A stretch of 64,000 nucleotides of DNA from a virus: positions 64,001 to 128,000 of the IMG/VR virus record IMGVR_UViG_3300011116_000922; one strand, written 5' to 3'. The translations under genes and the position numbers were made by a program. The notes under the pieces were generated by a model, which saw only the letters and a list, made by a program, of their open reading frames with translations, ran no database searches and was not told where the DNA came from. Position 1 is the first letter of the stretch; the number at the start of each line of letters is the position of its first letter. This document shows, piece by piece, positions 1-64,000 of the stretch.

Positions 1-393
1 GGTCATCCCGATGTTGACGGTGTTTGCAGACTGATTCACAAGCCAGTTGTGAAATTCAATGTCACCGAGCCGTACACATCAAATACGATAACCCCGTTTA
101 ATACTCAAAACACTTTCTTGAGCAGAGAAGCAATCAAGGTCTTTATGGATCTACCTTTCATTGGAAGAATGTCGGATATATGGGGAGCCTATGTGTTGCA
201 GAAGAGAATGAAATGCAATGTTGCATTTTCTCCGGCATCGGTGTATCAGGATAGAAACTTGCAAGACACCGTGAACAATATTGTAGATGAGTTGATTGGA
301 TACCGACATAGCCACAGTTTTGTTGATGGCAAATACGAATTGCCTGATAATGTCAAGACTGCGTATGATACATACTGTGAGTGCTTTGAATAA
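1..393 (+). CDS. STELLO/GT75 (reversibly glycosylated polypeptide)-like glycosyltransferase, 5' truncated by window edge
   Basis: Open frame from base 1: GHPDVDGVCRL...PFNTQNT...GRMSDIWGAY motifs typical of STELLO/RGP-like proteins. Confidence 0.6.
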   Translation, partial: GHPDVDGVCRLIHKPVVKFNVTEPYTSNTITPFNTQNTFLSREAIKVFMDLPFIGRMSDIWGAYVLQKRMKCNVAFSPASVYQDRNLQDTVNNIVDELIGYRHSHSFVDGKYELPDNVKTAYDTYCECFE

Positions 394-403
394 GGAGAAT
401 ATT

Positions 404-1381
404 ATGAAGAAAGCATTGGTTCTTGGTGGTGGTGGATTCATCGGATCACATCTTGTCAACCGTCTTAAGCGCGAAGGATTTTGGGTACGAGCGGTTGATC
501 TAAAGTATCCCGAGTACGCAAAAACACAAGCAGACGATTTTGTCCAAGGCGATTTGCGTTCGCAGAGTCTGTGTGATTATGTGTTCGATCAGCAATTTGA
601 TGAAGTGTATCAGTTGGCTGCTGACATGGGTGGCGCGGGTTATATTTTCACTGGTGAGAACGATGCAAATGTGATGCACAACTCTGCACTCATCAATCTA
701 AATGTTGTTGAGAAGTGCCATGAAACAAAAGCAGGAAAGGTGTTCTATTCCTCCTCTGCCTGCATGTATCCTGCTCACAACCAAGAAGATCCCGACAATC
801 CAAAGTGTTCCGAGGATTCTGCGTATCCTGCTGCTCCCGATAGCGAATACGGTTGGGAAAAACTTTTCAGCGAAAGACTGTTTTTGGCGTATGCTAGAAA
901 TCATGGTCTGAATGTCAAAGTTGCCCGATTCCACAATGTCTTTGGGATTGAAGGGTCATGGGACAACGGAAAGGAAAAGGCTCCTGCTGCTGTTTGTCGC
1001 AAGGTTGCAGAAGCAGAAGACGGAACCCATATCGAAATTTGGGGTGACGGAAAACAGACTCGTTCTTTCATGTATGTTGACGAGTGCCTTGAGGCAGTTC
1101 GTAGGTTCATGGATTCGGAGTTTTCTGGTCCTGTCAATATTGGAACCGAAGAAATGATCGCTATCAACGATCTTGCAGAGATGGTGATTCGTATCTCTGG
1201 AAAGAATCTAACCATCAAAAATATTCCCGGCCCAATTGGTGTGCGTGGCAGAAACTCTGATAACAAACTGTACAGAGAGAAGATTGGTTGGGAATCGAAG
1301 AAGACCCTTGAAGAAGGAATAACAACCACATTTGCTTGGATCAATGAGCAAGTAAAAGCCAAGAAGATGATGGCGGTTTAA
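404..1381 (+). CDS. GDP-mannose 3,5-epimerase-like NAD-dependent epimerase
   Basis: GGGGFIG Rossmann motif, LAADMGGAGYI, YGWEK (YxxxK), GKEKAPAA, GVRGRNSDN; SD AGGAG before ATG 404. Confidence 0.85.
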   Translation: MKKALVLGGGGFIGSHLVNRLKREGFWVRAVDLKYPEYAKTQADDFVQGDLRSQSLCDYVFDQQFDEVYQLAADMGGAGYIFTGENDANVMHNSALINLNVVEKCHETKAGKVFYSSSACMYPAHNQEDPDNPKCSEDSAYPAAPDSEYGWEKLFSERLFLAYARNHGLNVKVARFHNVFGIEGSWDNGKEKAPAAVCRKVAEAEDGTHIEIWGDGKQTRSFMYVDECLEAVRRFMDSEFSGPVNIGTEEMIAINDLAEMVIRISGKNLTIKNIPGPIGVRGRNSDNKLYREKIGWESKKTLEEGITTTFAWINEQVKAKKMMAV

Positions 1382-1382
1382 C

Positions 1383-2399
1383 ATGAATACAAAGACATCT
1401 CTGACCGTTGGATTCTATTCCAACCAACTGTGTGTTCGTGGCACAGAAGTTGCCATGTATGATTATGCCCACTACAATGAAACTCTGTTGGGAAACAAGT
1501 CTGTAATTTTCTATAACGAGGACTCGCCCAACAACGATTCTAATGCTGTAGAAAAATTTCGTGCTAGGTTTCCGGTTGTTGGATTGCGGGGAGCCTTTTC
1601 TAGCGGTGCAAGAAGCGCAAACGGAAATACTGTAAACGCTCTACTGAATGATGCGATTTTATCAAATAATATTGATGCCATTTACATCATCAAAAACGGA
1701 GAAAAGAGTGACGGTATTTTACCCACTGCTTGCAAAACTCTTGTTCATGCAATAGGAACTCCCGATCCAAGTGAAAAGCACGGAGACAGATATGCTTATG
1801 GATCGTATTGGTTGAGCGAGGAGTTTTCAAAAAACACCATTCCTGCCGTTCCATATATGATAGACCTTCCCGAAGAAACCGGGAACTTGAGGAGCGAATT
1901 AGGGATACCGGAAGACGCTGTGGTGTTTGGAAGAAACGGCGGAAACGATACTTTTGATCTTCCTTGGGCAAAACAAGTTGTAGCAGAAGTTGTTAATCGG
2001 GTATCAGACTCTTATTTTATATTTCAAAACACCGACAAGTTCTACGATCATCCAAGGGTGATTCATCTTCCCAAAAATGCAGACATGAAATACAAGGTGA
2101 AGTTTATAAATTCGTGTGATGCAATGCTACATTGTCGTTACATTGGCGAAAGTTTTGGTTTGTCTTGCGGAGAATTCTCTGTTCGAAACAAACCAGTAAT
2201 CACATGGAACGGCTCTCCACAGAGAAATCACATATTTGTGTTGGGGGACAAGGGCATATACTATGACACCGCACAGGAGTTGTTTGAAATACTAATGACA
2301 TTCGACAAACAAGATCCCGCTGTGGATTGGAATGCATATGCCGATTACTCTCCCGAAAAGGTAATGGGTGTATTCAAATCTGTTTATTTAGAAGAGTGA
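1383..2399 (+). CDS. GT-B (GT4-like) glycosyltransferase
   Basis: RGTEVAMYDYAHYNE N-terminus, DAMLHCRYIGESFGLSCGEFS (ExFG..E) motif. Confidence 0.7.
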   Translation: MNTKTSLTVGFYSNQLCVRGTEVAMYDYAHYNETLLGNKSVIFYNEDSPNNDSNAVEKFRARFPVVGLRGAFSSGARSANGNTVNALLNDAILSNNIDAIYIIKNGEKSDGILPTACKTLVHAIGTPDPSEKHGDRYAYGSYWLSEEFSKNTIPAVPYMIDLPEETGNLRSELGIPEDAVVFGRNGGNDTFDLPWAKQVVAEVVNRVSDSYFIFQNTDKFYDHPRVIHLPKNADMKYKVKFINSCDAMLHCRYIGESFGLSCGEFSVRNKPVITWNGSPQRNHIFVLGDKGIYYDTAQELFEILMTFDKQDPAVDWNAYADYSPEKVMGVFKSVYLEE

Positions 2400-2428
2400 T
2401 TGACTTTTAATATCTACTGGAAAAAATA

Positions 2429-3054
2429 ATGGACAACAAACACAAATTATACGAGCAGATCCGGCGTTCTAATGTTAAGACCGTATTGGACATTGGTGCT
2501 AATGTTGGTCAGTTTGCGATGGAAATAAAAGCAAACTTTCCACACCTGTTTGTCGTTAGCATTGAACCAAATAGAGACTGTGAACCGTATTTGAAATCAT
2601 ACGGATTGAACTACATCATCTGTTGTCCATCTGATCGCAAAACTACTAAAAAATTCTATAGAACAAAAAATAATCGTGTTGGTACTGGGTTTTCTTTGTC
2701 AAAGAAAATACCTGTCATTATGATGGAGATAATCTAGTGGTCGAAGACATGCAAACCGACACTATGGATTCTATTTTAGATCAGAGTTGGCTTGGGAATC
2801 TGTCGTTTGATCTTATCAAATTAGACACTCAAGGAAGCGAACTTGACATCTTAAAAGGATGCCCCAAAACTATGTCCAATTGCAAAATGATTCTTGCAGA
2901 GACAGATGTTGGAAACTATAACCAAGGATGTCCTTCGCAGGCTGAAGTAATAGATTATCTATCGACAGTCGGATTCCGTGTTCTAGAAATAATAGAAGAC
3001 CAAGTATCAGACGGTAAAATTATTCAGCAAGACATATTGTTCATCAAGGACTAA
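2429..3054 (+). pseudogene. FkbM-family methyltransferase split by a 1-nt frameshift near 2700
   Basis: VLDIGANVG and IEPN in ORF 2429-2737; LIKLDTQGSELDILKG in ORF 2737-3054; adding one base at ttg-tc-aaa restores GTGFSLxKENTCHYDGDNLVVEDM. Confidence 0.75.
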
Positions 3055-3057
3055 CAA

Positions 3058-3999
3058 ATGAAAATGCTAGTGACAGGTGGGGCGGGGTTTATTGGATCGA
3101 ATCTTGTTGATCGGCTAATTGCAGAGGGTCACGAAGTAGTAGTGATCGACAACGAGTCATCAGATTCTAACGAACAATTCTATTGGAATCCCACAGCACA
3201 GAACTATAAGTACGACATCAACGATTACACGATGGTACGCAAACTGTACGAGGGTGTGGACACTGTGTTCCACCTTGCTGCGGAAGCCCGTATTCAGCCG
3301 TGTATCGAAGATCCCGTAAAGGCTGTGGAAGCCAATATGCTTGGTACCGCTAGTGTGTTGCAGTGTTCCCGTGTATGTGGTGTGAAGCGGGTAATCTACT
3401 CGTCCACATCGTCTGCCTACGGACTCAAGAACACTCCTCCCCTTGTGGAAACCATGCCCAACGATTGCCTGAATCCGTATTCGGTCAGCAAGGTAGGCGG
3501 CGAGGAGTTGTGCAAGATGTACTCCAAACTGTACGGGTTGGAGACAATCGTATTCCGCTACTTTAATGTGTACGGAGAGCGTCAGCCCCTGCGTGGTCAG
3601 TACGCGCCAGTGATTGGTATTTTCCTGCGTCAACGAGCCGCAGGAGAACCCATGACGATTGTGGGTGATGGCGAACAACGCCGCGACTTTACCCATGTGA
3701 GTGATGTGGTGGAAGCCAACATCAAGGCATCACAGTTTACTGCCCCTGAATACAATGTCATAGACAACGGTTCGTGTCAGACCTACAGAGGATGGGAATG
3801 GGGTCAGGTGTACAATATTGGCACGGGAACCAACCATTCCGTGAATCAAATTGCTGAACTTATGGGAGGAGAAACTGTAAATATTCCTCCCCGCGCAGGC
3901 GAATCGCGTATCACTCTTGCAAACGCAAAAAAGGCACAAGAACATTTTGCGTGGACTGCGAAGATTCGTCTTGAAGATTGGATTGCCGAGCATAAATAA
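3058..3999 (+). CDS. NAD-dependent nucleotide-sugar epimerase/dehydratase (GalE/WbpP-like)
   Basis: VTGGAGFIGS, PYSVSK, FRYFNVYG, GDGEQRRDFTHV. Confidence 0.85.
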   Translation: MKMLVTGGAGFIGSNLVDRLIAEGHEVVVIDNESSDSNEQFYWNPTAQNYKYDINDYTMVRKLYEGVDTVFHLAAEARIQPCIEDPVKAVEANMLGTASVLQCSRVCGVKRVIYSSTSSAYGLKNTPPLVETMPNDCLNPYSVSKVGGEELCKMYSKLYGLETIVFRYFNVYGERQPLRGQYAPVIGIFLRQRAAGEPMTIVGDGEQRRDFTHVSDVVEANIKASQFTAPEYNVIDNGSCQTYRGWEWGQVYNIGTGTNHSVNQIAELMGGETVNIPPRAGESRITLANAKKAQEHFAWTAKIRLEDWIAEHK

Positions 4000-4018
4000 C
4001 GGTACAAGGAGATCGTGA

Positions 4019-5260
4019 ATGTCTACAGTATGCCTGTCAATGATCGTCAAAAACGAAATGCATATCATCCAAGAGTGCTTTGATTCTGTCTATAAGTACA
4101 TCGACTACTGGGTGATTGTTGATACTGGTTCCACCGATGGAACACAGGAATTCATCAAGAAGTACTTTGCCGAGAAGGGCATTCCCGGAGAACTGATTGA
4201 GCGTCCGTGGGTGGGTTTCGGTCACAACCGCAGCGAAGCCCTTGATCTCTGCACAGGCAAGGCAGACTACGCTTGGATGATTGATGCGGACGACAAGATT
4301 GTTGGCGACTTCAAGTTTCCAAACAACAAGAACCTGACGGTTGATGCGTATGCCCTGAAGTGCGGACGCGACCAGTGCATTTGGTGGCGCAACCAAATCT
4401 TCAAGACAGGAATTGGTTGGAAGTATGTTGGTATTCTCCATGAGTACGCACACTGCGAAAAGCAGCCTCTTGTTCAGGAAAAGATTGACGGCAACTACCA
4501 CCTAGAGGCTCGTACACTAGGAGCGCGTAATGTCAACATCACACCCGTTGAAAAGTACTCCAAGGACGCAGAACTTCTGCTTGAAGCCCTCAAGACTGAA
4601 CCGGGCAATACCCGTTACCAGTTTTATCTTGCTCAGTCTTACTTTGATTCTCAGCAGTGGGACAAGGCTACAGAAGCGTATTACAAGCGCGTGGAGATGG
4701 GCGGTTGGGAAGAGGAGTGCTACTACTCGCTGTTCCGAGTTGCCCTGATTGCTATGGCACAGGAAAAGGAGTGGCCCGTCATTCAGCAGAAACTGCTTGA
4801 TGCCTACGACTACCGTCCGTGCCGTGCTGAACCCCTCCATGCCATTGCGCGTACCCTACGCATGATGGGTCGCCCTCGCGCTGCGTATATGTTTGCCAAG
4901 GAAGCAGCCAACATTCCGTTCCCGCAGCAAGACATCCTGTTCATTGACACCAATGTGTACACTTGGATGGCACTGGACGAACTTGCGGCTACTGCCTTCT
5001 ATGTGCATGACTACAAGAACGGCTTTGCTGCTGCGGATTTCCTGCTCAAGCAGAACCGCCTTCCCCCAACGGAAATTCAGCGCGTTCAGCAGAACCACGC
5101 TGCGTACCGTGACAAACTGGAAGAAGTGCAGCGTATGCAGACCGGACAGCCGGGACAGTTCCCCATTCCCGCAATCCCCGCCGTTCCGCCTCCAGTAGTG
5201 CAACAAAAAATTGCCTACATACCTCCTAGAGCGAACCGCTTTAAGACGAGGAAAAAGTAA
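4019..5260 (+). CDS. GT2 glycosyltransferase with C-terminal TPR repeats
   Basis: CLSMIVKNE, VDTGSTDGT, IDADD (DxD), YVGILHE, then FYLAQSY TPR-like helices. Confidence 0.85.
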   Translation: MSTVCLSMIVKNEMHIIQECFDSVYKYIDYWVIVDTGSTDGTQEFIKKYFAEKGIPGELIERPWVGFGHNRSEALDLCTGKADYAWMIDADDKIVGDFKFPNNKNLTVDAYALKCGRDQCIWWRNQIFKTGIGWKYVGILHEYAHCEKQPLVQEKIDGNYHLEARTLGARNVNITPVEKYSKDAELLLEALKTEPGNTRYQFYLAQSYFDSQQWDKATEAYYKRVEMGGWEEECYYSLFRVALIAMAQEKEWPVIQQKLLDAYDYRPCRAEPLHAIARTLRMMGRPRAAYMFAKEAANIPFPQQDILFIDTNVYTWMALDELAATAFYVHDYKNGFAAADFLLKQNRLPPTEIQRVQQNHAAYRDKLEEVQRMQTGQPGQFPIPAIPAVPPPVVQQKIAYIPPRANRFKTRKK

Positions 5261-5718
5261 TGGCATCAGCAAATTACGATATCTATGTAAAGCAGGACGA
5301 AACCTTTAATTTCCATATTGAGTATTACGATACCAATGGAAACGCCGTGGATGTTTCTTCGTACACAGGTACTCGTTTTCAGGTGCGTCCAAACACGGGC
5401 AGCATCTACAAGTACCTTGATGCCACCATTTCGGGAGTCACCGGAGGCGGTTACACTGGTGATTGGCTAGCAGGAGTCACCATGAAGAACGGCATTACAT
5501 GGGTTTCTTCGGGTGTCAAGGGCACAGGCGGAATATATCTGAATGCGGGAGAAACCGCAGGAGCGTTCACGGGCGGCATCCGCCTCACCGTGGACTACAC
5601 CACGATGGGAAATGTCCCGGTGGGTACATGGGTCTACGGATTGGACTTGGTGCAGGGCATCACCGTAAACGAACTCCTTACGGGTCGATTTGTTGTCAGC
5701 GATAAGGTGGTTCGATGA
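5260..5718 (+). CDS. hypothetical protein, probable virion beta-sandwich
   Basis: YDIYVKQDETF...WVYGLDL...LLTGRFVV pattern; overlaps upstream stop. Confidence 0.5.
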   Translation: MASANYDIYVKQDETFNFHIEYYDTNGNAVDVSSYTGTRFQVRPNTGSIYKYLDATISGVTGGGYTGDWLAGVTMKNGITWVSSGVKGTGGIYLNAGETAGAFTGGIRLTVDYTTMGNVPVGTWVYGLDLVQGITVNELLTGRFVVSDKVVR

Positions 5719-5951
5719 AAATAAAAATCAAGGAAGTTTCATATGTTACTCCCGCTAACTATGACGGACGAGTCAAGCGGAAGAACAACAAGATGCTTCT
5801 CAAGGCTCCTGATATTTTGATTCTGCGCCCCAAGCCCAGTGGGCTAGTCATAAATTCCAAAAAAAATACTCGCGTCTACAAAGAAGACAGCGTGGACGGA
5901 ATAGTACTACAGGCATCCATCCACACTGTAATGTACAAACAAAACCCTTGA
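5715..5951 (+). CDS. hypothetical protein
   Basis: ATGA overlap with upstream gene. Confidence 0.5.
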   Translation: MKIKIKEVSYVTPANYDGRVKRKNNKMLLKAPDILILRPKPSGLVINSKKNTRVYKEDSVDGIVLQASIHTVMYKQNP

Positions 5952-5975
5952 CAGCCGCCTGACATCGTGTACACT
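5948..5975 (+). promoter_or_regulatory. sigma70-type promoter for dUTPase
   Basis: TTGACA-N16-TACACT, then SD AGGAG. Confidence 0.6.
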
Positions 5976-5994
5976 CCTCACAGGAGATTTTATT

Positions 5995-6570
5995 ATGGAA
6001 CTAGTAGAAACACTCGGCTTTTATTGCATTCCTGAAACTGGTGCAACCGTACCGCAGTTTGCCACAGACGGCTCTGCGTGTTTTGACATCTGTGTGCGCT
6101 TCCACCCTGATCCCGAAAACTCGGACGAGCAGTGGGGGGCATACAAGCCCGTGACCGCGTATGGTCCGCAGAATGTCAAGATGGAAATCTATCCCAACCA
6201 AGGCTGCTTGGATATTCCGCCCGGATGGCGGTTCCTGCTGCCCACGGGACTGATCCTAGACATTCCCACAGGCTTCTCCGTGCGCCTCCATGCCCGTAGC
6301 GGCATGGCACTCAAGGAAGGCTTCATGCTGTCCAACGCAGAGGGCGTGATTGATTCAGACTACACCGATGAACTCAAGGTAATGGTGTCCACGCAGAGTT
6401 CGTGTCTTGTCAGCATCCCCAACGGTGCGCGGATCTGCCAAGCGGAACTTGTACGGAACCAACCCACCAAACTGGAACAGATTGATTCCCCTCCGCAAAA
6501 GAAGACCCAACGCGAAGGCGGATTCGGCAGCACCGGACTGTATACTTTTGACGCAAATATGGGAGACTAA
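5995..6570 (+). CDS. dut: trimeric dUTPase
   Basis: ATDGSACFD, RSG, GVIDSDY, RICQ, REGGFGSTG motifs I-V. Confidence 0.92.
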   Translation: MELVETLGFYCIPETGATVPQFATDGSACFDICVRFHPDPENSDEQWGAYKPVTAYGPQNVKMEIYPNQGCLDIPPGWRFLLPTGLILDIPTGFSVRLHARSGMALKEGFMLSNAEGVIDSDYTDELKVMVSTQSSCLVSIPNGARICQAELVRNQPTKLEQIDSPPQKKTQREGGFGSTGLYTFDANMGD

Positions 6571-6630
6571 ACTAAATATTTGTCTATCAGTCTAACTACT
6601 ACAGAGTCTACATACTTTGGAGGAGTTACG

Positions 6631-7230
6631 ATGGCAAAACGCATTCAATCAAGAGTGTATCGTAAAATATACGAAGACTTTCATGGTGTCAAAATCCCAA
6701 AGGGATATCATATACACCACATTGATGGAAATAGGTCAAACAACCATCCACAAAATTTGAAAATGCTGACTCCCGAAGAACACCACCAATTACACTTGCA
6801 ACAGGGTGATTCCGTTGCTTGTCGTAGTAAGTTTATACAAGGAGCAGGTTCCGCAGGAAAAATTGGTGGATCGGTTAGAAGTGAGCGAAAGATAAACGCC
6901 TCCTCCGAAAACTTGAAACGAGGAAGGCGTGCGGATTTGGGCGCACAAGCATCTATCGAATCAAGACGAAAAAGCAAAACCTTCTTCTTTTCGGATGAAT
7001 ATCAGAATTCACTACATTCAAAAATGAAAGATAAAGCGATTGGACCATATAGCGAGGCTCAAAGAAATGCCATGCGCGAAATGGGTAAAACCAAAGGTAA
7101 GCGACCAGTATTTCATAACAAGATTTGGAATAGTTCATACGAAGCAAGCATTGATACGGATTTACCCGCAAGCACGATACGGTATCGTTGCAGAAACAAC
7201 ACTTTAGGATGGAGATACGAAGATGAATGA
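6631..7230 (+). CDS. free-standing HNH homing endonuclease
   Basis: IHHIDGNRSNNHPQNL HNH motif, C-terminal HTH-like tail, AT-rich relative to neighbours; SD GGAGG. Confidence 0.8.
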   Translation: MAKRIQSRVYRKIYEDFHGVKIPKGYHIHHIDGNRSNNHPQNLKMLTPEEHHQLHLQQGDSVACRSKFIQGAGSAGKIGGSVRSERKINASSENLKRGRRADLGAQASIESRRKSKTFFFSDEYQNSLHSKMKDKAIGPYSEAQRNAMREMGKTKGKRPVFHNKIWNSSYEASIDTDLPASTIRYRCRNNTLGWRYEDE

Positions 7231-7567
7231 TTACAAAATGACCCGTGACGAACTACTTGCATTTCACGAAGAACTTTGCAAGCAAGCAAGAGAACTGATG
7301 AATCTGAAGAATCGGGACTATGCAGGTGGTGAGGGTCTTGAGCCGTTTGCAAACTTTACCCGTGTTGAGGCAATGGGTATTTGCAAAACCGAGGCTGGTA
7401 TGCTTGTGCGCCTCACGGACAAGATGAGCCGCCTGTCGTCTTTTGTTCGCGCTGGTAAGATGAATGTCAAGGACGAGTCCTTCATGGACACCTGCGTGGA
7501 TGTCATCAACTACATGGTGCTGCTTGCTGCGTATCTGAAGGAACAGGAAGAAAAGAAGGCAAAGTGA
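7223..7567 (+). CDS. DUF1599 / nucleotide-modification-associated domain 1-like all-alpha protein
   Basis: KNRDYA..PFANF..RLTDKMSRL..DESFMDTCVDVINY. Confidence 0.7.
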   Translation: MNDYKMTRDELLAFHEELCKQARELMNLKNRDYAGGEGLEPFANFTRVEAMGICKTEAGMLVRLTDKMSRLSSFVRAGKMNVKDESFMDTCVDVINYMVLLAAYLKEQEEKKAK

Positions 7568-7791
7568 TCCACGAATTTCGCAATCCCCTGCCTGTGGTTA
7601 CCCCAATGGGGGACGGCTACGCCATTTATGTGCGGGACGGCGGAACATGGGAAAATGATATATTTGCGGTGGTTATGTGCCACGGCGGTCAAATATTTCA
7701 TTTCACAAGCAGCCAAATCCGTGTTTTCAAAAATGGAACTTTGGGGATTGTGGTTGACACACAGCCGCCATCGGGTATTATAGAGGCATGA
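7564..7791 (+). CDS. hypothetical protein
   Basis: Overlaps both flanking genes (GTGA, ATGA). Confidence 0.6.
   Translation: MIHEFRNPLPVVTPMGDGYAIYVRDGGTWENDIFAVVMCHGGQIFHFTSSQIRVFKNGTLGIVVDTQPPSGIIEA
7754..7781 (+). promoter_or_regulatory. sigma70 promoter giving a leaderless uvsE transcript
   Basis: TTGACA-N16-TATTAT, ATG 6 nt downstream. Confidence 0.65.
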
Positions 7792-8717
7792 TTCGCCACC
7801 TTGGCTACGCCTGTATGAATCTGTCCCTGTGCGAAGGGCGCAAGGCAAAGGATCGGCTTTTCACCGACCGTACTCTGCGTATGGATCGGTTCTCGCTTGA
7901 GCGGGTGGGGGAACTCGCCGTACTCAATACCGCAGACCTTTTGCCCATCCTGCAATGGAATATTGCAAATGGAATTCGGTTTTTCCGTATTGGTAGCGGC
8001 GTGTTCCCCTTCATGGATCACCCCACACTGCGCTACGCTATTGGCGACCTCCATCCACAGCACGAAGCGGCTATCCGTAAGTCTCTTGCGGACGCGGGTG
8101 CGTATGCCAAGGCACACGGGATGCGCCTGTCGTGCCATCCCGGTCCGTACACTTGCATTGCCTCACCTGATCCGGACACCGTTGCAAAAAGTGTGCAGTG
8201 CTTGAATATGCATTCACTGATTGCCGACCTGTTGGGCTACGGTGACGAGTTTGCCATCAACATCCACATGGGTGGCGTGTACGGCGACAAGCACTCCACC
8301 GCAGGACGGTTCCTGAAGTCATTCTGCGCGTTGGATCCGTCCATCAAGCGGCGACTCACACTTGAGAATGACGACAAGCCCACAATGTGGAGCATGACCG
8401 AACTGTACACTCAAGTTGCCAAGCACTGCCCCATTAAGTTGGTGTTGGATGTTCACCACCACCGCTTCTGCCATCAGAATTCACTGCGCGAAGCCGCTGC
8501 TATGGCATTCAGCACATGGGACGGCTTTTGCGAAATTCCCAAGGTACACTACTCGGAGTCCAAGGCAGGAGCGCGACCGCAAGCCCACTCGGACTATATT
8601 TGTGAAGAAATTCCTCTACTGTCGGATACGGTGGAGTACGATGTGATGATTGAAGCCAAGGCAAAGGACTTGGCACTTCTTGAGTATCGAAAGGCTCATA
8701 CCCCATGTTTGCTGTGA
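7788..8717 (+). CDS. uvsE: UV damage endonuclease (UVDE)
   Basis: LGYACMN, IRFFRIGS, RLSCHPG, LTLENDDK, DVHHH, PKVHYSE, AHSDY, DVMIEAKAKDLA. Confidence 0.92.
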   Translation: MIRHLGYACMNLSLCEGRKAKDRLFTDRTLRMDRFSLERVGELAVLNTADLLPILQWNIANGIRFFRIGSGVFPFMDHPTLRYAIGDLHPQHEAAIRKSLADAGAYAKAHGMRLSCHPGPYTCIASPDPDTVAKSVQCLNMHSLIADLLGYGDEFAINIHMGGVYGDKHSTAGRFLKSFCALDPSIKRRLTLENDDKPTMWSMTELYTQVAKHCPIKLVLDVHHHRFCHQNSLREAAAMAFSTWDGFCEIPKVHYSESKAGARPQAHSDYICEEIPLLSDTVEYDVMIEAKAKDLALLEYRKAHTPCLL

Positions 8718-9139
8718 TTCTCGCTACCGTGATTTGCTCTGCTGCCCACCCCGATCAGACGGGCAAGCCGTATCCCGTGCTGCCGCTGTCTGCACACTTT
8801 TATACCGTTGACAACCTGTTGGATGCCATGTACACTGTGGAGTCTAATCGCGGCAAGATTACTGTTGGCGACAACGGCAAGGCAATTGGTCCGTATCAGA
8901 TTTGGCGTGAGTACTGGCAGGACGCTGTTGAGTTCGACAAGACCATCGGCGGCAAGTACGAGGACTGCATGAACAAGGAGTATGCCGAAAAGATTGTTCG
9001 TGCGTACTGGAAGCGATACGCACCCAAGGGTGCAACGCTTGAGCAGTTGGCGCGTATTCACAACGGCGGACCGCAGGGACACACGCGCACTGCAACTTTG
9101 AAGTATTGGAAGAAGATTGTAAAGGAGATGACCAAGTGA
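8705..9139 (+). CDS. invertebrate-type (destabilase-like) lysozyme with N-terminal hydrophobic signal
   Basis: VES..GDNG..GPYQI...YWQDA...LARIHNGGP.G. Confidence 0.75.
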   Translation: MFAVILATVICSAAHPDQTGKPYPVLPLSAHFYTVDNLLDAMYTVESNRGKITVGDNGKAIGPYQIWREYWQDAVEFDKTIGGKYEDCMNKEYAEKIVRAYWKRYAPKGATLEQLARIHNGGPQGHTRTATLKYWKKIVKEMTK

Positions 9140-9531
9140 GCAAGCCATTCGGATATTCGTATTACCTTGATATGTACAATTGCCGCATCGGTGCAGCCGA
9201 TGACTTGGAGTTGCACTACCGCTTTCTTGAGCGCGTGGTGGACAAGATCGGCATGACCCGCATGAGTCAGCCCGTAGTCATGCACGGTCCAACGAACCAC
9301 GGCACGGAACTGTACCCCGACAAGGCAGGGGTAAGCGGTTGGGTTCCACTCATTGAGAGCGGAATTCAGATTCACTCAATGGAGCCAAAGCGGTTCATCA
9401 CGCTTGATGTGTACTCCTGCAACAAGTTCGACAAGGACATCATTCTCAACTACGCACGGGAGTGTTTTGGCTTTGAAGGGCACGAAGAGAACTTCTTTGT
9501 ACGCGGCAAGGGATACGGAGACATTGAATGA
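9136..9531 (+). CDS. speD: pyruvoyl-dependent S-adenosylmethionine decarboxylase proenzyme
   Basis: FG....LDMYNC, GVSGWVPLIES (E|S self-cleavage), IHS, LDVYSC; GTG start overlapping upstream stop. Confidence 0.8.
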   Translation: MSKPFGYSYYLDMYNCRIGAADDLELHYRFLERVVDKIGMTRMSQPVVMHGPTNHGTELYPDKAGVSGWVPLIESGIQIHSMEPKRFITLDVYSCNKFDKDIILNYARECFGFEGHEENFFVRGKGYGDIE

Positions 9532-10448
9532 GTGAAACCGAAGACGCTTGCCTACGCGAATACGAAAAGAACCACTGTTGGCAATACGACATCCGCCTCC
9601 GCAACCGCGAGGAGGATCTTAAAGCCGCAGGACTCACGGAGGAGGTCGCACAGACCCTCCGTGTTTCGCATTTCACATTCCGCCCCATTACTTCTGCCGA
9701 GGACAAGGCAGAGGCAGTGGAGTTCATCAAGCGTCACGAATGGCTAGGCACTCTTTCGCAGTACACCACGCACTGGTTTGGCGCGTACTACCACGATCCC
9801 GATCAGGGCTTGGTGGGCAAGGACATTCTTGCGGGTGTGTGCTTGATGAATCTGCCCAATGCATTTTCTAAATTGCTTGGGGAAGACACCAAGAAAATCG
9901 AACGGCTCATCAGCCGTGGGGCTTGTGTGTCGTGGAGTCCCAAGAATCTTGCAAGTTCATTTCTTATGTGGTGCTGCGGGTGGATGGTAAAGAATTCGCC
10001 GTACCGCCTGTTTACCGCGTACTCTGATCCCACCGCAAAGGAACTGGGCACGATCTACCAAGCGTGTAACTTCTACTATTTGGGAAATGAAAGCGGAACC
10101 ACCACGCGGTACATCAACCCGTACACGGGCAAAGTGGTGAGCGACCGATTCTTCCGGGTGCGTTCTGCGTACAAGAAGTACGCCAAGGAACTTGGGATCC
10201 CGTGGGAAAAGGATTGGAACAACGATCAGAGTATGCTGTGGGAGAACATCCCGGACAATGTGGAAAAGCAGTTGCGGGAACACTCCAAGAAGAAGCAGCA
10301 GGGTGCAACCAAGATCACCATGCCAAGCAAGCACAAGTATGCGTTCGTGCTTGGTGCAACAAAAGCCGAAACCAAAAAGTTGCGGCAGGAGTTTGAGACA
10401 CGGAACGCAAATATCATCAAGCCGTATCCAAAGGATCGTGGCAAATGA
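9528..10448 (+). CDS. Mom-like (GNAT-fold) DNA modification protein
   Basis: EFIKRHEW, LISRGAC..PKNLAS, AYSDPTAKELGTIYQACNFYYLG matches the Mom-family (A/S)D..GxIYQAxNW/FxYxG motif; KHKY near C-terminus. Confidence 0.7.
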   Translation: MSETEDACLREYEKNHCWQYDIRLRNREEDLKAAGLTEEVAQTLRVSHFTFRPITSAEDKAEAVEFIKRHEWLGTLSQYTTHWFGAYYHDPDQGLVGKDILAGVCLMNLPNAFSKLLGEDTKKIERLISRGACVSWSPKNLASSFLMWCCGWMVKNSPYRLFTAYSDPTAKELGTIYQACNFYYLGNESGTTTRYINPYTGKVVSDRFFRVRSAYKKYAKELGIPWEKDWNNDQSMLWENIPDNVEKQLREHSKKKQQGATKITMPSKHKYAFVLGATKAETKKLRQEFETRNANIIKPYPKDRGK

Positions 10449-10981
10449 GTACAGACGAAACATGGTTGCCTCTTAAACGGTTTGGCAAGGTGATTCCCGA
10501 TTATGTCATTTCCGATCAGGGAAGAGTGCGAAAAATAAGCACCAACGAAATTCTCACACCAAACACCACGGGTCAGCCCGACAAGGGGTGGGCAGCACTG
10601 TGCGTCAGCATACGAATCCCGTCTACCGATTTTTTTGGTGAGGAGTACAGGTACGCATCACGCAGCATTACTGTGAGAATTCACAGGCTTGTCATGGAAG
10701 CGTTTCGTCCTATTGACGAATATCCGCCCATTCCCAAGAGTGATTGGGAAGCCGCGCCGGAAAGTGCAAAGCAGTTCATCCGTGAAAGTGTGCTGATAGA
10801 TCACATAAACAACGATCCCCTAGATAATCGTTTGGAGAATCTGCGGTGGATTTCGGCTCTGCAAAATAGCGGAGTGCGAAAGAAAGCCAAGATGTTAAAA
10901 GACGGAATTGAATTGCCGCAAAAGCGTGAAGTAAAAATTAAAGAATCATCAACCTCAACATTAGAAAGTGTATTCGCATGA
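10445..10981 (+). CDS. NUMOD4-HNH homing endonuclease
   Basis: ETW....YVISDQGRVR (NUMOD4), IHRLVMEAF, IDHINNDPLDNRLENLRW. Confidence 0.82.
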   Translation: MSTDETWLPLKRFGKVIPDYVISDQGRVRKISTNEILTPNTTGQPDKGWAALCVSIRIPSTDFFGEEYRYASRSITVRIHRLVMEAFRPIDEYPPIPKSDWEAAPESAKQFIRESVLIDHINNDPLDNRLENLRWISALQNSGVRKKAKMLKDGIELPQKREVKIKESSTSTLESVFA

Positions 10982-11244
10982 AGAATAAGTTCAAGCCAAT
11001 TGGAAAGTGGATCGCGGTTCAGACAAACTTGGGCGGCGAAAAGACCACCGAAGCGGGAATCATTTATACGGAGAAGGTGAAGAGCCGACTAATTTGGAGT
11101 ACCGTGGTGGCAGTCAGCCCCGATCTCACCGAGGACATTAAAGTGGGAGACAAGGTGCTTTGGGACTTGACGAAGAACGCAGGTCGCGGGTATGATGGCA
11201 AGGATATGGTTCATCAGGATTGGGTCGAACTCGTAGATCGCTAA
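10978..11244 (+). CDS. groES: GroES-like co-chaperonin
   Basis: FKPIGKWIAV, TEAGII mobile loop, VVAVSP, IKVGDKVL. Confidence 0.75.
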   Translation: MKNKFKPIGKWIAVQTNLGGEKTTEAGIIYTEKVKSRLIWSTVVAVSPDLTEDIKVGDKVLWDLTKNAGRGYDGKDMVHQDWVELVDR

Positions 11245-11253
11245 AGGAGCATC

Positions 11254-13809
11254 GTGGACTTTTACACTTCCGTTGATATTCGTGGCAAGAACATCCTGTA
11301 CCGTGGATGGAAGAACGGGCAGCGGCAGCACATTCGTGTTCCGTTCTGTCCCACTCTGTACATTCCAAGCAACAAGGACAAGACCGAATTCACCACGATC
11401 AACGGCAATCCCGTTGAGCCTGTTCAGTTTGACGGCATTCAGGAAGCGCGAGAGTTTATTGACCGCTTCAAGGATGTGTCCAACTACTCCGTGTACGGCA
11501 ACACGAACTTTGTGTACCAGTACTTGTACAAGGAGTTTCCCAACGAGGTGGAATACAATTTCAATGCCCTGAAGATTGCCAATCTAGACATTGAGACTTC
11601 CTGCGAAGGCGGATTCCCCAATGTGGATTCGCCCATCGAGCGTATCCTTGCCCTTACCGTTTCAATGGGCGGCAAGACCTATATGTTGGGATTGGGAGAC
11701 TTCCATATCGTGGAAGAAGGAGTCCAGTACACGCCATACGAGGACGAGCGCGAAATGATTGCTGCGTTCGTGGAGTTGTGGAAGTGGCTTGATCCCGATG
11801 TCGTGACGGGGTGGAACATCCGGTTCTTCGATATTCCGTACCTTGTGGCACGGATGAACCGCCTTGAAGAAGAGTGGGGAAACTGCCTGTCGCCTTGGGG
11901 ACGGTTGCGGGAAACCAACATCACCCGCATGGGACGGGAGCAGAAGGCATATGTGATTAGTGGCATTGCCCAACTGGATTACTTTGAGTTGTATCAGACA
12001 TTCACCTATGTGAAGCAGGAGTCGTACACCCTGAACCATATTGCAAAGGTGGAATTGAATGAAGGCAAGTTGTCGTATGGCGAGTACGAAACCATTCAGG
12101 AATTCTACACCAAAGACTTTCAGAAGTTCATGGAGTATAACCTGCAAGATGTGCGGCTTGTGGACAAACTGGAATCCAAACTGAAACTCATGGAACTGGC
12201 AGTAGCCTTGGCGTATTCTGCCCATGTGAATCTTGAGGATGTGTTTTCGCAAGTCCGCACATGGGATGCCATTATCCACCACCACTTGATGAGCAAGGGC
12301 ATGGTGATTCCGCAGAAGAAGACCAACGACAAGGACGAGCAGTACGCGGGTGCGTATGTCAAGGATCCCCTTGTGGGCAAGCACGATTGGGTGGTGAGTT
12401 TCGACTTGAACTCCCTGTATCCCCACCTTATCATGCAGTACAATATTTCCCCTGAAACCAAGGATCCCAATCCGGTTTGGAAGCGCGGAGTGATTAGCCC
12501 CGACTCCATCTTGAGCCGCAATCGTGGTCAGCCTGTAACCACATTCATTGATCCTGCGGAATATCTGAATGACGCAAAGCGGTGCAACATGGCTATAGCC
12601 GCCAACGGCGTTGCGTTCCGGCGTGATCGGCAGGGGTTCCTGCCTGAACTCATGGAGAAGATGTACGCAGAACGCAAGCACTACAAGGGCTTGATGATTG
12701 CCGCGCAGAAGCGGTTGGTGGACTTGGACAAGACTGCCCCTGCGGAAGAGCGGCAGCGGATTGAGTACGAGATTTCCAAGTACCACAACTTCCAGTTGGT
12801 TCGTAAGATTCAGTTGAACTCTGCTTACGGCGCAATCGGCAACCAGTACTTCCGGTTCTTTGATGTGGCACTCGCGGAAGCCATTACCCTGTCGGGGCAG
12901 TTGAGCATTCAATGGATTGGTGACGCACTCAACCGCTTCCTGAACAAAGTGCTGAAGAAGGAAGGCGAGGACTATGTGATTGCTTCCGACACGGACTCCG
13001 TGTATCTGCGCCTTGGCGATGTGGTGAAGCAGTCCATCAAGGACGAGAGCGACACGCAGAAGATCGTGGACTTTCTGAACCAGTTCTGTGATCGGGTGCT
13101 TCAGCCGTACATTGACAAGCAGTTCGAAGAACTGGCTTCCATTATGAATGCGTATGCCGACAAGATGGCAATGGGACGCGAAGTCATTGCAGAGCGAGGC
13201 GTGTGGACTGCCAAGAAGCGGTATATGCTGTCTGTGTGGGATACCGAAGGTGTGCGCTACAAGACTCCCAAGTTCAAGATCATGGGCATGGAGACTGCGC
13301 GTTCGTCCACCCCTGCGTATGTTCGCAAGGCTCTGAAGACCGCGATTGAAATGGTTCTCATGCGGGACGAAGCCACGCTGCAAAGGTATGTCCGCAAGAC
13401 CGAGCAAGAATTCAAGTCCTTGCCTGTTGAGGATGTTGCTTCTCCCCGTGGTGTTTCGAATATTCGTGAGTACTCAACGGAGTCCACGATTTACAAGAAA
13501 GCCACGCCCATTGCGGTGAAGGCAGCACTGCTGCACAACAGCATCGTGAAGAAACTGAAACTGGATCGCAAGTATCGTCTGATTGGCGAAGGCGAGAAGA
13601 TCAAGTTCATTTATCTGAAGACTCCCAATCCAATTCGTGAAACCGTTATTGGATTCACCACATCGCTGCCGAAGGAATTCGAACTTCAGAAATACATTGA
13701 CTACGACACCCAGTTCAACAAGACTTTCTTGGAACCACTCCGTGCCATCACCGATGCGGTGGGATGGAATCCCGAGGAAACGAATACTCTAGATTCACTG
13801 TTTGCTTGA
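11254..13809 (+). CDS. gp43: family B DNA polymerase (T4 gp43-like)
   Basis: DIET exonuclease, FDLNSLYP, KIQLNSAYG, SDTDS, KKRY. Confidence 0.97.
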   Translation: MDFYTSVDIRGKNILYRGWKNGQRQHIRVPFCPTLYIPSNKDKTEFTTINGNPVEPVQFDGIQEAREFIDRFKDVSNYSVYGNTNFVYQYLYKEFPNEVEYNFNALKIANLDIETSCEGGFPNVDSPIERILALTVSMGGKTYMLGLGDFHIVEEGVQYTPYEDEREMIAAFVELWKWLDPDVVTGWNIRFFDIPYLVARMNRLEEEWGNCLSPWGRLRETNITRMGREQKAYVISGIAQLDYFELYQTFTYVKQESYTLNHIAKVELNEGKLSYGEYETIQEFYTKDFQKFMEYNLQDVRLVDKLESKLKLMELAVALAYSAHVNLEDVFSQVRTWDAIIHHHLMSKGMVIPQKKTNDKDEQYAGAYVKDPLVGKHDWVVSFDLNSLYPHLIMQYNISPETKDPNPVWKRGVISPDSILSRNRGQPVTTFIDPAEYLNDAKRCNMAIAANGVAFRRDRQGFLPELMEKMYAERKHYKGLMIAAQKRLVDLDKTAPAEERQRIEYEISKYHNFQLVRKIQLNSAYGAIGNQYFRFFDVALAEAITLSGQLSIQWIGDALNRFLNKVLKKEGEDYVIASDTDSVYLRLGDVVKQSIKDESDTQKIVDFLNQFCDRVLQPYIDKQFEELASIMNAYADKMAMGREVIAERGVWTAKKRYMLSVWDTEGVRYKTPKFKIMGMETARSSTPAYVRKALKTAIEMVLMRDEATLQRYVRKTEQEFKSLPVEDVASPRGVSNIREYSTESTIYKKATPIAVKAALLHNSIVKKLKLDRKYRLIGEGEKIKFIYLKTPNPIRETVIGFTTSLPKEFELQKYIDYDTQFNKTFLEPLRAITDAVGWNPEETNTLDSLFA

Positions 13810-13851
13810 CCGACACCTACATACTATAACCCTTAACAATGGAGATTTATC

Positions 13852-14187
13852 ATGGCTACCAAGATTTTGAAGATGCGTAGTGGAGAAGAAGTGATCGCAA
13901 GAACCACCGAGAAGTTTGAAGGCGACAAGGTGGTTGCGTATACCCTCAAGAATCCGTGTATGCTTGTGCCCATGCCCGGTCGTGGCAATCAGGGCCCAAG
14001 CCTTGCCATCGTGCCGTGGATGGCATCGGTCAAGCAGGATCAGGGATTTGATATTCCAAAGGATGCCGTGCTGTTCACCGCAGAACCACTGGACGAACTC
14101 GCAAATGAATTTAATAGCGCGTTTGGTTCCGGTCTTGTTGTGCCAACCAAGGACATGGCAGTTCCCTCGCTCAAGTTGACTACTTGA
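13852..14187 (+). CDS. conserved T4-like hypothetical protein (Sm-like)
   Basis: KMRSGEEVIA..TLKNP..PWM..FGSGLVVP; SD GGAG. Confidence 0.65.
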   Translation: MATKILKMRSGEEVIARTTEKFEGDKVVAYTLKNPCMLVPMPGRGNQGPSLAIVPWMASVKQDQGFDIPKDAVLFTAEPLDELANEFNSAFGSGLVVPTKDMAVPSLKLTT

Positions 14188-14188
14188 A

Positions 14189-14368
14189 ATGATTCCACCC
14201 GAGGTGGACAAGCCATATATTTGTAACCTCCTGCGGCAACGCAAGGAGTGGTTGCAAAATGAAGTAAAGCGTCTGACCCTTGACAAGTCAGGTTCTTTGG
14301 CTATCATAGAGCAGTATATCCGTGAGATGGAAAACATAGACACACAACGAAAGGCATTGAGCAAATGA
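14189..14368 (+). CDS. small hypothetical protein (59 aa, not in ORF track)
   Basis: MIPPEVDKPY...RKALSK fills the gap, stop overlaps uvsX start (ATGA). Confidence 0.55.
   Translation: MIPPEVDKPYICNLLRQRKEWLQNEVKRLTLDKSGSLAIIEQYIREMENIDTQRKALSK
14280..14307 (+). promoter_or_regulatory. sigma70-type promoter upstream of uvsX
   Basis: TTGACA-N16-TATCAT. Confidence 0.55.
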
Positions 14369-15411
14369 AACTGAAGGACATTCTGAAGGCAGCAGGAAAC
14401 AAGTACGCCACCGTAGCCTCTGACGGCTTGGAGGGCAGCGATGTGAAGGGTTACATCTCCACGGGATCGTATGCATTCAACGCCCTGTTGAGCGGTTCCA
14501 TCCACGGTGGAATGCCTGACAACAAGATCATTGCCCTTGCAGGTGAGCAAGCCACGGGCAAGACCTACTTTGCGCTGAATGTGGTTCGGGAATTCCTGAA
14601 CTCCGATCCCAACGCAATGGTCATGTACTTTGACACGGAGCAATCCATTACATCGGATCTGCTGCGGGATCGTGGAATTGACACCGACCGCGTAGCCGTG
14701 CTGCCCGTGGCTACGGTGGAAGAGTTCCGCCACCAGTGTGTTCTCGCGGTGGACAAGTACCTTGAAGCAGACAAGGACTCTCGCCCACGCATGATGATCG
14801 TGTTGGATTCCCTTGGAATGTTGTCCACCGAGAAGGAAATGAACGACACCGCAGAAGGCAAGAACACCCGCGACATGACTCGCGCACAGGTCACGAAGGC
14901 AGCGTTCCGCGTCCTGACCATCAAGTTGGGTCACGCACGGATTCCCCTGCTGATGACAAACCACACCTACGATGTGGTGGGTGCGTATGTTCCAATGAAG
15001 GAGATGGGCGGTGGTAGCGGTCTGAAGTACGCTGCGTCCACCATCATCTACCTGTCCAAGAAGAAGGACAAGGTGGACAACGAGGTGGTGGGCAACATCA
15101 TTCACTGCAAGGCACACAAGAGCCGTTTGACCAAGCAGGACAAGATGGTGGATGTCCAGTTGAATTTTGAAACAGGACTAAACAAGTATTACGGACTGCT
15201 TGACATTGCCATCAAGTACGGTATCTTCAACAAGGTGTCCACGAAGATCCAGTTGCCTGACGGCAAGACTGCGTTTGAGTCGCAGATCAACAAGAACCCC
15301 GAGAAGTACTACACCGAAGACATCCTGAAGGCTATTGACATTGCTGCCAAGAAGGAGTTCTGCTACGGCAAGGACGAGGCTCAACCCGTTGAGGAAGACA
15401 CCGATGGATAA
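14365..15411 (+). CDS. uvsX: UvsX RecA-like recombinase
   Basis: ISTGS, GEQATGKT, FDTE, VLDSLG, MGGGSGLKYAAS. Confidence 0.95.
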   Translation: MKLKDILKAAGNKYATVASDGLEGSDVKGYISTGSYAFNALLSGSIHGGMPDNKIIALAGEQATGKTYFALNVVREFLNSDPNAMVMYFDTEQSITSDLLRDRGIDTDRVAVLPVATVEEFRHQCVLAVDKYLEADKDSRPRMMIVLDSLGMLSTEKEMNDTAEGKNTRDMTRAQVTKAAFRVLTIKLGHARIPLLMTNHTYDVVGAYVPMKEMGGGSGLKYAASTIIYLSKKKDKVDNEVVGNIIHCKAHKSRLTKQDKMVDVQLNFETGLNKYYGLLDIAIKYGIFNKVSTKIQLPDGKTAFESQINKNPEKYYTEDILKAIDIAAKKEFCYGKDEAQPVEEDTDG

Positions 15412-15685
15412 GATGGATCGGGAACGGTACATCCGTATCCAAAACGGAGCGGAGGATCTGACACCCGAAGAGGTGGAGGACGGGTGGCATTTTTGTACTG
15501 AATGGGATGATATGTTGATCCATCCCGACCATGACGAGTTTCAGTGCTGCCACTGCTCTTGGATGGACAAATTCCGCACTCCCGAGCGTCAGGCTGCATA
15601 CGAGAAGCGTATGGACGAGTGGCAGAAGCGACAGGAAGCAATGAATAAACTCTCTGATCTAGACGAAGAGTTGGGTCTGTTTTAA
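15404..15685 (+). CDS. hypothetical protein
   Basis: Fills uvsX-helicase gap; GWHFC.EWD..C.C possible metal site. Confidence 0.6.
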   Translation: MDKMDRERYIRIQNGAEDLTPEEVEDGWHFCTEWDDMLIHPDHDEFQCCHCSWMDKFRTPERQAAYEKRMDEWQKRQEAMNKLSDLDEELGLF

Positions 15686-15694
15686 GGAGATATA

Positions 15695-17107
15695 ATGAGC
15701 AGCATTGAACAAACCATTATTGCAGGACTCCTCAACAACGAAGAGTTCTGCAAGAAGGCTGCGCCATTTGTTCAGGAAGAGTACTTTGCGAGTCGATCCG
15801 ACCGTTCGGTATTCCGAGAGATCAAGTCCTTCATGGACAAGTACAAGGGGGTTCCTTCCAAGGAAGCCCTCCTTATCTCTTTGGAGGGTGACAAGTCCCT
15901 GACAGAAGAGGAAGTCAAGCGTTCCCGTGACATGGTTGATACCGTGTCGCGTTCTGCCAAGCAGGACACGCAATGGCTACTGGACACCACGGAGAAGTTC
16001 TGCAAGGACAAAGCCCTGTACAACGCGGTGCTTGAATCCATTCATATCATTGACGGCAAGGACAAGGTGCGTACACCCAATGCCCTGCCTGAAATATTGA
16101 GCAAGGCTCTTTCGGTTTCGTTTGATACAAATATCGGTCACGATTATTTGGAAAACTACGAATCCCGATACGAAGTCCTGCACCGTGAAGAGGACAAGAT
16201 TCCGTTTGACTTGGAGATGTTCAACCTTATCACCAAGGGCGGCGTGTCTCCCAAGACATTCAATGTAATCATGGCAGGAACAGGCGTGGGCAAGTCCCTG
16301 TTCATGTGCCACCACGCCGCTTGCTGCCTGATGCAAAACAAGAATGTCCTGTACATTACGCTTGAAATGGCAGAAGAGCGCATTGCAGAGCGTATTGACG
16401 CAAACATCATGGACATCACAATGGATGAACTCCATGAACTGCCAATGGAAATGTACGAGAAGCGGCTCAAGGCATCCACCCGTGGGGTAAGCGGTAAACT
16501 CATCATCAAGGAGTACCCCACATCGGTGGCAAATGCCAACCACTTCAGAATTCTCATGGACGAACTTAAACTAAAGAAGGGGTTCGTGCCTGATATCGTG
16601 TTCATCGACTATATCAATATTTGTTCTTCTGCTCGTCTAAAGAGCGGTGGCAGCAATGTGAATTCATATAGTTACATCAAGGCAATTGCAGAAGAACTGC
16701 GCGGTCTTGCAATGGAACGGAATGTGCCCATCTTTACAGCCACACAGGTGAACCGTTCAGGATATTCGTCCACCGATGTGGAACTCACCGATACTTCAGA
16801 GTCATTCGGTCTGCCCCACACCGCAGACTTCATGGCAGCACTTATTACAACTGAAGAATTGGAAAAGGCAGGACAGATCATGGTAAAGCAGTTGAAGAAC
16901 CGCTACAATACCAAAGCCGCGAACAAGAAGTTTATCGTGGGTCTGAACTACTCCAAGATGAAGTTCTACGATGTCAAGAAGGACGAATTTGAAGACCTGA
17001 CCGATGCCAAGAGTACCAAGGAAGAAGGTTTCGGCAGCGGGTACGGCAAGCGTGACTTCAACAAGAAGTTTGGTGGCGACAAAGACGCAAGCAGTTGGAA
17101 TTTTTAA
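15695..17107 (+). CDS. gp41: DnaB-like replicative helicase (T4 gp41)
   Basis: AGTGVGKS, ITLEMAEE, IDYIN, TATQVNR, SESFGLP, KNRY. Confidence 0.96.
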   Translation: MSSIEQTIIAGLLNNEEFCKKAAPFVQEEYFASRSDRSVFREIKSFMDKYKGVPSKEALLISLEGDKSLTEEEVKRSRDMVDTVSRSAKQDTQWLLDTTEKFCKDKALYNAVLESIHIIDGKDKVRTPNALPEILSKALSVSFDTNIGHDYLENYESRYEVLHREEDKIPFDLEMFNLITKGGVSPKTFNVIMAGTGVGKSLFMCHHAACCLMQNKNVLYITLEMAEERIAERIDANIMDITMDELHELPMEMYEKRLKASTRGVSGKLIIKEYPTSVANANHFRILMDELKLKKGFVPDIVFIDYINICSSARLKSGGSNVNSYSYIKAIAEELRGLAMERNVPIFTATQVNRSGYSSTDVELTDTSESFGLPHTADFMAALITTEELEKAGQIMVKQLKNRYNTKAANKKFIVGLNYSKMKFYDVKKDEFEDLTDAKSTKEEGFGSGYGKRDFNKKFGGDKDASSWNF

Positions 17108-17127
17108 ATAATCAGGGTATTCCTTAC

Positions 17128-18135
17128 ATGAATAATACAACAAAAAAAGCAATAATTACAGGCGTAAACGGACAAGACGGCTCGTACCTTGCGGATCTGC
17201 TGATCTCTAAGGGGTACTTTGTGGTGGGACTCAAGCGGCGCACCTCGCTCATCAACACAGAGCGCGTTGACCACATCTACACCAACGAGGTTTCCAACTC
17301 TCAGTTCAAAATGTGCTATTACGATCTGACTGACAGCGGAGCGTTCACAAATCTGCTTGTGAAGCACAAGCCTGATGAGGTGTACAATCTTGCAGCACAG
17401 TCCCATGTCGCGGTTTCGTTTGATGTTCCTGAGTACACCAGTGATGGTATTGCGGGTGGAACGCTGAAGATGCTTGAAGCCATTCGGTCGGTGTCTCCAC
17501 AAACCCGCTTCTATCAGGCTTCGTCTTCGGAAATGTACGGAGACTCAACCGATTACGGCACTACAGGCTACACCGAAAACAGCCGAATGACCCCAGTGTC
17601 ACCGTATGCGGTAGCCAAACTCCACGCACACCACATGACTCGCGTGTATCGTGAAGCCTACGGACTCCACGCAAGTTCAGGCATTCTGTTCAACCACGAA
17701 AGCCCACGCCGTGGAGAGACTTTCGTGACGCGCAAGATCACCATTGCTGCCGCTCGTATTGCACAGGGCAAGCAGAAGAAACTGCTGCTTGGCAACATTG
17801 ACGCAAAGCGCGATTGGGGATTCGCAGGAGACTATGTGGATGCCATGTGGCAAATGCTGCAACAGCCGCAGGGCGATGACTATGTGGTGGCTACGAATCG
17901 TACTCACTCCGTGCGTGAATTTTTGGAAGTAGTATTTGATTATGCGGGCTTGGGCGATTATGAAAAGTATGTGCAGATTGACCCGCGTCTATTCCGTCCC
18001 AACGAGGTTCCGTATCTGCTTGGCAATCCTGAAAAAGCCAAACGGGTATTGCATTGGGAACCAAAGCATGATATGATCGCGCTTGCAAAGATGATGTACG
18101 ATTCAGATTATTTGCGAGAGAATTCTAAACCCTAA
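17128..18135 (+). CDS. gmd: GDP-mannose 4,6-dehydratase
   Basis: ITGVNGQDGSYL, LAAQSHVAVSF, YQASSSE, FNHESPRRGETFVTRKIT, RDWG. Confidence 0.95.
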   Translation: MNNTTKKAIITGVNGQDGSYLADLLISKGYFVVGLKRRTSLINTERVDHIYTNEVSNSQFKMCYYDLTDSGAFTNLLVKHKPDEVYNLAAQSHVAVSFDVPEYTSDGIAGGTLKMLEAIRSVSPQTRFYQASSSEMYGDSTDYGTTGYTENSRMTPVSPYAVAKLHAHHMTRVYREAYGLHASSGILFNHESPRRGETFVTRKITIAAARIAQGKQKKLLLGNIDAKRDWGFAGDYVDAMWQMLQQPQGDDYVVATNRTHSVREFLEVVFDYAGLGDYEKYVQIDPRLFRPNEVPYLLGNPEKAKRVLHWEPKHDMIALAKMMYDSDYLRENSKP

Positions 18136-19127
18136 TGTCCGCTCTCATAGACAAGAAATACATTAATTTGGTTTCGCCCCAGTTGCAGCGGTTCAAGTGG
18201 AAAAGCGATAAACTTGCCAATTGCAGGTGTCCTATTTGCGGTGACTCGCAAAAGAACAAGACCAAGGCGCGTGGATTTTTCTTTCCCAAGAAGAACGACT
18301 ACTTCTTCAAGTGCCACAACTGCGGCATCGGGCACACCATGTACAAGTTCTTGGAGATCGTGGCTCCGGTGCTGTGCCGTGAGTACGCATTGGAGCGGTG
18401 GCGCAACGGCGAGAACGGGCATTCCAATTACACCAAGCCTGTTGAGACAGAAATCATCAAGCCCAAGATTCGAATGTCCCTGCCGAAGATTTCTGAATTG
18501 CCGCCCAACCACGCAGCCCGTGTATATTTGGAATCGCGCAAGATCCCGTGCTTGGATCGGTTTTATTTCAGTAGTGGGTTCGGTGATTGGGTTCGTGGGA
18601 TCGACCCTACATATTCCACCGTTCCAAATGACGAACGAATCGTCATCCCGTTCCTGAACAAGAGTGGAGAACTGCTTGGTGTGCAAGGACGAGCAATCGG
18701 TGGCTCCAAGAATGCCATACGGTACATTACCGTGAAGTTTGTAAAGAATGGCAGAATATTTTTTGGAGGAGACACCGTTGACTATTCCCGAAGAGTGTAT
18801 GCCACGGAAGGCCCGATTGATTCCGTATTTGTTGATAATGGGATTGCTTTTGCAGGTAGCGAAGTGGGAGATATCATTAGGGGCTTTAGCGATGTGGTTG
18901 TTGTTTTGGATAATGAGCCGCGCAACCGAGAAATTGTGGAAGCCACCCGTGAAGCCATTGAAGCGGGTCACCAAGTCTGCGTGTGGGATACTGGAATTCT
19001 AGAAAAAGATATTAACGACATGGTGCTTTCAGGAAAAAGCCCGCAGCAGATCCGCGAAGACATTGATAGATACTCTTGCAGCGGAATGGAAGCACGATTA
19101 AGATGGAGCCAATGGAAAAGGATCTAA
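18135..19127 (+). CDS. gp61: DNA primase (T4 gp61)
   Basis: CPICGDS..CHNC zinc finger, EGPIDS, DNEPRN, KDINDM TOPRIM. Confidence 0.95.
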   Translation: MSALIDKKYINLVSPQLQRFKWKSDKLANCRCPICGDSQKNKTKARGFFFPKKNDYFFKCHNCGIGHTMYKFLEIVAPVLCREYALERWRNGENGHSNYTKPVETEIIKPKIRMSLPKISELPPNHAARVYLESRKIPCLDRFYFSSGFGDWVRGIDPTYSTVPNDERIVIPFLNKSGELLGVQGRAIGGSKNAIRYITVKFVKNGRIFFGGDTVDYSRRVYATEGPIDSVFVDNGIAFAGSEVGDIIRGFSDVVVVLDNEPRNREIVEATREAIEAGHQVCVWDTGILEKDINDMVLSGKSPQQIREDIDRYSCSGMEARLRWSQWKRI

Positions 19128-19128
19128 C

Positions 19129-19371
19129 ATGAGCAACGAAGAAGAAGACGAATACAGCATCAAGCACCCCATCGTTAGTTACGCATTCGCAATAATGGAA
19201 TATGTGCAAAGCACCGATCCCGAACTGTTCAAGAGAGCCGTGGAATACGCGGAAGACCTGACAGGCGTAAACATCAGCGATTTCAAACTAGAAGAAATCA
19301 CTGACGAAGACGATGATCTGGAAAACGACATCACCGAAGAAATCGAAGAATACAACGAAGACGATGAGTGA
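19129..19371 (+). CDS. acidic hypothetical protein
   Basis: Operonic ORF, very acidic C-terminus. Confidence 0.6.
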   Translation: MSNEEEDEYSIKHPIVSYAFAIMEYVQSTDPELFKRAVEYAEDLTGVNISDFKLEEITDEDDDLENDITEEIEEYNEDDE

Positions 19372-19597
19372 ATACAGACTAAATGACATAAACGATTACT
19401 GCAACGAGCAAGTAACCAAACTACTGCTTGATCGTATAAGTCAGATGCCTGTGCTGACCCGTGTGGAAGCAGCGTCCATGTCACAGATGTTTTCGTTTTG
19501 GAATGAGATTCAAGACACCCTTATTTGTGCTGCTGAAGAAATCAAGCGGCTAAATGCAAAAATAGCAGAACTGGAATCACAGAATGGCGGAAAGTGA
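19364..19597 (+). CDS. hypothetical protein
   Basis: MSEYRL... with C-terminal coiled coil, overlaps neighbours. Confidence 0.55.
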   Translation: MSEYRLNDINDYCNEQVTKLLLDRISQMPVLTRVEAASMSQMFSFWNEIQDTLICAAEEIKRLNAKIAELESQNGGK

Positions 19598-20312
19598 AAA
19601 GGCATTCGTGCCTGTACTCAATTGCGGTTTTGTTGAATATGTTTCGCACATGGGTGATGATCTCACCGTTGTAAACGCTGCCCGCGTTTCCTTTAACAAG
19701 GAAAGCAAGTGGGAAGGCGACTACATGGATTCGGAATTGAAGTTCCACGAAAAGCACATGGATCCACGGGACGAGAAACTGATCGCGTACCTTGCCAAGC
19801 ACAAGCACTGGACTCCGTTCGCGCATCCACAGATCACCCTGCGGATCAAGGCTCCCATCTTTGTCCGCACCCAACTTTTCAAGCACAAAGTTGGAATGGT
19901 CGAAAATGAAGTGTCCCGGCGTTATGTCAAGGACACCCCACAGTTCTACAACCCCGAGTGGAGAGCCGCACCCACAGACGGAGCCAAGCAGGGCAGCAGC
20001 GATTTCATTCGTGGCGAGATCACGCACGAACTGGACGAGATGTACATGGGCGTGATAAAGCAAGCAGAGTATGTGTACGATCAACTGATTCTGCGTGGCG
20101 TTGCTCCCGAGCAAGCCCGAAGCGTTCTGCCGCAAGGCACATACACCGAGTGGTGGTGGACGGGTTCGCTTTCGGCTTTTGCCCGGATCTACGCACAGCG
20201 GATTGATGCCCATGCCCAATGGGAAGTGCAGCAGTACGCAGGAGCAATCTCGGAAATCATTGCTCCGCTGTTTCCGCACTCTTGGAAGGCACTAACTGGT
20301 CGTCCTACATAA
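19584..20312 (+). CDS. thyX: flavin-dependent thymidylate synthase
   Basis: VNAARVSF, HWTPF, QLFKHK..NEVSRRY, PEQARSVLP, HAQWEV. Confidence 0.95.
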   Translation: MAESEKAFVPVLNCGFVEYVSHMGDDLTVVNAARVSFNKESKWEGDYMDSELKFHEKHMDPRDEKLIAYLAKHKHWTPFAHPQITLRIKAPIFVRTQLFKHKVGMVENEVSRRYVKDTPQFYNPEWRAAPTDGAKQGSSDFIRGEITHELDEMYMGVIKQAEYVYDQLILRGVAPEQARSVLPQGTYTEWWWTGSLSAFARIYAQRIDAHAQWEVQQYAGAISEIIAPLFPHSWKALTGRPT

Positions 20313-20316
20313 AGGG

Positions 20317-22542
20317 ATGGAACAGTTTAAGCGTTTTTCAACCCCTAAAGCCGTCCCATCGGCTTCTAAGCCCCTACCGTTTTCGGAGGGGCATTATGGG
20401 TTTGGATCCCGTTTTGCGCTGACCCATCGGATCAAAGGCACGGAATACGCGGTTGGGGATGTGTTTACATATATTCCCGAAGGCGAATCGCGCCGCCACG
20501 ATCCTTATATTTTGAAAATTGGCGAAGGCATTGGGGAAACTTGTTTTCTTGACCCCCACGGTAGAGCAGTGATTCTGTCCGCTGATGTCAGCGTGGTCAA
20601 CACTATTTTTGAATACCGGGAAACACCACCACAGACGGTGGTGCTGTCAGAGGGTGAGGAGTACACTCCCCCTCCTGCGCCTCCGGTGTTTATTACGGAA
20701 GGTGAATTCAAGCAATTCCGCAAGGGTTTGGCTACAGTTCTTTCCGAAATTGCTGCTATTGCTCCCGACAAGGGAGAGCGCGGTGATCGGGGAGAGCGCG
20801 GCGAACGCGGCGAGAAGGGTGATCCGGGCGAACCCGGAGCGCAGGGGGTTCCCGGTGAAACGGGACAACCGGGCATTCAGGGTGAACAGGGCGAAAAAGG
20901 AGAACCCGGAGAACGGGGAGAAAAAGGAGAACGCGGTGACAAAGGCGAAAACGGCGAAAAAGGCAATCAAGGCGAACCGGGAGAGCATGGAAGACCGGGT
21001 GAGAAGGGTGATAGAGGAGAAGTGGGCCCTCGCGGTGAACGCGGTGAGAAGGGTGATCGCGGCAATCCGGGGCGTGATGGGCTTCCGGGCAAGCCCGGAG
21101 CAGACGGCAAAGACGGCAAGCCCGGTGCGAAAGGCGAGAAGGGCGACCGGGGCGAAAAAGGCGAACGGGGGCTAAAGGGAGAACCCGGTGCCGCAGGAAC
21201 AAAAGGCGACAAGGGAGATCCGGGGGAGCAGGGCGAACCCGGACTCCTTTCCGCCAAGTTCCCGTTGGTGTACAACGCGGAAGACAAGTCTGTTTCCATT
21301 GACGAAGAACGCCTTGACAAGATTCTGAAGAAGATCATGGGCGGTGGCAAGGTTTCGCCGCAGGACATGGGCTGGCTTGCTTCCACAGGTGGCGGCGGCA
21401 AGGTGGCTGTGTACCACAATGGGGTGAAAATCACACCCGATGTGCGTGGCATAAACTTCACTGGCTCGGGTGTGGCTTCCGTCACCAAAGAAAACGGGGT
21501 GGGCGGCAAACTCATCGTGAACATTCAGGGAGGCGGTGGAAGCGGTGTCACTGGTCCCACTGGTCCCACTGGTTCTGCGGGTGCAACGGGTGCAGGCGGT
21601 GCGCTTGGATACTGGGGATCGTTTTGGGATACAGGCAAAAAAACCGTAGTAAGCACCACTACTGCTTACGGCATCACATTCAACAACAGTGACCCGCAGA
21701 ACAATGGTGTAACGGTGGTTGACGGCAGCAAGATCACCTTCCAAAGCACAGGAGTGTACAACCTACAGTTCTCTGCACAGGTTTTCAATACCGAGAACAA
21801 CCAAGAACACGAAGCCACATTCTGGCTGAAGAAAAACGGAAACAACATTCCCGATACTGCGGGTACCATAACAGTAATAGGAAAGCATTCAGATATCACT
21901 GGCGCAGCACTGCCGTCTTGGAACTGGATGCTGCCACTGAACGCAAACGATTATGTTGAATTGTATTGGCACACCAATTCAACGAATGTGCTGCTTGGCA
22001 CACTTCCCGAAGGCACATCCCCTGTGCATTCGGTGTCTCCTGCGGTCATATTCACTGCACAACAGGTCATGTACACGCAAGTTGGTCCCACAGGACCGAC
22101 TGGTCCCACAGGAGCCACCCCCACGGACTATGTGTCTTCCGCTAACGGCTTGACGGGTGCGATTGAGTTTCGGGGTGGTAGAGGAATCACACACACCACT
22201 GGCAGCAATGGTATATCTTTTGGCATTGACTACATTAAGGGTGGCACAACTTTTACAGCCATAGCAAATGTTCCTTCCTCGGGATATCAAGCAGGAACAG
22301 ACTTGATGCTGTTCCAAGACAAGAACGGGACAAATCCGCCGTATCTTACAAACATTTCAAACTTCTTGGGTTACTTTCTTCCGTACACGAAAACAATCAG
22401 TACTGTTGATATTGCCCCACTAACAACTAATAGTTTTCTTATGTCTTCAAGCGGAGGATCTGAAGGCGGTGTCACATTTTCTGATATGGTGGCACTTATT
22501 TCAACAAATCTGACCATTGTGGACGGTGGAACCTACACCTAA
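20317..22542 (+). CDS. collagen-repeat virion fibre protein
   Basis: About 50 G-X-Y triplets, GPTGPTG linkers, C1q/BclA-like beta domain, C-terminal VDGG; preceded by CTACATA. Confidence 0.8.
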   Translation: MEQFKRFSTPKAVPSASKPLPFSEGHYGFGSRFALTHRIKGTEYAVGDVFTYIPEGESRRHDPYILKIGEGIGETCFLDPHGRAVILSADVSVVNTIFEYRETPPQTVVLSEGEEYTPPPAPPVFITEGEFKQFRKGLATVLSEIAAIAPDKGERGDRGERGERGEKGDPGEPGAQGVPGETGQPGIQGEQGEKGEPGERGEKGERGDKGENGEKGNQGEPGEHGRPGEKGDRGEVGPRGERGEKGDRGNPGRDGLPGKPGADGKDGKPGAKGEKGDRGEKGERGLKGEPGAAGTKGDKGDPGEQGEPGLLSAKFPLVYNAEDKSVSIDEERLDKILKKIMGGGKVSPQDMGWLASTGGGGKVAVYHNGVKITPDVRGINFTGSGVASVTKENGVGGKLIVNIQGGGGSGVTGPTGPTGSAGATGAGGALGYWGSFWDTGKKTVVSTTTAYGITFNNSDPQNNGVTVVDGSKITFQSTGVYNLQFSAQVFNTENNQEHEATFWLKKNGNNIPDTAGTITVIGKHSDITGAALPSWNWMLPLNANDYVELYWHTNSTNVLLGTLPEGTSPVHSVSPAVIFTAQQVMYTQVGPTGPTGPTGATPTDYVSSANGLTGAIEFRGGRGITHTTGSNGISFGIDYIKGGTTFTAIANVPSSGYQAGTDLMLFQDKNGTNPPYLTNISNFLGYFLPYTKTISTVDIAPLTTNSFLMSSSGGSEGGVTFSDMVALISTNLTIVDGGTYT
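20773..21243 (+). repeat. collagen (Gly-X-Y)n coding repeat
   Basis: GERGDRGERGERGEKGDPGEPG...GEQGEPG. Confidence 0.9.
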
Positions 22543-22570
22543 ATACTGTACGCACTATTAGGACACAACT

Positions 22571-24562
22571 ATGGCAACACAGATCACATTCCGCCGAGGC
22601 TCGTCCTTCCCCACCGCAGGATCGGGAATCACCTTGGCAGAACCAGTATTTGAAACCACGCTGCACACCTTCCATATCGGCTTGGGGTACGGTATAACGG
22701 CAGAGTGGGTTGGTGCGCCCATCAGCGGATTGAGCGCAGACATTGCCGCAGGCATTACCTACAAGATTCCCACAGCCGCAGCGGTAAAGAACTATATCAA
22801 CGGGCTGTGTTTCGGCAACACTGGTGGTGGAGCAGTTTCTTCTGTTTCAGGATCGGGAAACGGAGTATTGGTTTCTCCCACCACAGGTGCGGTTGTGGTA
22901 TCCAATACTGGTGTCCACTCATTCAACGGATTGACGGGCGCAGTACAAGGTGTGTCGGCTGCTGTGGCAGGAACAGGAATATCGGTTAGCGGAGCCACTG
23001 GTTCTGTCACTATTACAAACATAGGTGTTCAGTCCTTCAACGGGCGCACAGGTGCAGTCACAGGCGCATCACTGGGTGCAAACACTTTCACTGGTTTGCA
23101 GACCATGACTTTGGGCATCAGTGCTGCGGGTGGCATGACTCTTGCAGGTACGCTGAACACTACTGGTGATATCAAGTTCAACGGAACCGCTGCCAAGAGC
23201 ATTACAACCACACAGGCTCCCCTCACCATCAAGGGAGTGACAAGTAGTGGTATTTCTGTGTCTGGTTACAATGCTATTGTGCTTGGTGTTCAAACGACTG
23301 ATCCATTAAAACTATGGTCTGCTAGTGGTGTAGTTGATATTAATTCCGATACGGCAACTGCTTTTAGCACAAGTATTAAACTCAATACAAACGATGGTAA
23401 TTTCGAGCCACTTACAGCATCTGTAACCATTCAGCCTAGCACCTATTTCACCGCAGACAGAACCCTGAACATACAGGACGCTTCAGGCACGATTGCGCTG
23501 ACAAACCAGTTGATGGGGACAGTGAACGGCTCCACCGCTGCAACCACTGCTGTTACTTCGTTCAATGGACTCACGGGAGCCGTGGGCGGTGTATGTGCTG
23601 CACAAGCCAACACCTTTACCGCACTACAGACATTCAACAGCGGAATCTCCGCTGCGGGTGGAATTACATTTGGAGCCACTGCTGCTTTCTCCAACAGCGC
23701 AGTGTTTGCAAACGCAGAGTACATTCGGAATACCACGAACGGTCAACTTGACCTCATGCCTGCTCCTGCGGGATCAACGGCATTCGGAATTTATTTTGAC
23801 ATGACATCGTGGAGTTACGGTGTCATCATGGGCACTATCCGCACATCCGATGGACTCAAGAACACGGGCGGAAACTTCCGATTCGATGCTCCGCTGACAA
23901 TCAACAACGACACATTCTTCCAGTTGGGTTCTGACGGACAGTACAGATTCCAAAGAACATCCACTGGAAACGATACCGCACAGTTTGGTGCGTACTGCGA
24001 CGGCGTGAACAACAGCGGTGCGTATGCGATTGTTGGATTCGGATCGGAAGGTACTGCAAACCGCAGTCCTGCAACCAAGCACAGTAATCCCAACCTGTAC
24101 ATCTACGCCAACGGCAACGCAAGCGCAAACGATTTCGTGCGATTTGAGCATGATCGCACAAACGCGAACATCGTAAGCGGCGGAACAAGCGGAATTTTTG
24201 TTCAGCCCGGAAACGGAATCGTTGGTGTCAGTGGTGGTGTTTCTGCTGACGCTTTCATGTTGGCTGGCGGGGGCATCAGGACACTCACCGGAACCACATA
24301 CACTTTCCTTGCAACTGACAACGGAAAAGTGATAACCATGAACAACGCCAGTGGCATAACTGCAACGGTTCCTTCAGGACTTCCTGTGGGGTACAGCGTG
24401 ACCGTGATTCAACTTGGTGCTGGTCAGGTCGGCTTTACTGCTGCTTCCGGTGTTACTCTCAACTCGTATACATCGCTGAGAAAGATCGCTGGACAGCACG
24501 GTTCTGCGTCAGTTGTTTCGTACAGCAGCAATGTGTTCAATCTAGCAGGAAATCTGGCATGA
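22571..24562 (+). CDS. tail fibre-like protein
   Basis: MATQITFRRG N-terminus (hyaluronidase/major tropism determinant-like), SFNGxTGAV repeats, C-terminal TxTVP..G..GxL domain; preceded by CTAAATA. Confidence 0.7.
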   Translation: MATQITFRRGSSFPTAGSGITLAEPVFETTLHTFHIGLGYGITAEWVGAPISGLSADIAAGITYKIPTAAAVKNYINGLCFGNTGGGAVSSVSGSGNGVLVSPTTGAVVVSNTGVHSFNGLTGAVQGVSAAVAGTGISVSGATGSVTITNIGVQSFNGRTGAVTGASLGANTFTGLQTMTLGISAAGGMTLAGTLNTTGDIKFNGTAAKSITTTQAPLTIKGVTSSGISVSGYNAIVLGVQTTDPLKLWSASGVVDINSDTATAFSTSIKLNTNDGNFEPLTASVTIQPSTYFTADRTLNIQDASGTIALTNQLMGTVNGSTAATTAVTSFNGLTGAVGGVCAAQANTFTALQTFNSGISAAGGITFGATAAFSNSAVFANAEYIRNTTNGQLDLMPAPAGSTAFGIYFDMTSWSYGVIMGTIRTSDGLKNTGGNFRFDAPLTINNDTFFQLGSDGQYRFQRTSTGNDTAQFGAYCDGVNNSGAYAIVGFGSEGTANRSPATKHSNPNLYIYANGNASANDFVRFEHDRTNANIVSGGTSGIFVQPGNGIVGVSGGVSADAFMLAGGGIRTLTGTTYTFLATDNGKVITMNNASGITATVPSGLPVGYSVTVIQLGAGQVGFTAASGVTLNSYTSLRKIAGQHGSASVVSYSSNVFNLAGNLA

Positions 24563-24999
24563 GACATTTAATTGGTCTTCGTGGTCACGCCAACACCATC
24601 ATCAGTACAACCGATGTAACACCAAATGCCGTGAATTGGTCAAACGTTGGATTCTCGGAAATGTTGGGGGCTTTCACCTATAGCGAAAGACAGATCACGG
24701 GAATAAACACAACAATAACTGTAAAAGTTGACTACAACATGGCTGAAGGTGATCTGTACTACTATGTGAGCAGCACAGCAGGAGCAATTGGCAGCGGAGA
24801 TTTCGATATCTTTCTTGGACCGTATGACACGGTTGCACAATACATTTCGTCGGGAACCACATTCACGGTTTCAAACAACCAGTATGTCACATTCGGGGCA
24901 GACGGTTTTGGTAGCACGGTTAATCCGTGGGTAACAGTAACAAATGTAAGCGATTCCAACACCACTCTTGACACCTTCGGATTGTTCTATTCCCTCTAA
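24559..24999 (+). CDS. hypothetical protein, fibre-associated
   Basis: ATGA overlap with fibre gene, beta-rich. Confidence 0.6.
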   Translation: MRHLIGLRGHANTIISTTDVTPNAVNWSNVGFSEMLGAFTYSERQITGINTTITVKVDYNMAEGDLYYYVSSTAGAIGSGDFDIFLGPYDTVAQYISSGTTFTVSNNQYVTFGADGFGSTVNPWVTVTNVSDSNTTLDTFGLFYSL

Positions 25000-25007
25000 T
25001 ACATAAA

Positions 25008-25247
25008 ATGACAGAAACACCAGAACAAAGAACCGAACGCCACCTGTCCGTGATGCAATCACATGCTGATTCCATCAACACCATAGTTTCCGCACAACAA
25101 AAAGACGAAGAAAAAATACAATCCGTGCAGTGTTCAATTCGTGTGCTTGGAATCATGTTGAAACGAAATTACATACAGAACTGTGGCACAGACTTGACAG
25201 GGTTCCACGCTGCGGTGACAGCAGGAACAGATTTTTTAACTGCATAA
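25008..25247 (+). CDS. hypothetical protein
   Basis: ORF before terminator. Confidence 0.55.
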   Translation: MTETPEQRTERHLSVMQSHADSINTIVSAQQKDEEKIQSVQCSIRVLGIMLKRNYIQNCGTDLTGFHAAVTAGTDFLTA

Positions 25248-25271
25248 CCCAAATACTGTTTTCAATACTTT

Positions 25272-25293
25272 AGGGGGGCGAAAGCCCCCCTTT
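25272..25293 (+). terminator. intrinsic terminator
   Basis: AGGGGGGC-GAAA-GCCCCCCT-TT. Confidence 0.8.
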
Positions 25294-25342
25294 ATGTTAT
25301 GATTCGCTCTACATACTCTACCTAATAACCAAGGAGTTACAC

Positions 25343-27265
25343 ATGAAGCAACTGCCAACACTCTATCAATCTTTCATCCATCTTTCACGCTACAGTCGTT
25401 GGCTTGATTCTGAAATGCGGCGCGAGACTTGGGAGGAAACGGTTGACCGTTACTTCCGTTTCTTTGACGAGCATTTTGCCGACAAGGGCGTGAAGATAAA
25501 TAAGGCAGTCCGTGAAGAACTTCGTGAAGCAGTCCTGAATCTTGAAGTCATGCCGTCCATGCGGTCGCTGATGACCGCAGGGGAAGCCCTCAAGCGTGAC
25601 AACACCGCTGGTTACAACTGCTCCTATGTTGCGGTCAACAAGGTTCGCGCATTTGATGAGATCCTGTATGTTCTCATGTGCGGAACAGGTGTAGGCTTTA
25701 GCGTGGAGAGGCAGTATGTTGAAAAACTTCCTACAATTGCTGAAGAGTTTACGCACAGCGATACACTTATTGTGGTCAAGGACTCCAAAGAAGGTTGGGC
25801 AAAAGCCTACCGAGAACTGGTGTCCCTACTTATTGGAGGTCAAATCCCCCGATGGGACTTGTCTCACATTCGTCCTCTTGGTGCGCGCCTCAAGACTTTC
25901 GGTGGACGCGCAAGTGGACCGCAGCCACTGGAAGACCTCTTCCGATTTACCGTCAGTACTTTTAAGAAGAGTGCTGGTCGCAAACTCACCTCTATTGAAT
26001 GCCACGACATTATCTGTAAGATTGCAGAGATTGTCGTTGTCGGTGGAGTCCGTAGATCGGCTCTTATCTCGCTTTCCAATCTCACGGACGAACGGATGCG
26101 TGATGCTAAGGTGGGACAGTGGTGGTTGGAAAATCCACAACGGGCACTAGCCAACAACTCTGTTGCCTTCAAGGAGAAGCCCGAGATCGGCACATTCATG
26201 GAGGAGTGGGTTTCGCTGTACAAGTCCAAGAGCGGTGAGCGTGGACTGTTCAACCGCGAAGCGTGTCAGAAGACCGTGGAGAAACTGGGCGACCGCCGTG
26301 ATCCTTCATACGAGTTCGGCACAAACCCCTGCTCCGAGATCATTCTGCGCGACAAGGAGTTCTGCAATCTGAGCGAAGTCATTGTTCGCGCAGACGACAC
26401 GCCTGATACCCTGAAGCGCAAGACTCGCCTTGCTGCAATTCTTGGTACTTGGCAGGCTTCTCTCACGAACTTCCCGTACCTCAGCAGTGAGTGGCGGAAG
26501 AATTGTGAAGAAGAGTGCTTGCTTGGTGTTTCGCTCACAGGCATTCTTGACAACAAACTGATGCGTACACAGGGCGACAATCTGAATGTGCTGCTTGAAA
26601 CGCTGAAGGCGGATGCGGTTGCGGTCAACAAGGAGTGGGCAAAGCGGATTGGCATCAACCCCGCAGCGGCTATTACTTGCGTGAAGCCAAGCGGCACGGT
26701 GTCGCAGTTGACTGATGCGGCTAGCGGCATCCACGCCCGTCACTCGGAGTACTACATTCGCACTGTTCGTGCAGACCGCAAAGACCCCATGTGTCAGTTT
26801 ATGATTGACAAGGGCTTCCCTGCGGAGCCGTGTGTCATGCGCCCCGACCACACAATGGTGTTCTCGTTCCCGCAGAAGGCTGTGGGATCGGTGACGCGCA
26901 ACGACATGACGGCTATTGAACACCTTGAGTTGTGGCTTACCTATCAGCGTCACTGGTGCGAACACAAGCCAAGCATCACCGTGACGGTCAAGGAGCATGA
27001 GTGGATGGCGGTGGGTGCGTGGGTGTACGCGCACTTTGACGAGATCAGCGGCATTTCGTTCCTGCCGCACTCTGACCACACCTATCAGCAGGCTCCGTAT
27101 CAGGACTGCACAGCGGAGCAGTACGAAGCCGCTGCGGCTAAACTGCCACAGTCCATTGATTGGAGCAAGTTGACCCAGTACGAGAAGGAAGACACCACCA
27201 AGGGTACGCAGACCTTTGCGTGCAGTGCGGGTGTCTGCGAGGTCGTGGACTTGACTTCACAGTAA
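25343..27265 (+). CDS. nrdJ: class II (adenosylcobalamin-dependent) ribonucleotide reductase, monomeric type
   Basis: RETWEETVDR, YNCSY, GRASGP, VGGVRRSA, TNPCSEI, CNL, VKPSGT, C-terminal CSAGVCE. Confidence 0.93.
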   Translation: MKQLPTLYQSFIHLSRYSRWLDSEMRRETWEETVDRYFRFFDEHFADKGVKINKAVREELREAVLNLEVMPSMRSLMTAGEALKRDNTAGYNCSYVAVNKVRAFDEILYVLMCGTGVGFSVERQYVEKLPTIAEEFTHSDTLIVVKDSKEGWAKAYRELVSLLIGGQIPRWDLSHIRPLGARLKTFGGRASGPQPLEDLFRFTVSTFKKSAGRKLTSIECHDIICKIAEIVVVGGVRRSALISLSNLTDERMRDAKVGQWWLENPQRALANNSVAFKEKPEIGTFMEEWVSLYKSKSGERGLFNREACQKTVEKLGDRRDPSYEFGTNPCSEIILRDKEFCNLSEVIVRADDTPDTLKRKTRLAAILGTWQASLTNFPYLSSEWRKNCEEECLLGVSLTGILDNKLMRTQGDNLNVLLETLKADAVAVNKEWAKRIGINPAAAITCVKPSGTVSQLTDAASGIHARHSEYYIRTVRADRKDPMCQFMIDKGFPAEPCVMRPDHTMVFSFPQKAVGSVTRNDMTAIEHLELWLTYQRHWCEHKPSITVTVKEHEWMAVGAWVYAHFDEISGISFLPHSDHTYQQAPYQDCTAEQYEAAAAKLPQSIDWSKLTQYEKEDTTKGTQTFACSAGVCEVVDLTSQ

Positions 27266-27287
27266 TTCACCGCGCCATCCAGTATGA

Positions 27288-27315
27288 GCAGCCCCCGTAA
27301 CTGGGGGCTGTTTCA
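27288..27315 (+). terminator. intrinsic terminator
   Basis: CAGCCCCC-GTAACT-GGGGGCTG-TTT. Confidence 0.75.
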
Positions 27316-27363
27316 TTTAAGAAAATGAGAATTTTTATATCGTAAACTGGTCTAGATATTTGT

Positions 27364-28131
27364 ATGAAGAGAGGTGTAGTAAATTCTCTTCTCGCGGCTC
27401 TAGCACTCGTCTTGCTGCAAGCCTGTGTTACAGATATCGCTCCCTCTGCGCCTAAGAGCGCACCCCCGCCGAAGAGCGGGGTGACTGAACCAAAGCGAGA
27501 AGCCCCCGTGGAGACTCAACTCTTCATGCGGGGCTTCTCGCCTTTGGACGATGCCGCAGATCCTGCGGTTGGACACTTGGAGGGTGAAGAAGGAAACACA
27601 ATTGGCAGCGCGGTTCTTGTTACCCCAACTGAAATACTCACAGCGGGACACTGCGTGGAAGACGGCTCTGCTGTGTGGTTTGTGACACAGGGCGAGTGCC
27701 ACCGCATTTCCAAATATACCCTGCATCCACGCTACAAAATAGGCGAAACGGTGTTCTGTGATCTTGCCGTGGCACACCTAGAAAAGCCCTGCGCTGCCCC
27801 CACAATGCCTTTGGTGGGCAAGGAATACCAATACGAGCGTGGACAGCCTTTAAGCGTAATAGGATACGGTGGAGGCATCCGGCGACACAGCAACCCCGGC
27901 GTATTTTTTTACTTTGGAACCATAATAGAAGATCCAACCGTATTCAAATTCCTGCCCATTCGTGGCACGATTTGGTTTGGTGATTCCGGTGGAGCGGTGG
28001 TAGACGCAGACGGAAATCTGATTGGCATTGTGGCATCATTCGCAATAGTAAACGGACAACTATACGAAAACTCTGCCACTCGCCTTGACTTGTTCCGGGA
28101 TTGGATACTGGAGGAAATAGGATGCAATTAA
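27364..28131 (+). CDS. trypsin-like (S1) serine protease, lipoprotein
   Basis: Lipobox LLQAC, LTAGHC, DLAV, GDSGG catalytic triad motifs. Confidence 0.85.
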   Translation: MKRGVVNSLLAALALVLLQACVTDIAPSAPKSAPPPKSGVTEPKREAPVETQLFMRGFSPLDDAADPAVGHLEGEEGNTIGSAVLVTPTEILTAGHCVEDGSAVWFVTQGECHRISKYTLHPRYKIGETVFCDLAVAHLEKPCAAPTMPLVGKEYQYERGQPLSVIGYGGGIRRHSNPGVFFYFGTIIEDPTVFKFLPIRGTIWFGDSGGAVVDADGNLIGIVASFAIVNGQLYENSATRLDLFRDWILEEIGCN

Positions 28132-28206
28132 CCAAGACACAACGCGCCCTAATTGGTGCTTGCAGTTTTCTTGTGGGCATCCTGTTGGGAAGACTGCTCC
28201 ACATAT

Positions 28207-28231
28207 GAAAAGACCCCCGAAAGGGGGTCTT
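28207..28231. terminator. bidirectional terminator
   Basis: AAAAGACCCCC-GAAA-GGGGGTCTT between convergent genes. Confidence 0.75.
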
Positions 28232-28233
28232 GC

Positions 28234-28416
28234 TCACGATACCGTGGATGATACGGGTTCTGCTGTCTGTTCTGCCAACTGCTTTTGCAGTTCTGCCTTT
28301 TCCTTTAGTGCAATCTGAAGGCGGGCTTCTGCCAAGATGTTGGCAGTGGTCAGATCGTGAACCTTCTTCTCAAGAAGAGGAATCAGCACGGTTTCGTTGT
28401 AGTTTTCTTCGCTCAT
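28234..28416 (-). CDS. small coiled-coil hypothetical protein
   Basis: MSEENYNETV...; SD GGAGG and perfect late promoter TATAAATA (28436-28443, - strand). Confidence 0.7.
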   Translation of the reverse strand: MSEENYNETVLIPLLEKKVHDLTTANILAEARLQIALKEKAELQKQLAEQTAEPVSSTVS

Positions 28417-28464
28417 ATTGAGTCCTCCTGTACCGTATTTATAACCCATGCCATACATACTTGT

Positions 28465-29037
28465 ATGGTTATAGCAGGAATTGATTATTCTCTTTGCGGT
28501 CCTGCAATATGCTTGTTTCGTGCAAACGCAACAGGAGTTTTTTCGTACAGCGGTTGCTCCTTCTATTTCCTGACAGACAACAAGCGGCAAAGCGAGATCC
28601 GCACCCTGAATATTTTTGGAGAGCGGTTGAGTGATTGGGACAGCGACCAACACCGCTACGAAACCATTGCTGATTGGGCACTGGACATTGTGATGGGCTG
28701 CACCCATGTAGCCCTTGAAGGGTATGCGTATTCTGCAAGCGGACGGGTGTTCAATATCGCAGAAAACACGGGCATACTCAAATATAAACTGTACCAGTTG
28801 GGAATACCTGTCACTATCATTCCGCCTACCGAAGTAAAAAAGTATGCCACCACCAAGGGCAATGCAGACAAGAATGCCATGTACTCTGCGTGGACACACG
28901 AAACAGGAGTGGATTTAAAAACACTCTTGACACCGAAGCGTCAAGAGTGCGTTAGTCCTGTTGCGGATATTGTGGATTCGTACTATATTTGCAAGAAGAT
29001 GTACGACACACTGCGTCCCGGAATAGAAGACGATTAA
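28465..29037 (+). CDS. ruvC: RuvC-like Holliday junction resolvase
   Basis: IAGIDYS, VALEGYAY, IAENTGILK, PTEVKKYAT.KGNADK, DIVDS. Confidence 0.8.
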   Translation: MVIAGIDYSLCGPAICLFRANATGVFSYSGCSFYFLTDNKRQSEIRTLNIFGERLSDWDSDQHRYETIADWALDIVMGCTHVALEGYAYSASGRVFNIAENTGILKYKLYQLGIPVTIIPPTEVKKYATTKGNADKNAMYSAWTHETGVDLKTLLTPKRQECVSPVADIVDSYYICKKMYDTLRPGIEDD

Positions 29038-29339
29038 ACTGTTGGAGCAGGGGGCTGAGTGTCTGTAGCCTTGGGCTTCTCTGTTTCGCTGTCTGTCTTG
29101 TCGTCAAGGTGCAGGGGCTTGTTGATGAATTCCTTCCAAACCCACGCAAGAATCATCAACAGGATGGGCACATACCACAGCACCCATCCCCAGTTTTGAC
29201 CAATCTTGTCGCCGTTCAGAATGTCGTGCTTGAGTTTCAGCATGACAGGGCTATCTGATGTGGTGTCAGGAACAATAGCGGGTGCGGTGTTGCACGCTGC
29301 GAGGCAGAGAAGAGACAGGGTGTATGCTAGTTTACGCAT
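29034..29339 (-). CDS. lipoprotein with C-terminal transmembrane helix (unimolecular-spanin-like topology)
   Basis: Lipobox LAAC at residue 16; TM WGWVLWYVPILLMILAWVW; next to holin-like gene. Confidence 0.5.
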   Translation of the reverse strand: MRKLAYTLSLLCLAACNTAPAIVPDTTSDSPVMLKLKHDILNGDKIGQNWGWVLWYVPILLMILAWVWKEFINKPLHLDDKTDSETEKPKATDTQPPAPTV

Positions 29340-29348
29340 GGCTTCTCC

Positions 29349-29786
29349 TTAAGACTTGTTGGAAGCAGCGGCTGAACCAAAGTAGAATCCTACGATGCTC
29401 ACCAAGATTTGACGAGTTTCAGACGCAAACAGGAAGCCGTTGATCTCCACGAAATACTTGCGGGTGGACTGCGGGATAAGCCCAAACAGTCCCTCGGGCG
29501 TGGTTGCGTCCACTTCCACGAAAGTGGGCAGACCAAAGAACGGCAGGATGAAGGGAGCCATCAAGGTGGCAAACAGCACAGACAGTACGATGAGTTGGCG
29601 AATGCCCTTGCCTGTGTCCAGTGGGACTCGCAGGGCGGCTTTGTCCTGATTCTCGGTGGTCTGCTTGTTTGCCGCTATGAGGCGTTCAAAGATTTCCTTC
29701 TGATCCTGACTCTTTTGAGCCATGTATCGAAACAGGAATCCTGTAGCCGCGCCACCAACCAAAGAAATAAGTTCGGAACTAATCAT
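29349..29786 (-). CDS. holin-like membrane protein
   Basis: Three hydrophobic segments ending IVGFYFGS, as in 3TM holins. Confidence 0.55.
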   Translation of the reverse strand: MISSELISLVGGAATGFLFRYMAQKSQDQKEIFERLIAANKQTTENQDKAALRVPLDTGKGIRQLIVLSVLFATLMAPFILPFFGLPTFVEVDATTPEGLFGLIPQSTRKYFVEINGFLFASETRQILVSIVGFYFGSAAASNKS

Positions 29787-29824
29787 TCACGCCACTTCCT
29801 TTCTGAAACGGTGTACACTATTAT

Positions 29825-30007
29825 TTAGGTTTTGGGAAGTCTACGGCGGCGAATATTTGTTTTAGTGAGTTTGTTCTTGGCAGGGACGGGAGGAAAGTCA
29901 CTTCCAAGCCCTGCGATTTTCTGATTGCCAACAGTGTTGGTGGGTGCGCTTGTGGGCAAACCACCGTCTTGTTCCATGAACGCAGCGAACCGCTTTAGTT
30001 TGCCCAT
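29825..30007 (-). CDS. hypothetical T4-like protein
   Basis: KRFAAFME N-terminus, APTNTVG motif; SD GGAGG. Confidence 0.6.
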   Translation of the reverse strand: MGKLKRFAAFMEQDGGLPTSAPTNTVGNQKIAGLGSDFPPVPAKNKLTKTNIRRRRLPKT

Positions 30008-30016
30008 AAACCCTCC

Positions 30017-30400
30017 TTAAAGGCTCCGTAGAGCCTCCGCTAGCCTTCCGTCTAGCGGAATGGCATCCATGTCCTTTTCGTCCAATACCATGCCCTCTCC
30101 TATGTAGTTCAAAAATAGGAGTGTCGTCTTTAAAGCCGGATACAGAGGTTCGTCTAGTTTAAAAAATAACAGACGCGAGGCTACACGGGGCGTAAACACA
30201 TTACCCAAAATGGTAAGGTGATTCAGCAACAAGATGGGTCGGATCTTGCCGCTGCGGTTGTATTTTTTAAGAAGCCGCTTTACATATTTGATGCGGTTCA
30301 GGTCTTCCTGAAACTCACGCATACCCTCACACTGGGGATTGGTGTATTCTCCCATTGCATATAACAAGAAATTGTCGCGGTTGAGTTTCTTAAAGTCCAT
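30017..30400 (-). CDS. conserved T4-like hypothetical protein
   Basis: NFLLYAM..Y.NPQC..EF.EDL.RIKY.KRL..LLNH..L.NVF. Confidence 0.75.
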   Translation of the reverse strand: MDFKKLNRDNFLLYAMGEYTNPQCEGMREFQEDLNRIKYVKRLLKKYNRSGKIRPILLLNHLTILGNVFTPRVASRLLFFKLDEPLYPALKTTLLFLNYIGEGMVLDEKDMDAIPLDGRLAEALRSL

Positions 30401-30418
30401 GACGAAGAGGGGTTGTTT

Positions 30419-30604
30419 TCAGCGTTCCCGTTGCGCGTTCTTTTTCTTGAATTTGTTTTGCTTTTGCTTGGGAGTCAAATCAGTATCTGTAATTTGCGTT
30501 CCGGGAATGGGATCCTGCAATTGCGATCCTTGACCAATGAAAATGCCTTCCGACACTGATTGGTCGTAATTACTTTTGCGAAAATATTCGCAGAAGCCCT
30601 TCAT
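30419..30604 (-). CDS. small hypothetical protein
   Basis: MKGFCEYF... overlapping upstream stop. Confidence 0.45.
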   Translation of the reverse strand: MKGFCEYFRKSNYDQSVSEGIFIGQGSQLQDPIPGTQITDTDLTPKQKQNKFKKKNAQRER

Positions 30605-32763
30605 CACCAACGCATTCCGTGCTTGTCAAGCATACGCTTGATGGACTTTTGCTTTCCGATTTCGGTTCTTGCGCCTGCGTGTGGATCAGCCTTTGGCGCG
30701 GGCTTCTTTGCCTTGGCAGCGGCTTCTTCCTTGACCGCAGCGATGGGACGAGCCGCACCAATCTTCTTGCCCCCCTCCACCTTTTGGGTCAGGATGCTCT
30801 TCTTGGGCTTGCTGCGAACCGCGTCACGGTTTGCCATGAGTTTGTCCAAGCGGGGAGTCCACGCCTTGAACTTCTTGCCTTCCTCCACAGTCTCTTCCTT
30901 CACGGTCTTCTTTTTGGCACGAAGCAGGGCAAAGTCCTGTGCGTCCAGTTTCTTGTTCTTGTTGACATCCAGTTTCTTTTGACCGCCAACAAGTTCTTCC
31001 TGTACACCCATAGCCCGCTTGATGCCCTTCACGGCATTGGCTTGCTGCTTGCCTGTCAGAAGATTGCGGTATCTATCAAGTCCAGTAGTCATGCGTTGCA
31101 GTTGTGAACCGCGCTTGGCAACATATGCGTCCTTTGTTGCCTTGCTCAACTCGTCAATCTGCTCTGCTTCTTCCTTGACAGACTTCTTGGCTTTGGAAAC
31201 GCGGTACAGGGTATCGCCTTCGCCGTGCTGAACGCTTACCTTCTTGCCGCTTGCACGAATGGCATTCAAGTCGGCTTTGGTCTTCTTGAGAGACTTCCAC
31301 TCTTCCTTCACGATCTTGTGGTGAGGAACGGTGATGCTGCTGTACTCGCCAACATCAACCACATAGCCGCCACCGTGCTGCGCTGCCTTGCTGCTGCCAC
31401 CGTTGTCGTGGCGCACGATCTTGCCCTTCACCATCTTGCCCTTGTGGGGAACCTTGACGGTATCTCCCACTTTGTGCATTTCCTCAATTGCCTCAATCTC
31501 TTCCTTCACTTCAGCGCGACTGCCACGCTTCACCAGTTTGCCACCGCGACCGTAGGTGCGGGGCGAATCATATTCCTTGCGATCTTGTGCCAACAGAGCA
31601 TTCACCTTTTTTTCAGTCTTATCAAGACGCTTTTCTGCTGCTTTTGCCTTCTTGTAAGAAGGGGAATTCATTTTGGTGGTGTAAGCGCGATCAGCACGGT
31701 CGTCTTGCTTGGCAATCTTGCGCTCCATTTCTTTCTGACGGGAAGCGGTCTGTGCCATCTCGTCCAGTTCTGCTTCTTCCTTTACAGGCTTCGTGGCAGG
31801 CTTGCCCATGCCCGGACGAATGGTTGCCAACTGATCCTTGGTCAACTTCTTCTTGGCTTCGTCCAGTTCGGTTTCTTCCTTCTGCATCTTCTTGTTGTGC
31901 AGTTTCCAAGCGGTAGCATACATGACGCTCTTGCCACGCTTGCCGTACTGCTTGGTGAACGAAGCCTTGGTCTTCTTGGAGCCTGTCATCTTCTCCATGT
32001 CGGGAGGCGACACTTCATCCAACTGCTCGGTTTCTTCGTACATGGAAGGCTTTTCGCTCTTGCTCTTCTTCTTTTCAGCCTTCTTCTCTTCTTCGCTGTC
32101 GTGGCTGTACACACCCATCTTCTTGTCTTCGTCCACCTGCTCTACTTCTTCTGCCACAACAGGAGCAGCGGGAGCGAGTTTCGCGCTCACCACATACAGC
32201 GAATCGGGATTCAGTTCCACATCAATGTGGAGATTGAGTTCGGTGTAGCCACCTGTTGGGTTAGCCTTGCCGTCAAAGCGAATCTGTCCGGTCAGCGCAT
32301 CGTAACCGTCAACGCGACCAAACTGCTTGACAGTGATGTCATACGAGCCAACGCCTTGCAGGAGCATTCCCGGTCGCCAATCAAAGTCCAGTTGCACAAC
32401 ATTCAGGCGAACCTTCATCTTGAGCAGGGCTTCGTTGGGATCAAGGTAGGTGGCACGGGAAATGGTGGACAGCATGGCATTCACGCCGTTGAGCGCACCC
32501 GCAGAGTGAATGTGGTGCAGACCTGCGCCGTCCTTGTGAGCGGAGCGGTTGCCGTATCCGGTAAGAACTTCCGAGTACTCGCTCTCGTTGAGGGTGCTGC
32601 GGAACGCCTTGAACGACTTGTTTTCGTGTTGCATATGTTTTGCCTTTGAAATTTCAATTGCAGCGAGTTGCTTGGCTGCTTTTTCCTTGGAAGGATGAGT
32701 TCCCAATACTTTGGTTCCGCTCTTGTCGGTGACTACGAATTTGTTGCCGCGCTTCTGTATCAT
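30604..32763 (-). CDS. modular capsid-internal polyprotein
   Basis: Basic modules separated by about 10 acidic (V)KEE.E(L/I)DE linkers. Confidence 0.65.
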   Translation of the reverse strand: MIQKRGNKFVVTDKSGTKVLGTHPSKEKAAKQLAAIEISKAKHMQHENKSFKAFRSTLNESEYSEVLTGYGNRSAHKDGAGLHHIHSAGALNGVNAMLSTISRATYLDPNEALLKMKVRLNVVQLDFDWRPGMLLQGVGSYDITVKQFGRVDGYDALTGQIRFDGKANPTGGYTELNLHIDVELNPDSLYVVSAKLAPAAPVVAEEVEQVDEDKKMGVYSHDSEEEKKAEKKKSKSEKPSMYEETEQLDEVSPPDMEKMTGSKKTKASFTKQYGKRGKSVMYATAWKLHNKKMQKEETELDEAKKKLTKDQLATIRPGMGKPATKPVKEEAELDEMAQTASRQKEMERKIAKQDDRADRAYTTKMNSPSYKKAKAAEKRLDKTEKKVNALLAQDRKEYDSPRTYGRGGKLVKRGSRAEVKEEIEAIEEMHKVGDTVKVPHKGKMVKGKIVRHDNGGSSKAAQHGGGYVVDVGEYSSITVPHHKIVKEEWKSLKKTKADLNAIRASGKKVSVQHGEGDTLYRVSKAKKSVKEEAEQIDELSKATKDAYVAKRGSQLQRMTTGLDRYRNLLTGKQQANAVKGIKRAMGVQEELVGGQKKLDVNKNKKLDAQDFALLRAKKKTVKEETVEEGKKFKAWTPRLDKLMANRDAVRSKPKKSILTQKVEGGKKIGAARPIAAVKEEAAAKAKKPAPKADPHAGARTEIGKQKSIKRMLDKHGMRW

Positions 32764-32766
32764 GGT

Positions 32767-33780
32767 TTAGTCCGATGTGGTTTCAGAACGATAGTCTGCA
32801 TCGGATGCTCTCTTGCTGCCACTGCCAGACTTCTTGCGCCGATCTGCTGCCCACGACATCTTGCCGCTCTTGGTGTCCTGACGAGCCAGTGGATTGGTGG
32901 AGCCACGCGCAGGAGGAACAGGCTTCTTGATTTCCGCAGCGTGTGCTGCGTAATCGGCTTTGGCTTTCTTTAGTTTGGCTTGAGCCGGGGAACCTTCCCA
33001 CGCTTCTTCAATATCCGAGCGCATTTGGAAGAACGACTTGCCTTCGCTCACACTCTTCCATCCGCCGCCCTTGGAGTTGTACCACTTGACTGCCCATCCG
33101 TTGGCATAAGCCGAAGGGTACACATCAAACTTGCTCTTGGCAGCAGCCTTGGCTTGCGACCACAGGCTTGGATTGGTGGGCTTGTTGGCTTCAAGAATTT
33201 CTTGAGCGGTTTCGTCAAGTCCAACCAGTGCAATGCTTTCAGCGCAGGCATAGTCAAAAGACTCTTCGATGTTTGCGGCATCACCCATCGTGCGCTTGAA
33301 TGCGTTGAACAGGGTAGGGTTGCCTGTGATCTTCTTGACCATTGAATCCAACAGGTCAATCATCATTTCGCGGTACACCTTGCCCACAGCCATCTTTTTC
33401 ATGTTGCTCTTGGACGAGAAAGCCTTACGAGCAGCAGTCACCTTTTCCTTGTCAACCAATCCACTGCGGAACAGCACATTGGCTCGGCTGGTTTCAACGC
33501 TCTCACCAATCTTCTGTGTGCTGCCTGCGTACATATCCGCATCGTCTTTGATGCCCTTTTCGTGGCTCAAGGTGGCACGGACAGCGTTGTACACGGTGCG
33601 ATTGTTCAGGATTGTGTCAACCACATCCACTAGGAGTTCCTGCATCACGGTGCGGTACGCGGGACTCTTGGCGTATCGCTCGGGGTCTTGCATCATGGTG
33701 ATGACGCGGCGCATATTGTTTTTCGACACTAGACCCAAGCGGAGCAGTGTCTGTAGTTTGGACTTGATAGCAGTATCCAT
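32767..33780 (-). CDS. putative internal virion protein with tandem helical repeat and KPTNPSLW..YPSAYA module
   Basis: Two LxRxGLV..YR..M..LL repeats; DUF5872-like module; upstream CTAAATA. Confidence 0.65.
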   Translation of the reverse strand: MDTAIKSKLQTLLRLGLVSKNNMRRVITMMQDPERYAKSPAYRTVMQELLVDVVDTILNNRTVYNAVRATLSHEKGIKDDADMYAGSTQKIGESVETSRANVLFRSGLVDKEKVTAARKAFSSKSNMKKMAVGKVYREMMIDLLDSMVKKITGNPTLFNAFKRTMGDAANIEESFDYACAESIALVGLDETAQEILEANKPTNPSLWSQAKAAAKSKFDVYPSAYANGWAVKWYNSKGGGWKSVSEGKSFFQMRSDIEEAWEGSPAQAKLKKAKADYAAHAAEIKKPVPPARGSTNPLARQDTKSGKMSWAADRRKKSGSGSKRASDADYRSETTSD

Positions 33781-33836
33781 GCGGTTGATTCCTTTAAGAA
33801 GGCTCTTTTCTTTATTTAGACCGTGAAATATTGCCG

Positions 33837-35120
33837 TCAGGTCATGCGAACAGGACCGTAAACTGTCCTGCCGTTGTTGATTCGATAGATTGCGGTCTTG
33901 CCGTTTTTCAGGGTCACATAGATTTCTTCACCGTACCGGATAGCCGATACCGCGTCATTTGCAAATATTTGATACGGTTGGCTGCATCGACCAATATAAA
34001 AATACACTCTTCCGCCCTTGACTGCCACCCATGTGTTTTCGGCATTGTTTTGCGGGGTGCGTGGGCACGATGCGTCTTCACCCAAAGACTTGTGGCTTAC
34101 CACCACTGGCTTGTTGCCCTTGCCGCTCTTGGAGGCTTTGGATTCGGCTCTGCGCTTTTGGGACACAGCAGCCTTGCGTTCCTTGGGAGTCATCTCGCCA
34201 ACGGTTTCGGGGGTCTTGCCCACCTTGTGCAGCGGACGGCACTTGGGGTACGCGCCGCCTTCGCTTGCGCTTTTGCGACCACACGGCGGATACTCTCCGG
34301 TCTTGGGGTCTTTCTTGCCGCCAATGTTTACCCACTTCTGCTTGAACCAATCGCCCAAGTCTTCGTCAATCTTGCACGGCGGCGTGGGGAACTGGGTGTT
34401 GTGCTTGGAGAATCCTCCCGTTTGACCGGGGGTGGGAGGTCTGCGCTTTTTCTTGTCGCTTTCAAGAATGTTCTTGGCAGCGGCGGTATACAATTCGCTG
34501 AAGTCCATTTCTTCCTTCATGCTGCCGCGCATTCCGCGCTTGATGTCATCAAACAGCCGCTTGGTGTCGTCCTTCTTTACTTCGCGGGGCATTCCACTTG
34601 CAAATGCCTTCATATCGTTTTGAGCAACGGCTTCGCGCATCTTGCTTGCGCTCATGCCTCTCACGCCCGATGCATTGGCATCGCGCTTTCCTGCCATGAT
34701 GAAATCGTACTTTTTGAGTTTGAGCCGTTTCTTTGGATCAGGATGCTTCATCAATTTCTTGATTACGCTGTCATCGTAATCCTCGCTGCGGTCTTCTCCC
34801 CCCACAAACACAACATGATCGTAGCCCTGATCTGCCAAATAGTAAATCAAGTCAAACGGTGTGCGGATGGTGTCCGCATTCAGGAAATTAACTCCCGGAA
34901 AAAGGCGTTTCAACCAATAGTATTTACGAGATGGCGACAGTGGATTCTTTTTGGGATCCTGACTGCGACTGAAACCAATCGCGTGTTCGGCTCCCATCTT
35001 TCTCGCTGTGTCAACCACCTTGTCGAACAAGAGTTGGTGCCCTGAAGTTGGTGGCTGAAAACGACCGAAAGCAACTACGATAGTTTTGCTTCGTCGTGGA
35101 TCTTTTAAAGATTTAGCCAC
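33837..35120 (-). CDS. cytidylyltransferase-family (HxGH) nucleotidyltransferase with C-terminal basic modules
   Basis: VAFGRFQPPTSGH, KNPLS, GEDR, MSASKMR; C-terminal WFKQKWV..CGR..YPKCRP. Confidence 0.8.
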   Translation of the reverse strand: MAKSLKDPRRSKTIVVAFGRFQPPTSGHQLLFDKVVDTARKMGAEHAIGFSRSQDPKKNPLSPSRKYYWLKRLFPGVNFLNADTIRTPFDLIYYLADQGYDHVVFVGGEDRSEDYDDSVIKKLMKHPDPKKRLKLKKYDFIMAGKRDANASGVRGMSASKMREAVAQNDMKAFASGMPREVKKDDTKRLFDDIKRGMRGSMKEEMDFSELYTAAAKNILESDKKKRRPPTPGQTGGFSKHNTQFPTPPCKIDEDLGDWFKQKWVNIGGKKDPKTGEYPPCGRKSASEGGAYPKCRPLHKVGKTPETVGEMTPKERKAAVSQKRRAESKASKSGKGNKPVVVSHKSLGEDASCPRTPQNNAENTWVAVKGGRVYFYIGRCSQPYQIFANDAVSAIRYGEEIYVTLKNGKTAIYRINNGRTVYGPVRMT

Positions 35121-35162
35121 TTTGGATCACCTCCCGCAATGCACTTCAAATGCACCAACTCT

Positions 35163-36380
35163 TTACTGTTTCCACGCCTTGGACAGCGTGAAATTTGCCT
35201 TTGAGAATTCGATGCGATCAACCAATTTGACTGCATCGTTACTCATACGATCTATTGCAACGAATCCTTCGGGAACCGTTGCCACATACTTGTCGCCCTT
35301 CTGCACAAAAGTACCAAACTCCGTGGTCAAGGCAGACAGTTTTGCTAGTACATGCTTCTTCAGCATGGCTACACGATTATGTAGGGCAAACAACCGATTG
35401 ATTTGGTTGCGGTTGTTGCGGATGTAATCCAGTGTAGGCGTGGGAGTTTTAGCGGGAACTTTTGATTTGCGCGCTTTGCGCTTTGCGTCAATCTTTGCAG
35501 AGATGAACGCAATAAGTTCGTTGGTGTCTCCCAACTCCCGTCCTGCACGGATGATTCCGTTAAAGTAAGTCTTGATTTCTGCTACCAGTGCGGTGTTCTT
35601 GGCAACCGCATTCATGGCAGACTTTAGTGCAATTCCGTCTTTGATGATTCCATCAATTTGTGAATTGATGTGGGCAATATCCGTGGCACTAAACAAGCCA
35701 TTACCCTTGGAGAAACGGTAGGTGGCATTGTCGAACCACACCTTGCGGCTCTTTGCCAATCCTGAAAGGTCGGGATTGAACTGGACAACTTTCAGGTCAG
35801 CAATGCTCTTGCCACCGTATTCCGTGTGGAACACAATTCCAATATCCGCAGCAGTGATTCGCGCACCCAAATCGGACTTGGGATCAACAGCGTACTTGAT
35901 GGTGTTGGGTTGGAAAGTAATGTACCGCTTGCCGTCAATGGTTTCACGCTTGAGCGAATCCTTGTCGAACAGCAGATCGCCTTGCAGCACGGTGCTGATC
36001 CGCAAGGACTTGAAATACTTGAGAGCCAGTTTGAGTTTGGCATTCAAGCCTTCTGCCGGATGGTTGCGGTCAATGTCGGCTTCGGTGTAGTTCACCTTGG
36101 GTGTCACATTGAACACGCTCTTGGTGCCCACGAAGAACTTGCCGTTGTTTGGATCGGTTCCCACGATGATTGCGGGTGCGCCGTCCCACTTCACGGAAAT
36201 ATCATACGGCACGGTGTCGTTGCCGTGCAGCGACTGCACCACACCGCGCAGGGAATTCATGGACTTGGAAAAACCCACAAACCCGTGATTGAATATTTCG
36301 TCCTCCAAATGCTCCAAGTGGACATTTTTGCCACCTGTGCTTTGCAGGGATTCCGCCAAGAAGGGAATAAATGAGTTCAT
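35163..36380 (-). CDS. DUF6267-like protein with ligase-type KxDG motif
   Basis: KNVHLEHLED, SVKWDGAPA, QGDLLF, FQPNTI, PEGFVA, KLVDR.EFS. Confidence 0.75.
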   Translation of the reverse strand: MNSFIPFLAESLQSTGGKNVHLEHLEDEIFNHGFVGFSKSMNSLRGVVQSLHGNDTVPYDISVKWDGAPAIIVGTDPNNGKFFVGTKSVFNVTPKVNYTEADIDRNHPAEGLNAKLKLALKYFKSLRISTVLQGDLLFDKDSLKRETIDGKRYITFQPNTIKYAVDPKSDLGARITAADIGIVFHTEYGGKSIADLKVVQFNPDLSGLAKSRKVWFDNATYRFSKGNGLFSATDIAHINSQIDGIIKDGIALKSAMNAVAKNTALVAEIKTYFNGIIRAGRELGDTNELIAFISAKIDAKRKARKSKVPAKTPTPTLDYIRNNRNQINRLFALHNRVAMLKKHVLAKLSALTTEFGTFVQKGDKYVATVPEGFVAIDRMSNDAVKLVDRIEFSKANFTLSKAWKQ

Positions 36381-36397
36381 GGGTTTCACCCCATTAT

Positions 36398-37063
36398 TTA
36401 GACTACGGAAACCTGTTCGGACTTCCAAAGTGCAATGGCATCAGCCAGTGGCTCCACCCAATCCATAGTCTTGGCTTCGAATACTTGACATTCGCCCGTG
36501 TTGCTTACACCAATAATGATGGTGATATTGTCCACGCGCTGCCCTGTCAGGTCTTGCCACATGAGCGCATACGCTGCTCCCTGAGTAAAATAATCAGAGA
36601 TAGCGTCTTCACTTTTTGGATTTTTTGAAGTCTTGAAGTCCACCACAGATAGTACACCGTTGTACTCCGCAATACAATCTGTGCGCCCCGCCAATCCAAC
36701 CTTTTTCGACCACAGCGCAACTTCAATTGCGCGGATGTTGTCGATGCAGTCGATGTGCGGCTGCATGGTATTGAAAATATCCAATTCTTCCGTGCCCTTG
36801 GCTTCTTGCAGGGTGGTTTCGAATCGGTTTTGCAGGTAGTCTTCAATTATGGAGTGAACCTTCGTGCCGCGAGACAGGACCCTCTTGGATTCTTCGGGAT
36901 TGTCGCGCCGCCACTTGGCAAAGAAAGCACGCTTTGCCCATCCGGTCACGGTGGTAACAGAAGGAAAAACACCATGAGGTGTTGCGTAACGCCTTGATCC
37001 GTTTTCTTCAATTGTATTGATTTCACCCGTGATGTTCACGAACGCATGATGAAAAGTTTTCAT
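36398..37063 (-). CDS. PD-(D/E)xK exonuclease (Cas4/lambda-exonuclease-like)
   Basis: PSVTTV, RGT.VH, IE..L, AGRTDCI, VDFKTS, Q..AYA.M. Confidence 0.85.
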   Translation of the reverse strand: MKTFHHAFVNITGEINTIEENGSRRYATPHGVFPSVTTVTGWAKRAFFAKWRRDNPEESKRVLSRGTKVHSIIEDYLQNRFETTLQEAKGTEELDIFNTMQPHIDCIDNIRAIEVALWSKKVGLAGRTDCIAEYNGVLSVVDFKTSKNPKSEDAISDYFTQGAAYALMWQDLTGQRVDNITIIIGVSNTGECQVFEAKTMDWVEPLADAIALWKSEQVSVV

Positions 37064-37066
37064 GTA

Positions 37067-37234
37067 TTACTCTTTGTCTGTGGGCTTTTCGTCCACAATC
37101 TGTACATCCTTGGCAGGCGTTGCCTTGGGCGTGATTGCTGTTTGGTTCCGTTCAAGCCACTTCTTTGCAGCGGCGAATTCGGGCTTCTGCTGTTGCTGTT
37201 GCATCCACAGTAGCATGTCTCTCATGTTTGCCAT
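37067..37234 (-). CDS. small hypothetical protein (55 aa, not in ORF track)
   Basis: MANMRDMLLWMQQQQQ...; SD AAGGAG and CTACATA upstream. Confidence 0.65.
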   Translation of the reverse strand: MANMRDMLLWMQQQQQKPEFAAAKKWLERNQTAITPKATPAKDVQIVDEKPTDKE

Positions 37235-37289
37235 AGTGTTCTCCTTCTAGTATGTAGGTTGCCGACTTGAAATATTTTACACTAACTGG

Positions 37290-38114
37290 TTACTTTCCTT
37301 CATTCAAATGGTTCAGGCACTCTTCATATGTTTCAAGTAGTGCCTGCGATGTACTAATGTAATCAGCGGCTCCACTGGTGAATGCTTCTGTTATTGCTTT
37401 TGTGAATTTGTTTCCAGTTCCGAAAAGCACAATGGACGGCAGGCATATCCCCACCATTGCCTCATGCAAATATGAAATCTTGTTGTCAAAAGAAACCGAG
37501 CCGTTCTTTTGCTGATCTTCAATCCGGCACAGAACCTGTTCAAAGGCTTCGCGGTGTGATCCGGTCGCGGATAGATTTTCATTTGCCCGATCAATAATGG
37601 ATCGCGTTGCCTTGACACACGCACACTGAACACTGTAGTCGCATTCTTCCTTTACGGAAAGGAATTCCAAAGGCTTCATGTGCTTTCGCAGTTGGGCTAG
37701 AATGGTGTAGCGATTGAAGAATTGCAGATCCTCTTCCAGTGATCGAACGAATGAGTACTCGCTCATGGCTTCTGCAAGCGACCACAGGCGACCGAACGGC
37801 TTTCCCGCATTGAAGGGCAGGGTGTACAGCGATTCTTCTTTTTGTGTGGAGTGCCTGCACACGCTGCCTATCCACGGTGAATATCGGAGTTCTGCATTTC
37901 CTGTTCGCAACCACACAACAGGCGATTCGTACCGCTCAATCAGGCTGTTTGCCAATGCAAGCAGGAGCCGAGCGTCACTGGGTGACTCCTCAACAATGCG
38001 TAGCGTGAGTGGATGTGATGTGGAATCGGAAACGGTGAATGTCACGACCGCTTCCGCGTTTTTGTCCATTACAGAAATACGACCACCGTTTTCGGTGCGT
38101 TCACATTGAATCAT
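37290..38114 (-). CDS. hypothetical protein
   Basis: 274-aa ORF with SD AGGAG and TAAATA upstream. Confidence 0.65.
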   Translation of the reverse strand: MIQCERTENGGRISVMDKNAEAVVTFTVSDSTSHPLTLRIVEESPSDARLLLALANSLIERYESPVVWLRTGNAELRYSPWIGSVCRHSTQKEESLYTLPFNAGKPFGRLWSLAEAMSEYSFVRSLEEDLQFFNRYTILAQLRKHMKPLEFLSVKEECDYSVQCACVKATRSIIDRANENLSATGSHREAFEQVLCRIEDQQKNGSVSFDNKISYLHEAMVGICLPSIVLFGTGNKFTKAITEAFTSGAADYISTSQALLETYEECLNHLNEGK

Positions 38115-38131
38115 TGTGTAGTCTCCTGTTG

Positions 38132-38683
38132 TTATTTATGCTTGCGTGGGCGCAAGCCAAACGACAGCCGTTTACGCATGGAGATTTTACGCCGCCGCTT
38201 GGAAACATTCCGCTTGGAACGAGCCTTCCGAGCAGAACGCTTTGAGCGGAGTTTTAGTTTACGCAACTGCGAACCGGGACGGCGCACACAGATGCGTGCC
38301 CCCTTTTTCATCATGCCCGGACCACACTTGAAGATGATTCGCTTCTTGCCCTTGCGAACCACGATCTTGCGCCGTGCGGCGGCTTCGTTAATCATCTGTG
38401 TTTCCACTTCCACAGACTCTTCAATCTCTTCGTCTTCATCAATCTCTACATCAATCTCTGCTTCTTCAACAGGATCAAGAATAGAGATTACGCCGTCTTC
38501 GCCTTCTTCCCATTCGATACCTTCTTCTTCAAGATATTCGATGACTTGTTCGCGGCTAAAGTTGGGCATATCCAAAACGATCTTGGTTTCGGTGAGTTCA
38601 GCATCAAACTCTTCAGAAAACAGTCTCTGAAGGGAATTGAAAGCGTGGTCGCGCAAGTCTTTAAAGTCTTTCATTTTAGGCAT
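38132..38683 (-). CDS. prohead-core-like protein, acidic N-half and very basic C-half
   Basis: INE|AAARRKIVVRKGKKR..KC.PG; Arg/Lys-rich tail after a putative Glu cleavage site. Confidence 0.6.
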   Translation of the reverse strand: MPKMKDFKDLRDHAFNSLQRLFSEEFDAELTETKIVLDMPNFSREQVIEYLEEEGIEWEEGEDGVISILDPVEEAEIDVEIDEDEEIEESVEVETQMINEAAARRKIVVRKGKKRIIFKCGPGMMKKGARICVRRPGSQLRKLKLRSKRSARKARSKRNVSKRRRKISMRKRLSFGLRPRKHK

Positions 38684-40610
38684 CCCATATGTAATCGTTT
38701 CCGCGATCCAGTACAATCTTACGAGTCTTCTTGTCTAGCACCTGAAGTCCGGTTCCTGCGGGGTTGAGTACAACCACGCGACCGCTAACGGTTTCGTAGA
38801 ATTCAACACCCATCTTGCGAACCTTTTTCACCTTGAGGGTGTAGTCTTTTCCGTTCTTCGTGCCGTAGATTTCGAATGTCGTTCCAACAGGATGGCTGTC
38901 GATTTCCGACATGAGTTGGGTTGCCAGTTTTACCGCGGTGTTTGCATCCAAGCCGACCATCTTGGATTTCTTCTTGGACTCAGGCTTGGAAATCAAATTA
39001 CCACGGGCATCTGTTTTGCGAGGCTTCAGGGGCTTATTCGAACCCACATAACGGTTGGGATCGTCTTGATCCACTCCGTAATTAATTGTTCCCATTTGAG
39101 GATTGCGGTCGCGCTTGATCTTGATGGCTTCAAGCAGCGATTCTACCAAGCGATTGCGCGAATTTCCAAACATATAGAATCCCTCTGTTTTCGTTTTTTC
39201 GTTTTTTGCTTCAGGCTTCTTCTCGGGGATGGTTTCACCACCGCGAGTCTGACTCAATAGCCCGATATCCTTTTGGAACTTATTAGAGAAGTCGATGATC
39301 TCGTCAACAGGAACAGGCTTGCCGCCCTTGGTGATGGTGCGAGTCTTCATGGTGGTGTTTGCGCCGCCACCGTTGGCAATGTCCACCGCACACTGTGCTG
39401 CCCAACGGTGGTGACCGTCAATCACATAACCGTCACTCACATAGATGGGTTCAAGCAGACGAGCGGCTTGCTTGGCGTAAGTCTCGTCTTCTTGTGCAGC
39501 AAGCAGTGTTCCGTACATTCCCGCAACCTTCTCGCCCTTCAACTGACCCTGAATGGGCTTCAGTGATGTCACAGGAACTTCCTGTTCTTCAATGGTGTAG
39601 CCCGCTGCTTCAAGAGCCTCGCGGTACTGCTTTTCCATGTTGACTTCGCTCTTCAGATCATCAGGAGTGACCTGATCGGGAGAAGTGTAACCCTTTCCTG
39701 CCATGAGTGCCTTGAAAGCAGGAGTGTCCTTGCGGCTTGAATCCACTTGCGAAGAAAACTGCGGCATACGGTCGCGGGGAATGCCCTTGGACACGCCGCT
39801 CTTTGTCTTGGGATCAAAGCAAAACCCAACATCAGCAAAAGCCTGTGAACACAACTCAAAGTCATACGCTTTTTCTCCACGCATAGCCGAAAGCGCAGCG
39901 TGGTTCAGTTCGTCCACGAACATACGCTCTTTCTTTGGATCACCAAAGACCGATTCCTTTGTGTCGCGTGGTCCAGCAAACTTCTTGGCTTTGATAGCCG
40001 CTGCCACGATATTTGCTTTACGCATATCGCGCTTGGTCTTGGCTGCGGCTGTAGCCTTGGGGTCTTCTTTGAACTCCGGGTCAAACTCGGTTTGTGGATT
40101 TTCTGCGCCAACATCAGGATGCTCATCCTTGGCTTGTGGCTCTACCTTGGCTTGCGCTGCACCCGCTTGGCTACCTTGCGGTTGTGCTTGATACTGCGTA
40201 TTAGCGGGAACCGCTTGCGCTTTTTGGGTGGACTGTCCTGCTCCGGGTTGTCCTGCTGTTGCGGGTTTTCCTGCATTCGGTTGTGCGGCTCCCTGTGGTT
40301 GAGGATTCTTTTCGTTTCCGTCCTTGTCCAATTCCACTTCCTGCGATGTGTCCATTTTGCTGTGGTCTACACCGCTTGCAGGTCCTGTTCCTGCTGCCCA
40401 TGACTTGGCTTTCTTCTCGTCATCAAAGCCGTAGTCCTTTTCGCCGTCTTTGTTCATGGCACCAAAGCGACCACTGGCAGTTTTCCACACTTCACCGGGC
40501 TTGTGACGGCTAGGCTTGGCAGGAGTCTGTGCAGGAGCCGATGGCTTCGGGGCTGCTGTGGCTTGAACTTCAAAAATAATGCTGCGTAGGCTTTTGTATT
40601 CTTCGCTCAT
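38676..40610 (-). CDS. large protein with ParB/Srx-like domain
   Basis: LKPIQ...PIYVS..YVIDGHHRWAA; low-complexity N-terminus. Confidence 0.7.
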   Translation of the reverse strand: MSEEYKSLRSIIFEVQATAAPKPSAPAQTPAKPSRHKPGEVWKTASGRFGAMNKDGEKDYGFDDEKKAKSWAAGTGPASGVDHSKMDTSQEVELDKDGNEKNPQPQGAAQPNAGKPATAGQPGAGQSTQKAQAVPANTQYQAQPQGSQAGAAQAKVEPQAKDEHPDVGAENPQTEFDPEFKEDPKATAAAKTKRDMRKANIVAAAIKAKKFAGPRDTKESVFGDPKKERMFVDELNHAALSAMRGEKAYDFELCSQAFADVGFCFDPKTKSGVSKGIPRDRMPQFSSQVDSSRKDTPAFKALMAGKGYTSPDQVTPDDLKSEVNMEKQYREALEAAGYTIEEQEVPVTSLKPIQGQLKGEKVAGMYGTLLAAQEDETYAKQAARLLEPIYVSDGYVIDGHHRWAAQCAVDIANGGGANTTMKTRTITKGGKPVPVDEIIDFSNKFQKDIGLLSQTRGGETIPEKKPEAKNEKTKTEGFYMFGNSRNRLVESLLEAIKIKRDRNPQMGTINYGVDQDDPNRYVGSNKPLKPRKTDARGNLISKPESKKKSKMVGLDANTAVKLATQLMSEIDSHPVGTTFEIYGTKNGKDYTLKVKKVRKMGVEFYETVSGRVVVLNPAGTGLQVLDKKTRKIVLDRGNDYIWDA

Positions 40611-41086
40611 ACCCCGAAACTCCGTGTAAGTGTGGTGATCTTGTCGATTTGGGCTTGCAGTTTCTCTGTGCGTTTGGGCCAGTGAATATATTCTTTCTGC
40701 GGGTTCTTCATCAAATTAGTTAGAAGGGGCAGAATGAGTGCTTCCACCTCTGCCATCTTGACTTTGCACTCGTCACGCATGGCATTGGTTCTGTCCTCAA
40801 TCTCGTTAAGAACGGAAGACAGGCTTTCGCCCTGTTGCTGAAGGGATGCATTCAGTTCCCCCAGTTCCATGTTCAGCACCCGATCAATCTTTTCCTCCAC
40901 CCGAGCAACTTGAGCGGATGAAGCAGGCTTGATTGCGGCAATCTTTACCTCAAGGTCTGCCAGTTTAGCCGCGATTGCCGAAACTGCATCAGCCGAAACC
41001 ACTGGTTGCGGCTGCACCGGAGCAGAGATGTGGAGTTCTTCCTCATCTACTGCGGTGAAGCCGAAATCAAAAGTGGTGTCTGCCAT
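40607..41086 (-). CDS. coiled-coil hypothetical protein
   Basis: FDFGFTAVDE N-terminus; PLL.NL.KNP.KEYI.WP.R. Confidence 0.7.
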   Translation of the reverse strand: MADTTFDFGFTAVDEEELHISAPVQPQPVVSADAVSAIAAKLADLEVKIAAIKPASSAQVARVEEKIDRVLNMELGELNASLQQQGESLSSVLNEIEDRTNAMRDECKVKMAEVEALILPLLTNLMKNPQKEYIHWPKRTEKLQAQIDKITTLTRSFGV

Positions 41087-41092
41087 ATGATA

Positions 41093-43018
41093 TTATGAGA
41101 TTGGCGGTGTGTATCTGAGACATCGTTTAACGAGCAGTTCTCCGAGGTACGAATATCCTCCGGTTATTCCCGCTCCATCCAAGTGAGCCGGGAAGTCTCC
41201 AACAGTTCCACTGGCTGTTTGATAGAAATTGCGGTTTCCATTGAACGCATTTCCTAAACTCAATCCGCCGTAGGTGGTTCCGAAAGATCCGGTACCCAAT
41301 TTTGTAATATCTACAAATAGCACATTTGAATACGAGGACAAAGCAGAATAATCCGGTAGAGTTTCTGAATAATTTTTACCAACAACCCTCAATGAATCCA
41401 TGTTTCCGTCATCAGGATTTGTGGGGTGAGTTACCGATATAATAAATGCCAAATCATTTTCCGGGTATCCTAGAGTGTCCCAATTTGTTTTATACGAGTC
41501 AACGAGAATTTTTACTTGTATTGGAAAATTAGTAGCCGCTTGGGTTTCCGTGGTTCCCGGAGTACCACCAACATCGTTGATTCCGCTATTCAACCACACA
41601 ATAACATTACCGCTTCCGCCTGCCTCAATCTGGCGTTCTCGTATTTCTTGAAGAATAGTCTTCATTCCGCTATTGTTGTAACCAACAGGGTCTGTTCTTC
41701 CAAACTTGACCGCTTCTTTTGCAATTCCTTCAGTTGTATAACCACTCAAGCATATCATGGGCTGAATTGCCCAACCTTTTTTGTTGCAGTGAACGGATTC
41801 AACAAACACACAAACTGGCCCCAGAGTATGATAATTCGGAACAGTAACTTGTCCAAACGCACTTTGATTTTGATTCCACTGATATGAAAGAGACACACCA
41901 ACACGATTTGCATCAGCGGGCCATGTTAGTTTACTTACGGTTTTTGCTGTTACGCCATTTAATCCTGCCCAAGCACTGAATGTCCTTCCACGATCCGTTG
42001 TACCAGTGCATGGTGGATAAACAGTGGCTCCTACTTGATAGGGGTTTCCACCGGGCTGTCCCCAAACATAAGGAGAAATGCCTGATGCTGCACTATATCC
42101 AATTCCGGTTGACAATCCACCCATCCACAACACCAAACAAGAGGTTGATGCACCTGTTCCGGGAAGAAGAGAGTGGACTACGCGATAGGTTAAAGCATTT
42201 CTGCTGTCTATTCCACTTCCTCGTACATCAGCATCGCTTGGATTAAATTCGTGTATGTTTGCGTATTCGTTGTACATATAAGTTGCACCGGGTTTCGGCA
42301 ACCATGCACACGCAGACAAATAAATATTTGCTCCTGATCCTCGGTCGTATGCAAATCCAACATCCATTCCCGTAAAATCCATGAAAGATCGAACATCAGC
42401 AGGAGCATCCCGCAAATCTGCAAATGTATTTCCAGAACCGTCTACATTCACTCTTGGCATAACATTATCGTTTCTCCACCAAGCCGAAGTAAAAGCAGCA
42501 CCACCAAGCGGCAGAGAAATGCCACTGGCATACAGCGGTGTTGCGTACATTCCCGAGCAACAACCACGAATCAAACCACGGGCAAGACCTAATACCCAAC
42601 CTGCGCCAGCGGGAGAACTGGTATTAGAATCACCAGTAACAATAAAGTCTACGCTATCGGTTCCTGCCTTTAGTTTTGCCAACATAGCAAGAGCAGCAGG
42701 AGAACCATACAATCCGGTCGGCAATGCCGATGGAATATATGTTTGTGCAATCAACTGGTCTTGCGTTGCAGCCGTGGTTCCAAGGGCAGTATTAATAACA
42801 GTAAAACTCAAAGCACTGGCATTTTCCCTACCAAGGCTGTCCAAAGCAACCTTTTTGCCCGCGATCCGATTCACTAGCACACTGACAGGAATACCCGCGC
42901 TTGCACCCGCCCCAAGTGTCACACCTGTGAACAAGCCATTTCCGAACTTCTGTGCCATTCGGGTTGCAACGCGAGACAGCCGATCCTGCAATGAACGCTT
43001 ATCATTTGGTAAAGCCAT
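41093..43018 (-). CDS. SGNH/GDSL hydrolase-domain virion protein
   Basis: VTGDSN, NSGIND, terminal PAHL motifs. Confidence 0.6.
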   Translation of the reverse strand: MALPNDKRSLQDRLSRVATRMAQKFGNGLFTGVTLGAGASAGIPVSVLVNRIAGKKVALDSLGRENASALSFTVINTALGTTAATQDQLIAQTYIPSALPTGLYGSPAALAMLAKLKAGTDSVDFIVTGDSNTSSPAGAGWVLGLARGLIRGCCSGMYATPLYASGISLPLGGAAFTSAWWRNDNVMPRVNVDGSGNTFADLRDAPADVRSFMDFTGMDVGFAYDRGSGANIYLSACAWLPKPGATYMYNEYANIHEFNPSDADVRGSGIDSRNALTYRVVHSLLPGTGASTSCLVLWMGGLSTGIGYSAASGISPYVWGQPGGNPYQVGATVYPPCTGTTDRGRTFSAWAGLNGVTAKTVSKLTWPADANRVGVSLSYQWNQNQSAFGQVTVPNYHTLGPVCVFVESVHCNKKGWAIQPMICLSGYTTEGIAKEAVKFGRTDPVGYNNSGMKTILQEIRERQIEAGGSGNVIVWLNSGINDVGGTPGTTETQAATNFPIQVKILVDSYKTNWDTLGYPENDLAFIISVTHPTNPDDGNMDSLRVVGKNYSETLPDYSALSSYSNVLFVDITKLGTGSFGTTYGGLSLGNAFNGNRNFYQTASGTVGDFPAHLDGAGITGGYSYLGELLVKRCLRYTPPIS

Positions 43019-43038
43019 ATGATCCCCTGATTGGATTT

Positions 43039-43752
43039 TTAGTTAACCGACCAAGTGTGTCCGCCGCCACTAGTGGAGTTAAAGTAAATGGTTGCGGTGT
43101 AGCCCGAAACCGTGTAGTTCTCGAAAGTTGCGCCTGCGATGCCACGGGTTCCGCGAGTCACTCCCACAACTTCAATGCTGAACCCGGTTCCCGCAGCCTT
43201 TGCGAATGGCGAAGCGTAACCAAGTGGAACTCCTGTGTTTGTGAGTCGGGCTGCGCCACCACCAGTAACACCCACTGTGAGGTATTCTCCGGGATTGAAC
43301 ACAATTCTGTCCAAATATGTCAGCGTGATTCCGGCTGCGCCACCGTTCAGGTTGACTTGGAAATCTCCCGCAGAAAGCGCGGTGCCAAGAGTGTATCCAC
43401 TGTAAGTGAACACATCGAAATCCGCTCCGCTGCGGACAAACTTGGGCATATAGATGCCAAGGGTCTGTCCTTCAAATGCTCCAATATTGATTCCGCTGGC
43501 AGCAGTTTCACCACGGGGATTCTGCAAAGACGATGTGAGCGCAAGTGAAACAGGCGCGGTTCCGAAAGGAGGGAACCCCTTACCAGTGGTTACTCCGGTG
43601 ATTCCGAAGCCCAGTTTCTTTGCCTGACGCTCAAATGCCACTGCGCCAGTGCGTCCGGTCGAGTTTACGCCGTGTGAGGCATACAAGTGACCAAGAATGT
43701 TTCCAAGTTTGTTTGCTCTTGCCAGTTCGGCTGATCCTGCGGTAAATGCCAT
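43039..43752 (-). CDS. Gly/Thr-rich structural protein
   Basis: SD AAGGA, TAAATA upstream. Confidence 0.6.
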   Translation of the reverse strand: MAFTAGSAELARANKLGNILGHLYASHGVNSTGRTGAVAFERQAKKLGFGITGVTTGKGFPPFGTAPVSLALTSSLQNPRGETAASGINIGAFEGQTLGIYMPKFVRSGADFDVFTYSGYTLGTALSAGDFQVNLNGGAAGITLTYLDRIVFNPGEYLTVGVTGGGAARLTNTGVPLGYASPFAKAAGTGFSIEVVGVTRGTRGIAGATFENYTVSGYTATIYFNSTSGGGHTWSVN

Positions 43753-43830
43753 TGGTATATCCTTTCGATGGGGGGATGGCTTGTCTCTTTATTTATTCAT
43801 TTGCAAAGTGCCACGCACCAAACTAATATT

Positions 43831-44310
43831 TCATTTCATCAGTTTAGCCGTGGTCACGGTGCGCTGATTTTCCACACTGGAAAAACGGTTTGTTACATTA
43901 GTTCCCACAATCTTGTAGCCGAACTCCTTGCCGAATCGCTTCATCATGGCACTGTAGACAGCATCGCGCTTGCCTTCGCTTGTCTTTGACACCATGTCCA
44001 GTTCCTTCGGCAGTTCACCCCGTGCTTCCATGTGGTCTTTCAGGAACAGGCGCACTGCCTCCACCACCGTAGCCAGTATGCGATACGGCTTGCCTGCGTG
44101 TGTGAGGTCGTGTGAGCCGTCAAGCGTAAAGTTGATTTCCCATCCACTCACCTTGATCTTGCTGATGTCAATGTTCAGGTACTGACCGTTTTCGGTCTGT
44201 GCCTGATAGGTGACTTCAATAGTGGTGGGACCGTAACCAATCCGCTTCATTTCGCGCACAGGCAACGGACGGTCAAATACTTCAGTAAGGTAGGAGCGGA
44301 AGTCTATCAT
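43831..44310 (-). CDS. internal-protein candidate with capsid-targeting N-terminus
   Basis: MIDFRSYLTE; paralog of 44307-45005. Confidence 0.7.
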   Translation of the reverse strand: MIDFRSYLTEVFDRPLPVREMKRIGYGPTTIEVTYQAQTENGQYLNIDISKIKVSGWEINFTLDGSHDLTHAGKPYRILATVVEAVRLFLKDHMEARGELPKELDMVSKTSEGKRDAVYSAMMKRFGKEFGYKIVGTNVTNRFSSVENQRTVTTAKLMK

Positions 44311-45005
44311 TGCATATCCTTGAATGGATCGTGGGATTTGTCAAACCACACAATCGCGGGTGCTGCCATTTCTCCACGCCCAAACGCCAAGTCGTAAACC
44401 TTTCCACCTGCTGCGGTGGCGGCTTTACGAGCCAGTGCCTTGTAGATGCGACCACGCGCAGGATTTGCGTCTTTCTTTGTGCCAATCAAAACGCCTCGGG
44501 GTTTCACTTCATCAACGAATTTCTTTGTAGCGTCCACTACCGTGCCAAGGATTGCTGCTGCTTCTCCTGCACCAAGCCAGTTCAGGTCTTCGTCTGATCC
44601 TATATCAAACGAGTGCCAGTAGTATTGGCTGTAATCGTGGATTTTAGAACCAACAGGACGCGGACGGGGCGGCATACGGCGTAGTTCCGTGAGTTGGCGT
44701 TCAAAGCCCAATTCCCAAATGTTTTTAGTGTCCAACAAATTATAGAACAGCGAAAACTCTTCGTATCCTTCAACCCAACCGCTGCTGATTTCCGTGAAGT
44801 CCACAGAATAGGTGTACACCGTTGGCTCAATCCCGTTTACATAGTTGGCTTCCACCCAATCGTCCAGTTGCTTTCCGAATCTCGGAACAGGATACAAGCG
44901 ACCGCGCTTCTCCTGCACAATGAAAGTGTAGGTGTCGCGGGACATCCGTTCCAATTGGAACTTTTTGTCAAACAGTTCGGTCAGATATGAACGGAATGTG
45001 TTCAT
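44307..45005 (-). CDS. internal-protein candidate with capsid-targeting N-terminus
   Basis: MNTFRSYLTE. Confidence 0.7.
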   Translation of the reverse strand: MNTFRSYLTELFDKKFQLERMSRDTYTFIVQEKRGRLYPVPRFGKQLDDWVEANYVNGIEPTVYTYSVDFTEISSGWVEGYEEFSLFYNLLDTKNIWELGFERQLTELRRMPPRPRPVGSKIHDYSQYYWHSFDIGSDEDLNWLGAGEAAAILGTVVDATKKFVDEVKPRGVLIGTKKDANPARGRIYKALARKAATAAGGKVYDLAFGRGEMAAPAIVWFDKSHDPFKDMQ

Positions 45006-45742
45006 ACGGCTTTACGCTTCACCTTTCCGTGCAGTTGACGGGAGAAGGTTTCGGAGCGGTAGTCCACAGCCTTGTCGGAGTATGTGGTGTAGCCGCCCTT
45101 TACCCACGAATCAGCGTAGGTCATCTGATTTCCGCCTGTCATCTGCGACAACTTCAAACCCGTGACTTCAACGGTGTCGCCCAAGCGAATGGGCGGCAAG
45201 CCTTCCTTGCGATCCGCTGTGCCAATGTAGCCCATGAGCATCCAGCCTTCATCAGTCTGAATGCGAACACGCCACCGCCACACGCTCATCTTTGCGTCAT
45301 ACGCTTTCTGACCGGGAGTATCCACACGCGGACTATTACTCTTCCCTTCACGCTCTCCAATGCGGAAGCGCGTCATTCTGTATTTCTTTGTCTTCACGGG
45401 AACATCAAACACAGGAACCAACTGCACAATCTTGCCGCTGATGCTGAACGGCATCCGAAAGTACTCGGGCTTGGGCTTGGCTGTGTCGCCGTGTTCTGTG
45501 CCTTCGCGCACTGCCTTGCCGAATGCGGCACTGGCATTGAACGGTTTGGACAGGTCAAGCACTTGCACACGGAATGAATGCCATCCGTCCTTGGCAGCGA
45601 GTGCCTTTACGCGCTCCACATCCGCTTCGCTCTTGGCTTGGGTGTACAGAATCTTTTCGTGGATGCGATCACGCTTGCCGCGAGGCAGTCCCCACAGCAC
45701 CCATTCCTTGGCTTCAGTGAGATAATTGCTAAACCCTTTCAT
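45002..45742 (-). CDS. internal-protein candidate with capsid-targeting N-terminus
   Basis: MKGFSNYLTE. Confidence 0.7.
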   Translation of the reverse strand: MKGFSNYLTEAKEWVLWGLPRGKRDRIHEKILYTQAKSEADVERVKALAAKDGWHSFRVQVLDLSKPFNASAAFGKAVREGTEHGDTAKPKPEYFRMPFSISGKIVQLVPVFDVPVKTKKYRMTRFRIGEREGKSNSPRVDTPGQKAYDAKMSVWRWRVRIQTDEGWMLMGYIGTADRKEGLPPIRLGDTVEVTGLKLSQMTGGNQMTYADSWVKGGYTTYSDKAVDYRSETFSRQLHGKVKRKAV

Positions 45743-46308
45743 ATCGCGCCCTCCACATCCATGTCTACCACTGTGTAGCCGGGGAACATACGCGCAAGGT
45801 TGTTTGCCACGCGGTTCTTGCCCCGCTGAAGCGCACGATCACGCAGCAGATTATCGCCTGTAGACGCAGAGATGAGTGAAACGGTTTTGCGGAAACGGTC
45901 AACGCGACCTTGGTAATCAGGCATACCGTTCTTGTTGGCGGATCGTTCAGCCGCAACATTGTATTCAGGAATATCGTTGTGTATCACATTCGCGGTTTCG
46001 TGTGGAGGAATTTCCCAGACAATGATTTTTCCACTGTCCCACCACCACAGCAGGGGCAAGTACTGGCGCAGAGTCTTTGCATCGCTTGTGGGCGGCAGTC
46101 CCCACTTCTCAAGCCAACGGGCATTGGGATTGTCGTGACCAGTGGAATCATATGCTGCGTACACCTTGCCGTCATAGGTGGTTTCGTCACGCAACCGCTT
46201 CAGCGTTTTCGCTGCGGTGGTTTTGTAGCCCCGTGGCTTTCGTGCGCCTGCCACGGCTTTTGTTGATGCGATCACTGCTTCGTGAAGATGTGCGCGGAAT
46301 GACTTCAT
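45739..46308 (-). CDS. internal-protein candidate with capsid-targeting N-terminus
   Basis: MKSFRAHLHE. Confidence 0.7.
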   Translation of the reverse strand: MKSFRAHLHEAVIASTKAVAGARKPRGYKTTAAKTLKRLRDETTYDGKVYAAYDSTGHDNPNARWLEKWGLPPTSDAKTLRQYLPLLWWWDSGKIIVWEIPPHETANVIHNDIPEYNVAAERSANKNGMPDYQGRVDRFRKTVSLISASTGDNLLRDRALQRGKNRVANNLARMFPGYTVVDMDVEGAI

Positions 46309-46309
46309 T

Positions 46310-47479
46310 TTAGATCCAAGTGTAAGACATTTGAACTGGTTCAATTCCCAAGAACTCCATGAATGCAGAGAATCCTGCGCTCAAGAGTCCTGCAAAGAAA
46401 TCAACGATTTTGCGGACAGCGGACACCAAGATGTCCCATCCGCGCCCAATTGCGGTTTTTGCTGCCGCGTACCAATCGCTTAAGCCTTCATTCAAGTGAT
46501 TGCGGATTTCAGTGTATCGGGCTTCGTCAAGTGGCTTTCCGCCCGAGAAGTCGATTCGCGCAGCAATGCCGCGTGAGCCACCGCCGCTTGCGCTGCTCTT
46601 GCGACCACGATCACGCAGCGAAAACTTGAAGTGCGGCAAAGTGTTGCGGATGAATTCATCTGCATTGGCAAACTTCACCGTGCCGTTGTCGAACCACTCA
46701 AGGAAATGCGAGGCAATAAAGTCGGGCTTGTTGAAGCGGCGTTCGCCTGTTGCGAATTCACGCAGCAGTGCAACACGGTTCTCGGGCTTGTTCATAAACT
46801 CGCTCATCTCAAGCGTGAGCCGTTCCTTGATGCCCAATACGCTCAGAAACTTGTTCATTTGCGCTATTTCGGCTTTGGTGGGCGTGACTGCTCCGCTCTT
46901 GAATCCGGTCACGCGAGACAGCAGTGCATCGAATCCGTCTTCGCCGTACATTTTCTCGTACCGCTTGCGCGTAGCCTTGTACACTGCTTCATTGCCTGTT
47001 TCAAGAATGATCTGCGAAATTGCCCGTGCAATGGGTGCGCCGCGACCACCATTAAACACTGCGTTAAGCACTGCGTATATTTCGTTGGTCTGTGCAGACG
47101 CGATTTGTGCGTTCACGCCGTACTTCACGGAGCAGCGGTACTTGTCACCCGTGGTGATGAACACCACATCGGTCTTGGGTTCGCCGCTCTTCACGCTCTT
47201 TCCTGTGCCGCCGCTTGTGTACGCAAGTGTGAGTGCTTCGCGTGGAGCCTTTCCTGCCATGCGGAAAGCCAATCGCGGCTTGCCGTCCATGTGTACCAAC
47301 ATACTGTTTACACAGCCACGCGCAACGGCTTCTGCGGCTTTGCTTTGGTACTTCAGCGCAGCACCGCGATCCGCACCTTCGGATGAAGCGTCATTGAACG
47401 CTTTCACCAAGTCACCTTCGAATTTTGTGGTGTTGATTTTAGCCGTGGCTTCGGAAAGATATGAAACGAATCGCTTCAC
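46310..47479 (-). CDS. PD-(D/E)xK nuclease-like protein with capsid-targeting N-terminus
   Basis: GTG start MKRFVSYLSE; FE...EPKTDVV..RCSVKYG..AQ. Confidence 0.6.
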   Translation of the reverse strand: MKRFVSYLSEATAKINTTKFEGDLVKAFNDASSEGADRGAALKYQSKAAEAVARGCVNSMLVHMDGKPRLAFRMAGKAPREALTLAYTSGGTGKSVKSGEPKTDVVFITTGDKYRCSVKYGVNAQIASAQTNEIYAVLNAVFNGGRGAPIARAISQIILETGNEAVYKATRKRYEKMYGEDGFDALLSRVTGFKSGAVTPTKAEIAQMNKFLSVLGIKERLTLEMSEFMNKPENRVALLREFATGERRFNKPDFIASHFLEWFDNGTVKFANADEFIRNTLPHFKFSLRDRGRKSSASGGGSRGIAARIDFSGGKPLDEARYTEIRNHLNEGLSDWYAAAKTAIGRGWDILVSAVRKIVDFFAGLLSAGFSAFMEFLGIEPVQMSYTWI

Positions 47480-48240
47480 GATATGGTTCTCCATTCTTTT
47501 GGATTGTACCGATTGAAATGCGATGATAATGGTTTCAGTCCAACGCGCTCCACCACGACCACCTCAAAGTTGCCACCGCTTTCGCTGATCTCGCGCAAGG
47601 CTGCACGAATGGACTCTGCGTTGGTGCCTTCCAGTGACGGTGAGTTCTGTGGAGTTCCCGAGTACACTTTGAGCCACCCGCGCTGATACGCAAGCATCTG
47701 CACACTGTGCGACAAGTCAATGTCTTCCTTCAGGATTGCCTTCTTGATTTCTTCTGCCGTCCACGGATGCTCCGCACCGTCATTTCCGTAGCGCGGCAAG
47801 TTGTGTGTATTGCGGCGATCCGCTTCTGCTTGCAGACCCTGTTCCAGTTCGGTATTTGAAATGCCGAACTTGGCAGGAGACTTCACGATTTGCGTGACAT
47901 GGTAACCGTCTTTGGCATGGAGGAAGGTGAACCACTGCTTGGTGGGATGCCACCACCCCGCTCGTTGGGTATATCCCGTGCCGCCCCACGGAAACGGATC
48001 GCGCTGTGGTGCGGATTTTTGTGCGCTCTTTTTCCGTTGTGAGTTTGCAAATGCCTTTGCTGCCACCCGTGCCATCATTGCGCCGTACTTCTTTTGCTGC
48101 CTGCGGTCAAACATGATGTCTGCACGGCTACGGGCACTGGCAACTTCCGGTGGCGTGTACGCATTGGGATTGTCTAAAATCTCAAGTCGCTCACCAATGG
48201 CAAGCCGTGCCTCTTTTAGAAATGCAAAAATGTCTTTCAT
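47476..48240 (-). CDS. internal-protein candidate with capsid-targeting N-terminus
   Basis: MKDIFAFLKE; CTAAATA upstream. Confidence 0.65.
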   Translation of the reverse strand: MKDIFAFLKEARLAIGERLEILDNPNAYTPPEVASARSRADIMFDRRQQKKYGAMMARVAAKAFANSQRKKSAQKSAPQRDPFPWGGTGYTQRAGWWHPTKQWFTFLHAKDGYHVTQIVKSPAKFGISNTELEQGLQAEADRRNTHNLPRYGNDGAEHPWTAEEIKKAILKEDIDLSHSVQMLAYQRGWLKVYSGTPQNSPSLEGTNAESIRAALREISESGGNFEVVVVERVGLKPLSSHFNRYNPKEWRTIS

Positions 48241-48277
48241 GTCCGCAGACCCCCTGTATCAAAGTATTTAGCCCCAT

Positions 48278-49198
48278 TCAACTCCACGGGTCACCGGAGA
48301 ACTTGATGGTGGATGCCAGTTTTTCGGATTCAAACTTGGCACGCATTTTCAGGATCTTCTTGCCACCCGCGCTCACGCCAATGCTTTCATTGCCCACCTT
48401 CTCAAGAGTGATGGGCTTGGACATGATGGCACTCAATTTTTCGTTTTGCAGGGGATCGTCCACCTTGGCAGTAATCTTTCCGGGCTTGTCGCCCATGCCT
48501 GTCACCTTGACATACGGCGGATACAGGTCATTGGAAGCGTCCAACCAGTTGCTCAAGATGTAGTCCCGCAGTGCGGCTTGGCTCATGCTGTTCAGTTTTT
48601 GGTACATGGTGTCGCGCACCTTGTGCAGCACAACCGATCCCATTTCCTGTGTCTGTGCCTGAACCTTGGGGGACTTGCGGATGGCATCCTTGCGTGCTTT
48701 GGAGTTCTCGGGCAAGTGGAACTTGCGGACAGCGGTGTTTACTGCTTCGGTCAGTACCGTGCCCAAGTCAATCTTGAGTGCGGCTTCCACCGTGCCCACG
48801 CCCGGATTCTTGAAGCCAATGTCACCCGACCCCGATGTGGATTTGGCAGACAGCCCAAGGAATCCGTCTGTTGGGCCCGAAGTAAACTGGATCAGAATGT
48901 CCGTGGGGTTCTTGCGCGAATCCACTTCCCGTCCCACTGCCCGTGCCAGTACCCCCGGTCGCGCAGTCCACCACACCTTTTTCACCGTGCCTGAATACTT
49001 GTGCTTTTTTGCCCACTGGAGGAATTCCTCCACCATGCGTTCGGCGCGTTCCACCTGAATAGCCGTCCGCACCGCACCAATCACTTTGGACTTGCGGTTG
49101 AACTGGGCTTTGGCTTCGGGATCCCACCACTTCTCTCCCGCAAGCAAATATCCCACATAAATTTCGTTTACATGTGCAAGGTCTGTGTTTGCAAGCAT
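48278..49198 (-). CDS. restriction-endonuclease-like PD-(D/E)xK protein
   Basis: NE...NPTDILIQF..FLGLSAKS..FKNPG; SD GGAGG and CTAAATA upstream. Confidence 0.6.
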   Translation of the reverse strand: MLANTDLAHVNEIYVGYLLAGEKWWDPEAKAQFNRKSKVIGAVRTAIQVERAERMVEEFLQWAKKHKYSGTVKKVWWTARPGVLARAVGREVDSRKNPTDILIQFTSGPTDGFLGLSAKSTSGSGDIGFKNPGVGTVEAALKIDLGTVLTEAVNTAVRKFHLPENSKARKDAIRKSPKVQAQTQEMGSVVLHKVRDTMYQKLNSMSQAALRDYILSNWLDASNDLYPPYVKVTGMGDKPGKITAKVDDPLQNEKLSAIMSKPITLEKVGNESIGVSAGGKKILKMRAKFESEKLASTIKFSGDPWS

Positions 49199-49226
49199 AA
49201 AGCCTCCCTCCCGGTATTTAGCACCA

Positions 49227-49253
49227 AAAGAAAAGCCCCCAGTGCGGGGGCTG
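49227..49253 (-). terminator. intrinsic terminator
   Basis: - strand AGCCCC-GCACT-GGGGGCT followed by TTTCTTTT. Confidence 0.7.
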
Positions 49254-49288
49254 ATCGTTTGCCAAGGTGGACGGATGCATTAATCGTT

Positions 49289-50299
49289 TCAATACACGCC
49301 CCAACCGCGTAGTCGCTCTGCGTGGTAAGCGTCCCGCAACTTGGTTTCCGTGTTGCCCTTGGGTTTTCGCAGATTGCCTGCCGCTCCAACGGTCTTGCCC
49401 TTGTACCGTTTGGGGTCAATCTCCTTGCCGCCCTTGCCGTACAGTTTCTTGCTGCTCTTTTCACGCGCATTCTGATTGTCTAACTTTAGGTAATCACTGT
49501 CTATTTTTCGTATCCGCTTGGAGCCTTCGCCGTGCCCTGCTGCAAACGCCTTCTCCAAGGCACGGTCTTTCTTGATGTACGCCGCGTCCACCTTCTTGTT
49601 CATCTGTTTGGAACGCTCCGCGGTCTGTGCCATCTCATGCACCGTGCCTTCAGCCACTGGCGATTTGCCGTTTACAATTTGAGCAATTACATCGCCAATG
49701 TCAGTGCGGTTCTCGGGGGTACGAAAGGGAAATGGATCTGTGAATGGTTTCATGTGCGGTTCTCCTCTTGTCCAATTATATAGGCATTCACGGGATTCTC
49801 GGCTTGCGACCACCGCTCCGCTCATGCACTGGTCACACGCTTCCGCAAAGGTTTTGCCCTTGCCGCTTAACCCGTTCTTGGCGGCTTGCAGCAGGTCTTC
49901 ACCCCCCACGATGCGCTCGTCCAATACCCCTTCGTCCACCGTGCTTCCCGCGCCCTTGGCACGGAGCAGACCACGAACAGTCGCCAGTTCTTCCGATGCC
50001 TTGCGGTCACCCTTTAGCACTGCGGCTGCGTACTTTTTTTGCAGTTCACGCAACTGGGTAATGGACAACTTTTCCAATGCGGCACGGGAGTGGGATTCCT
50101 CCACCTTCTCCACCTTTTCGTACCGCTTGCCACTGGGCAGGGTAGACTTTTTTGTGGGAATGGGAGCAGAAGCCTTTTCTACTTTGGCGTAGCCCTTGTG
50201 TTTGGGCTGCTCACCACGGCTTGTGATCTCCGCAATGACTTCCCCAATGCTGCTGCGGGTTTCGGGATTACGGAAGGATGGATCTGTGAATGGTTTCAT
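49289..50299 (-). CDS. tandem-duplicated internal-protein candidate with in-frame internal start at 49753
   Basis: Two MKPFTDP(x)FR..E.R..IG.VIA.I N-termini, each with SD AGGAGA. Confidence 0.65.
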   Translation of the reverse strand: MKPFTDPSFRNPETRSSIGEVIAEITSRGEQPKHKGYAKVEKASAPIPTKKSTLPSGKRYEKVEKVEESHSRAALEKLSITQLRELQKKYAAAVLKGDRKASEELATVRGLLRAKGAGSTVDEGVLDERIVGGEDLLQAAKNGLSGKGKTFAEACDQCMSGAVVASRESRECLYNWTRGEPHMKPFTDPFPFRTPENRTDIGDVIAQIVNGKSPVAEGTVHEMAQTAERSKQMNKKVDAAYIKKDRALEKAFAAGHGEGSKRIRKIDSDYLKLDNQNAREKSSKKLYGKGGKEIDPKRYKGKTVGAAGNLRKPKGNTETKLRDAYHAERLRGWGVY

Positions 50300-50325
50300 T
50301 GTTGGGTGTTCTCCTGTGGGAATAT

Positions 50326-50538
50326 TTAGCGTTCCGCGTTCCGCAGTGGGCGCATCCACTCCGCATAGCCTCGGGCTTCCAGTACTGCGTACAGCCTACA
50401 CGCAAGTTCCGCCCCTACTGGATACGGATCCCCCCACTCGTTCTGTAGAGCGTAGTACTCTTCGGGAATGCTGTGGGTGCGGCGTTCGTCCCCACCAATA
50501 CGAATATGACCCCCTGTACCGCTTTCGTCCGAGTCCAC
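50326..50538 (-). CDS. small hypothetical protein, start uncertain
   Basis: Open frame ending just before the late promoter of the next gene. Confidence 0.35.
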   Translation of the reverse strand: MDSDESGTGGHIRIGGDERRTHSIPEEYYALQNEWGDPYPVGAELACRLYAVLEARGYAEWMRPLRNAER

Positions 50539-50811
50539 CGTGTTTACAATAATGCAGTAGTGTAGAGTAGAGGACAGGGAATAGAAAGAGAACCTGTACC
50601 AATCACCACCACGGTGTAGTAGGTGGGAGGAGGTGTGTGTGGAGGTGTGTGGGCGAAAATGCTGTGTCATGGGCGTGGGTGGGAGAAAACCGCGTTATGA
50701 GCGTGTGGGCGGGGGGTGTGATTAATATTTGAGAATATTGGCACACTTTGCCCCACTTCCACCCACTTTGGGAAATGGTTGAATTAATATAGTTTGCCGT
50801 GCTACACCGTT

Positions 50812-51099
50812 TTATTGTGCGCCGTATTTTCTACCACGCAGGGACGCTGCTTGGTCTAGTTTTTCGTGGGTGGACTTGGGCTGACCGCGCTTAATTTTGT
50901 TCATCAATTTTTTGAAGTCACTGCCCGGTCCCTTCGTGGCATCCACGCCCATGACCGGAGGCGTGGTAAAAGCGCGGCGCACTTTGCGCTTGCCACACCC
51001 GCCACATTTTTCTTTCAGGGGAGCCTCGCGCTCGCTCACAGGGAGAATGCGCTCAAAGGGGTGTTGACACGCTTCACAACGGTACTCGTATACTGGCAT
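50812..51099 (-). CDS. FmdB-family zinc-ribbon protein
   Basis: MPVYEYRCEACQHPFE...CGGCG; SD GGAGG and CTACATA upstream. Confidence 0.85.
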   Translation of the reverse strand: MPVYEYRCEACQHPFERILPVSEREAPLKEKCGGCGKRKVRRAFTTPPVMGVDATKGPGSDFKKLMNKIKRGQPKSTHEKLDQAASLRGRKYGAQ

Positions 51100-51130
51100 A
51101 ATAAAAATCCTCCGCTGTATGTAGGGAGGA

Positions 51131-51553
51131 TTACACCGTATCAGACTTGAGTTTCCGCAGATACACCCGCCGCTGCTCCTGTAGCAGTCTGCGTGGAATA
51201 GGAAGTTTAAATTCGCGGCAGATGTCCAGTGCTTCGGCTTCCGTCTGCACCTCTAGGGTGTAGTAGTCCCGTTCACGCCAAATGGGATCGTCACGCATCC
51301 ACTGGAGAAAGTGGGCGTACTCATGGGCTAGGGTGTACAGCCAATCCGAAGCCTTGCGACCACCAATGGCTACACGCAGTTCACCGGGGTGACCCTTGGA
51401 GTGCCACGGTTCAATGAAATAGCCTTGGCAGCGTTCGCCTCCTGCATTTACTTTATGGCTGTGTGCCAGTACAAAGCGCACATTGGTTTTGTGGCACTGG
51501 GAGCGGACGGTTTTAAGGAAGTGCTGTACGCGGGGATTCGTCAGGTATGCCAT
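51131..51553 (-). CDS. HExxH metallopeptidase-like protein (ImmA/IrrE-like)
   Basis: LAHEYAHFLQ...LE..TE. Confidence 0.65.
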   Translation of the reverse strand: MAYLTNPRVQHFLKTVRSQCHKTNVRFVLAHSHKVNAGGERCQGYFIEPWHSKGHPGELRVAIGGRKASDWLYTLAHEYAHFLQWMRDDPIWRERDYYTLEVQTEAEALDICREFKLPIPRRLLQEQRRVYLRKLKSDTV

Positions 51554-51609
51554 GCGGGGATCCTCCTATGGTATATTGGTAGGATACCATGTAGATTTTG
51601 TAAGAAAAG

Positions 51610-51710
51610 CGTAACCCCTTTATTTTAAAGGACTTATGTGCAGTATTATTGGACATTAAATATTTAAATGCGGGAAAGGGCTTGCAAAGCCTGTAAATAT
51701 AGGGTATTAT
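51610..51710 (+). promoter_or_regulatory. early promoter with upstream palindrome and TATTATTGGAC box
   Basis: CGTAACCCCTT..AAGGACTTATG; TTGCAA-N17-TATTAT; ATG 8 nt downstream. Confidence 0.65.
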
Positions 51711-51718
51711 TTGGGTAT

Positions 51719-54028
51719 ATGAAGACTCTTTCCCCGACTGCCCCCATCGCACCTGTGACGGCCGTGAAGTCCGTGCTTGCGCGTCTGCTTGCCACCGAGA
51801 ATATTTCGGTTGAGCATCAAGATGTGCCCACGGCTGCGTTTGACCTCAAGACCCGTACCCTTATTCTGCCCCGTTGGAAGGACATGAGCAACGCGCTGTA
51901 CGATATGCTCGTCGGCCACGAGGTGAGCCATGCCCTCCACACGCCGCAGGACGGGTGGAAGACGGATGCCGATGCCCTTGCCGCCAAGCACGGCGTGGAC
52001 GGTGGCGTGGCGCGTCAGTACCTGAATATTGCAGAAGACGCGCGTATTGAGCGCATGATCAAGGACAAGTTCCCCGGTCTGCGTTCGGACTTCTTCAAGG
52101 GCTACGGCGAACTCCACGCCAAGAATTTCTTTGGTGTCACCGAAGCGCAGATGCCCTCGCTGGCCCTTGGCGACCGCGTGAACCTCCACTCCAAGTTGGG
52201 TCTGCATGTGGACGCGATTGTGCCGTTCACTGCGGACGAGGCCCTCATCCGCGATTTCGTGATGGGCGCACAGACTTGGGCAGACACCGTGGACGGTGCT
52301 GACCGTATGCTTGCGGTTGACGCTGCCAAGTGGAAGCAGAAGCAGGAGCCGCAGGAACGCGCACCCGAAGGGCAGTCTGCTCCGCAGGGCGACGAAACGG
52401 AAGACGGCGAAGACGCGCCCGGTGCTGACGGCGAAGACTCGCAGGGCAGCGAAGGCGAAGACAAGTCCGAGAGCGGTTCGGGCACCGAGGGTGGCGAAGA
52501 CAATTCGCAGGGTCGCGCCAACGACAACCCCACCGAAACGCAGACGGGTGAAGACGATCACGGCGGTTCGGGTGGCGAGAAGTCCACCAAGAGCGACATG
52601 CCCGGCCCGATCACGAACTCCTCCCTTGAGAACGCGCTCAAGAGTCTGAACGAAACCGCTAGCCGTGCCCCCAATGTGGTGCGCCTGAAGATGACCGCGC
52701 CCACGCTTGATGTGGTTGTGCCCTTTGCTGATGTGCTGAAGGATCTCAACGAGATGGCTACCCGTGGCAAGTGGAACCCCGCGCCTGTGCGCGAGGCTGA
52801 CTACAAGCGGGCTAGCAGCGCAATGGCTACCGCGTTCGACCGCCGCAAGTCTGCGGATATTTGGAAGCGCACCACTGTTGCCAAGACGGGTGCCATTGAT
52901 CCGCTCCGCATGACCCAGTACAAGTGGAATGAAGACATTTTCCGCCGTGGCACCCGCATTGCCGAAGGCAAGAACCACGGCATCGTGATTCTGCTTGACT
53001 GGAGCGGTTCGATGGGCAGCATCATGCAGCAGACCATTGGGCAGTTGATGATCCTCACGGACTTCTGCCGCATGGCAGGTGTGCCGTTCGAAGTGTACGC
53101 TTTCTGCGACCGCCCGTACACCACGCTGCCGGAAGGCATGGATCAGTACAGCGACGAAGCGTACCGTCTGCGCGACAAGGAGTACAAGCGTTTCAACAGC
53201 AATGAACACAACACCGCTTCTCCCACCTACATGCGTCTGCTGAACTTCCTGTCCAACCGCATGACTGCCGCGCAGTACGAGCGCATGAAGTCCCTGCTGT
53301 TCAACCACTGGAGCAGCATCGGCTACGATTCGCGCTACGGCATGGGCAGCACCCCCACTGCTGCTGCTCTGCACCACGCTTCTGCGGTGGTTGCGGAGTT
53401 CACGAAGCGCAATCGCATTCAGATCGCGCACACCATCGTGCTGACGGACGGCGATGCCACGGACGAGTACCGTGTGAACCGTGGCGGTGACGCGGTGCGC
53501 TCCACTTGGACGCGGGACACGCACTGGGTGATTGAAGACCCTGCCACTGGCGCGTCCTATGACCTGTGGAACACGCAGTACCGTGACGCTGACGGCAAGA
53601 CGCAGACCATGCGCCGTGGCACCGTGAACTGGGAAGCCGCTGCTAACCGTTCGGTGTGCATTGCAATCGACGCTCTGCGCCGCCGCACTGGTTCCAAGGT
53701 TCACTGGATTGGTCTGTCTGCCAGTACGCGCAAGACTGCGCCGAGCGGCATGGGCGGTTTCGTGCCGTTCGAAGACTCCAACTGGGGGCGTGACGGGTTT
53801 GCCCGTGGCAGTGCGGAAGGTTGGGACACCGCGGTGATGGCAGCGTCCTGCCGTTTCGGTGGCGCGGGTAACAACTGGATCGAAAAGCAGTTGGAAGCAA
53901 TGGACGACAAGATTGAAGGAGCCAAGACTAGCCGCACTCTCGTTAATGCAGTGGTGGACAAGCAGGCCATGACCAACTCGCTCCGGTCGCTTGCCACCAT
54001 CATCGGTGAATTCATCGCGGTGGCATAA
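51719..54028 (+). CDS. CobT-like protein: N-terminal HExxH domain, acidic linker, VWA domain
   Basis: LARLLATEN, VGHEVSHAL, EDARIE, LLDWSGSM (MIDAS), VLTDG. Confidence 0.85.
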   Translation: MKTLSPTAPIAPVTAVKSVLARLLATENISVEHQDVPTAAFDLKTRTLILPRWKDMSNALYDMLVGHEVSHALHTPQDGWKTDADALAAKHGVDGGVARQYLNIAEDARIERMIKDKFPGLRSDFFKGYGELHAKNFFGVTEAQMPSLALGDRVNLHSKLGLHVDAIVPFTADEALIRDFVMGAQTWADTVDGADRMLAVDAAKWKQKQEPQERAPEGQSAPQGDETEDGEDAPGADGEDSQGSEGEDKSESGSGTEGGEDNSQGRANDNPTETQTGEDDHGGSGGEKSTKSDMPGPITNSSLENALKSLNETASRAPNVVRLKMTAPTLDVVVPFADVLKDLNEMATRGKWNPAPVREADYKRASSAMATAFDRRKSADIWKRTTVAKTGAIDPLRMTQYKWNEDIFRRGTRIAEGKNHGIVILLDWSGSMGSIMQQTIGQLMILTDFCRMAGVPFEVYAFCDRPYTTLPEGMDQYSDEAYRLRDKEYKRFNSNEHNTASPTYMRLLNFLSNRMTAAQYERMKSLLFNHWSSIGYDSRYGMGSTPTAAALHHASAVVAEFTKRNRIQIAHTIVLTDGDATDEYRVNRGGDAVRSTWTRDTHWVIEDPATGASYDLWNTQYRDADGKTQTMRRGTVNWEAAANRSVCIAIDALRRRTGSKVHWIGLSASTRKTAPSGMGGFVPFEDSNWGRDGFARGSAEGWDTAVMAASCRFGGAGNNWIEKQLEAMDDKIEGAKTSRTLVNAVVDKQAMTNSLRSLATIIGEFIAVA

Positions 54029-54077
54029 GAAAATACTCGCTGCCCCGGCAGGAAAACCCCAAAAATTACGCAAAAGG

Positions 54078-54169
54078 CGTAAATCCTGCCGGGGCAAGGG
54101 GTTAAGTCAGTAATTATCGGACACTTTTTCACGCAAAGCCTTGAAATACAGGCAAAAATACAGTAGAAT
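54078..54169 (+). promoter_or_regulatory. early promoter with upstream palindrome and TAATTATCGGAC box
   Basis: CGTAAATCCT..AGGGGTTAAG; TTGAAA-N17-TAGAAT; ATG 7 nt downstream. Confidence 0.7.
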
Positions 54170-54176
54170 AAACACC

Positions 54177-55520
54177 ATGAAGACCGCTTTCTCGCTTTCG
54201 TCCTCCCAGTTCGCCTTTATCGCTGCCGTCCGTCCGCACCTCGCGGCCTTCGGCATCACCGCGAAGACCACTTCCAACGGTCAGAGTGTTGGATTCTCGC
54301 CCCTGTTCCGTGCCGCGCACAAGGCGGGCTATTCGGCTGTTCCCGCGTGGTGCATGAGCGCGGATCGCAAGTGCGGTCGCGGCGTGTATGTGCTGCCGGA
54401 ACTGTTTGCCGCTGACGGGGACATCACCGTGACCGAAGTGAAGCGTGGTCGCAAGCCCGGTTCCACTGCCGCGAAGGCAGAGAAGACCGCGAAGACCACT
54501 AGCGCGGTTCCGGCAGCACTCGCTGCTGCCGTTGTTGCTGCCGCGCCCACCACGCTGACGGCTTCCACCGTGTCCGGTGGCATTGCCGTGGGCACTGCCG
54601 CGTCCATGATCCTGTCGCTCACGGACGGTGAGCGCGACACCTTCACGCCTGACCGCGATGCCAACTATGTGGCATGGGGTTTCCACAGCGAAATCGAAAC
54701 CATTATCAAGTCCAAGGCATTCTGCCCCGTGTTCATCACTGGTATGTCGGGCAACGGCAAGACCACGATGGTGGAGCAGGTGTGTGCCAAGTTGAAGCGC
54801 GAGTGTGTGCGCGTCAACTTCACCGTGCAGACGGACGAAGACGAACTGCTTGGCGGCTTCCGCCTCATGGGCGGCGAAACCAAGTTCGTGCCCGGTCCCG
54901 TCCTTGTTGCAATGGAGCGCGGCGCGGTGCTGCTGCTTGACGAGGTGGATCTCGGTAGCCATGCCATCATGTGCTTGCAGTCCGTGCTTGAAGGCAAGGG
55001 CAAGTTCATTCCCAAGATCGGCAAGTATGTGCGTCCTGCTCCGGGCTTCACCATCGTGGCTACTGCCAACACGAAGGGCAAGGGCAGTGCGGACGGTCGA
55101 TTCGCGGGTACGAACCAGTTGAATGAGGCGTTCCTTGACCGCTTCCACTTCTGCTACGAGCAGGACTACGCTAGCGTGGCTGTTGAGAAGAAGATTCTCA
55201 AGAAGTACGCGGAGAGCGTGAGCGTGAACGATGACCAGTTCATCGAAAACCTTGTGAACTGGGCTGATCTCATCCGCAAGTCCTTCAAGCAGCAGATCGT
55301 GAACGAGATCATCACCACGCGCCGTCTGCGTGACATCGTGTTCGCGTACTCCGTGTTCGGTGACAAGATGCAGAGCATCGACCGCTGCGTGGCGCGTTTC
55401 GATGAGGACACGAAGTCCGCGTTCATGGAGTTCTACACGAAGGTGGATGCCACGGTGACCGCTGCCGCTGCTCCGGTTGATGCTCCGAAGAGCAACGATC
55501 CCAACGCTTGCCCGTTCTGA
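54177..55520 (+). CDS. CobS/MoxR-like AAA+ ATPase with N-terminal putative DNA-binding domain
   Basis: GMSGNGKT, LLDEVD, ATANTKG, NEAFLDRF, ITTRRL. Confidence 0.9.
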   Translation: MKTAFSLSSSQFAFIAAVRPHLAAFGITAKTTSNGQSVGFSPLFRAAHKAGYSAVPAWCMSADRKCGRGVYVLPELFAADGDITVTEVKRGRKPGSTAAKAEKTAKTTSAVPAALAAAVVAAAPTTLTASTVSGGIAVGTAASMILSLTDGERDTFTPDRDANYVAWGFHSEIETIIKSKAFCPVFITGMSGNGKTTMVEQVCAKLKRECVRVNFTVQTDEDELLGGFRLMGGETKFVPGPVLVAMERGAVLLLDEVDLGSHAIMCLQSVLEGKGKFIPKIGKYVRPAPGFTIVATANTKGKGSADGRFAGTNQLNEAFLDRFHFCYEQDYASVAVEKKILKKYAESVSVNDDQFIENLVNWADLIRKSFKQQIVNEIITTRRLRDIVFAYSVFGDKMQSIDRCVARFDEDTKSAFMEFYTKVDATVTAAAAPVDAPKSNDPNACPF

Positions 55521-55550
55521 TCCACACGCAACCCTACAGGAGAAACCCCA

Positions 55551-55889
55551 ATGATTAAGGGCATTACTGTCAAGTCTGACGAACACGAAAACTTCTTTAA
55601 GCGTTCCATTCTGCTGTTCCTGTCCAACGGCTACAAGGTTAGTGCCATCTACGGCACTGGCGCGTACTCGCAAACCATTAACAAGGATCGTCACGGCAAG
55701 ACCGGACTGCTGCCCACGGAGCAGTACATGACCACCCCCGAAGCGTCCACCGTGGAAGTAGCCATCATCGACCCCAAGGGGGATTTCGTGCCGTTCAAGG
55801 AACACAATGAAGATGTTCGCGGCAACACGGATTTCGAAACGCTTCTGAAGATTGCAGCGTGGGCAGACGGTCTGCCGTACACTGCCTGA
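55551..55889 (+). CDS. hypothetical protein
   Basis: SD AGGAG; NGY.VS..G.G.YS..VEVAI..G pattern. Confidence 0.7.
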   Translation: MIKGITVKSDEHENFFKRSILLFLSNGYKVSAIYGTGAYSQTINKDRHGKTGLLPTEQYMTTPEASTVEVAIIDPKGDFVPFKEHNEDVRGNTDFETLLKIAAWADGLPYTA

Positions 55890-55926
55890 TCCACTCACAC
55901 ACTCACACACAAAGGAAACACTTTCA

Positions 55927-56298
55927 ATGACTACTGCCAACACCAACACCGTCCTCCTCGCCTCGTACACCCCCGGTCAGATCGCGTTCATCACTTGGCT
56001 TCAGAGCAACCGCACGAAGATCACCGTGTTTGATGACTGCACCGTGAGCCGCAAGGAACTCCTCGCGCTGCTTCAGAGCGATTCGTCGTATGTGGCAGTC
56101 CCTGCGTGGATTGCTGCGCCCAAGGCTCGGCGTTCGGGTCGCGGCAACTACCTGATCCCGGAGATCAACGCGGACATCACCACGCTCACGGTGAACACCA
56201 ACAACCGTGGTCGCAAGGCAGGATCCCGCAACAAGAAGGGTCGCGTGGGCGCGGCTCCTGCGGCTCCTGCTCCGGCGGCTCCTGTCACCACTGCCTAA
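55927..56298 (+). CDS. stand-alone paralog of the AAA+ ATPase N-terminal domain
   Basis: QIAFI..AVPAW..GRG.Y..PE..RGRK.GS shared with 54177 N-terminus. Confidence 0.7.
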   Translation: MTTANTNTVLLASYTPGQIAFITWLQSNRTKITVFDDCTVSRKELLALLQSDSSYVAVPAWIAAPKARRSGRGNYLIPEINADITTLTVNTNNRGRKAGSRNKKGRVGAAPAAPAPAAPVTTA

Positions 56299-56326
56299 TC
56301 ACACTCCACCACAAGGACTCCACACA

Positions 56327-56542
56327 ATGCTTGGAATGACCACCATCAAAATTCTCCGTGCCCGTGTAAACTGCCTTATGCACGAAAACGGCGTACTCCT
56401 CCGCGAGAATGCCCGTCTGCGTCAGGCACTGGAAGTGTCGGGCAACACCGCACCGACCCGCACCGACCGCGACTACTCACTGGGTGGGCACGAATGGATT
56501 GACCCCGTGAGCGGCATCGACACTTGGAGCGGCGCAGACTAA
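56327..56542 (+). CDS. small hypothetical protein
   Basis: SD AAGGA; short coiled coil. Confidence 0.55.
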   Translation: MLGMTTIKILRARVNCLMHENGVLLRENARLRQALEVSGNTAPTRTDRDYSLGGHEWIDPVSGIDTWSGAD

Positions 56543-56551
56543 ACGCATTCT

Positions 56552-56625
56552 GTCCCTGTAACTCAGCCGGATAGAGTAGCGACCTTCTAAGTCGCAAGTC
56601 AGTGGTTCGAATCCACTCAGGGACG
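56552..56625 (+). tRNA. tRNA-Arg(UCU)
   Basis: GTCCCTG/CAGGGAC acceptor, GCGAC-CTTCTAA-GTCGC anticodon arm, GGTTCGAATCC; CCA not encoded. Confidence 0.92.
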
Positions 56626-56647
56626 CTAGAACAAAGGAATAAATTAA

Positions 56648-56812
56648 ATGCCACGAATTGCAGTGCTTGAATCCGACCTCCGTGACGACACCATTGACTG
56701 GAGCGAATTTGAGAATTCCATCCGTTCCGATGCCGACCCCCGCGAGATCCGCCGACCCGCCGAAGAGGACGAATGGGAAGACGAAGACGACAGTGACGAC
56801 GACCGCCGCTAA
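56648..56812 (+). CDS. small highly acidic protein (54 aa, not in ORF track)
   Basis: MPRIAVLESD...EEDEWEDEDDSDDDRR; SD AAGGA. Confidence 0.55.
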   Translation: MPRIAVLESDLRDDTIDWSEFENSIRSDADPREIRRPAEEDEWEDEDDSDDDRR

Positions 56813-56822
56813 ATAAACCCCC

Positions 56823-56895
56823 GGCACTGTAGCCCAATGGCAGAGGCATTCGACTCAAAATCGAAACAGTGTGGGTTCGACTCCCACCAGTGCTA
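56823..56895 (+). tRNA. tRNA-Leu(CAA) with short variable loop
   Basis: GGCACTG/CAGTGCT, TTCGA-CTCAAAA-TCGAA, GGTTCGACTCC, discriminator A; CTAAATA just upstream. Confidence 0.88.
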
Positions 56896-56903
56896 CTAAA
56901 AAA

Positions 56904-57218
56904 ATGCCCACTATGCAAAACGCCCAATTCCGCAATACCGTTTCGCAACACCGCTGCTCCCGCTATGCCATCCTCATGCAGCCCGGTAGTCACGGGCGCA
57001 CCACCGTGACTTTTTTCTATGATCCCCAACGCGCTTCCGTATTCGTGTGGTTGACTGCCAACACAGAGGACGGCTCACCGCTGTCCGTGGACGGTGGGCA
57101 GTACAGGCTAGAGCGCGATTGGCATATCTCACTGTTCACTGACAACGCTCGGCGCATATGGGCGGAACTGCTAGCGGGGGGATGGCGCGAGATTGCTGTG
57201 GGTAGCCTCGGCACATGA
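56904..57218 (+). CDS. hypothetical protein with ARxxWxxLxxxGW C-terminal motif
   Basis: DNARRIWAELLAGGWR; start uncertain (56904 or 56913). Confidence 0.6.
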   Translation: MPTMQNAQFRNTVSQHRCSRYAILMQPGSHGRTTVTFFYDPQRASVFVWLTANTEDGSPLSVDGGQYRLERDWHISLFTDNARRIWAELLAGGWREIAVGSLGT

Positions 57219-57274
57219 TGCAGACTAAATAAAATTGTAGCCGTGTGGGATTCGTCCCGTACATCGCTACCACG

Positions 57275-57308
57275 CCCCTGACCGCTACACGCTGTCAGGG
57301 GTTTTTTT
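57275..57308 (+). terminator. intrinsic terminator
   Basis: CCCCTGAC-N11-GTCAGGGG-TTTTTTT. Confidence 0.85.
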
Positions 57309-57309
57309 G

Positions 57310-57830
57310 TTTTTACAGGCAATTTGCGCGCCTCTACAGGGTGTGCGTACAGGCGTGGCGTACAGGTGTTCGGGGACCAGTGATTTTGGGGCCGGGGGTG
57401 GGTACGGTAGGGCCGCTAGCACAGCCCGGTCAATTTCGCGCAACGGAATTCAAAAATTTGGGACTCCGGTAAATGGCTCAAATAGATTTCAAATATTGGG
57501 ACTCCAGCAACCCCGTGCAGAGATTTCAAATATTGCCGGGGCATCCTAGCCACACCACAGCCCCCACACAACCCTGCCGCCGCACAGCCCCTCCCTAGCC
57601 TCTCTAGCCCCTCCCTAGCCCCATCCCCCAATACGCTTACAGGAATCCCTAAACGCTTACGCCGCCGTGCCCCCACACCAAAACAGTTTTCAAATATGGG
57701 GAGCAGCACAGGGGTTCAAAGCCTCCGGTGGACGCGGGCAGGACTGCATCTATTACCGCAGCCACCAGTAAAGTGGTTTAATAGGATTACTGTAGAGCGC
57801 ATGAAACAGGGATTAAATATTGGAACGGGG
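57310..57830. repeat. non-coding region with short direct repeats (candidate origin)
   Basis: TACAGG x4-5, TTCAAATATTG(G)-like x5, CTAGCC x4, G-rich and C-rich blocks. Confidence 0.45.
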
Positions 57831-57840
57831 GGTGGGGGTC

Positions 57841-57868
57841 TTGCGCGGAGGCAGGGGTGTGCTATACT
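57841..57868 (+). promoter_or_regulatory. sigma70 promoter, leaderless
   Basis: TTGCGC-N16 with extended TGC-TATACT; ATG 6 nt downstream. Confidence 0.6.
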
Positions 57869-57874
57869 AGGGGC

Positions 57875-57994
57875 ATGACACACTTTCTATTCCACTGGCT
57901 GATTCCTGTGCTTACTGCGGGAATCGGAATCCTCCTCGCTACCATTATTGCGTCTGTGGCATGGGACACCCTGTACGGACACGGCAAGAACTAA
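57875..57994 (+). CDS. small membrane protein (39 aa)
   Basis: MTHFLFHWLIPVLTAGIGILLATIIASVAW single TM, directly after promoter. Confidence 0.55.
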   Translation: MTHFLFHWLIPVLTAGIGILLATIIASVAWDTLYGHGKN

Positions 57995-57998
57995 AGCA

Positions 57999-58226
57999 AT
58001 GCCCAACCACACCACTACAACAGACTCCTCGCTGCGGGTTGAACTGCGATTGCGTGAAATGGCAGACAAGTGGCATGACGCAAATCGTGCAGTATACGAA
58101 ATGTGCCGTGACGCTGCGGAAGAGATTCGGGTGTTGCGTGTGGAGCGCAGGGCAGCGGAAGCCGCTGCTGCTCTTACACACTCGTATCCCTACGGCACGG
58201 GATGGGGCAAGGGCAAGGACGAATGA
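57999..58226 (+). CDS. hypothetical protein
   Basis: RLRE..DAAEEIRVLR motif common in small phage early proteins. Confidence 0.6.
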   Translation: MPNHTTTTDSSLRVELRLREMADKWHDANRAVYEMCRDAAEEIRVLRVERRAAEAAAALTHSYPYGTGWGKGKDE

Positions 58227-58636
58227 ACAGCACCGGAGACAAGCACTACACGGAATACCTGCTGATAGACAAGCACGCCTGTCAGTGGATTTTCCGCGTG
58301 TTTGAAACCGATTGGGCAGATGTGCTTGTGCAGGTGTTACCGCAGGATGGGAGCAGCACTCCCCTTGTGTGGGCGCATCAGGTGCGGTACGCTCCGAATT
58401 TTCTAGCCCAGTTGCCGCCGGACACACGGCAAGCGGAAATGGCAAAGGCACACCTGTTTGAAAAGAAATATCGTGAGGTAACGGAGTTTGGGTACGACGA
58501 CCCCTCAACAGGCTGGGCCGTGGCAGGAATTCGCATCCGGTTCAACCGGGACAACACCATGCGGTTGGGCAAGGGTGACGCACGGCGGCTGTGGGAGCGG
58601 ATACGGCAAGACTCCCCCCACACATCTAAAATATAA
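58223..58636 (+). CDS. hypothetical protein with DARRLW C-terminal motif
   Basis: ATGA overlap; KGDARRLWERI. Confidence 0.6.
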   Translation: MNSTGDKHYTEYLLIDKHACQWIFRVFETDWADVLVQVLPQDGSSTPLVWAHQVRYAPNFLAQLPPDTRQAEMAKAHLFEKKYREVTEFGYDDPSTGWAVAGIRIRFNRDNTMRLGKGDARRLWERIRQDSPHTSKI

Positions 58637-58664
58637 AAATCACGAACGGTAGCCGTATAAATAA

Positions 58665-58746
58665 GTGTGGTCCGGGCAGCGTAGACAGGAGCGAACACTG
58701 ATTACGCTATTCGTGCAAAGGAACTTCGCTACCTTTCGACCGTCAT
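58665..58746 (+). ncRNA. putative structured ncRNA: three-way junction with kissing loops, SRP Alu-like
   Basis: Perfect TATAAATA (58656-58663), no ORF, P1/P2/P3 helices, loop-loop AGCGAA/TTCGCT, own terminator. Confidence 0.6.
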
Positions 58747-58748
58747 AG

Positions 58749-58790
58749 AGGGGGAGTCCCACGGGTAGGGACTCCCCCGCTTTTTTATTT
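58749..58790 (+). terminator. intrinsic terminator
   Basis: GGGGGAGTCCC-N7-GGGACTCCCCC-GC-TTTTTTATTT. Confidence 0.85.
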
Positions 58791-58793
58791 GCA

Positions 58794-59138
58794 TCAGGTT
58801 TCATCGAAAAGGCCACCCGCGACCATAATTTCTGCAATTAGTGTGGCATCCAGTACGAGATCAAGATTTCCGTACTTGATGGGAAAGCCTGTGGGGCGAT
58901 CACGCGAGGGCCACAGCGGCGGCACGGGTTCGGCTTTCACCGTGCCTGTGGCAATATCCACCTCAATGGGTGACACGCCTTCAATTCTCCAGTTGGGCAC
59001 AGACTCCACCACTGCGGATTGGATTTTTGCAGTGGTGCCCAAATCCGTGTCCGTGGTGGGTGCTGCTGCGGGGGTGTCGTTTAATTCGTTTGTACGGGCA
59101 GTGCGTTGTGCCTGAATAGCGTTCCAAGATAATGCCAT
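58794..59138 (-). CDS. hypothetical protein
   Basis: MALSWNAIQ...; SD GGAGG and CTACATA upstream. Confidence 0.65.
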   Translation of the reverse strand: MALSWNAIQAQRTARTNELNDTPAAAPTTDTDLGTTAKIQSAVVESVPNWRIEGVSPIEVDIATGTVKAEPVPPLWPSRDRPTGFPIKYGNLDLVLDATLIAEIMVAGGLFDET

Positions 59139-59202
59139 AGGGTTCCTCCCCCATATGTAGGAGCATGGAATAAAAAAACTAAATAGTGCTGGAGGACACC
59201 CC

Positions 59203-59742
59203 ATGCGATTTGAATCACAGAAATACCGCGCACTGAATGAAAGCATTTCCCGTATTGAAGAGGCTCCGGGCAGCGGAGTGGAAGGCGACTACGAAGGCGA
59301 GATGGCACGGGGTGAACTCAAGTCTGCCATTGCCAACGCACAGGAACTGCTTGAACTGCTTGGCGAAGACGACGAGATTGAAGCGTGGGTGCAGTCCAAG
59401 ATCACCAAAGCCGCGGACTACATTTCCGCTGTTCGCAACTACATGGTGGGCAACACCATTGAGGAAGCCACCGCTGCATGGCAGCGCAGTGCAGGAAAGA
59501 ACCCCGAGGGCGGCTTGAACCGCAAGGGCGTGGAATCGTACCGCCGTGAACACCCCGGCTCCAAATTGCAGACAGCGGTCACAACCAAACCAAGCAAACT
59601 CAAGCCCGGTTCCAAAAGCGCAAACCGCCGCAAGTCGTTCTGCTCACGCATGAAGGGCATGAAGGCTAAACTCACATCGGCTGAAACAGCGCGGGATCCT
59701 GATTCGCGCATCAACAAGTCTCTGCGAAAGTGGAACTGCTGA
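59203..59742 (+). CDS. DUF6321-like internal-protein candidate
   Basis: YRALNE N-terminus; EAWVQSKITKA.DY module; IEE|ATAAWQRSAGKNPEGGLN..RRKSFCSRM..WNC; CTAAATA upstream. Confidence 0.7.
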   Translation: MRFESQKYRALNESISRIEEAPGSGVEGDYEGEMARGELKSAIANAQELLELLGEDDEIEAWVQSKITKAADYISAVRNYMVGNTIEEATAAWQRSAGKNPEGGLNRKGVESYRREHPGSKLQTAVTTKPSKLKPGSKSANRRKSFCSRMKGMKAKLTSAETARDPDSRINKSLRKWNC

Positions 59743-59743
59743 A

Positions 59744-60007
59744 ATGGCTTCATCAACACCGCGTCCCGGACTCGCTGACCCAACAGGTCATGCCACACAG
59801 ATAAACGCTGTTGCGGTAACCACCACCGACATCACCGCGATCAAGGAAGAATTGATTGTTGAAATTGGTGAACTGCCACTGCCTATTCAGGGCAGTGTGG
59901 TGACTTCATACAACGGACTCACAGGTGCAGTGCAAGGCGTTTCCCAATTCAACGGTGCCACGGGCGCGGTGAGTTTCTTGGTGGACGGCGGCGAGTTTAC
60001 CGCGTAA
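59744..60007 (+). CDS. mini-protein with fibre-type SxNGxTGAV repeats
   Basis: SYNGLTGAVQGVSQFNGATGAV..VDGGEF. Confidence 0.6.
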   Translation: MASSTPRPGLADPTGHATQINAVAVTTTDITAIKEELIVEIGELPLPIQGSVVTSYNGLTGAVQGVSQFNGATGAVSFLVDGGEFTA

Positions 60008-60159
60008 ACTCCAAATTTTATATTCCGTAAAACCCTGTTCCTGCGGCGTGAGCGGGGGTACAGCAATAAAGTATGGGATTGATTGCCCCAACCATCGGGG
60101 CTTTCCTCTAGATAAAGCACCCTTCGCGTGAAGGGCTTTTTCTTAAAGGAGAAGAACTG

Positions 60160-60909
60160 ATGAAGACTTTTATTGCAACGGCACTACTTGGAGCAGCGAC
60201 TAGCGTAGCCTCTGCCCAAACCGTCCCTGCCACCACGGCACCCGCGACCGCTCCTGCTGTCATCAACAGCATCAGCGTAAACGAGAGCCTGACATTTTGG
60301 GGCAAGACCAATGCTGACACGGTAGTGGAACTGGACTCCACCATCAAGGGCAAGATTTACGATCTGCTTGGTTGGCATATCACTGCTCCCGTGTACACGC
60401 AGGACTACACTGGATACGGCGCACTTGATCTTGGCGCGGACTACGGCTTGGTTAAGGATGCCAAGTTCATTGGCTCCGTCACCAACTTCAACCTTGAAGG
60501 CGGCGCGTGGATGCCCACGGGTTCCGCAGGTTACGGCACCGACAATGTGAATCCCCATGTTGGCTTTGACTACAACATGACTTGGGGTTCGATTGTGTAC
60601 ACCCAAACCTTTGACTTCCGTTGGGTTGGCTCGGTTGCGTATAGCCCCGTGTTCGGCAACTTCAACAACTACGGCGCGAATGCCGATTCGTTTGTTGCGT
60701 ACAAGTGGGACAACCTCTCGGTTGGTGTGGAACTCAACCAGTGGTACACCGATGGCGAGAATGTTGGTTACCTCGGCCCCAAGGCTGAATGGTCGGTTGC
60801 CAACAATGTAAACCTGAGTGCAGGAATCGGCATTCCTGTTTGGCAGGAAGTTAATTCCGCAAATGAGAATTCGTGGAATTTCACTGCTGGCGTTGGTATC
60901 AAGTTCTAA
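60160..60909 (+). CDS. outer-membrane beta-barrel protein
   Basis: Sec signal peptide (ASA|QT), alternating beta strands rich in W/Y/N/G, C-terminal GVGIKF beta-signal. Confidence 0.75.
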   Translation: MKTFIATALLGAATSVASAQTVPATTAPATAPAVINSISVNESLTFWGKTNADTVVELDSTIKGKIYDLLGWHITAPVYTQDYTGYGALDLGADYGLVKDAKFIGSVTNFNLEGGAWMPTGSAGYGTDNVNPHVGFDYNMTWGSIVYTQTFDFRWVGSVAYSPVFGNFNNYGANADSFVAYKWDNLSVGVELNQWYTDGENVGYLGPKAEWSVANNVNLSAGIGIPVWQEVNSANENSWNFTAGVGIKF

Positions 60910-60930
60910 TTCATTTTAAAGAAGAAACAC

Positions 60931-61086
60931 ATGAGTACAAAGAATCATTGCCCCGTTACCGGATGCTTTTGTTGGAAGAACCCCCTGCACCTCGCAGGCT
61001 TCCTTGCCTTGCTCCCGTTTGCGGTCAAGGGCTTCGTTTGGGTTTGGGCTGCGGCTACGGCAGCAGTAAACAACCTCGTCAAGTAA
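60931..61086 (+). CDS. small membrane protein (51 aa)
   Basis: MSTKNHCPVTGCFCWKNPLHLAGFLALLPFAVKGFVWVW... Confidence 0.55.
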   Translation: MSTKNHCPVTGCFCWKNPLHLAGFLALLPFAVKGFVWVWAAATAAVNNLVK

Positions 61087-61104
61087 TTGACGAAACCACT
61101 TTCG

Positions 61105-61192
61105 GAAGGGGAGGGCAGAAATGCCCTCCCTTTTCATTTGGAAAGAAACAACCCCCTTGCGGGGGTTGTCGGGCTAGAGATGCTATCTCTAG
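61105..61192 (+). terminator. terminator followed by two more perfect hairpins
   Basis: GGGAGGGCA-GAAA-TGCCCTCCC-TTTT; ACAACCCCC-TTGC-GGGGGTTGT; GCTAGAGA-TGCTA-TCTCTAGC. Confidence 0.7.
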
Positions 61193-61381
61193 CGGGGCGG
61201 GGTGATCGCTACCTTTTAAACTAATCAGGTAAGGATTATGTATACAGGAAATACTTTTAGTTTTCCTGACTGGCTGGTTGTCTGGAAACACTTGTGGAAT
61301 TAAGGGCTTCCACTTAATCCCTTTAGTTCAAGTCCCGTCATATTTGTTTTGTTTATCCCGCAGAAAGTTTTGTGTCCCGGC

Positions 61382-61409
61382 TTGACACCGTGGCAGGGCA
61401 TGGTATATT
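61382..61409 (+). promoter_or_regulatory. sigma70 promoter, leaderless
   Basis: TTGACA-N16 with TGG-TATATT; ATG 6 nt downstream. Confidence 0.7.
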
Positions 61410-61415
61410 TTGTGT

Positions 61416-62042
61416 ATGGAACTTCTCAACGCTTGGATGTTGTACCGACCTGCAACCGACACCCGGTTGCCTGATTGCGTGTTCTTTGAACATGGCGCAG
61501 ACGAGCGGTGGATGTGTGTGCAGTACCGTTCCGATGCGGACTACAAAACCGCTACTCGCGGTGCCGTGGGTCTGCCTGTGTGTCTTCTTCGCCGCAGCGT
61601 GGAATCCATGCGTGAGATTTGGACGCGATTCATTGATGACGGTTGGGTTCGTGTGGACGCTTGTACTCCGCAGGGCTGTTCGTTTGCTACTGCGGCAAAA
61701 CACGCATTTGTTCACCGCAACAAGATTGCCACCGATCAGCACAGCGGTGTGGACGGTATGTTTGGAACACTGACCCGAGACAGCGACCTGTTCAGCGAGT
61801 TGTATTTCGCAAAGAAACTTCCCACCCCTGATGGATTCCACGCGGTCAAGGGAATGCCCTTGTATTCGTTCCTGCGTTCCCATCGTGGCATGTTCACCAC
61901 TCCCCCGACTCCGCGCCCGGTTGCACTCCCCGATCCGGCACAGCAAATTGCAGAAATCTTCCGCCAAGCAATGGAAGAGGAGCGGGAGAAGTACGAGTCT
62001 GATTATTGGGGAAACAACACCAACTACGCCTTGGAGGCATAA
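61416..62042 (+). CDS. hypothetical protein with internal MREIWTRFIDDGW motif
   Basis: Leaderless start; motif shared with paralog family. Confidence 0.6.
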   Translation: MELLNAWMLYRPATDTRLPDCVFFEHGADERWMCVQYRSDADYKTATRGAVGLPVCLLRRSVESMREIWTRFIDDGWVRVDACTPQGCSFATAAKHAFVHRNKIATDQHSGVDGMFGTLTRDSDLFSELYFAKKLPTPDGFHAVKGMPLYSFLRSHRGMFTTPPTPRPVALPDPAQQIAEIFRQAMEEEREKYESDYWGNNTNYALEA

Positions 62043-62485
62043 TGTCAAAAACTCGCCGTGTACTTTTTGTGGATGATCTTCTGTATCGTTGGGACATTTT
62101 CAAGGGTCTGTATCAAGACCCCGAAACGGCTCATGTGGAATTCGTGTGGGCCAAGGATTACGACGAAGCCATTGCCCAACTGCAAAACGGAAAATGGGAT
62201 GTGGTGTTCCTTGACCATGATCTAGAGGATCCAATGGAATACGATCTCAAGATGGGTTGGCGTGACGGCAGTGCCATTGTGGATTGGATTCGTGAACACA
62301 CTCCACAAATTGATTTTGCGGTTTGCCATTCCATGAATCCCGTGGGTCGGCAGCGCATGATGTCAGGTTTGGAGCGCAGTGGATACCCTGCACGATCCAT
62401 TCCGTTTTACGCTTTTGACCAATCTCTGCATCCATTGGTTTCAGGTGGGGACGGCTCCAACATTTCAAATAACGAAACCGATTGA
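62042..62485 (+). CDS. receiver-domain protein, cyclic-phosphate-processing Rec type
   Basis: LFVDD, YDEAI, LDHDL, G..IVDWI, HSMNPVG. Confidence 0.75.
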   Translation: MSKTRRVLFVDDLLYRWDIFKGLYQDPETAHVEFVWAKDYDEAIAQLQNGKWDVVFLDHDLEDPMEYDLKMGWRDGSAIVDWIREHTPQIDFAVCHSMNPVGRQRMMSGLERSGYPARSIPFYAFDQSLHPLVSGGDGSNISNNETD

Positions 62486-62510
62486 AATAAACAAAACCTG
62501 TTCTGCCCTA

Positions 62511-62538
62511 TTGACACACCCACAAAGTCTGCTACAAT
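62511..62538 (+). promoter_or_regulatory. sigma70 promoter, leaderless
   Basis: TTGACA-N16 with TGC-TACAAT; ATG 7 nt downstream. Confidence 0.75.
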
Positions 62539-62545
62539 TACCCAC

Positions 62546-62815
62546 ATGACAAATCTACTCTTCGAAACCGCAAAGCAGTATCTTGGAACTGGCGCAATCG
62601 TTCGCTTGGTGTTCACCAAGAAGGATGGAACGGAACGAGTGCTAATCGGCACACGGAGTCTTGATCGGATTCCTGCTGAACTGCATCCAAAGGGGAGTGA
62701 TGCGGAAAAGAAGAGTGATGCGTTCCCGGTTTACGATGTTGAGGCAGGGGGTTGGCGTTCCTTCAAGCCCGACACTCTAAAGGCAGTGGAACTGCTGCCT
62801 GAAGCCTCCGCGTAA
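62546..62815 (+). CDS. WYL_2/DUF2693-like SH3-fold protein
   Basis: FTKKDGTER...GT...VYDVEAGGWRSF. Confidence 0.75.
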   Translation: MTNLLFETAKQYLGTGAIVRLVFTKKDGTERVLIGTRSLDRIPAELHPKGSDAEKKSDAFPVYDVEAGGWRSFKPDTLKAVELLPEASA

Positions 62816-62871
62816 TCGGGACGCGCAACAATTCGGAAATGTGCCTGAAATATTCATATTTTTGGCACCCG

Positions 62872-62964
62872 CGAAAACCCCTGCTAAAACAGGGGTTTTT
62901 CGTAAATAATTATCGGACTTTATTTGCGTAGCCTCTTGACGGAAACCCCTGTTTCCAGTACAAT
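62872..62964 (+). promoter_or_regulatory. early promoter with upstream palindrome and TAATTATCGGAC box
   Basis: CGAAAACCCCTG..CAGGGGTTTTTCG; TTGACG-N17-TACAAT; ATG 8 nt downstream. Confidence 0.72.
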
Positions 62965-62972
62965 GGTGGTCT

Positions 62973-63779
62973 ATGGCAACTGCCTCAACTACCGCACCCA
63001 TGCGCCGCTCCACCCGTTCGCCCATGTCCTACACGCCGTTCGTGCTGAACCCGTCCGCTCTCCCCTACGGTCTGTGGATCGACATCCCGTTCCGCAAGCG
63101 CGGCAGCACGGCTATCCGCTCCGAAGCCAAGGGTCGCGGTGCGCGTTTCTGCCCTGCTGCCAAGGGCAACATCAAGTGGTGGATGCCGCAGAACCGCCTG
63201 ACAGCGGACACCGTGGATTGGCTCAACAAGAACGAAATGATTCGCGGTGAGCGCAAGGCTCCGGTGTTCAACCCCAACGCCATGACGGTCGCGGACATCA
63301 ACCTCGCGTACCCGTTCCGTGTGTACCTTGCCGTGCCGTTCGTGGACAAGGATCACGCCAAGGGCATGAGCGCGAAGTTCTGCGGTGACGCGAAGCGGTG
63401 GTATTTCGATGCCACCAGCATCACGCAGCAGCGGTTTGACGAGATGCTGCGTAGGCAGTGGGTGTTCTCGTTCCACGGTGTGCTGAAGAGCGACACCACG
63501 CACACCGCTACGGGCGTGTACTTCTTTGCGGAAGACCTTGGTGGTGCGGTCGCAGTGAAGTCCGTCCCCGCGCCGTTCGTGCCGCAAGCGTGGACTTTCG
63601 TGAAGAACGGGATGTTCATCACGATGCACACCACCACAGACGGTTGCATCGTGCTGACCTCCGATAGCGAGAACTATGTGGACGGCATCTACACGAAGGA
63701 CGAGGCGCGTGTCACTTGGAACGCGCTGGTCGCTGACGGGTGGGTGCTGTCGCAGACGCACGGAGGCAACAATGCCTGA
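62973..63779 (+). CDS. tandem DUF5710-like domains plus C-terminal ARxxWxxLxxxGW module
   Basis: IDIPF..EAKGRGARFC..KWW and LAVPFVDKDHAKGMSAKFC..KRWY; YTKDEARVTWNALVADGW. Confidence 0.65.
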   Translation: MATASTTAPMRRSTRSPMSYTPFVLNPSALPYGLWIDIPFRKRGSTAIRSEAKGRGARFCPAAKGNIKWWMPQNRLTADTVDWLNKNEMIRGERKAPVFNPNAMTVADINLAYPFRVYLAVPFVDKDHAKGMSAKFCGDAKRWYFDATSITQQRFDEMLRRQWVFSFHGVLKSDTTHTATGVYFFAEDLGGAVAVKSVPAPFVPQAWTFVKNGMFITMHTTTDGCIVLTSDSENYVDGIYTKDEARVTWNALVADGWVLSQTHGGNNA

Positions 63780-63990
63780 AGTGTTCACGCCACTGGAGTG
63801 GGTACTGGTGAACAAGGACATCCCGTCCGTGTTTGTCTCCATGATAAACACCGCAGACGACAAGATCATTATTCAGAGCAACGACACGCAGGAGTTGCCT
63901 GACATCCCGCCAAGCGGCATCTACTCCAAGGACGCGGCACGGCGGGCATGGGACAACCTGATGGGGTGGGGTTGGAAACGGGTCAAGTAA
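63772..63990 (+). CDS. stand-alone ARxxWxxLxxxGW module protein
   Basis: GIYSKDAARRAWDNLMGWGWKRV; SD GGAGG. Confidence 0.7.
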   Translation: MPEVFTPLEWVLVNKDIPSVFVSMINTADDKIIIQSNDTQELPDIPPSGIYSKDAARRAWDNLMGWGWKRVK

Positions 63991-64000
63991 ACAGAGGAGA

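Follow-up and report, generated by a model that had tools for sequence, protein, structure and literature searches.

The analyzed stretch, referred to here as the window, comprises 64,000 nucleotides, bases 64001-128000 of a 147,410-bp IMG/VR virus record with direct terminal repeats (IMGVR_UViG_3300011116_000922). The genome, with a G+C content of 0.50, belongs to an uncultured T4-like lake phage: its family-B DNA polymerase is about 50% identical to gp43 of cyanomyophages, and it encodes a homologue of the T4 late sigma factor gp55 (38% identity over 110 residues, E 3e-18). Near the end of the window, between a plus-strand gene ending at 58636 and a convergent minus-strand gene ending at 58794, lies a predicted small RNA gene. 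Two tRNA genes, the only ones found by ARAGORN and the Rfam tRNA model, lie 2 kb upstream on the plus strand (tRNA-Arg(TCT) at 56552-56626 and tRNA-Leu(CAA) at 56823-56896); neither recognized the element itself. Further upstream (51668-55520, plus strand), a 786-aa CobT-like protein (phrog_459, 'peptidase') is followed by a 459-aa AAA_5/MoxR-type ATPase, a pair that is conserved upstream of the element in its closest relatives. A DUF6321 protein with a basic C-terminal domain (59203-59742, plus strand) lies directly next to the RNA gene, upstream or downstream, in most freshwater relatives, and a functional link between the two is possible. The features of the locus are as follows.

58656-58663, plus strand: T4-type late promoter, TATAAATA.
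58669-58786, plus strand: predicted transcript of about 118 nt, from the inferred +1 to the end of the terminator U tract.
58669-58672, plus strand: P1 5' strand, pairing with 58738-58741 and of the same sequence as the 3' strand of the 23S helix 69 stem.
58673-58713, plus strand: predicted P2 hairpin (58673-88 with 58698-713), carrying loop 2.
58690-58695, plus strand: loop 2 hexamer, identical to 23S 1932-1937 and complementary to loop 3, an internal copy of the target.
58696-58717, plus strand: block B, antisense to 23S about 1963-1983.
58717-58736, plus strand: predicted P3 hairpin (58717-21 with 58732-36), presenting the 10-nt loop 3 (58722-31), the anti-23S core.
58718-58748, plus strand: block C, antisense to 23S 1914-1944 (part of the helix 69 loop, the helix 69 3' strand, the junction and the helix 70 5' strand).
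58750-58786, plus strand: intrinsic terminator, a hairpin at 58750-78 followed by a T run.
58794-59246, minus strand: convergent 150-aa gene ending next to the terminator, a neighbor rather than part of the RNA, with no Pfam or PHROG family.

The observation made in the first-pass annotation, a perfect late promoter, a stretch without a credible open reading frame and a strong terminator, is confirmed, and every feature lies where it was placed. The promoter sequence occurs twice in the window, against 0.23 occurrences expected by chance, and four times in the genome. The second copy in the window (28436-28443, minus strand) lies about 20 nt upstream of a Shine-Dalgarno sequence and ATG and is a typical late-gene promoter in this phage; elsewhere in the genome, copies of this or the shorter ATAAATA motif sit 15-25 nt upstream of a Shine-Dalgarno sequence and ATG. 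The terminator hairpin has 11 pairs, 9 of them G-C. Within the intervening 81 nt or so, the only plus-strand open reading frame is a 27-aa GTG frame that starts directly after the promoter with no ribosome-binding site, and indels of 1, 3 and 4 nt between close homologues exclude a coding function. The minimum-energy fold of 58664-58750 is exactly the three-way junction of P1, P2 and P3 that had been proposed by eye, at -22.3 kcal/mol. This fold is no better than those of shuffled sequences, however (z = -0.42; 65 of 200 shuffles fold as well), and by itself is not evidence of function. The rule for T4 late promoters places +1 six nt after the last A of the promoter, and the family shows a fixed 5-nt spacer before a conserved G; together these put +1 at about 58669, so that the outer three pairs of P1 as first drawn probably lie outside the RNA.

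BLAST over loci fetched through the neighboring DUF6321 gene found two homologues of the element, and three pattern scans of IMG/VR then raised the family to 40 contigs, giving 29 distinct sequences with the window. Single-protein searches with the two flanking genes found no usable relatives, and two candidates, one from a weak protein hit and one from a pattern hit, proved to be chance matches. Of the 29 distinct copies, 20 have TAAATA upstream, in most subfamilies exactly 5 nt before the conserved G that opens the P1 5' strand, and every copy that we inspected ends in a G+C-rich hairpin followed by a U tract on the same strand. The module sits in at least four different gene contexts (L numbers denote fetched loci): upstream of a convergent gene and DUF6321 in the window and the L166, L167, L169 and L172 group, in which the convergent gene has 32-38% identical homologues at the same place; directly upstream of DUF6321 in L170; directly downstream of DUF6321 in the L165, L173, L174 and L180 group; between two unrelated genes in the L164 and L175 group; and upstream of yet another gene in an A+T-rich group. 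The gene immediately downstream of the element in the L164 and L175 group is a homologue of a PD-(D/E)XK exonuclease (phrog_298) encoded at 36398-37063 on the minus strand of the window. Carrier phages share genes with the window phage at about 50-60% protein identity, and their loci have a G+C content of 0.33-0.45, lower than that of the window genome. One further locus (L182:3446-3659, IMGVR_UViG_3300029584_000003) has the 17-nt block B and the closing stretch at the 3' end of block C but a different middle, in which another hairpin replaces P3 and loop 3; it could be a chance hit of our pattern or a divergent relative with a replaced core. BLAST of the region and of two family members against 50,697 phage records found no cultured phage with the element. 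The cultured phage PA5oct has no BLAST match to E. coli 23S, no exact copy of the core motif and only chance-level one-mismatch hits to it. These data support an independent noncoding RNA gene, although its expression is inferred from the promoter and terminator: the single RNA run that holds part of the stretch yielded only contigs, which cover 59234-59746 over the DUF6321 gene and not the element, and is no evidence either way.

The first-pass interpretation of this locus is partly supported. A discrete noncoding RNA gene with a late promoter and a terminator, a probable role in dealing with the translation machinery, and absence from Rfam are all supported. The proposed resemblance to the signal recognition particle (SRP) Alu domain is not. 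A covariance model scan against Rfam found nothing at the element at the gathering threshold, and at E <= 10 across 58400-59000 no SRP model matched; the only hit was a terminator-like match to Xoo2, at 18 bits against a 45-bit cutoff. The UGC linker between the hairpins is not a conserved UGUNR turn, as homologues have linkers of 3 to more than 26 nt with different sequences.

Instead, the invariant blocks of the family are the reverse complement of bacterial 23S rRNA. Against E. coli rrlH, window 58718-58748 pairs with 23S 1944-1914 (27 of 31) and window 58701-58717 pairs with 1979-1963 (16 of 17); the two matches are collinear and antisense, and the 18-nt helix 71 hairpin between them (1945-1962) has no counterpart in the RNA. 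Our numbering reproduces the modified positions U1911, U1915, U1917, U1939 and C1962 and so is the standard one. To obtain unbiased confirmation, we searched the 87-nt body by BLAST against 2.3 Gb of phage records, which returned only 20 records, all aligned over the same 31 nt at the same identity. Seven of these are annotated 23S rRNA, evidently contaminants, and most of the rest are short unannotated records; where the record is a 23S rRNA reference entry, the match is on the minus strand. All 29 family members keep both blocks, and a covariance model built only from four phage copies scores the antisense strand of true 23S genes at 27-31 bits. No other anti-23S segment was found in this phage genome.

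The element also carries a lineage signature. The window has C opposite position 1938, where E. coli has A, and a scan of one genome from each of 185,579 species for the 20-mer carrying G1938 returned at least 120 rows, of which nearly all of those shown with titles were Planctomycetota. These 23S genes also carry G1918, which explains the C at that place in 25 of 29 family members. More broadly, the lineage-specific target bases (G1918, G1938, U1967, A1972 and C1980) are those of Planctomycetota, especially Phycisphaerales. In Phycisphaerales, the 23S stretch 1964-1980 and a further stretch about 10-20 nt downstream are the exact complements of the family's commonest block B and of an upstream 11-mer, and the identity of block C rises from 27/31 with E. 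coli to 29/31 with five Phycisphaerales genomes; block B of the window forms 18 Watson-Crick pairs plus 1 G-U pair of 22 against a Phycisphaerales 23S. Pairing-aware local alignment of whole elements to one Phycisphaerales 23S gives scores of 49-90, against a shuffle mean of about 18 and a maximum of about 30; in the longest subfamily (L202) there are 80 Watson-Crick plus 4 G-U pairs, reaching about 40 nt further downstream in the 23S than in the other subfamilies. The predicted hybrid energy of the window RNA is -97.7 kcal/mol, against -44.7 +/- 4.8 for dinucleotide shuffles and -22.3 for its own fold; alignment scores and hybrid energy lie about 10 standard deviations beyond shuffles. In a sample of 201 Planctomycetota genomes both G1938 and A1938 occur, and 20 genomes with A1938 all have G1918 and carry either C or U at 1967, which parallels the C/U and G/A polymorphisms of the element. 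We conclude that the RNA is an antisense derivative of a Planctomycetota-type 23S domain IV and infer that the host is probably a planctomycete. A search for other matches to the five Phycisphaerales genomes returned only the 23S site and tRNA-like hits, with no spacer-like match; the tRNA-Arg is 81% identical to a tRNA of a Phycisphaerales MAG, which is generic tRNA similarity and not evidence for a host.

The complementary loops on which the first reading rested have a simpler origin. Loop 3 is the center of the 31-nt antisense block, and loop 2 repeats the 23S target; likewise, the P1 5' strand repeats the helix 69 3' strand, and the P3 5' strand resembles 1926-1930, so that the 5' half of the RNA is a set of target-like segments that pair with the antisense 3' half. 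The 6-bp loop-loop complementarity (58690-95 with 58725-30) is present in the window. Covariation of these pairs had been set beforehand as a test, but the five pairs shared with homologues never vary and the sixth exists only in the window, and loop 2 is missing altogether in 7 of 29 distinct homologues. In the short A+T-rich subfamily, a second copy of the motif lies just upstream of loop 3 and can mask it locally. The 3' partner of P1 is likewise invariant. P3, in contrast, is 92-100% paired in 26 copies and has one A-U to C-G covarying pair; the U-to-G change involved breaks a pair with 23S A1927. The basal pair of P2 changes from C-G to U-A between the window and the L166/L167 group, and its distal stem changes from A-U to U-A between the L165 and L166 groups. 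An internal fold is therefore under some selection, and the pseudoknot remains plausible, but nothing links the fold to the SRP Alu domain.

Several patterns of variation bear on whether complementarity to 23S is used. In the 20 true copies from a scan that did not constrain it, the 16-nt core varies at a single site, C/U opposite G1938, at which pairing is kept as G-C or G-U. Flank columns opposite 1917-1919 and 1943, also unconstrained, pair in 25-27 of 29 copies. In the 15 copies in which block B was unconstrained, the frequent polymorphisms lie opposite U1971, U1967 and U1979 and are A/G, so that pairing is again kept. Other substitutions, however, break pairs: U to C opposite A1970 and A1978, transitions opposite C1963 and C1964, and the U to G opposite A1927 that is compensated within P3. 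The invariance of block C in the largest scan was moreover imposed by our own pattern. A mismatch opposite U1926, usually accompanied by one opposite C1925, is conserved across the family, and we cannot explain it. A metagenome scan for family members aimed at hosts with a variant helix 69 stem returned 88 hits, all of them genuine LSU rRNA genes with A1926. Many LSU rRNA genes in public metagenomes (contigs L331-L410) carry A at this position together with variant helix 69 stems; the U that the phage RNAs keep there would pair in such organisms but is a U-U mismatch against Planctomycetota.

Our preferred explanation, held with moderate confidence, is that the element encodes a late RNA, transcribed from a gp55-type promoter and ending at an intrinsic terminator, that acts in trans by base-pairing with host 23S rRNA. 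In this view, the RNA descends from, and stays complementary to, domain IV of a Planctomycetota-type 23S rRNA, roughly E. coli positions 1913-2000, with the helix 71 hairpin deleted. Loop 3 would present the invariant core, which complements 23S 1931-1940, as the nucleation site, and pairing would then spread over 1914-1944 and 1963-1980, so that the RNA clamps both flanks of helix 71 at the subunit interface; P1, P3 and the loop 2 copy of the target would act as a lid, holding the free RNA in a compact, partly self-masked fold. The likely consequence is interference with the folding of nascent 23S or with free 50S subunits in subunit joining, although the RNA might instead shield the site or mark it for cleavage, and this last step is the least certain. 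The gene module, its conservation, the complementarity and the lineage signature are established by the sequence data; expression, binding and any effect on the host are our inferences from them. The proposed targets, the helix 69 3' strand, the helix 70 5' strand and the 1963-1980 strand, are the bridge-forming elements of the subunit interface. A synthetic PNA aimed at helix 69 blocks translation and growth of E. coli (Kulik 2017, as cited in PMC12828698), and MazF-mt6 is reported to cleave 23S helix 70 (10.1101/432989), and the region is therefore both accessible to such agents and vulnerable. In mature ribosomes, however, the target is structured and partly buried, and a late RNA that blocks 50S subunits would seem to hurt the phage's own late translation. 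The lineage signature, furthermore, could reflect capture from an ancestral host rather than ongoing tracking.

The strongest rival, which we consider unlikely, is that an ancestral phage captured an inverted piece of host 23S rDNA whose conserved bases are now kept for a protein partner or for tertiary structure (a three-way junction with a pseudoknot between loops 2 and 3), complementarity to 23S being an unused legacy. The covariation of P3, which sacrifices a pair with 23S, the compensatory changes in P2, and the placement in several subfamilies of a copy of the target motif where it can pair with loop 3 all suggest selection for internal pairing, and the plus strand folds 8-13 kcal/mol better than the minus strand in the freshwater groups. 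The most conserved stretch, however, is invariant while its internal partners differ in place and sequence or are absent, which points to an external constraint; an RNA with 18-31 nt of near-perfect complementarity to the cell's most abundant RNA can hardly avoid meeting it; and the fold is no better than shuffles in the window or in several homologues.

Less likely still is a cis-acting punctuation module, a terminator with a structured 3' end that serves the upstream and convergent genes and happens to derive from rDNA. The position of the element between convergent genes in the window is consistent with this, as is the change in fold z-score from -0.42 for the body alone to -2.80 when the terminator hairpin is added. 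Yet the body, and not only the terminator, is conserved across phages whose terminator sequences differ, it carries its own promoter at a fixed spacing, and it occurs upstream or downstream of different genes, all on one strand in two of the groups of carrier loci (groups B and C). It is also improbable that the minus strand or the DNA itself is the functional form, whether as a sense-strand mini-23S decoy for a factor or toxin that recognizes helices 69-70, such as a MazF-mt6-like RNase, or as a site resembling the rDNA target of homing endonucleases. The minus strand does read like 23S 1914-1979 without helix 71, the I-CeuI-type site lies in this rDNA stretch, a convergent gene could read into the element in the window, and the folding energies of the two strands are not clearly different across the whole family (p about 0.1). 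The promoter and U-tract terminator, however, are on the plus strand in all of the homologues that we inspected, the hairpin has no U tract on the minus strand, neighboring genes are on the plus strand in most contexts, and no homing endonuclease gene is adjacent. The first-pass proposals of an SRP Alu mimic contacting the ribosomal factor-binding site, or of an RNA that self-oligomerizes through interlocking loops as phi29 pRNA does, retain only the three-way junction with complementary loops in their favor and are very unlikely, given the absence of an SRP match or conserved U-turn, loop pairs that are invariant or absent, and loop sequences that are fully explained by the match to 23S.

We also considered that the RNA might serve as a splint for a ligase in RNA repair. 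A 159-aa protein encoded at 62006-62485 on the plus strand has a cREC_REC domain ('cyclic-phosphate processing receiver', linked to RNA-repair systems; E 8e-16), and homologues lie within 2-7 kb of the element in several other contexts (L167 and L172 at +7.2 kb; L178, L179 and L184 at -2.3 kb; L202 at +3.6 kb). Searches of the genome, however, found neither Rnl2 nor RtcB, and the search for Rnl1 was uninformative because its controls gave no signal.

Among known systems, loop-presenting antisense RNAs and trans-acting base-pairing small RNAs (CopA/CopT of R1, RNA I/RNA II of ColE1, and phage-encoded small RNAs such as DicF) share a small, highly structured RNA with its own promoter and intrinsic terminator, a recognition sequence displayed in a hairpin loop, and longer complementarity behind it for helix propagation. 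Here, however, the complementary partner is 23S rRNA rather than an mRNA or a replication primer, the complementarity is split into two blocks that skip a target hairpin, and the RNA carries an internal copy of its target. Eukaryotic and archaeal guide or chaperone RNAs that pair with rRNA (C/D and H/ACA RNAs, U3) are likewise trans-acting small RNAs whose conserved segments are complementary to conserved rRNA, but no conserved C/D or H/ACA box motifs were apparent on nonsystematic inspection, no guide-protein genes are evident, bacteria are not known to use such guides, and the complementarity of this virus-encoded element (31 + 17 nt) is much longer. Synthetic PNA oligomers against helix 69 target the same interface region by Watson-Crick pairing but are artificial, short and unstructured, whereas the element is a natural, conserved and predicted folded RNA gene. 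The SRP Alu domain has two hairpins on a closing helix with potential loop-loop pairs, but the element shows no match to SRP models, no conserved UGUNR turn, no covariation of the loop pairs and no S domain. The stable RNAs C and D of T4 (rnaC and rnaD), which lie next to the T4 tRNA genes, are also small noncoding RNAs of unknown function from a T4-type phage encoded within about 2 kb of tRNA genes, but they have no sequence similarity to the family and no complementarity to E. coli 23S or 5S rRNA at E <= 1.

We know of no bacterial or phage RNA described as acting by pairing with rRNA, and full-text literature searches found none. If the pairing is functional, this would be a new route of host takeover or ribosome control, aimed at the intersubunit bridge region, and a natural counterpart of the antisense oligomers now being designed as antibacterials. 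A bolder reading, which we hold only tentatively as somewhat less likely than not, is that a clade of aquatic T4-like phages encodes an anti-ribosomal RNA, a late and abundant small RNA that invades the helix 69, helix 70 and helix 71-flank region of host 23S rRNA in free 50S subunits or assembling particles and in that way controls the host ribosome pool. Because such an RNA must stay complementary, its sequence would track lineage-specific 23S bases and serve as a built-in host barcode, giving a sequence-only way to predict hosts, which for this clade points to Planctomycetota (Phycisphaerales), a phylum with few known phages.
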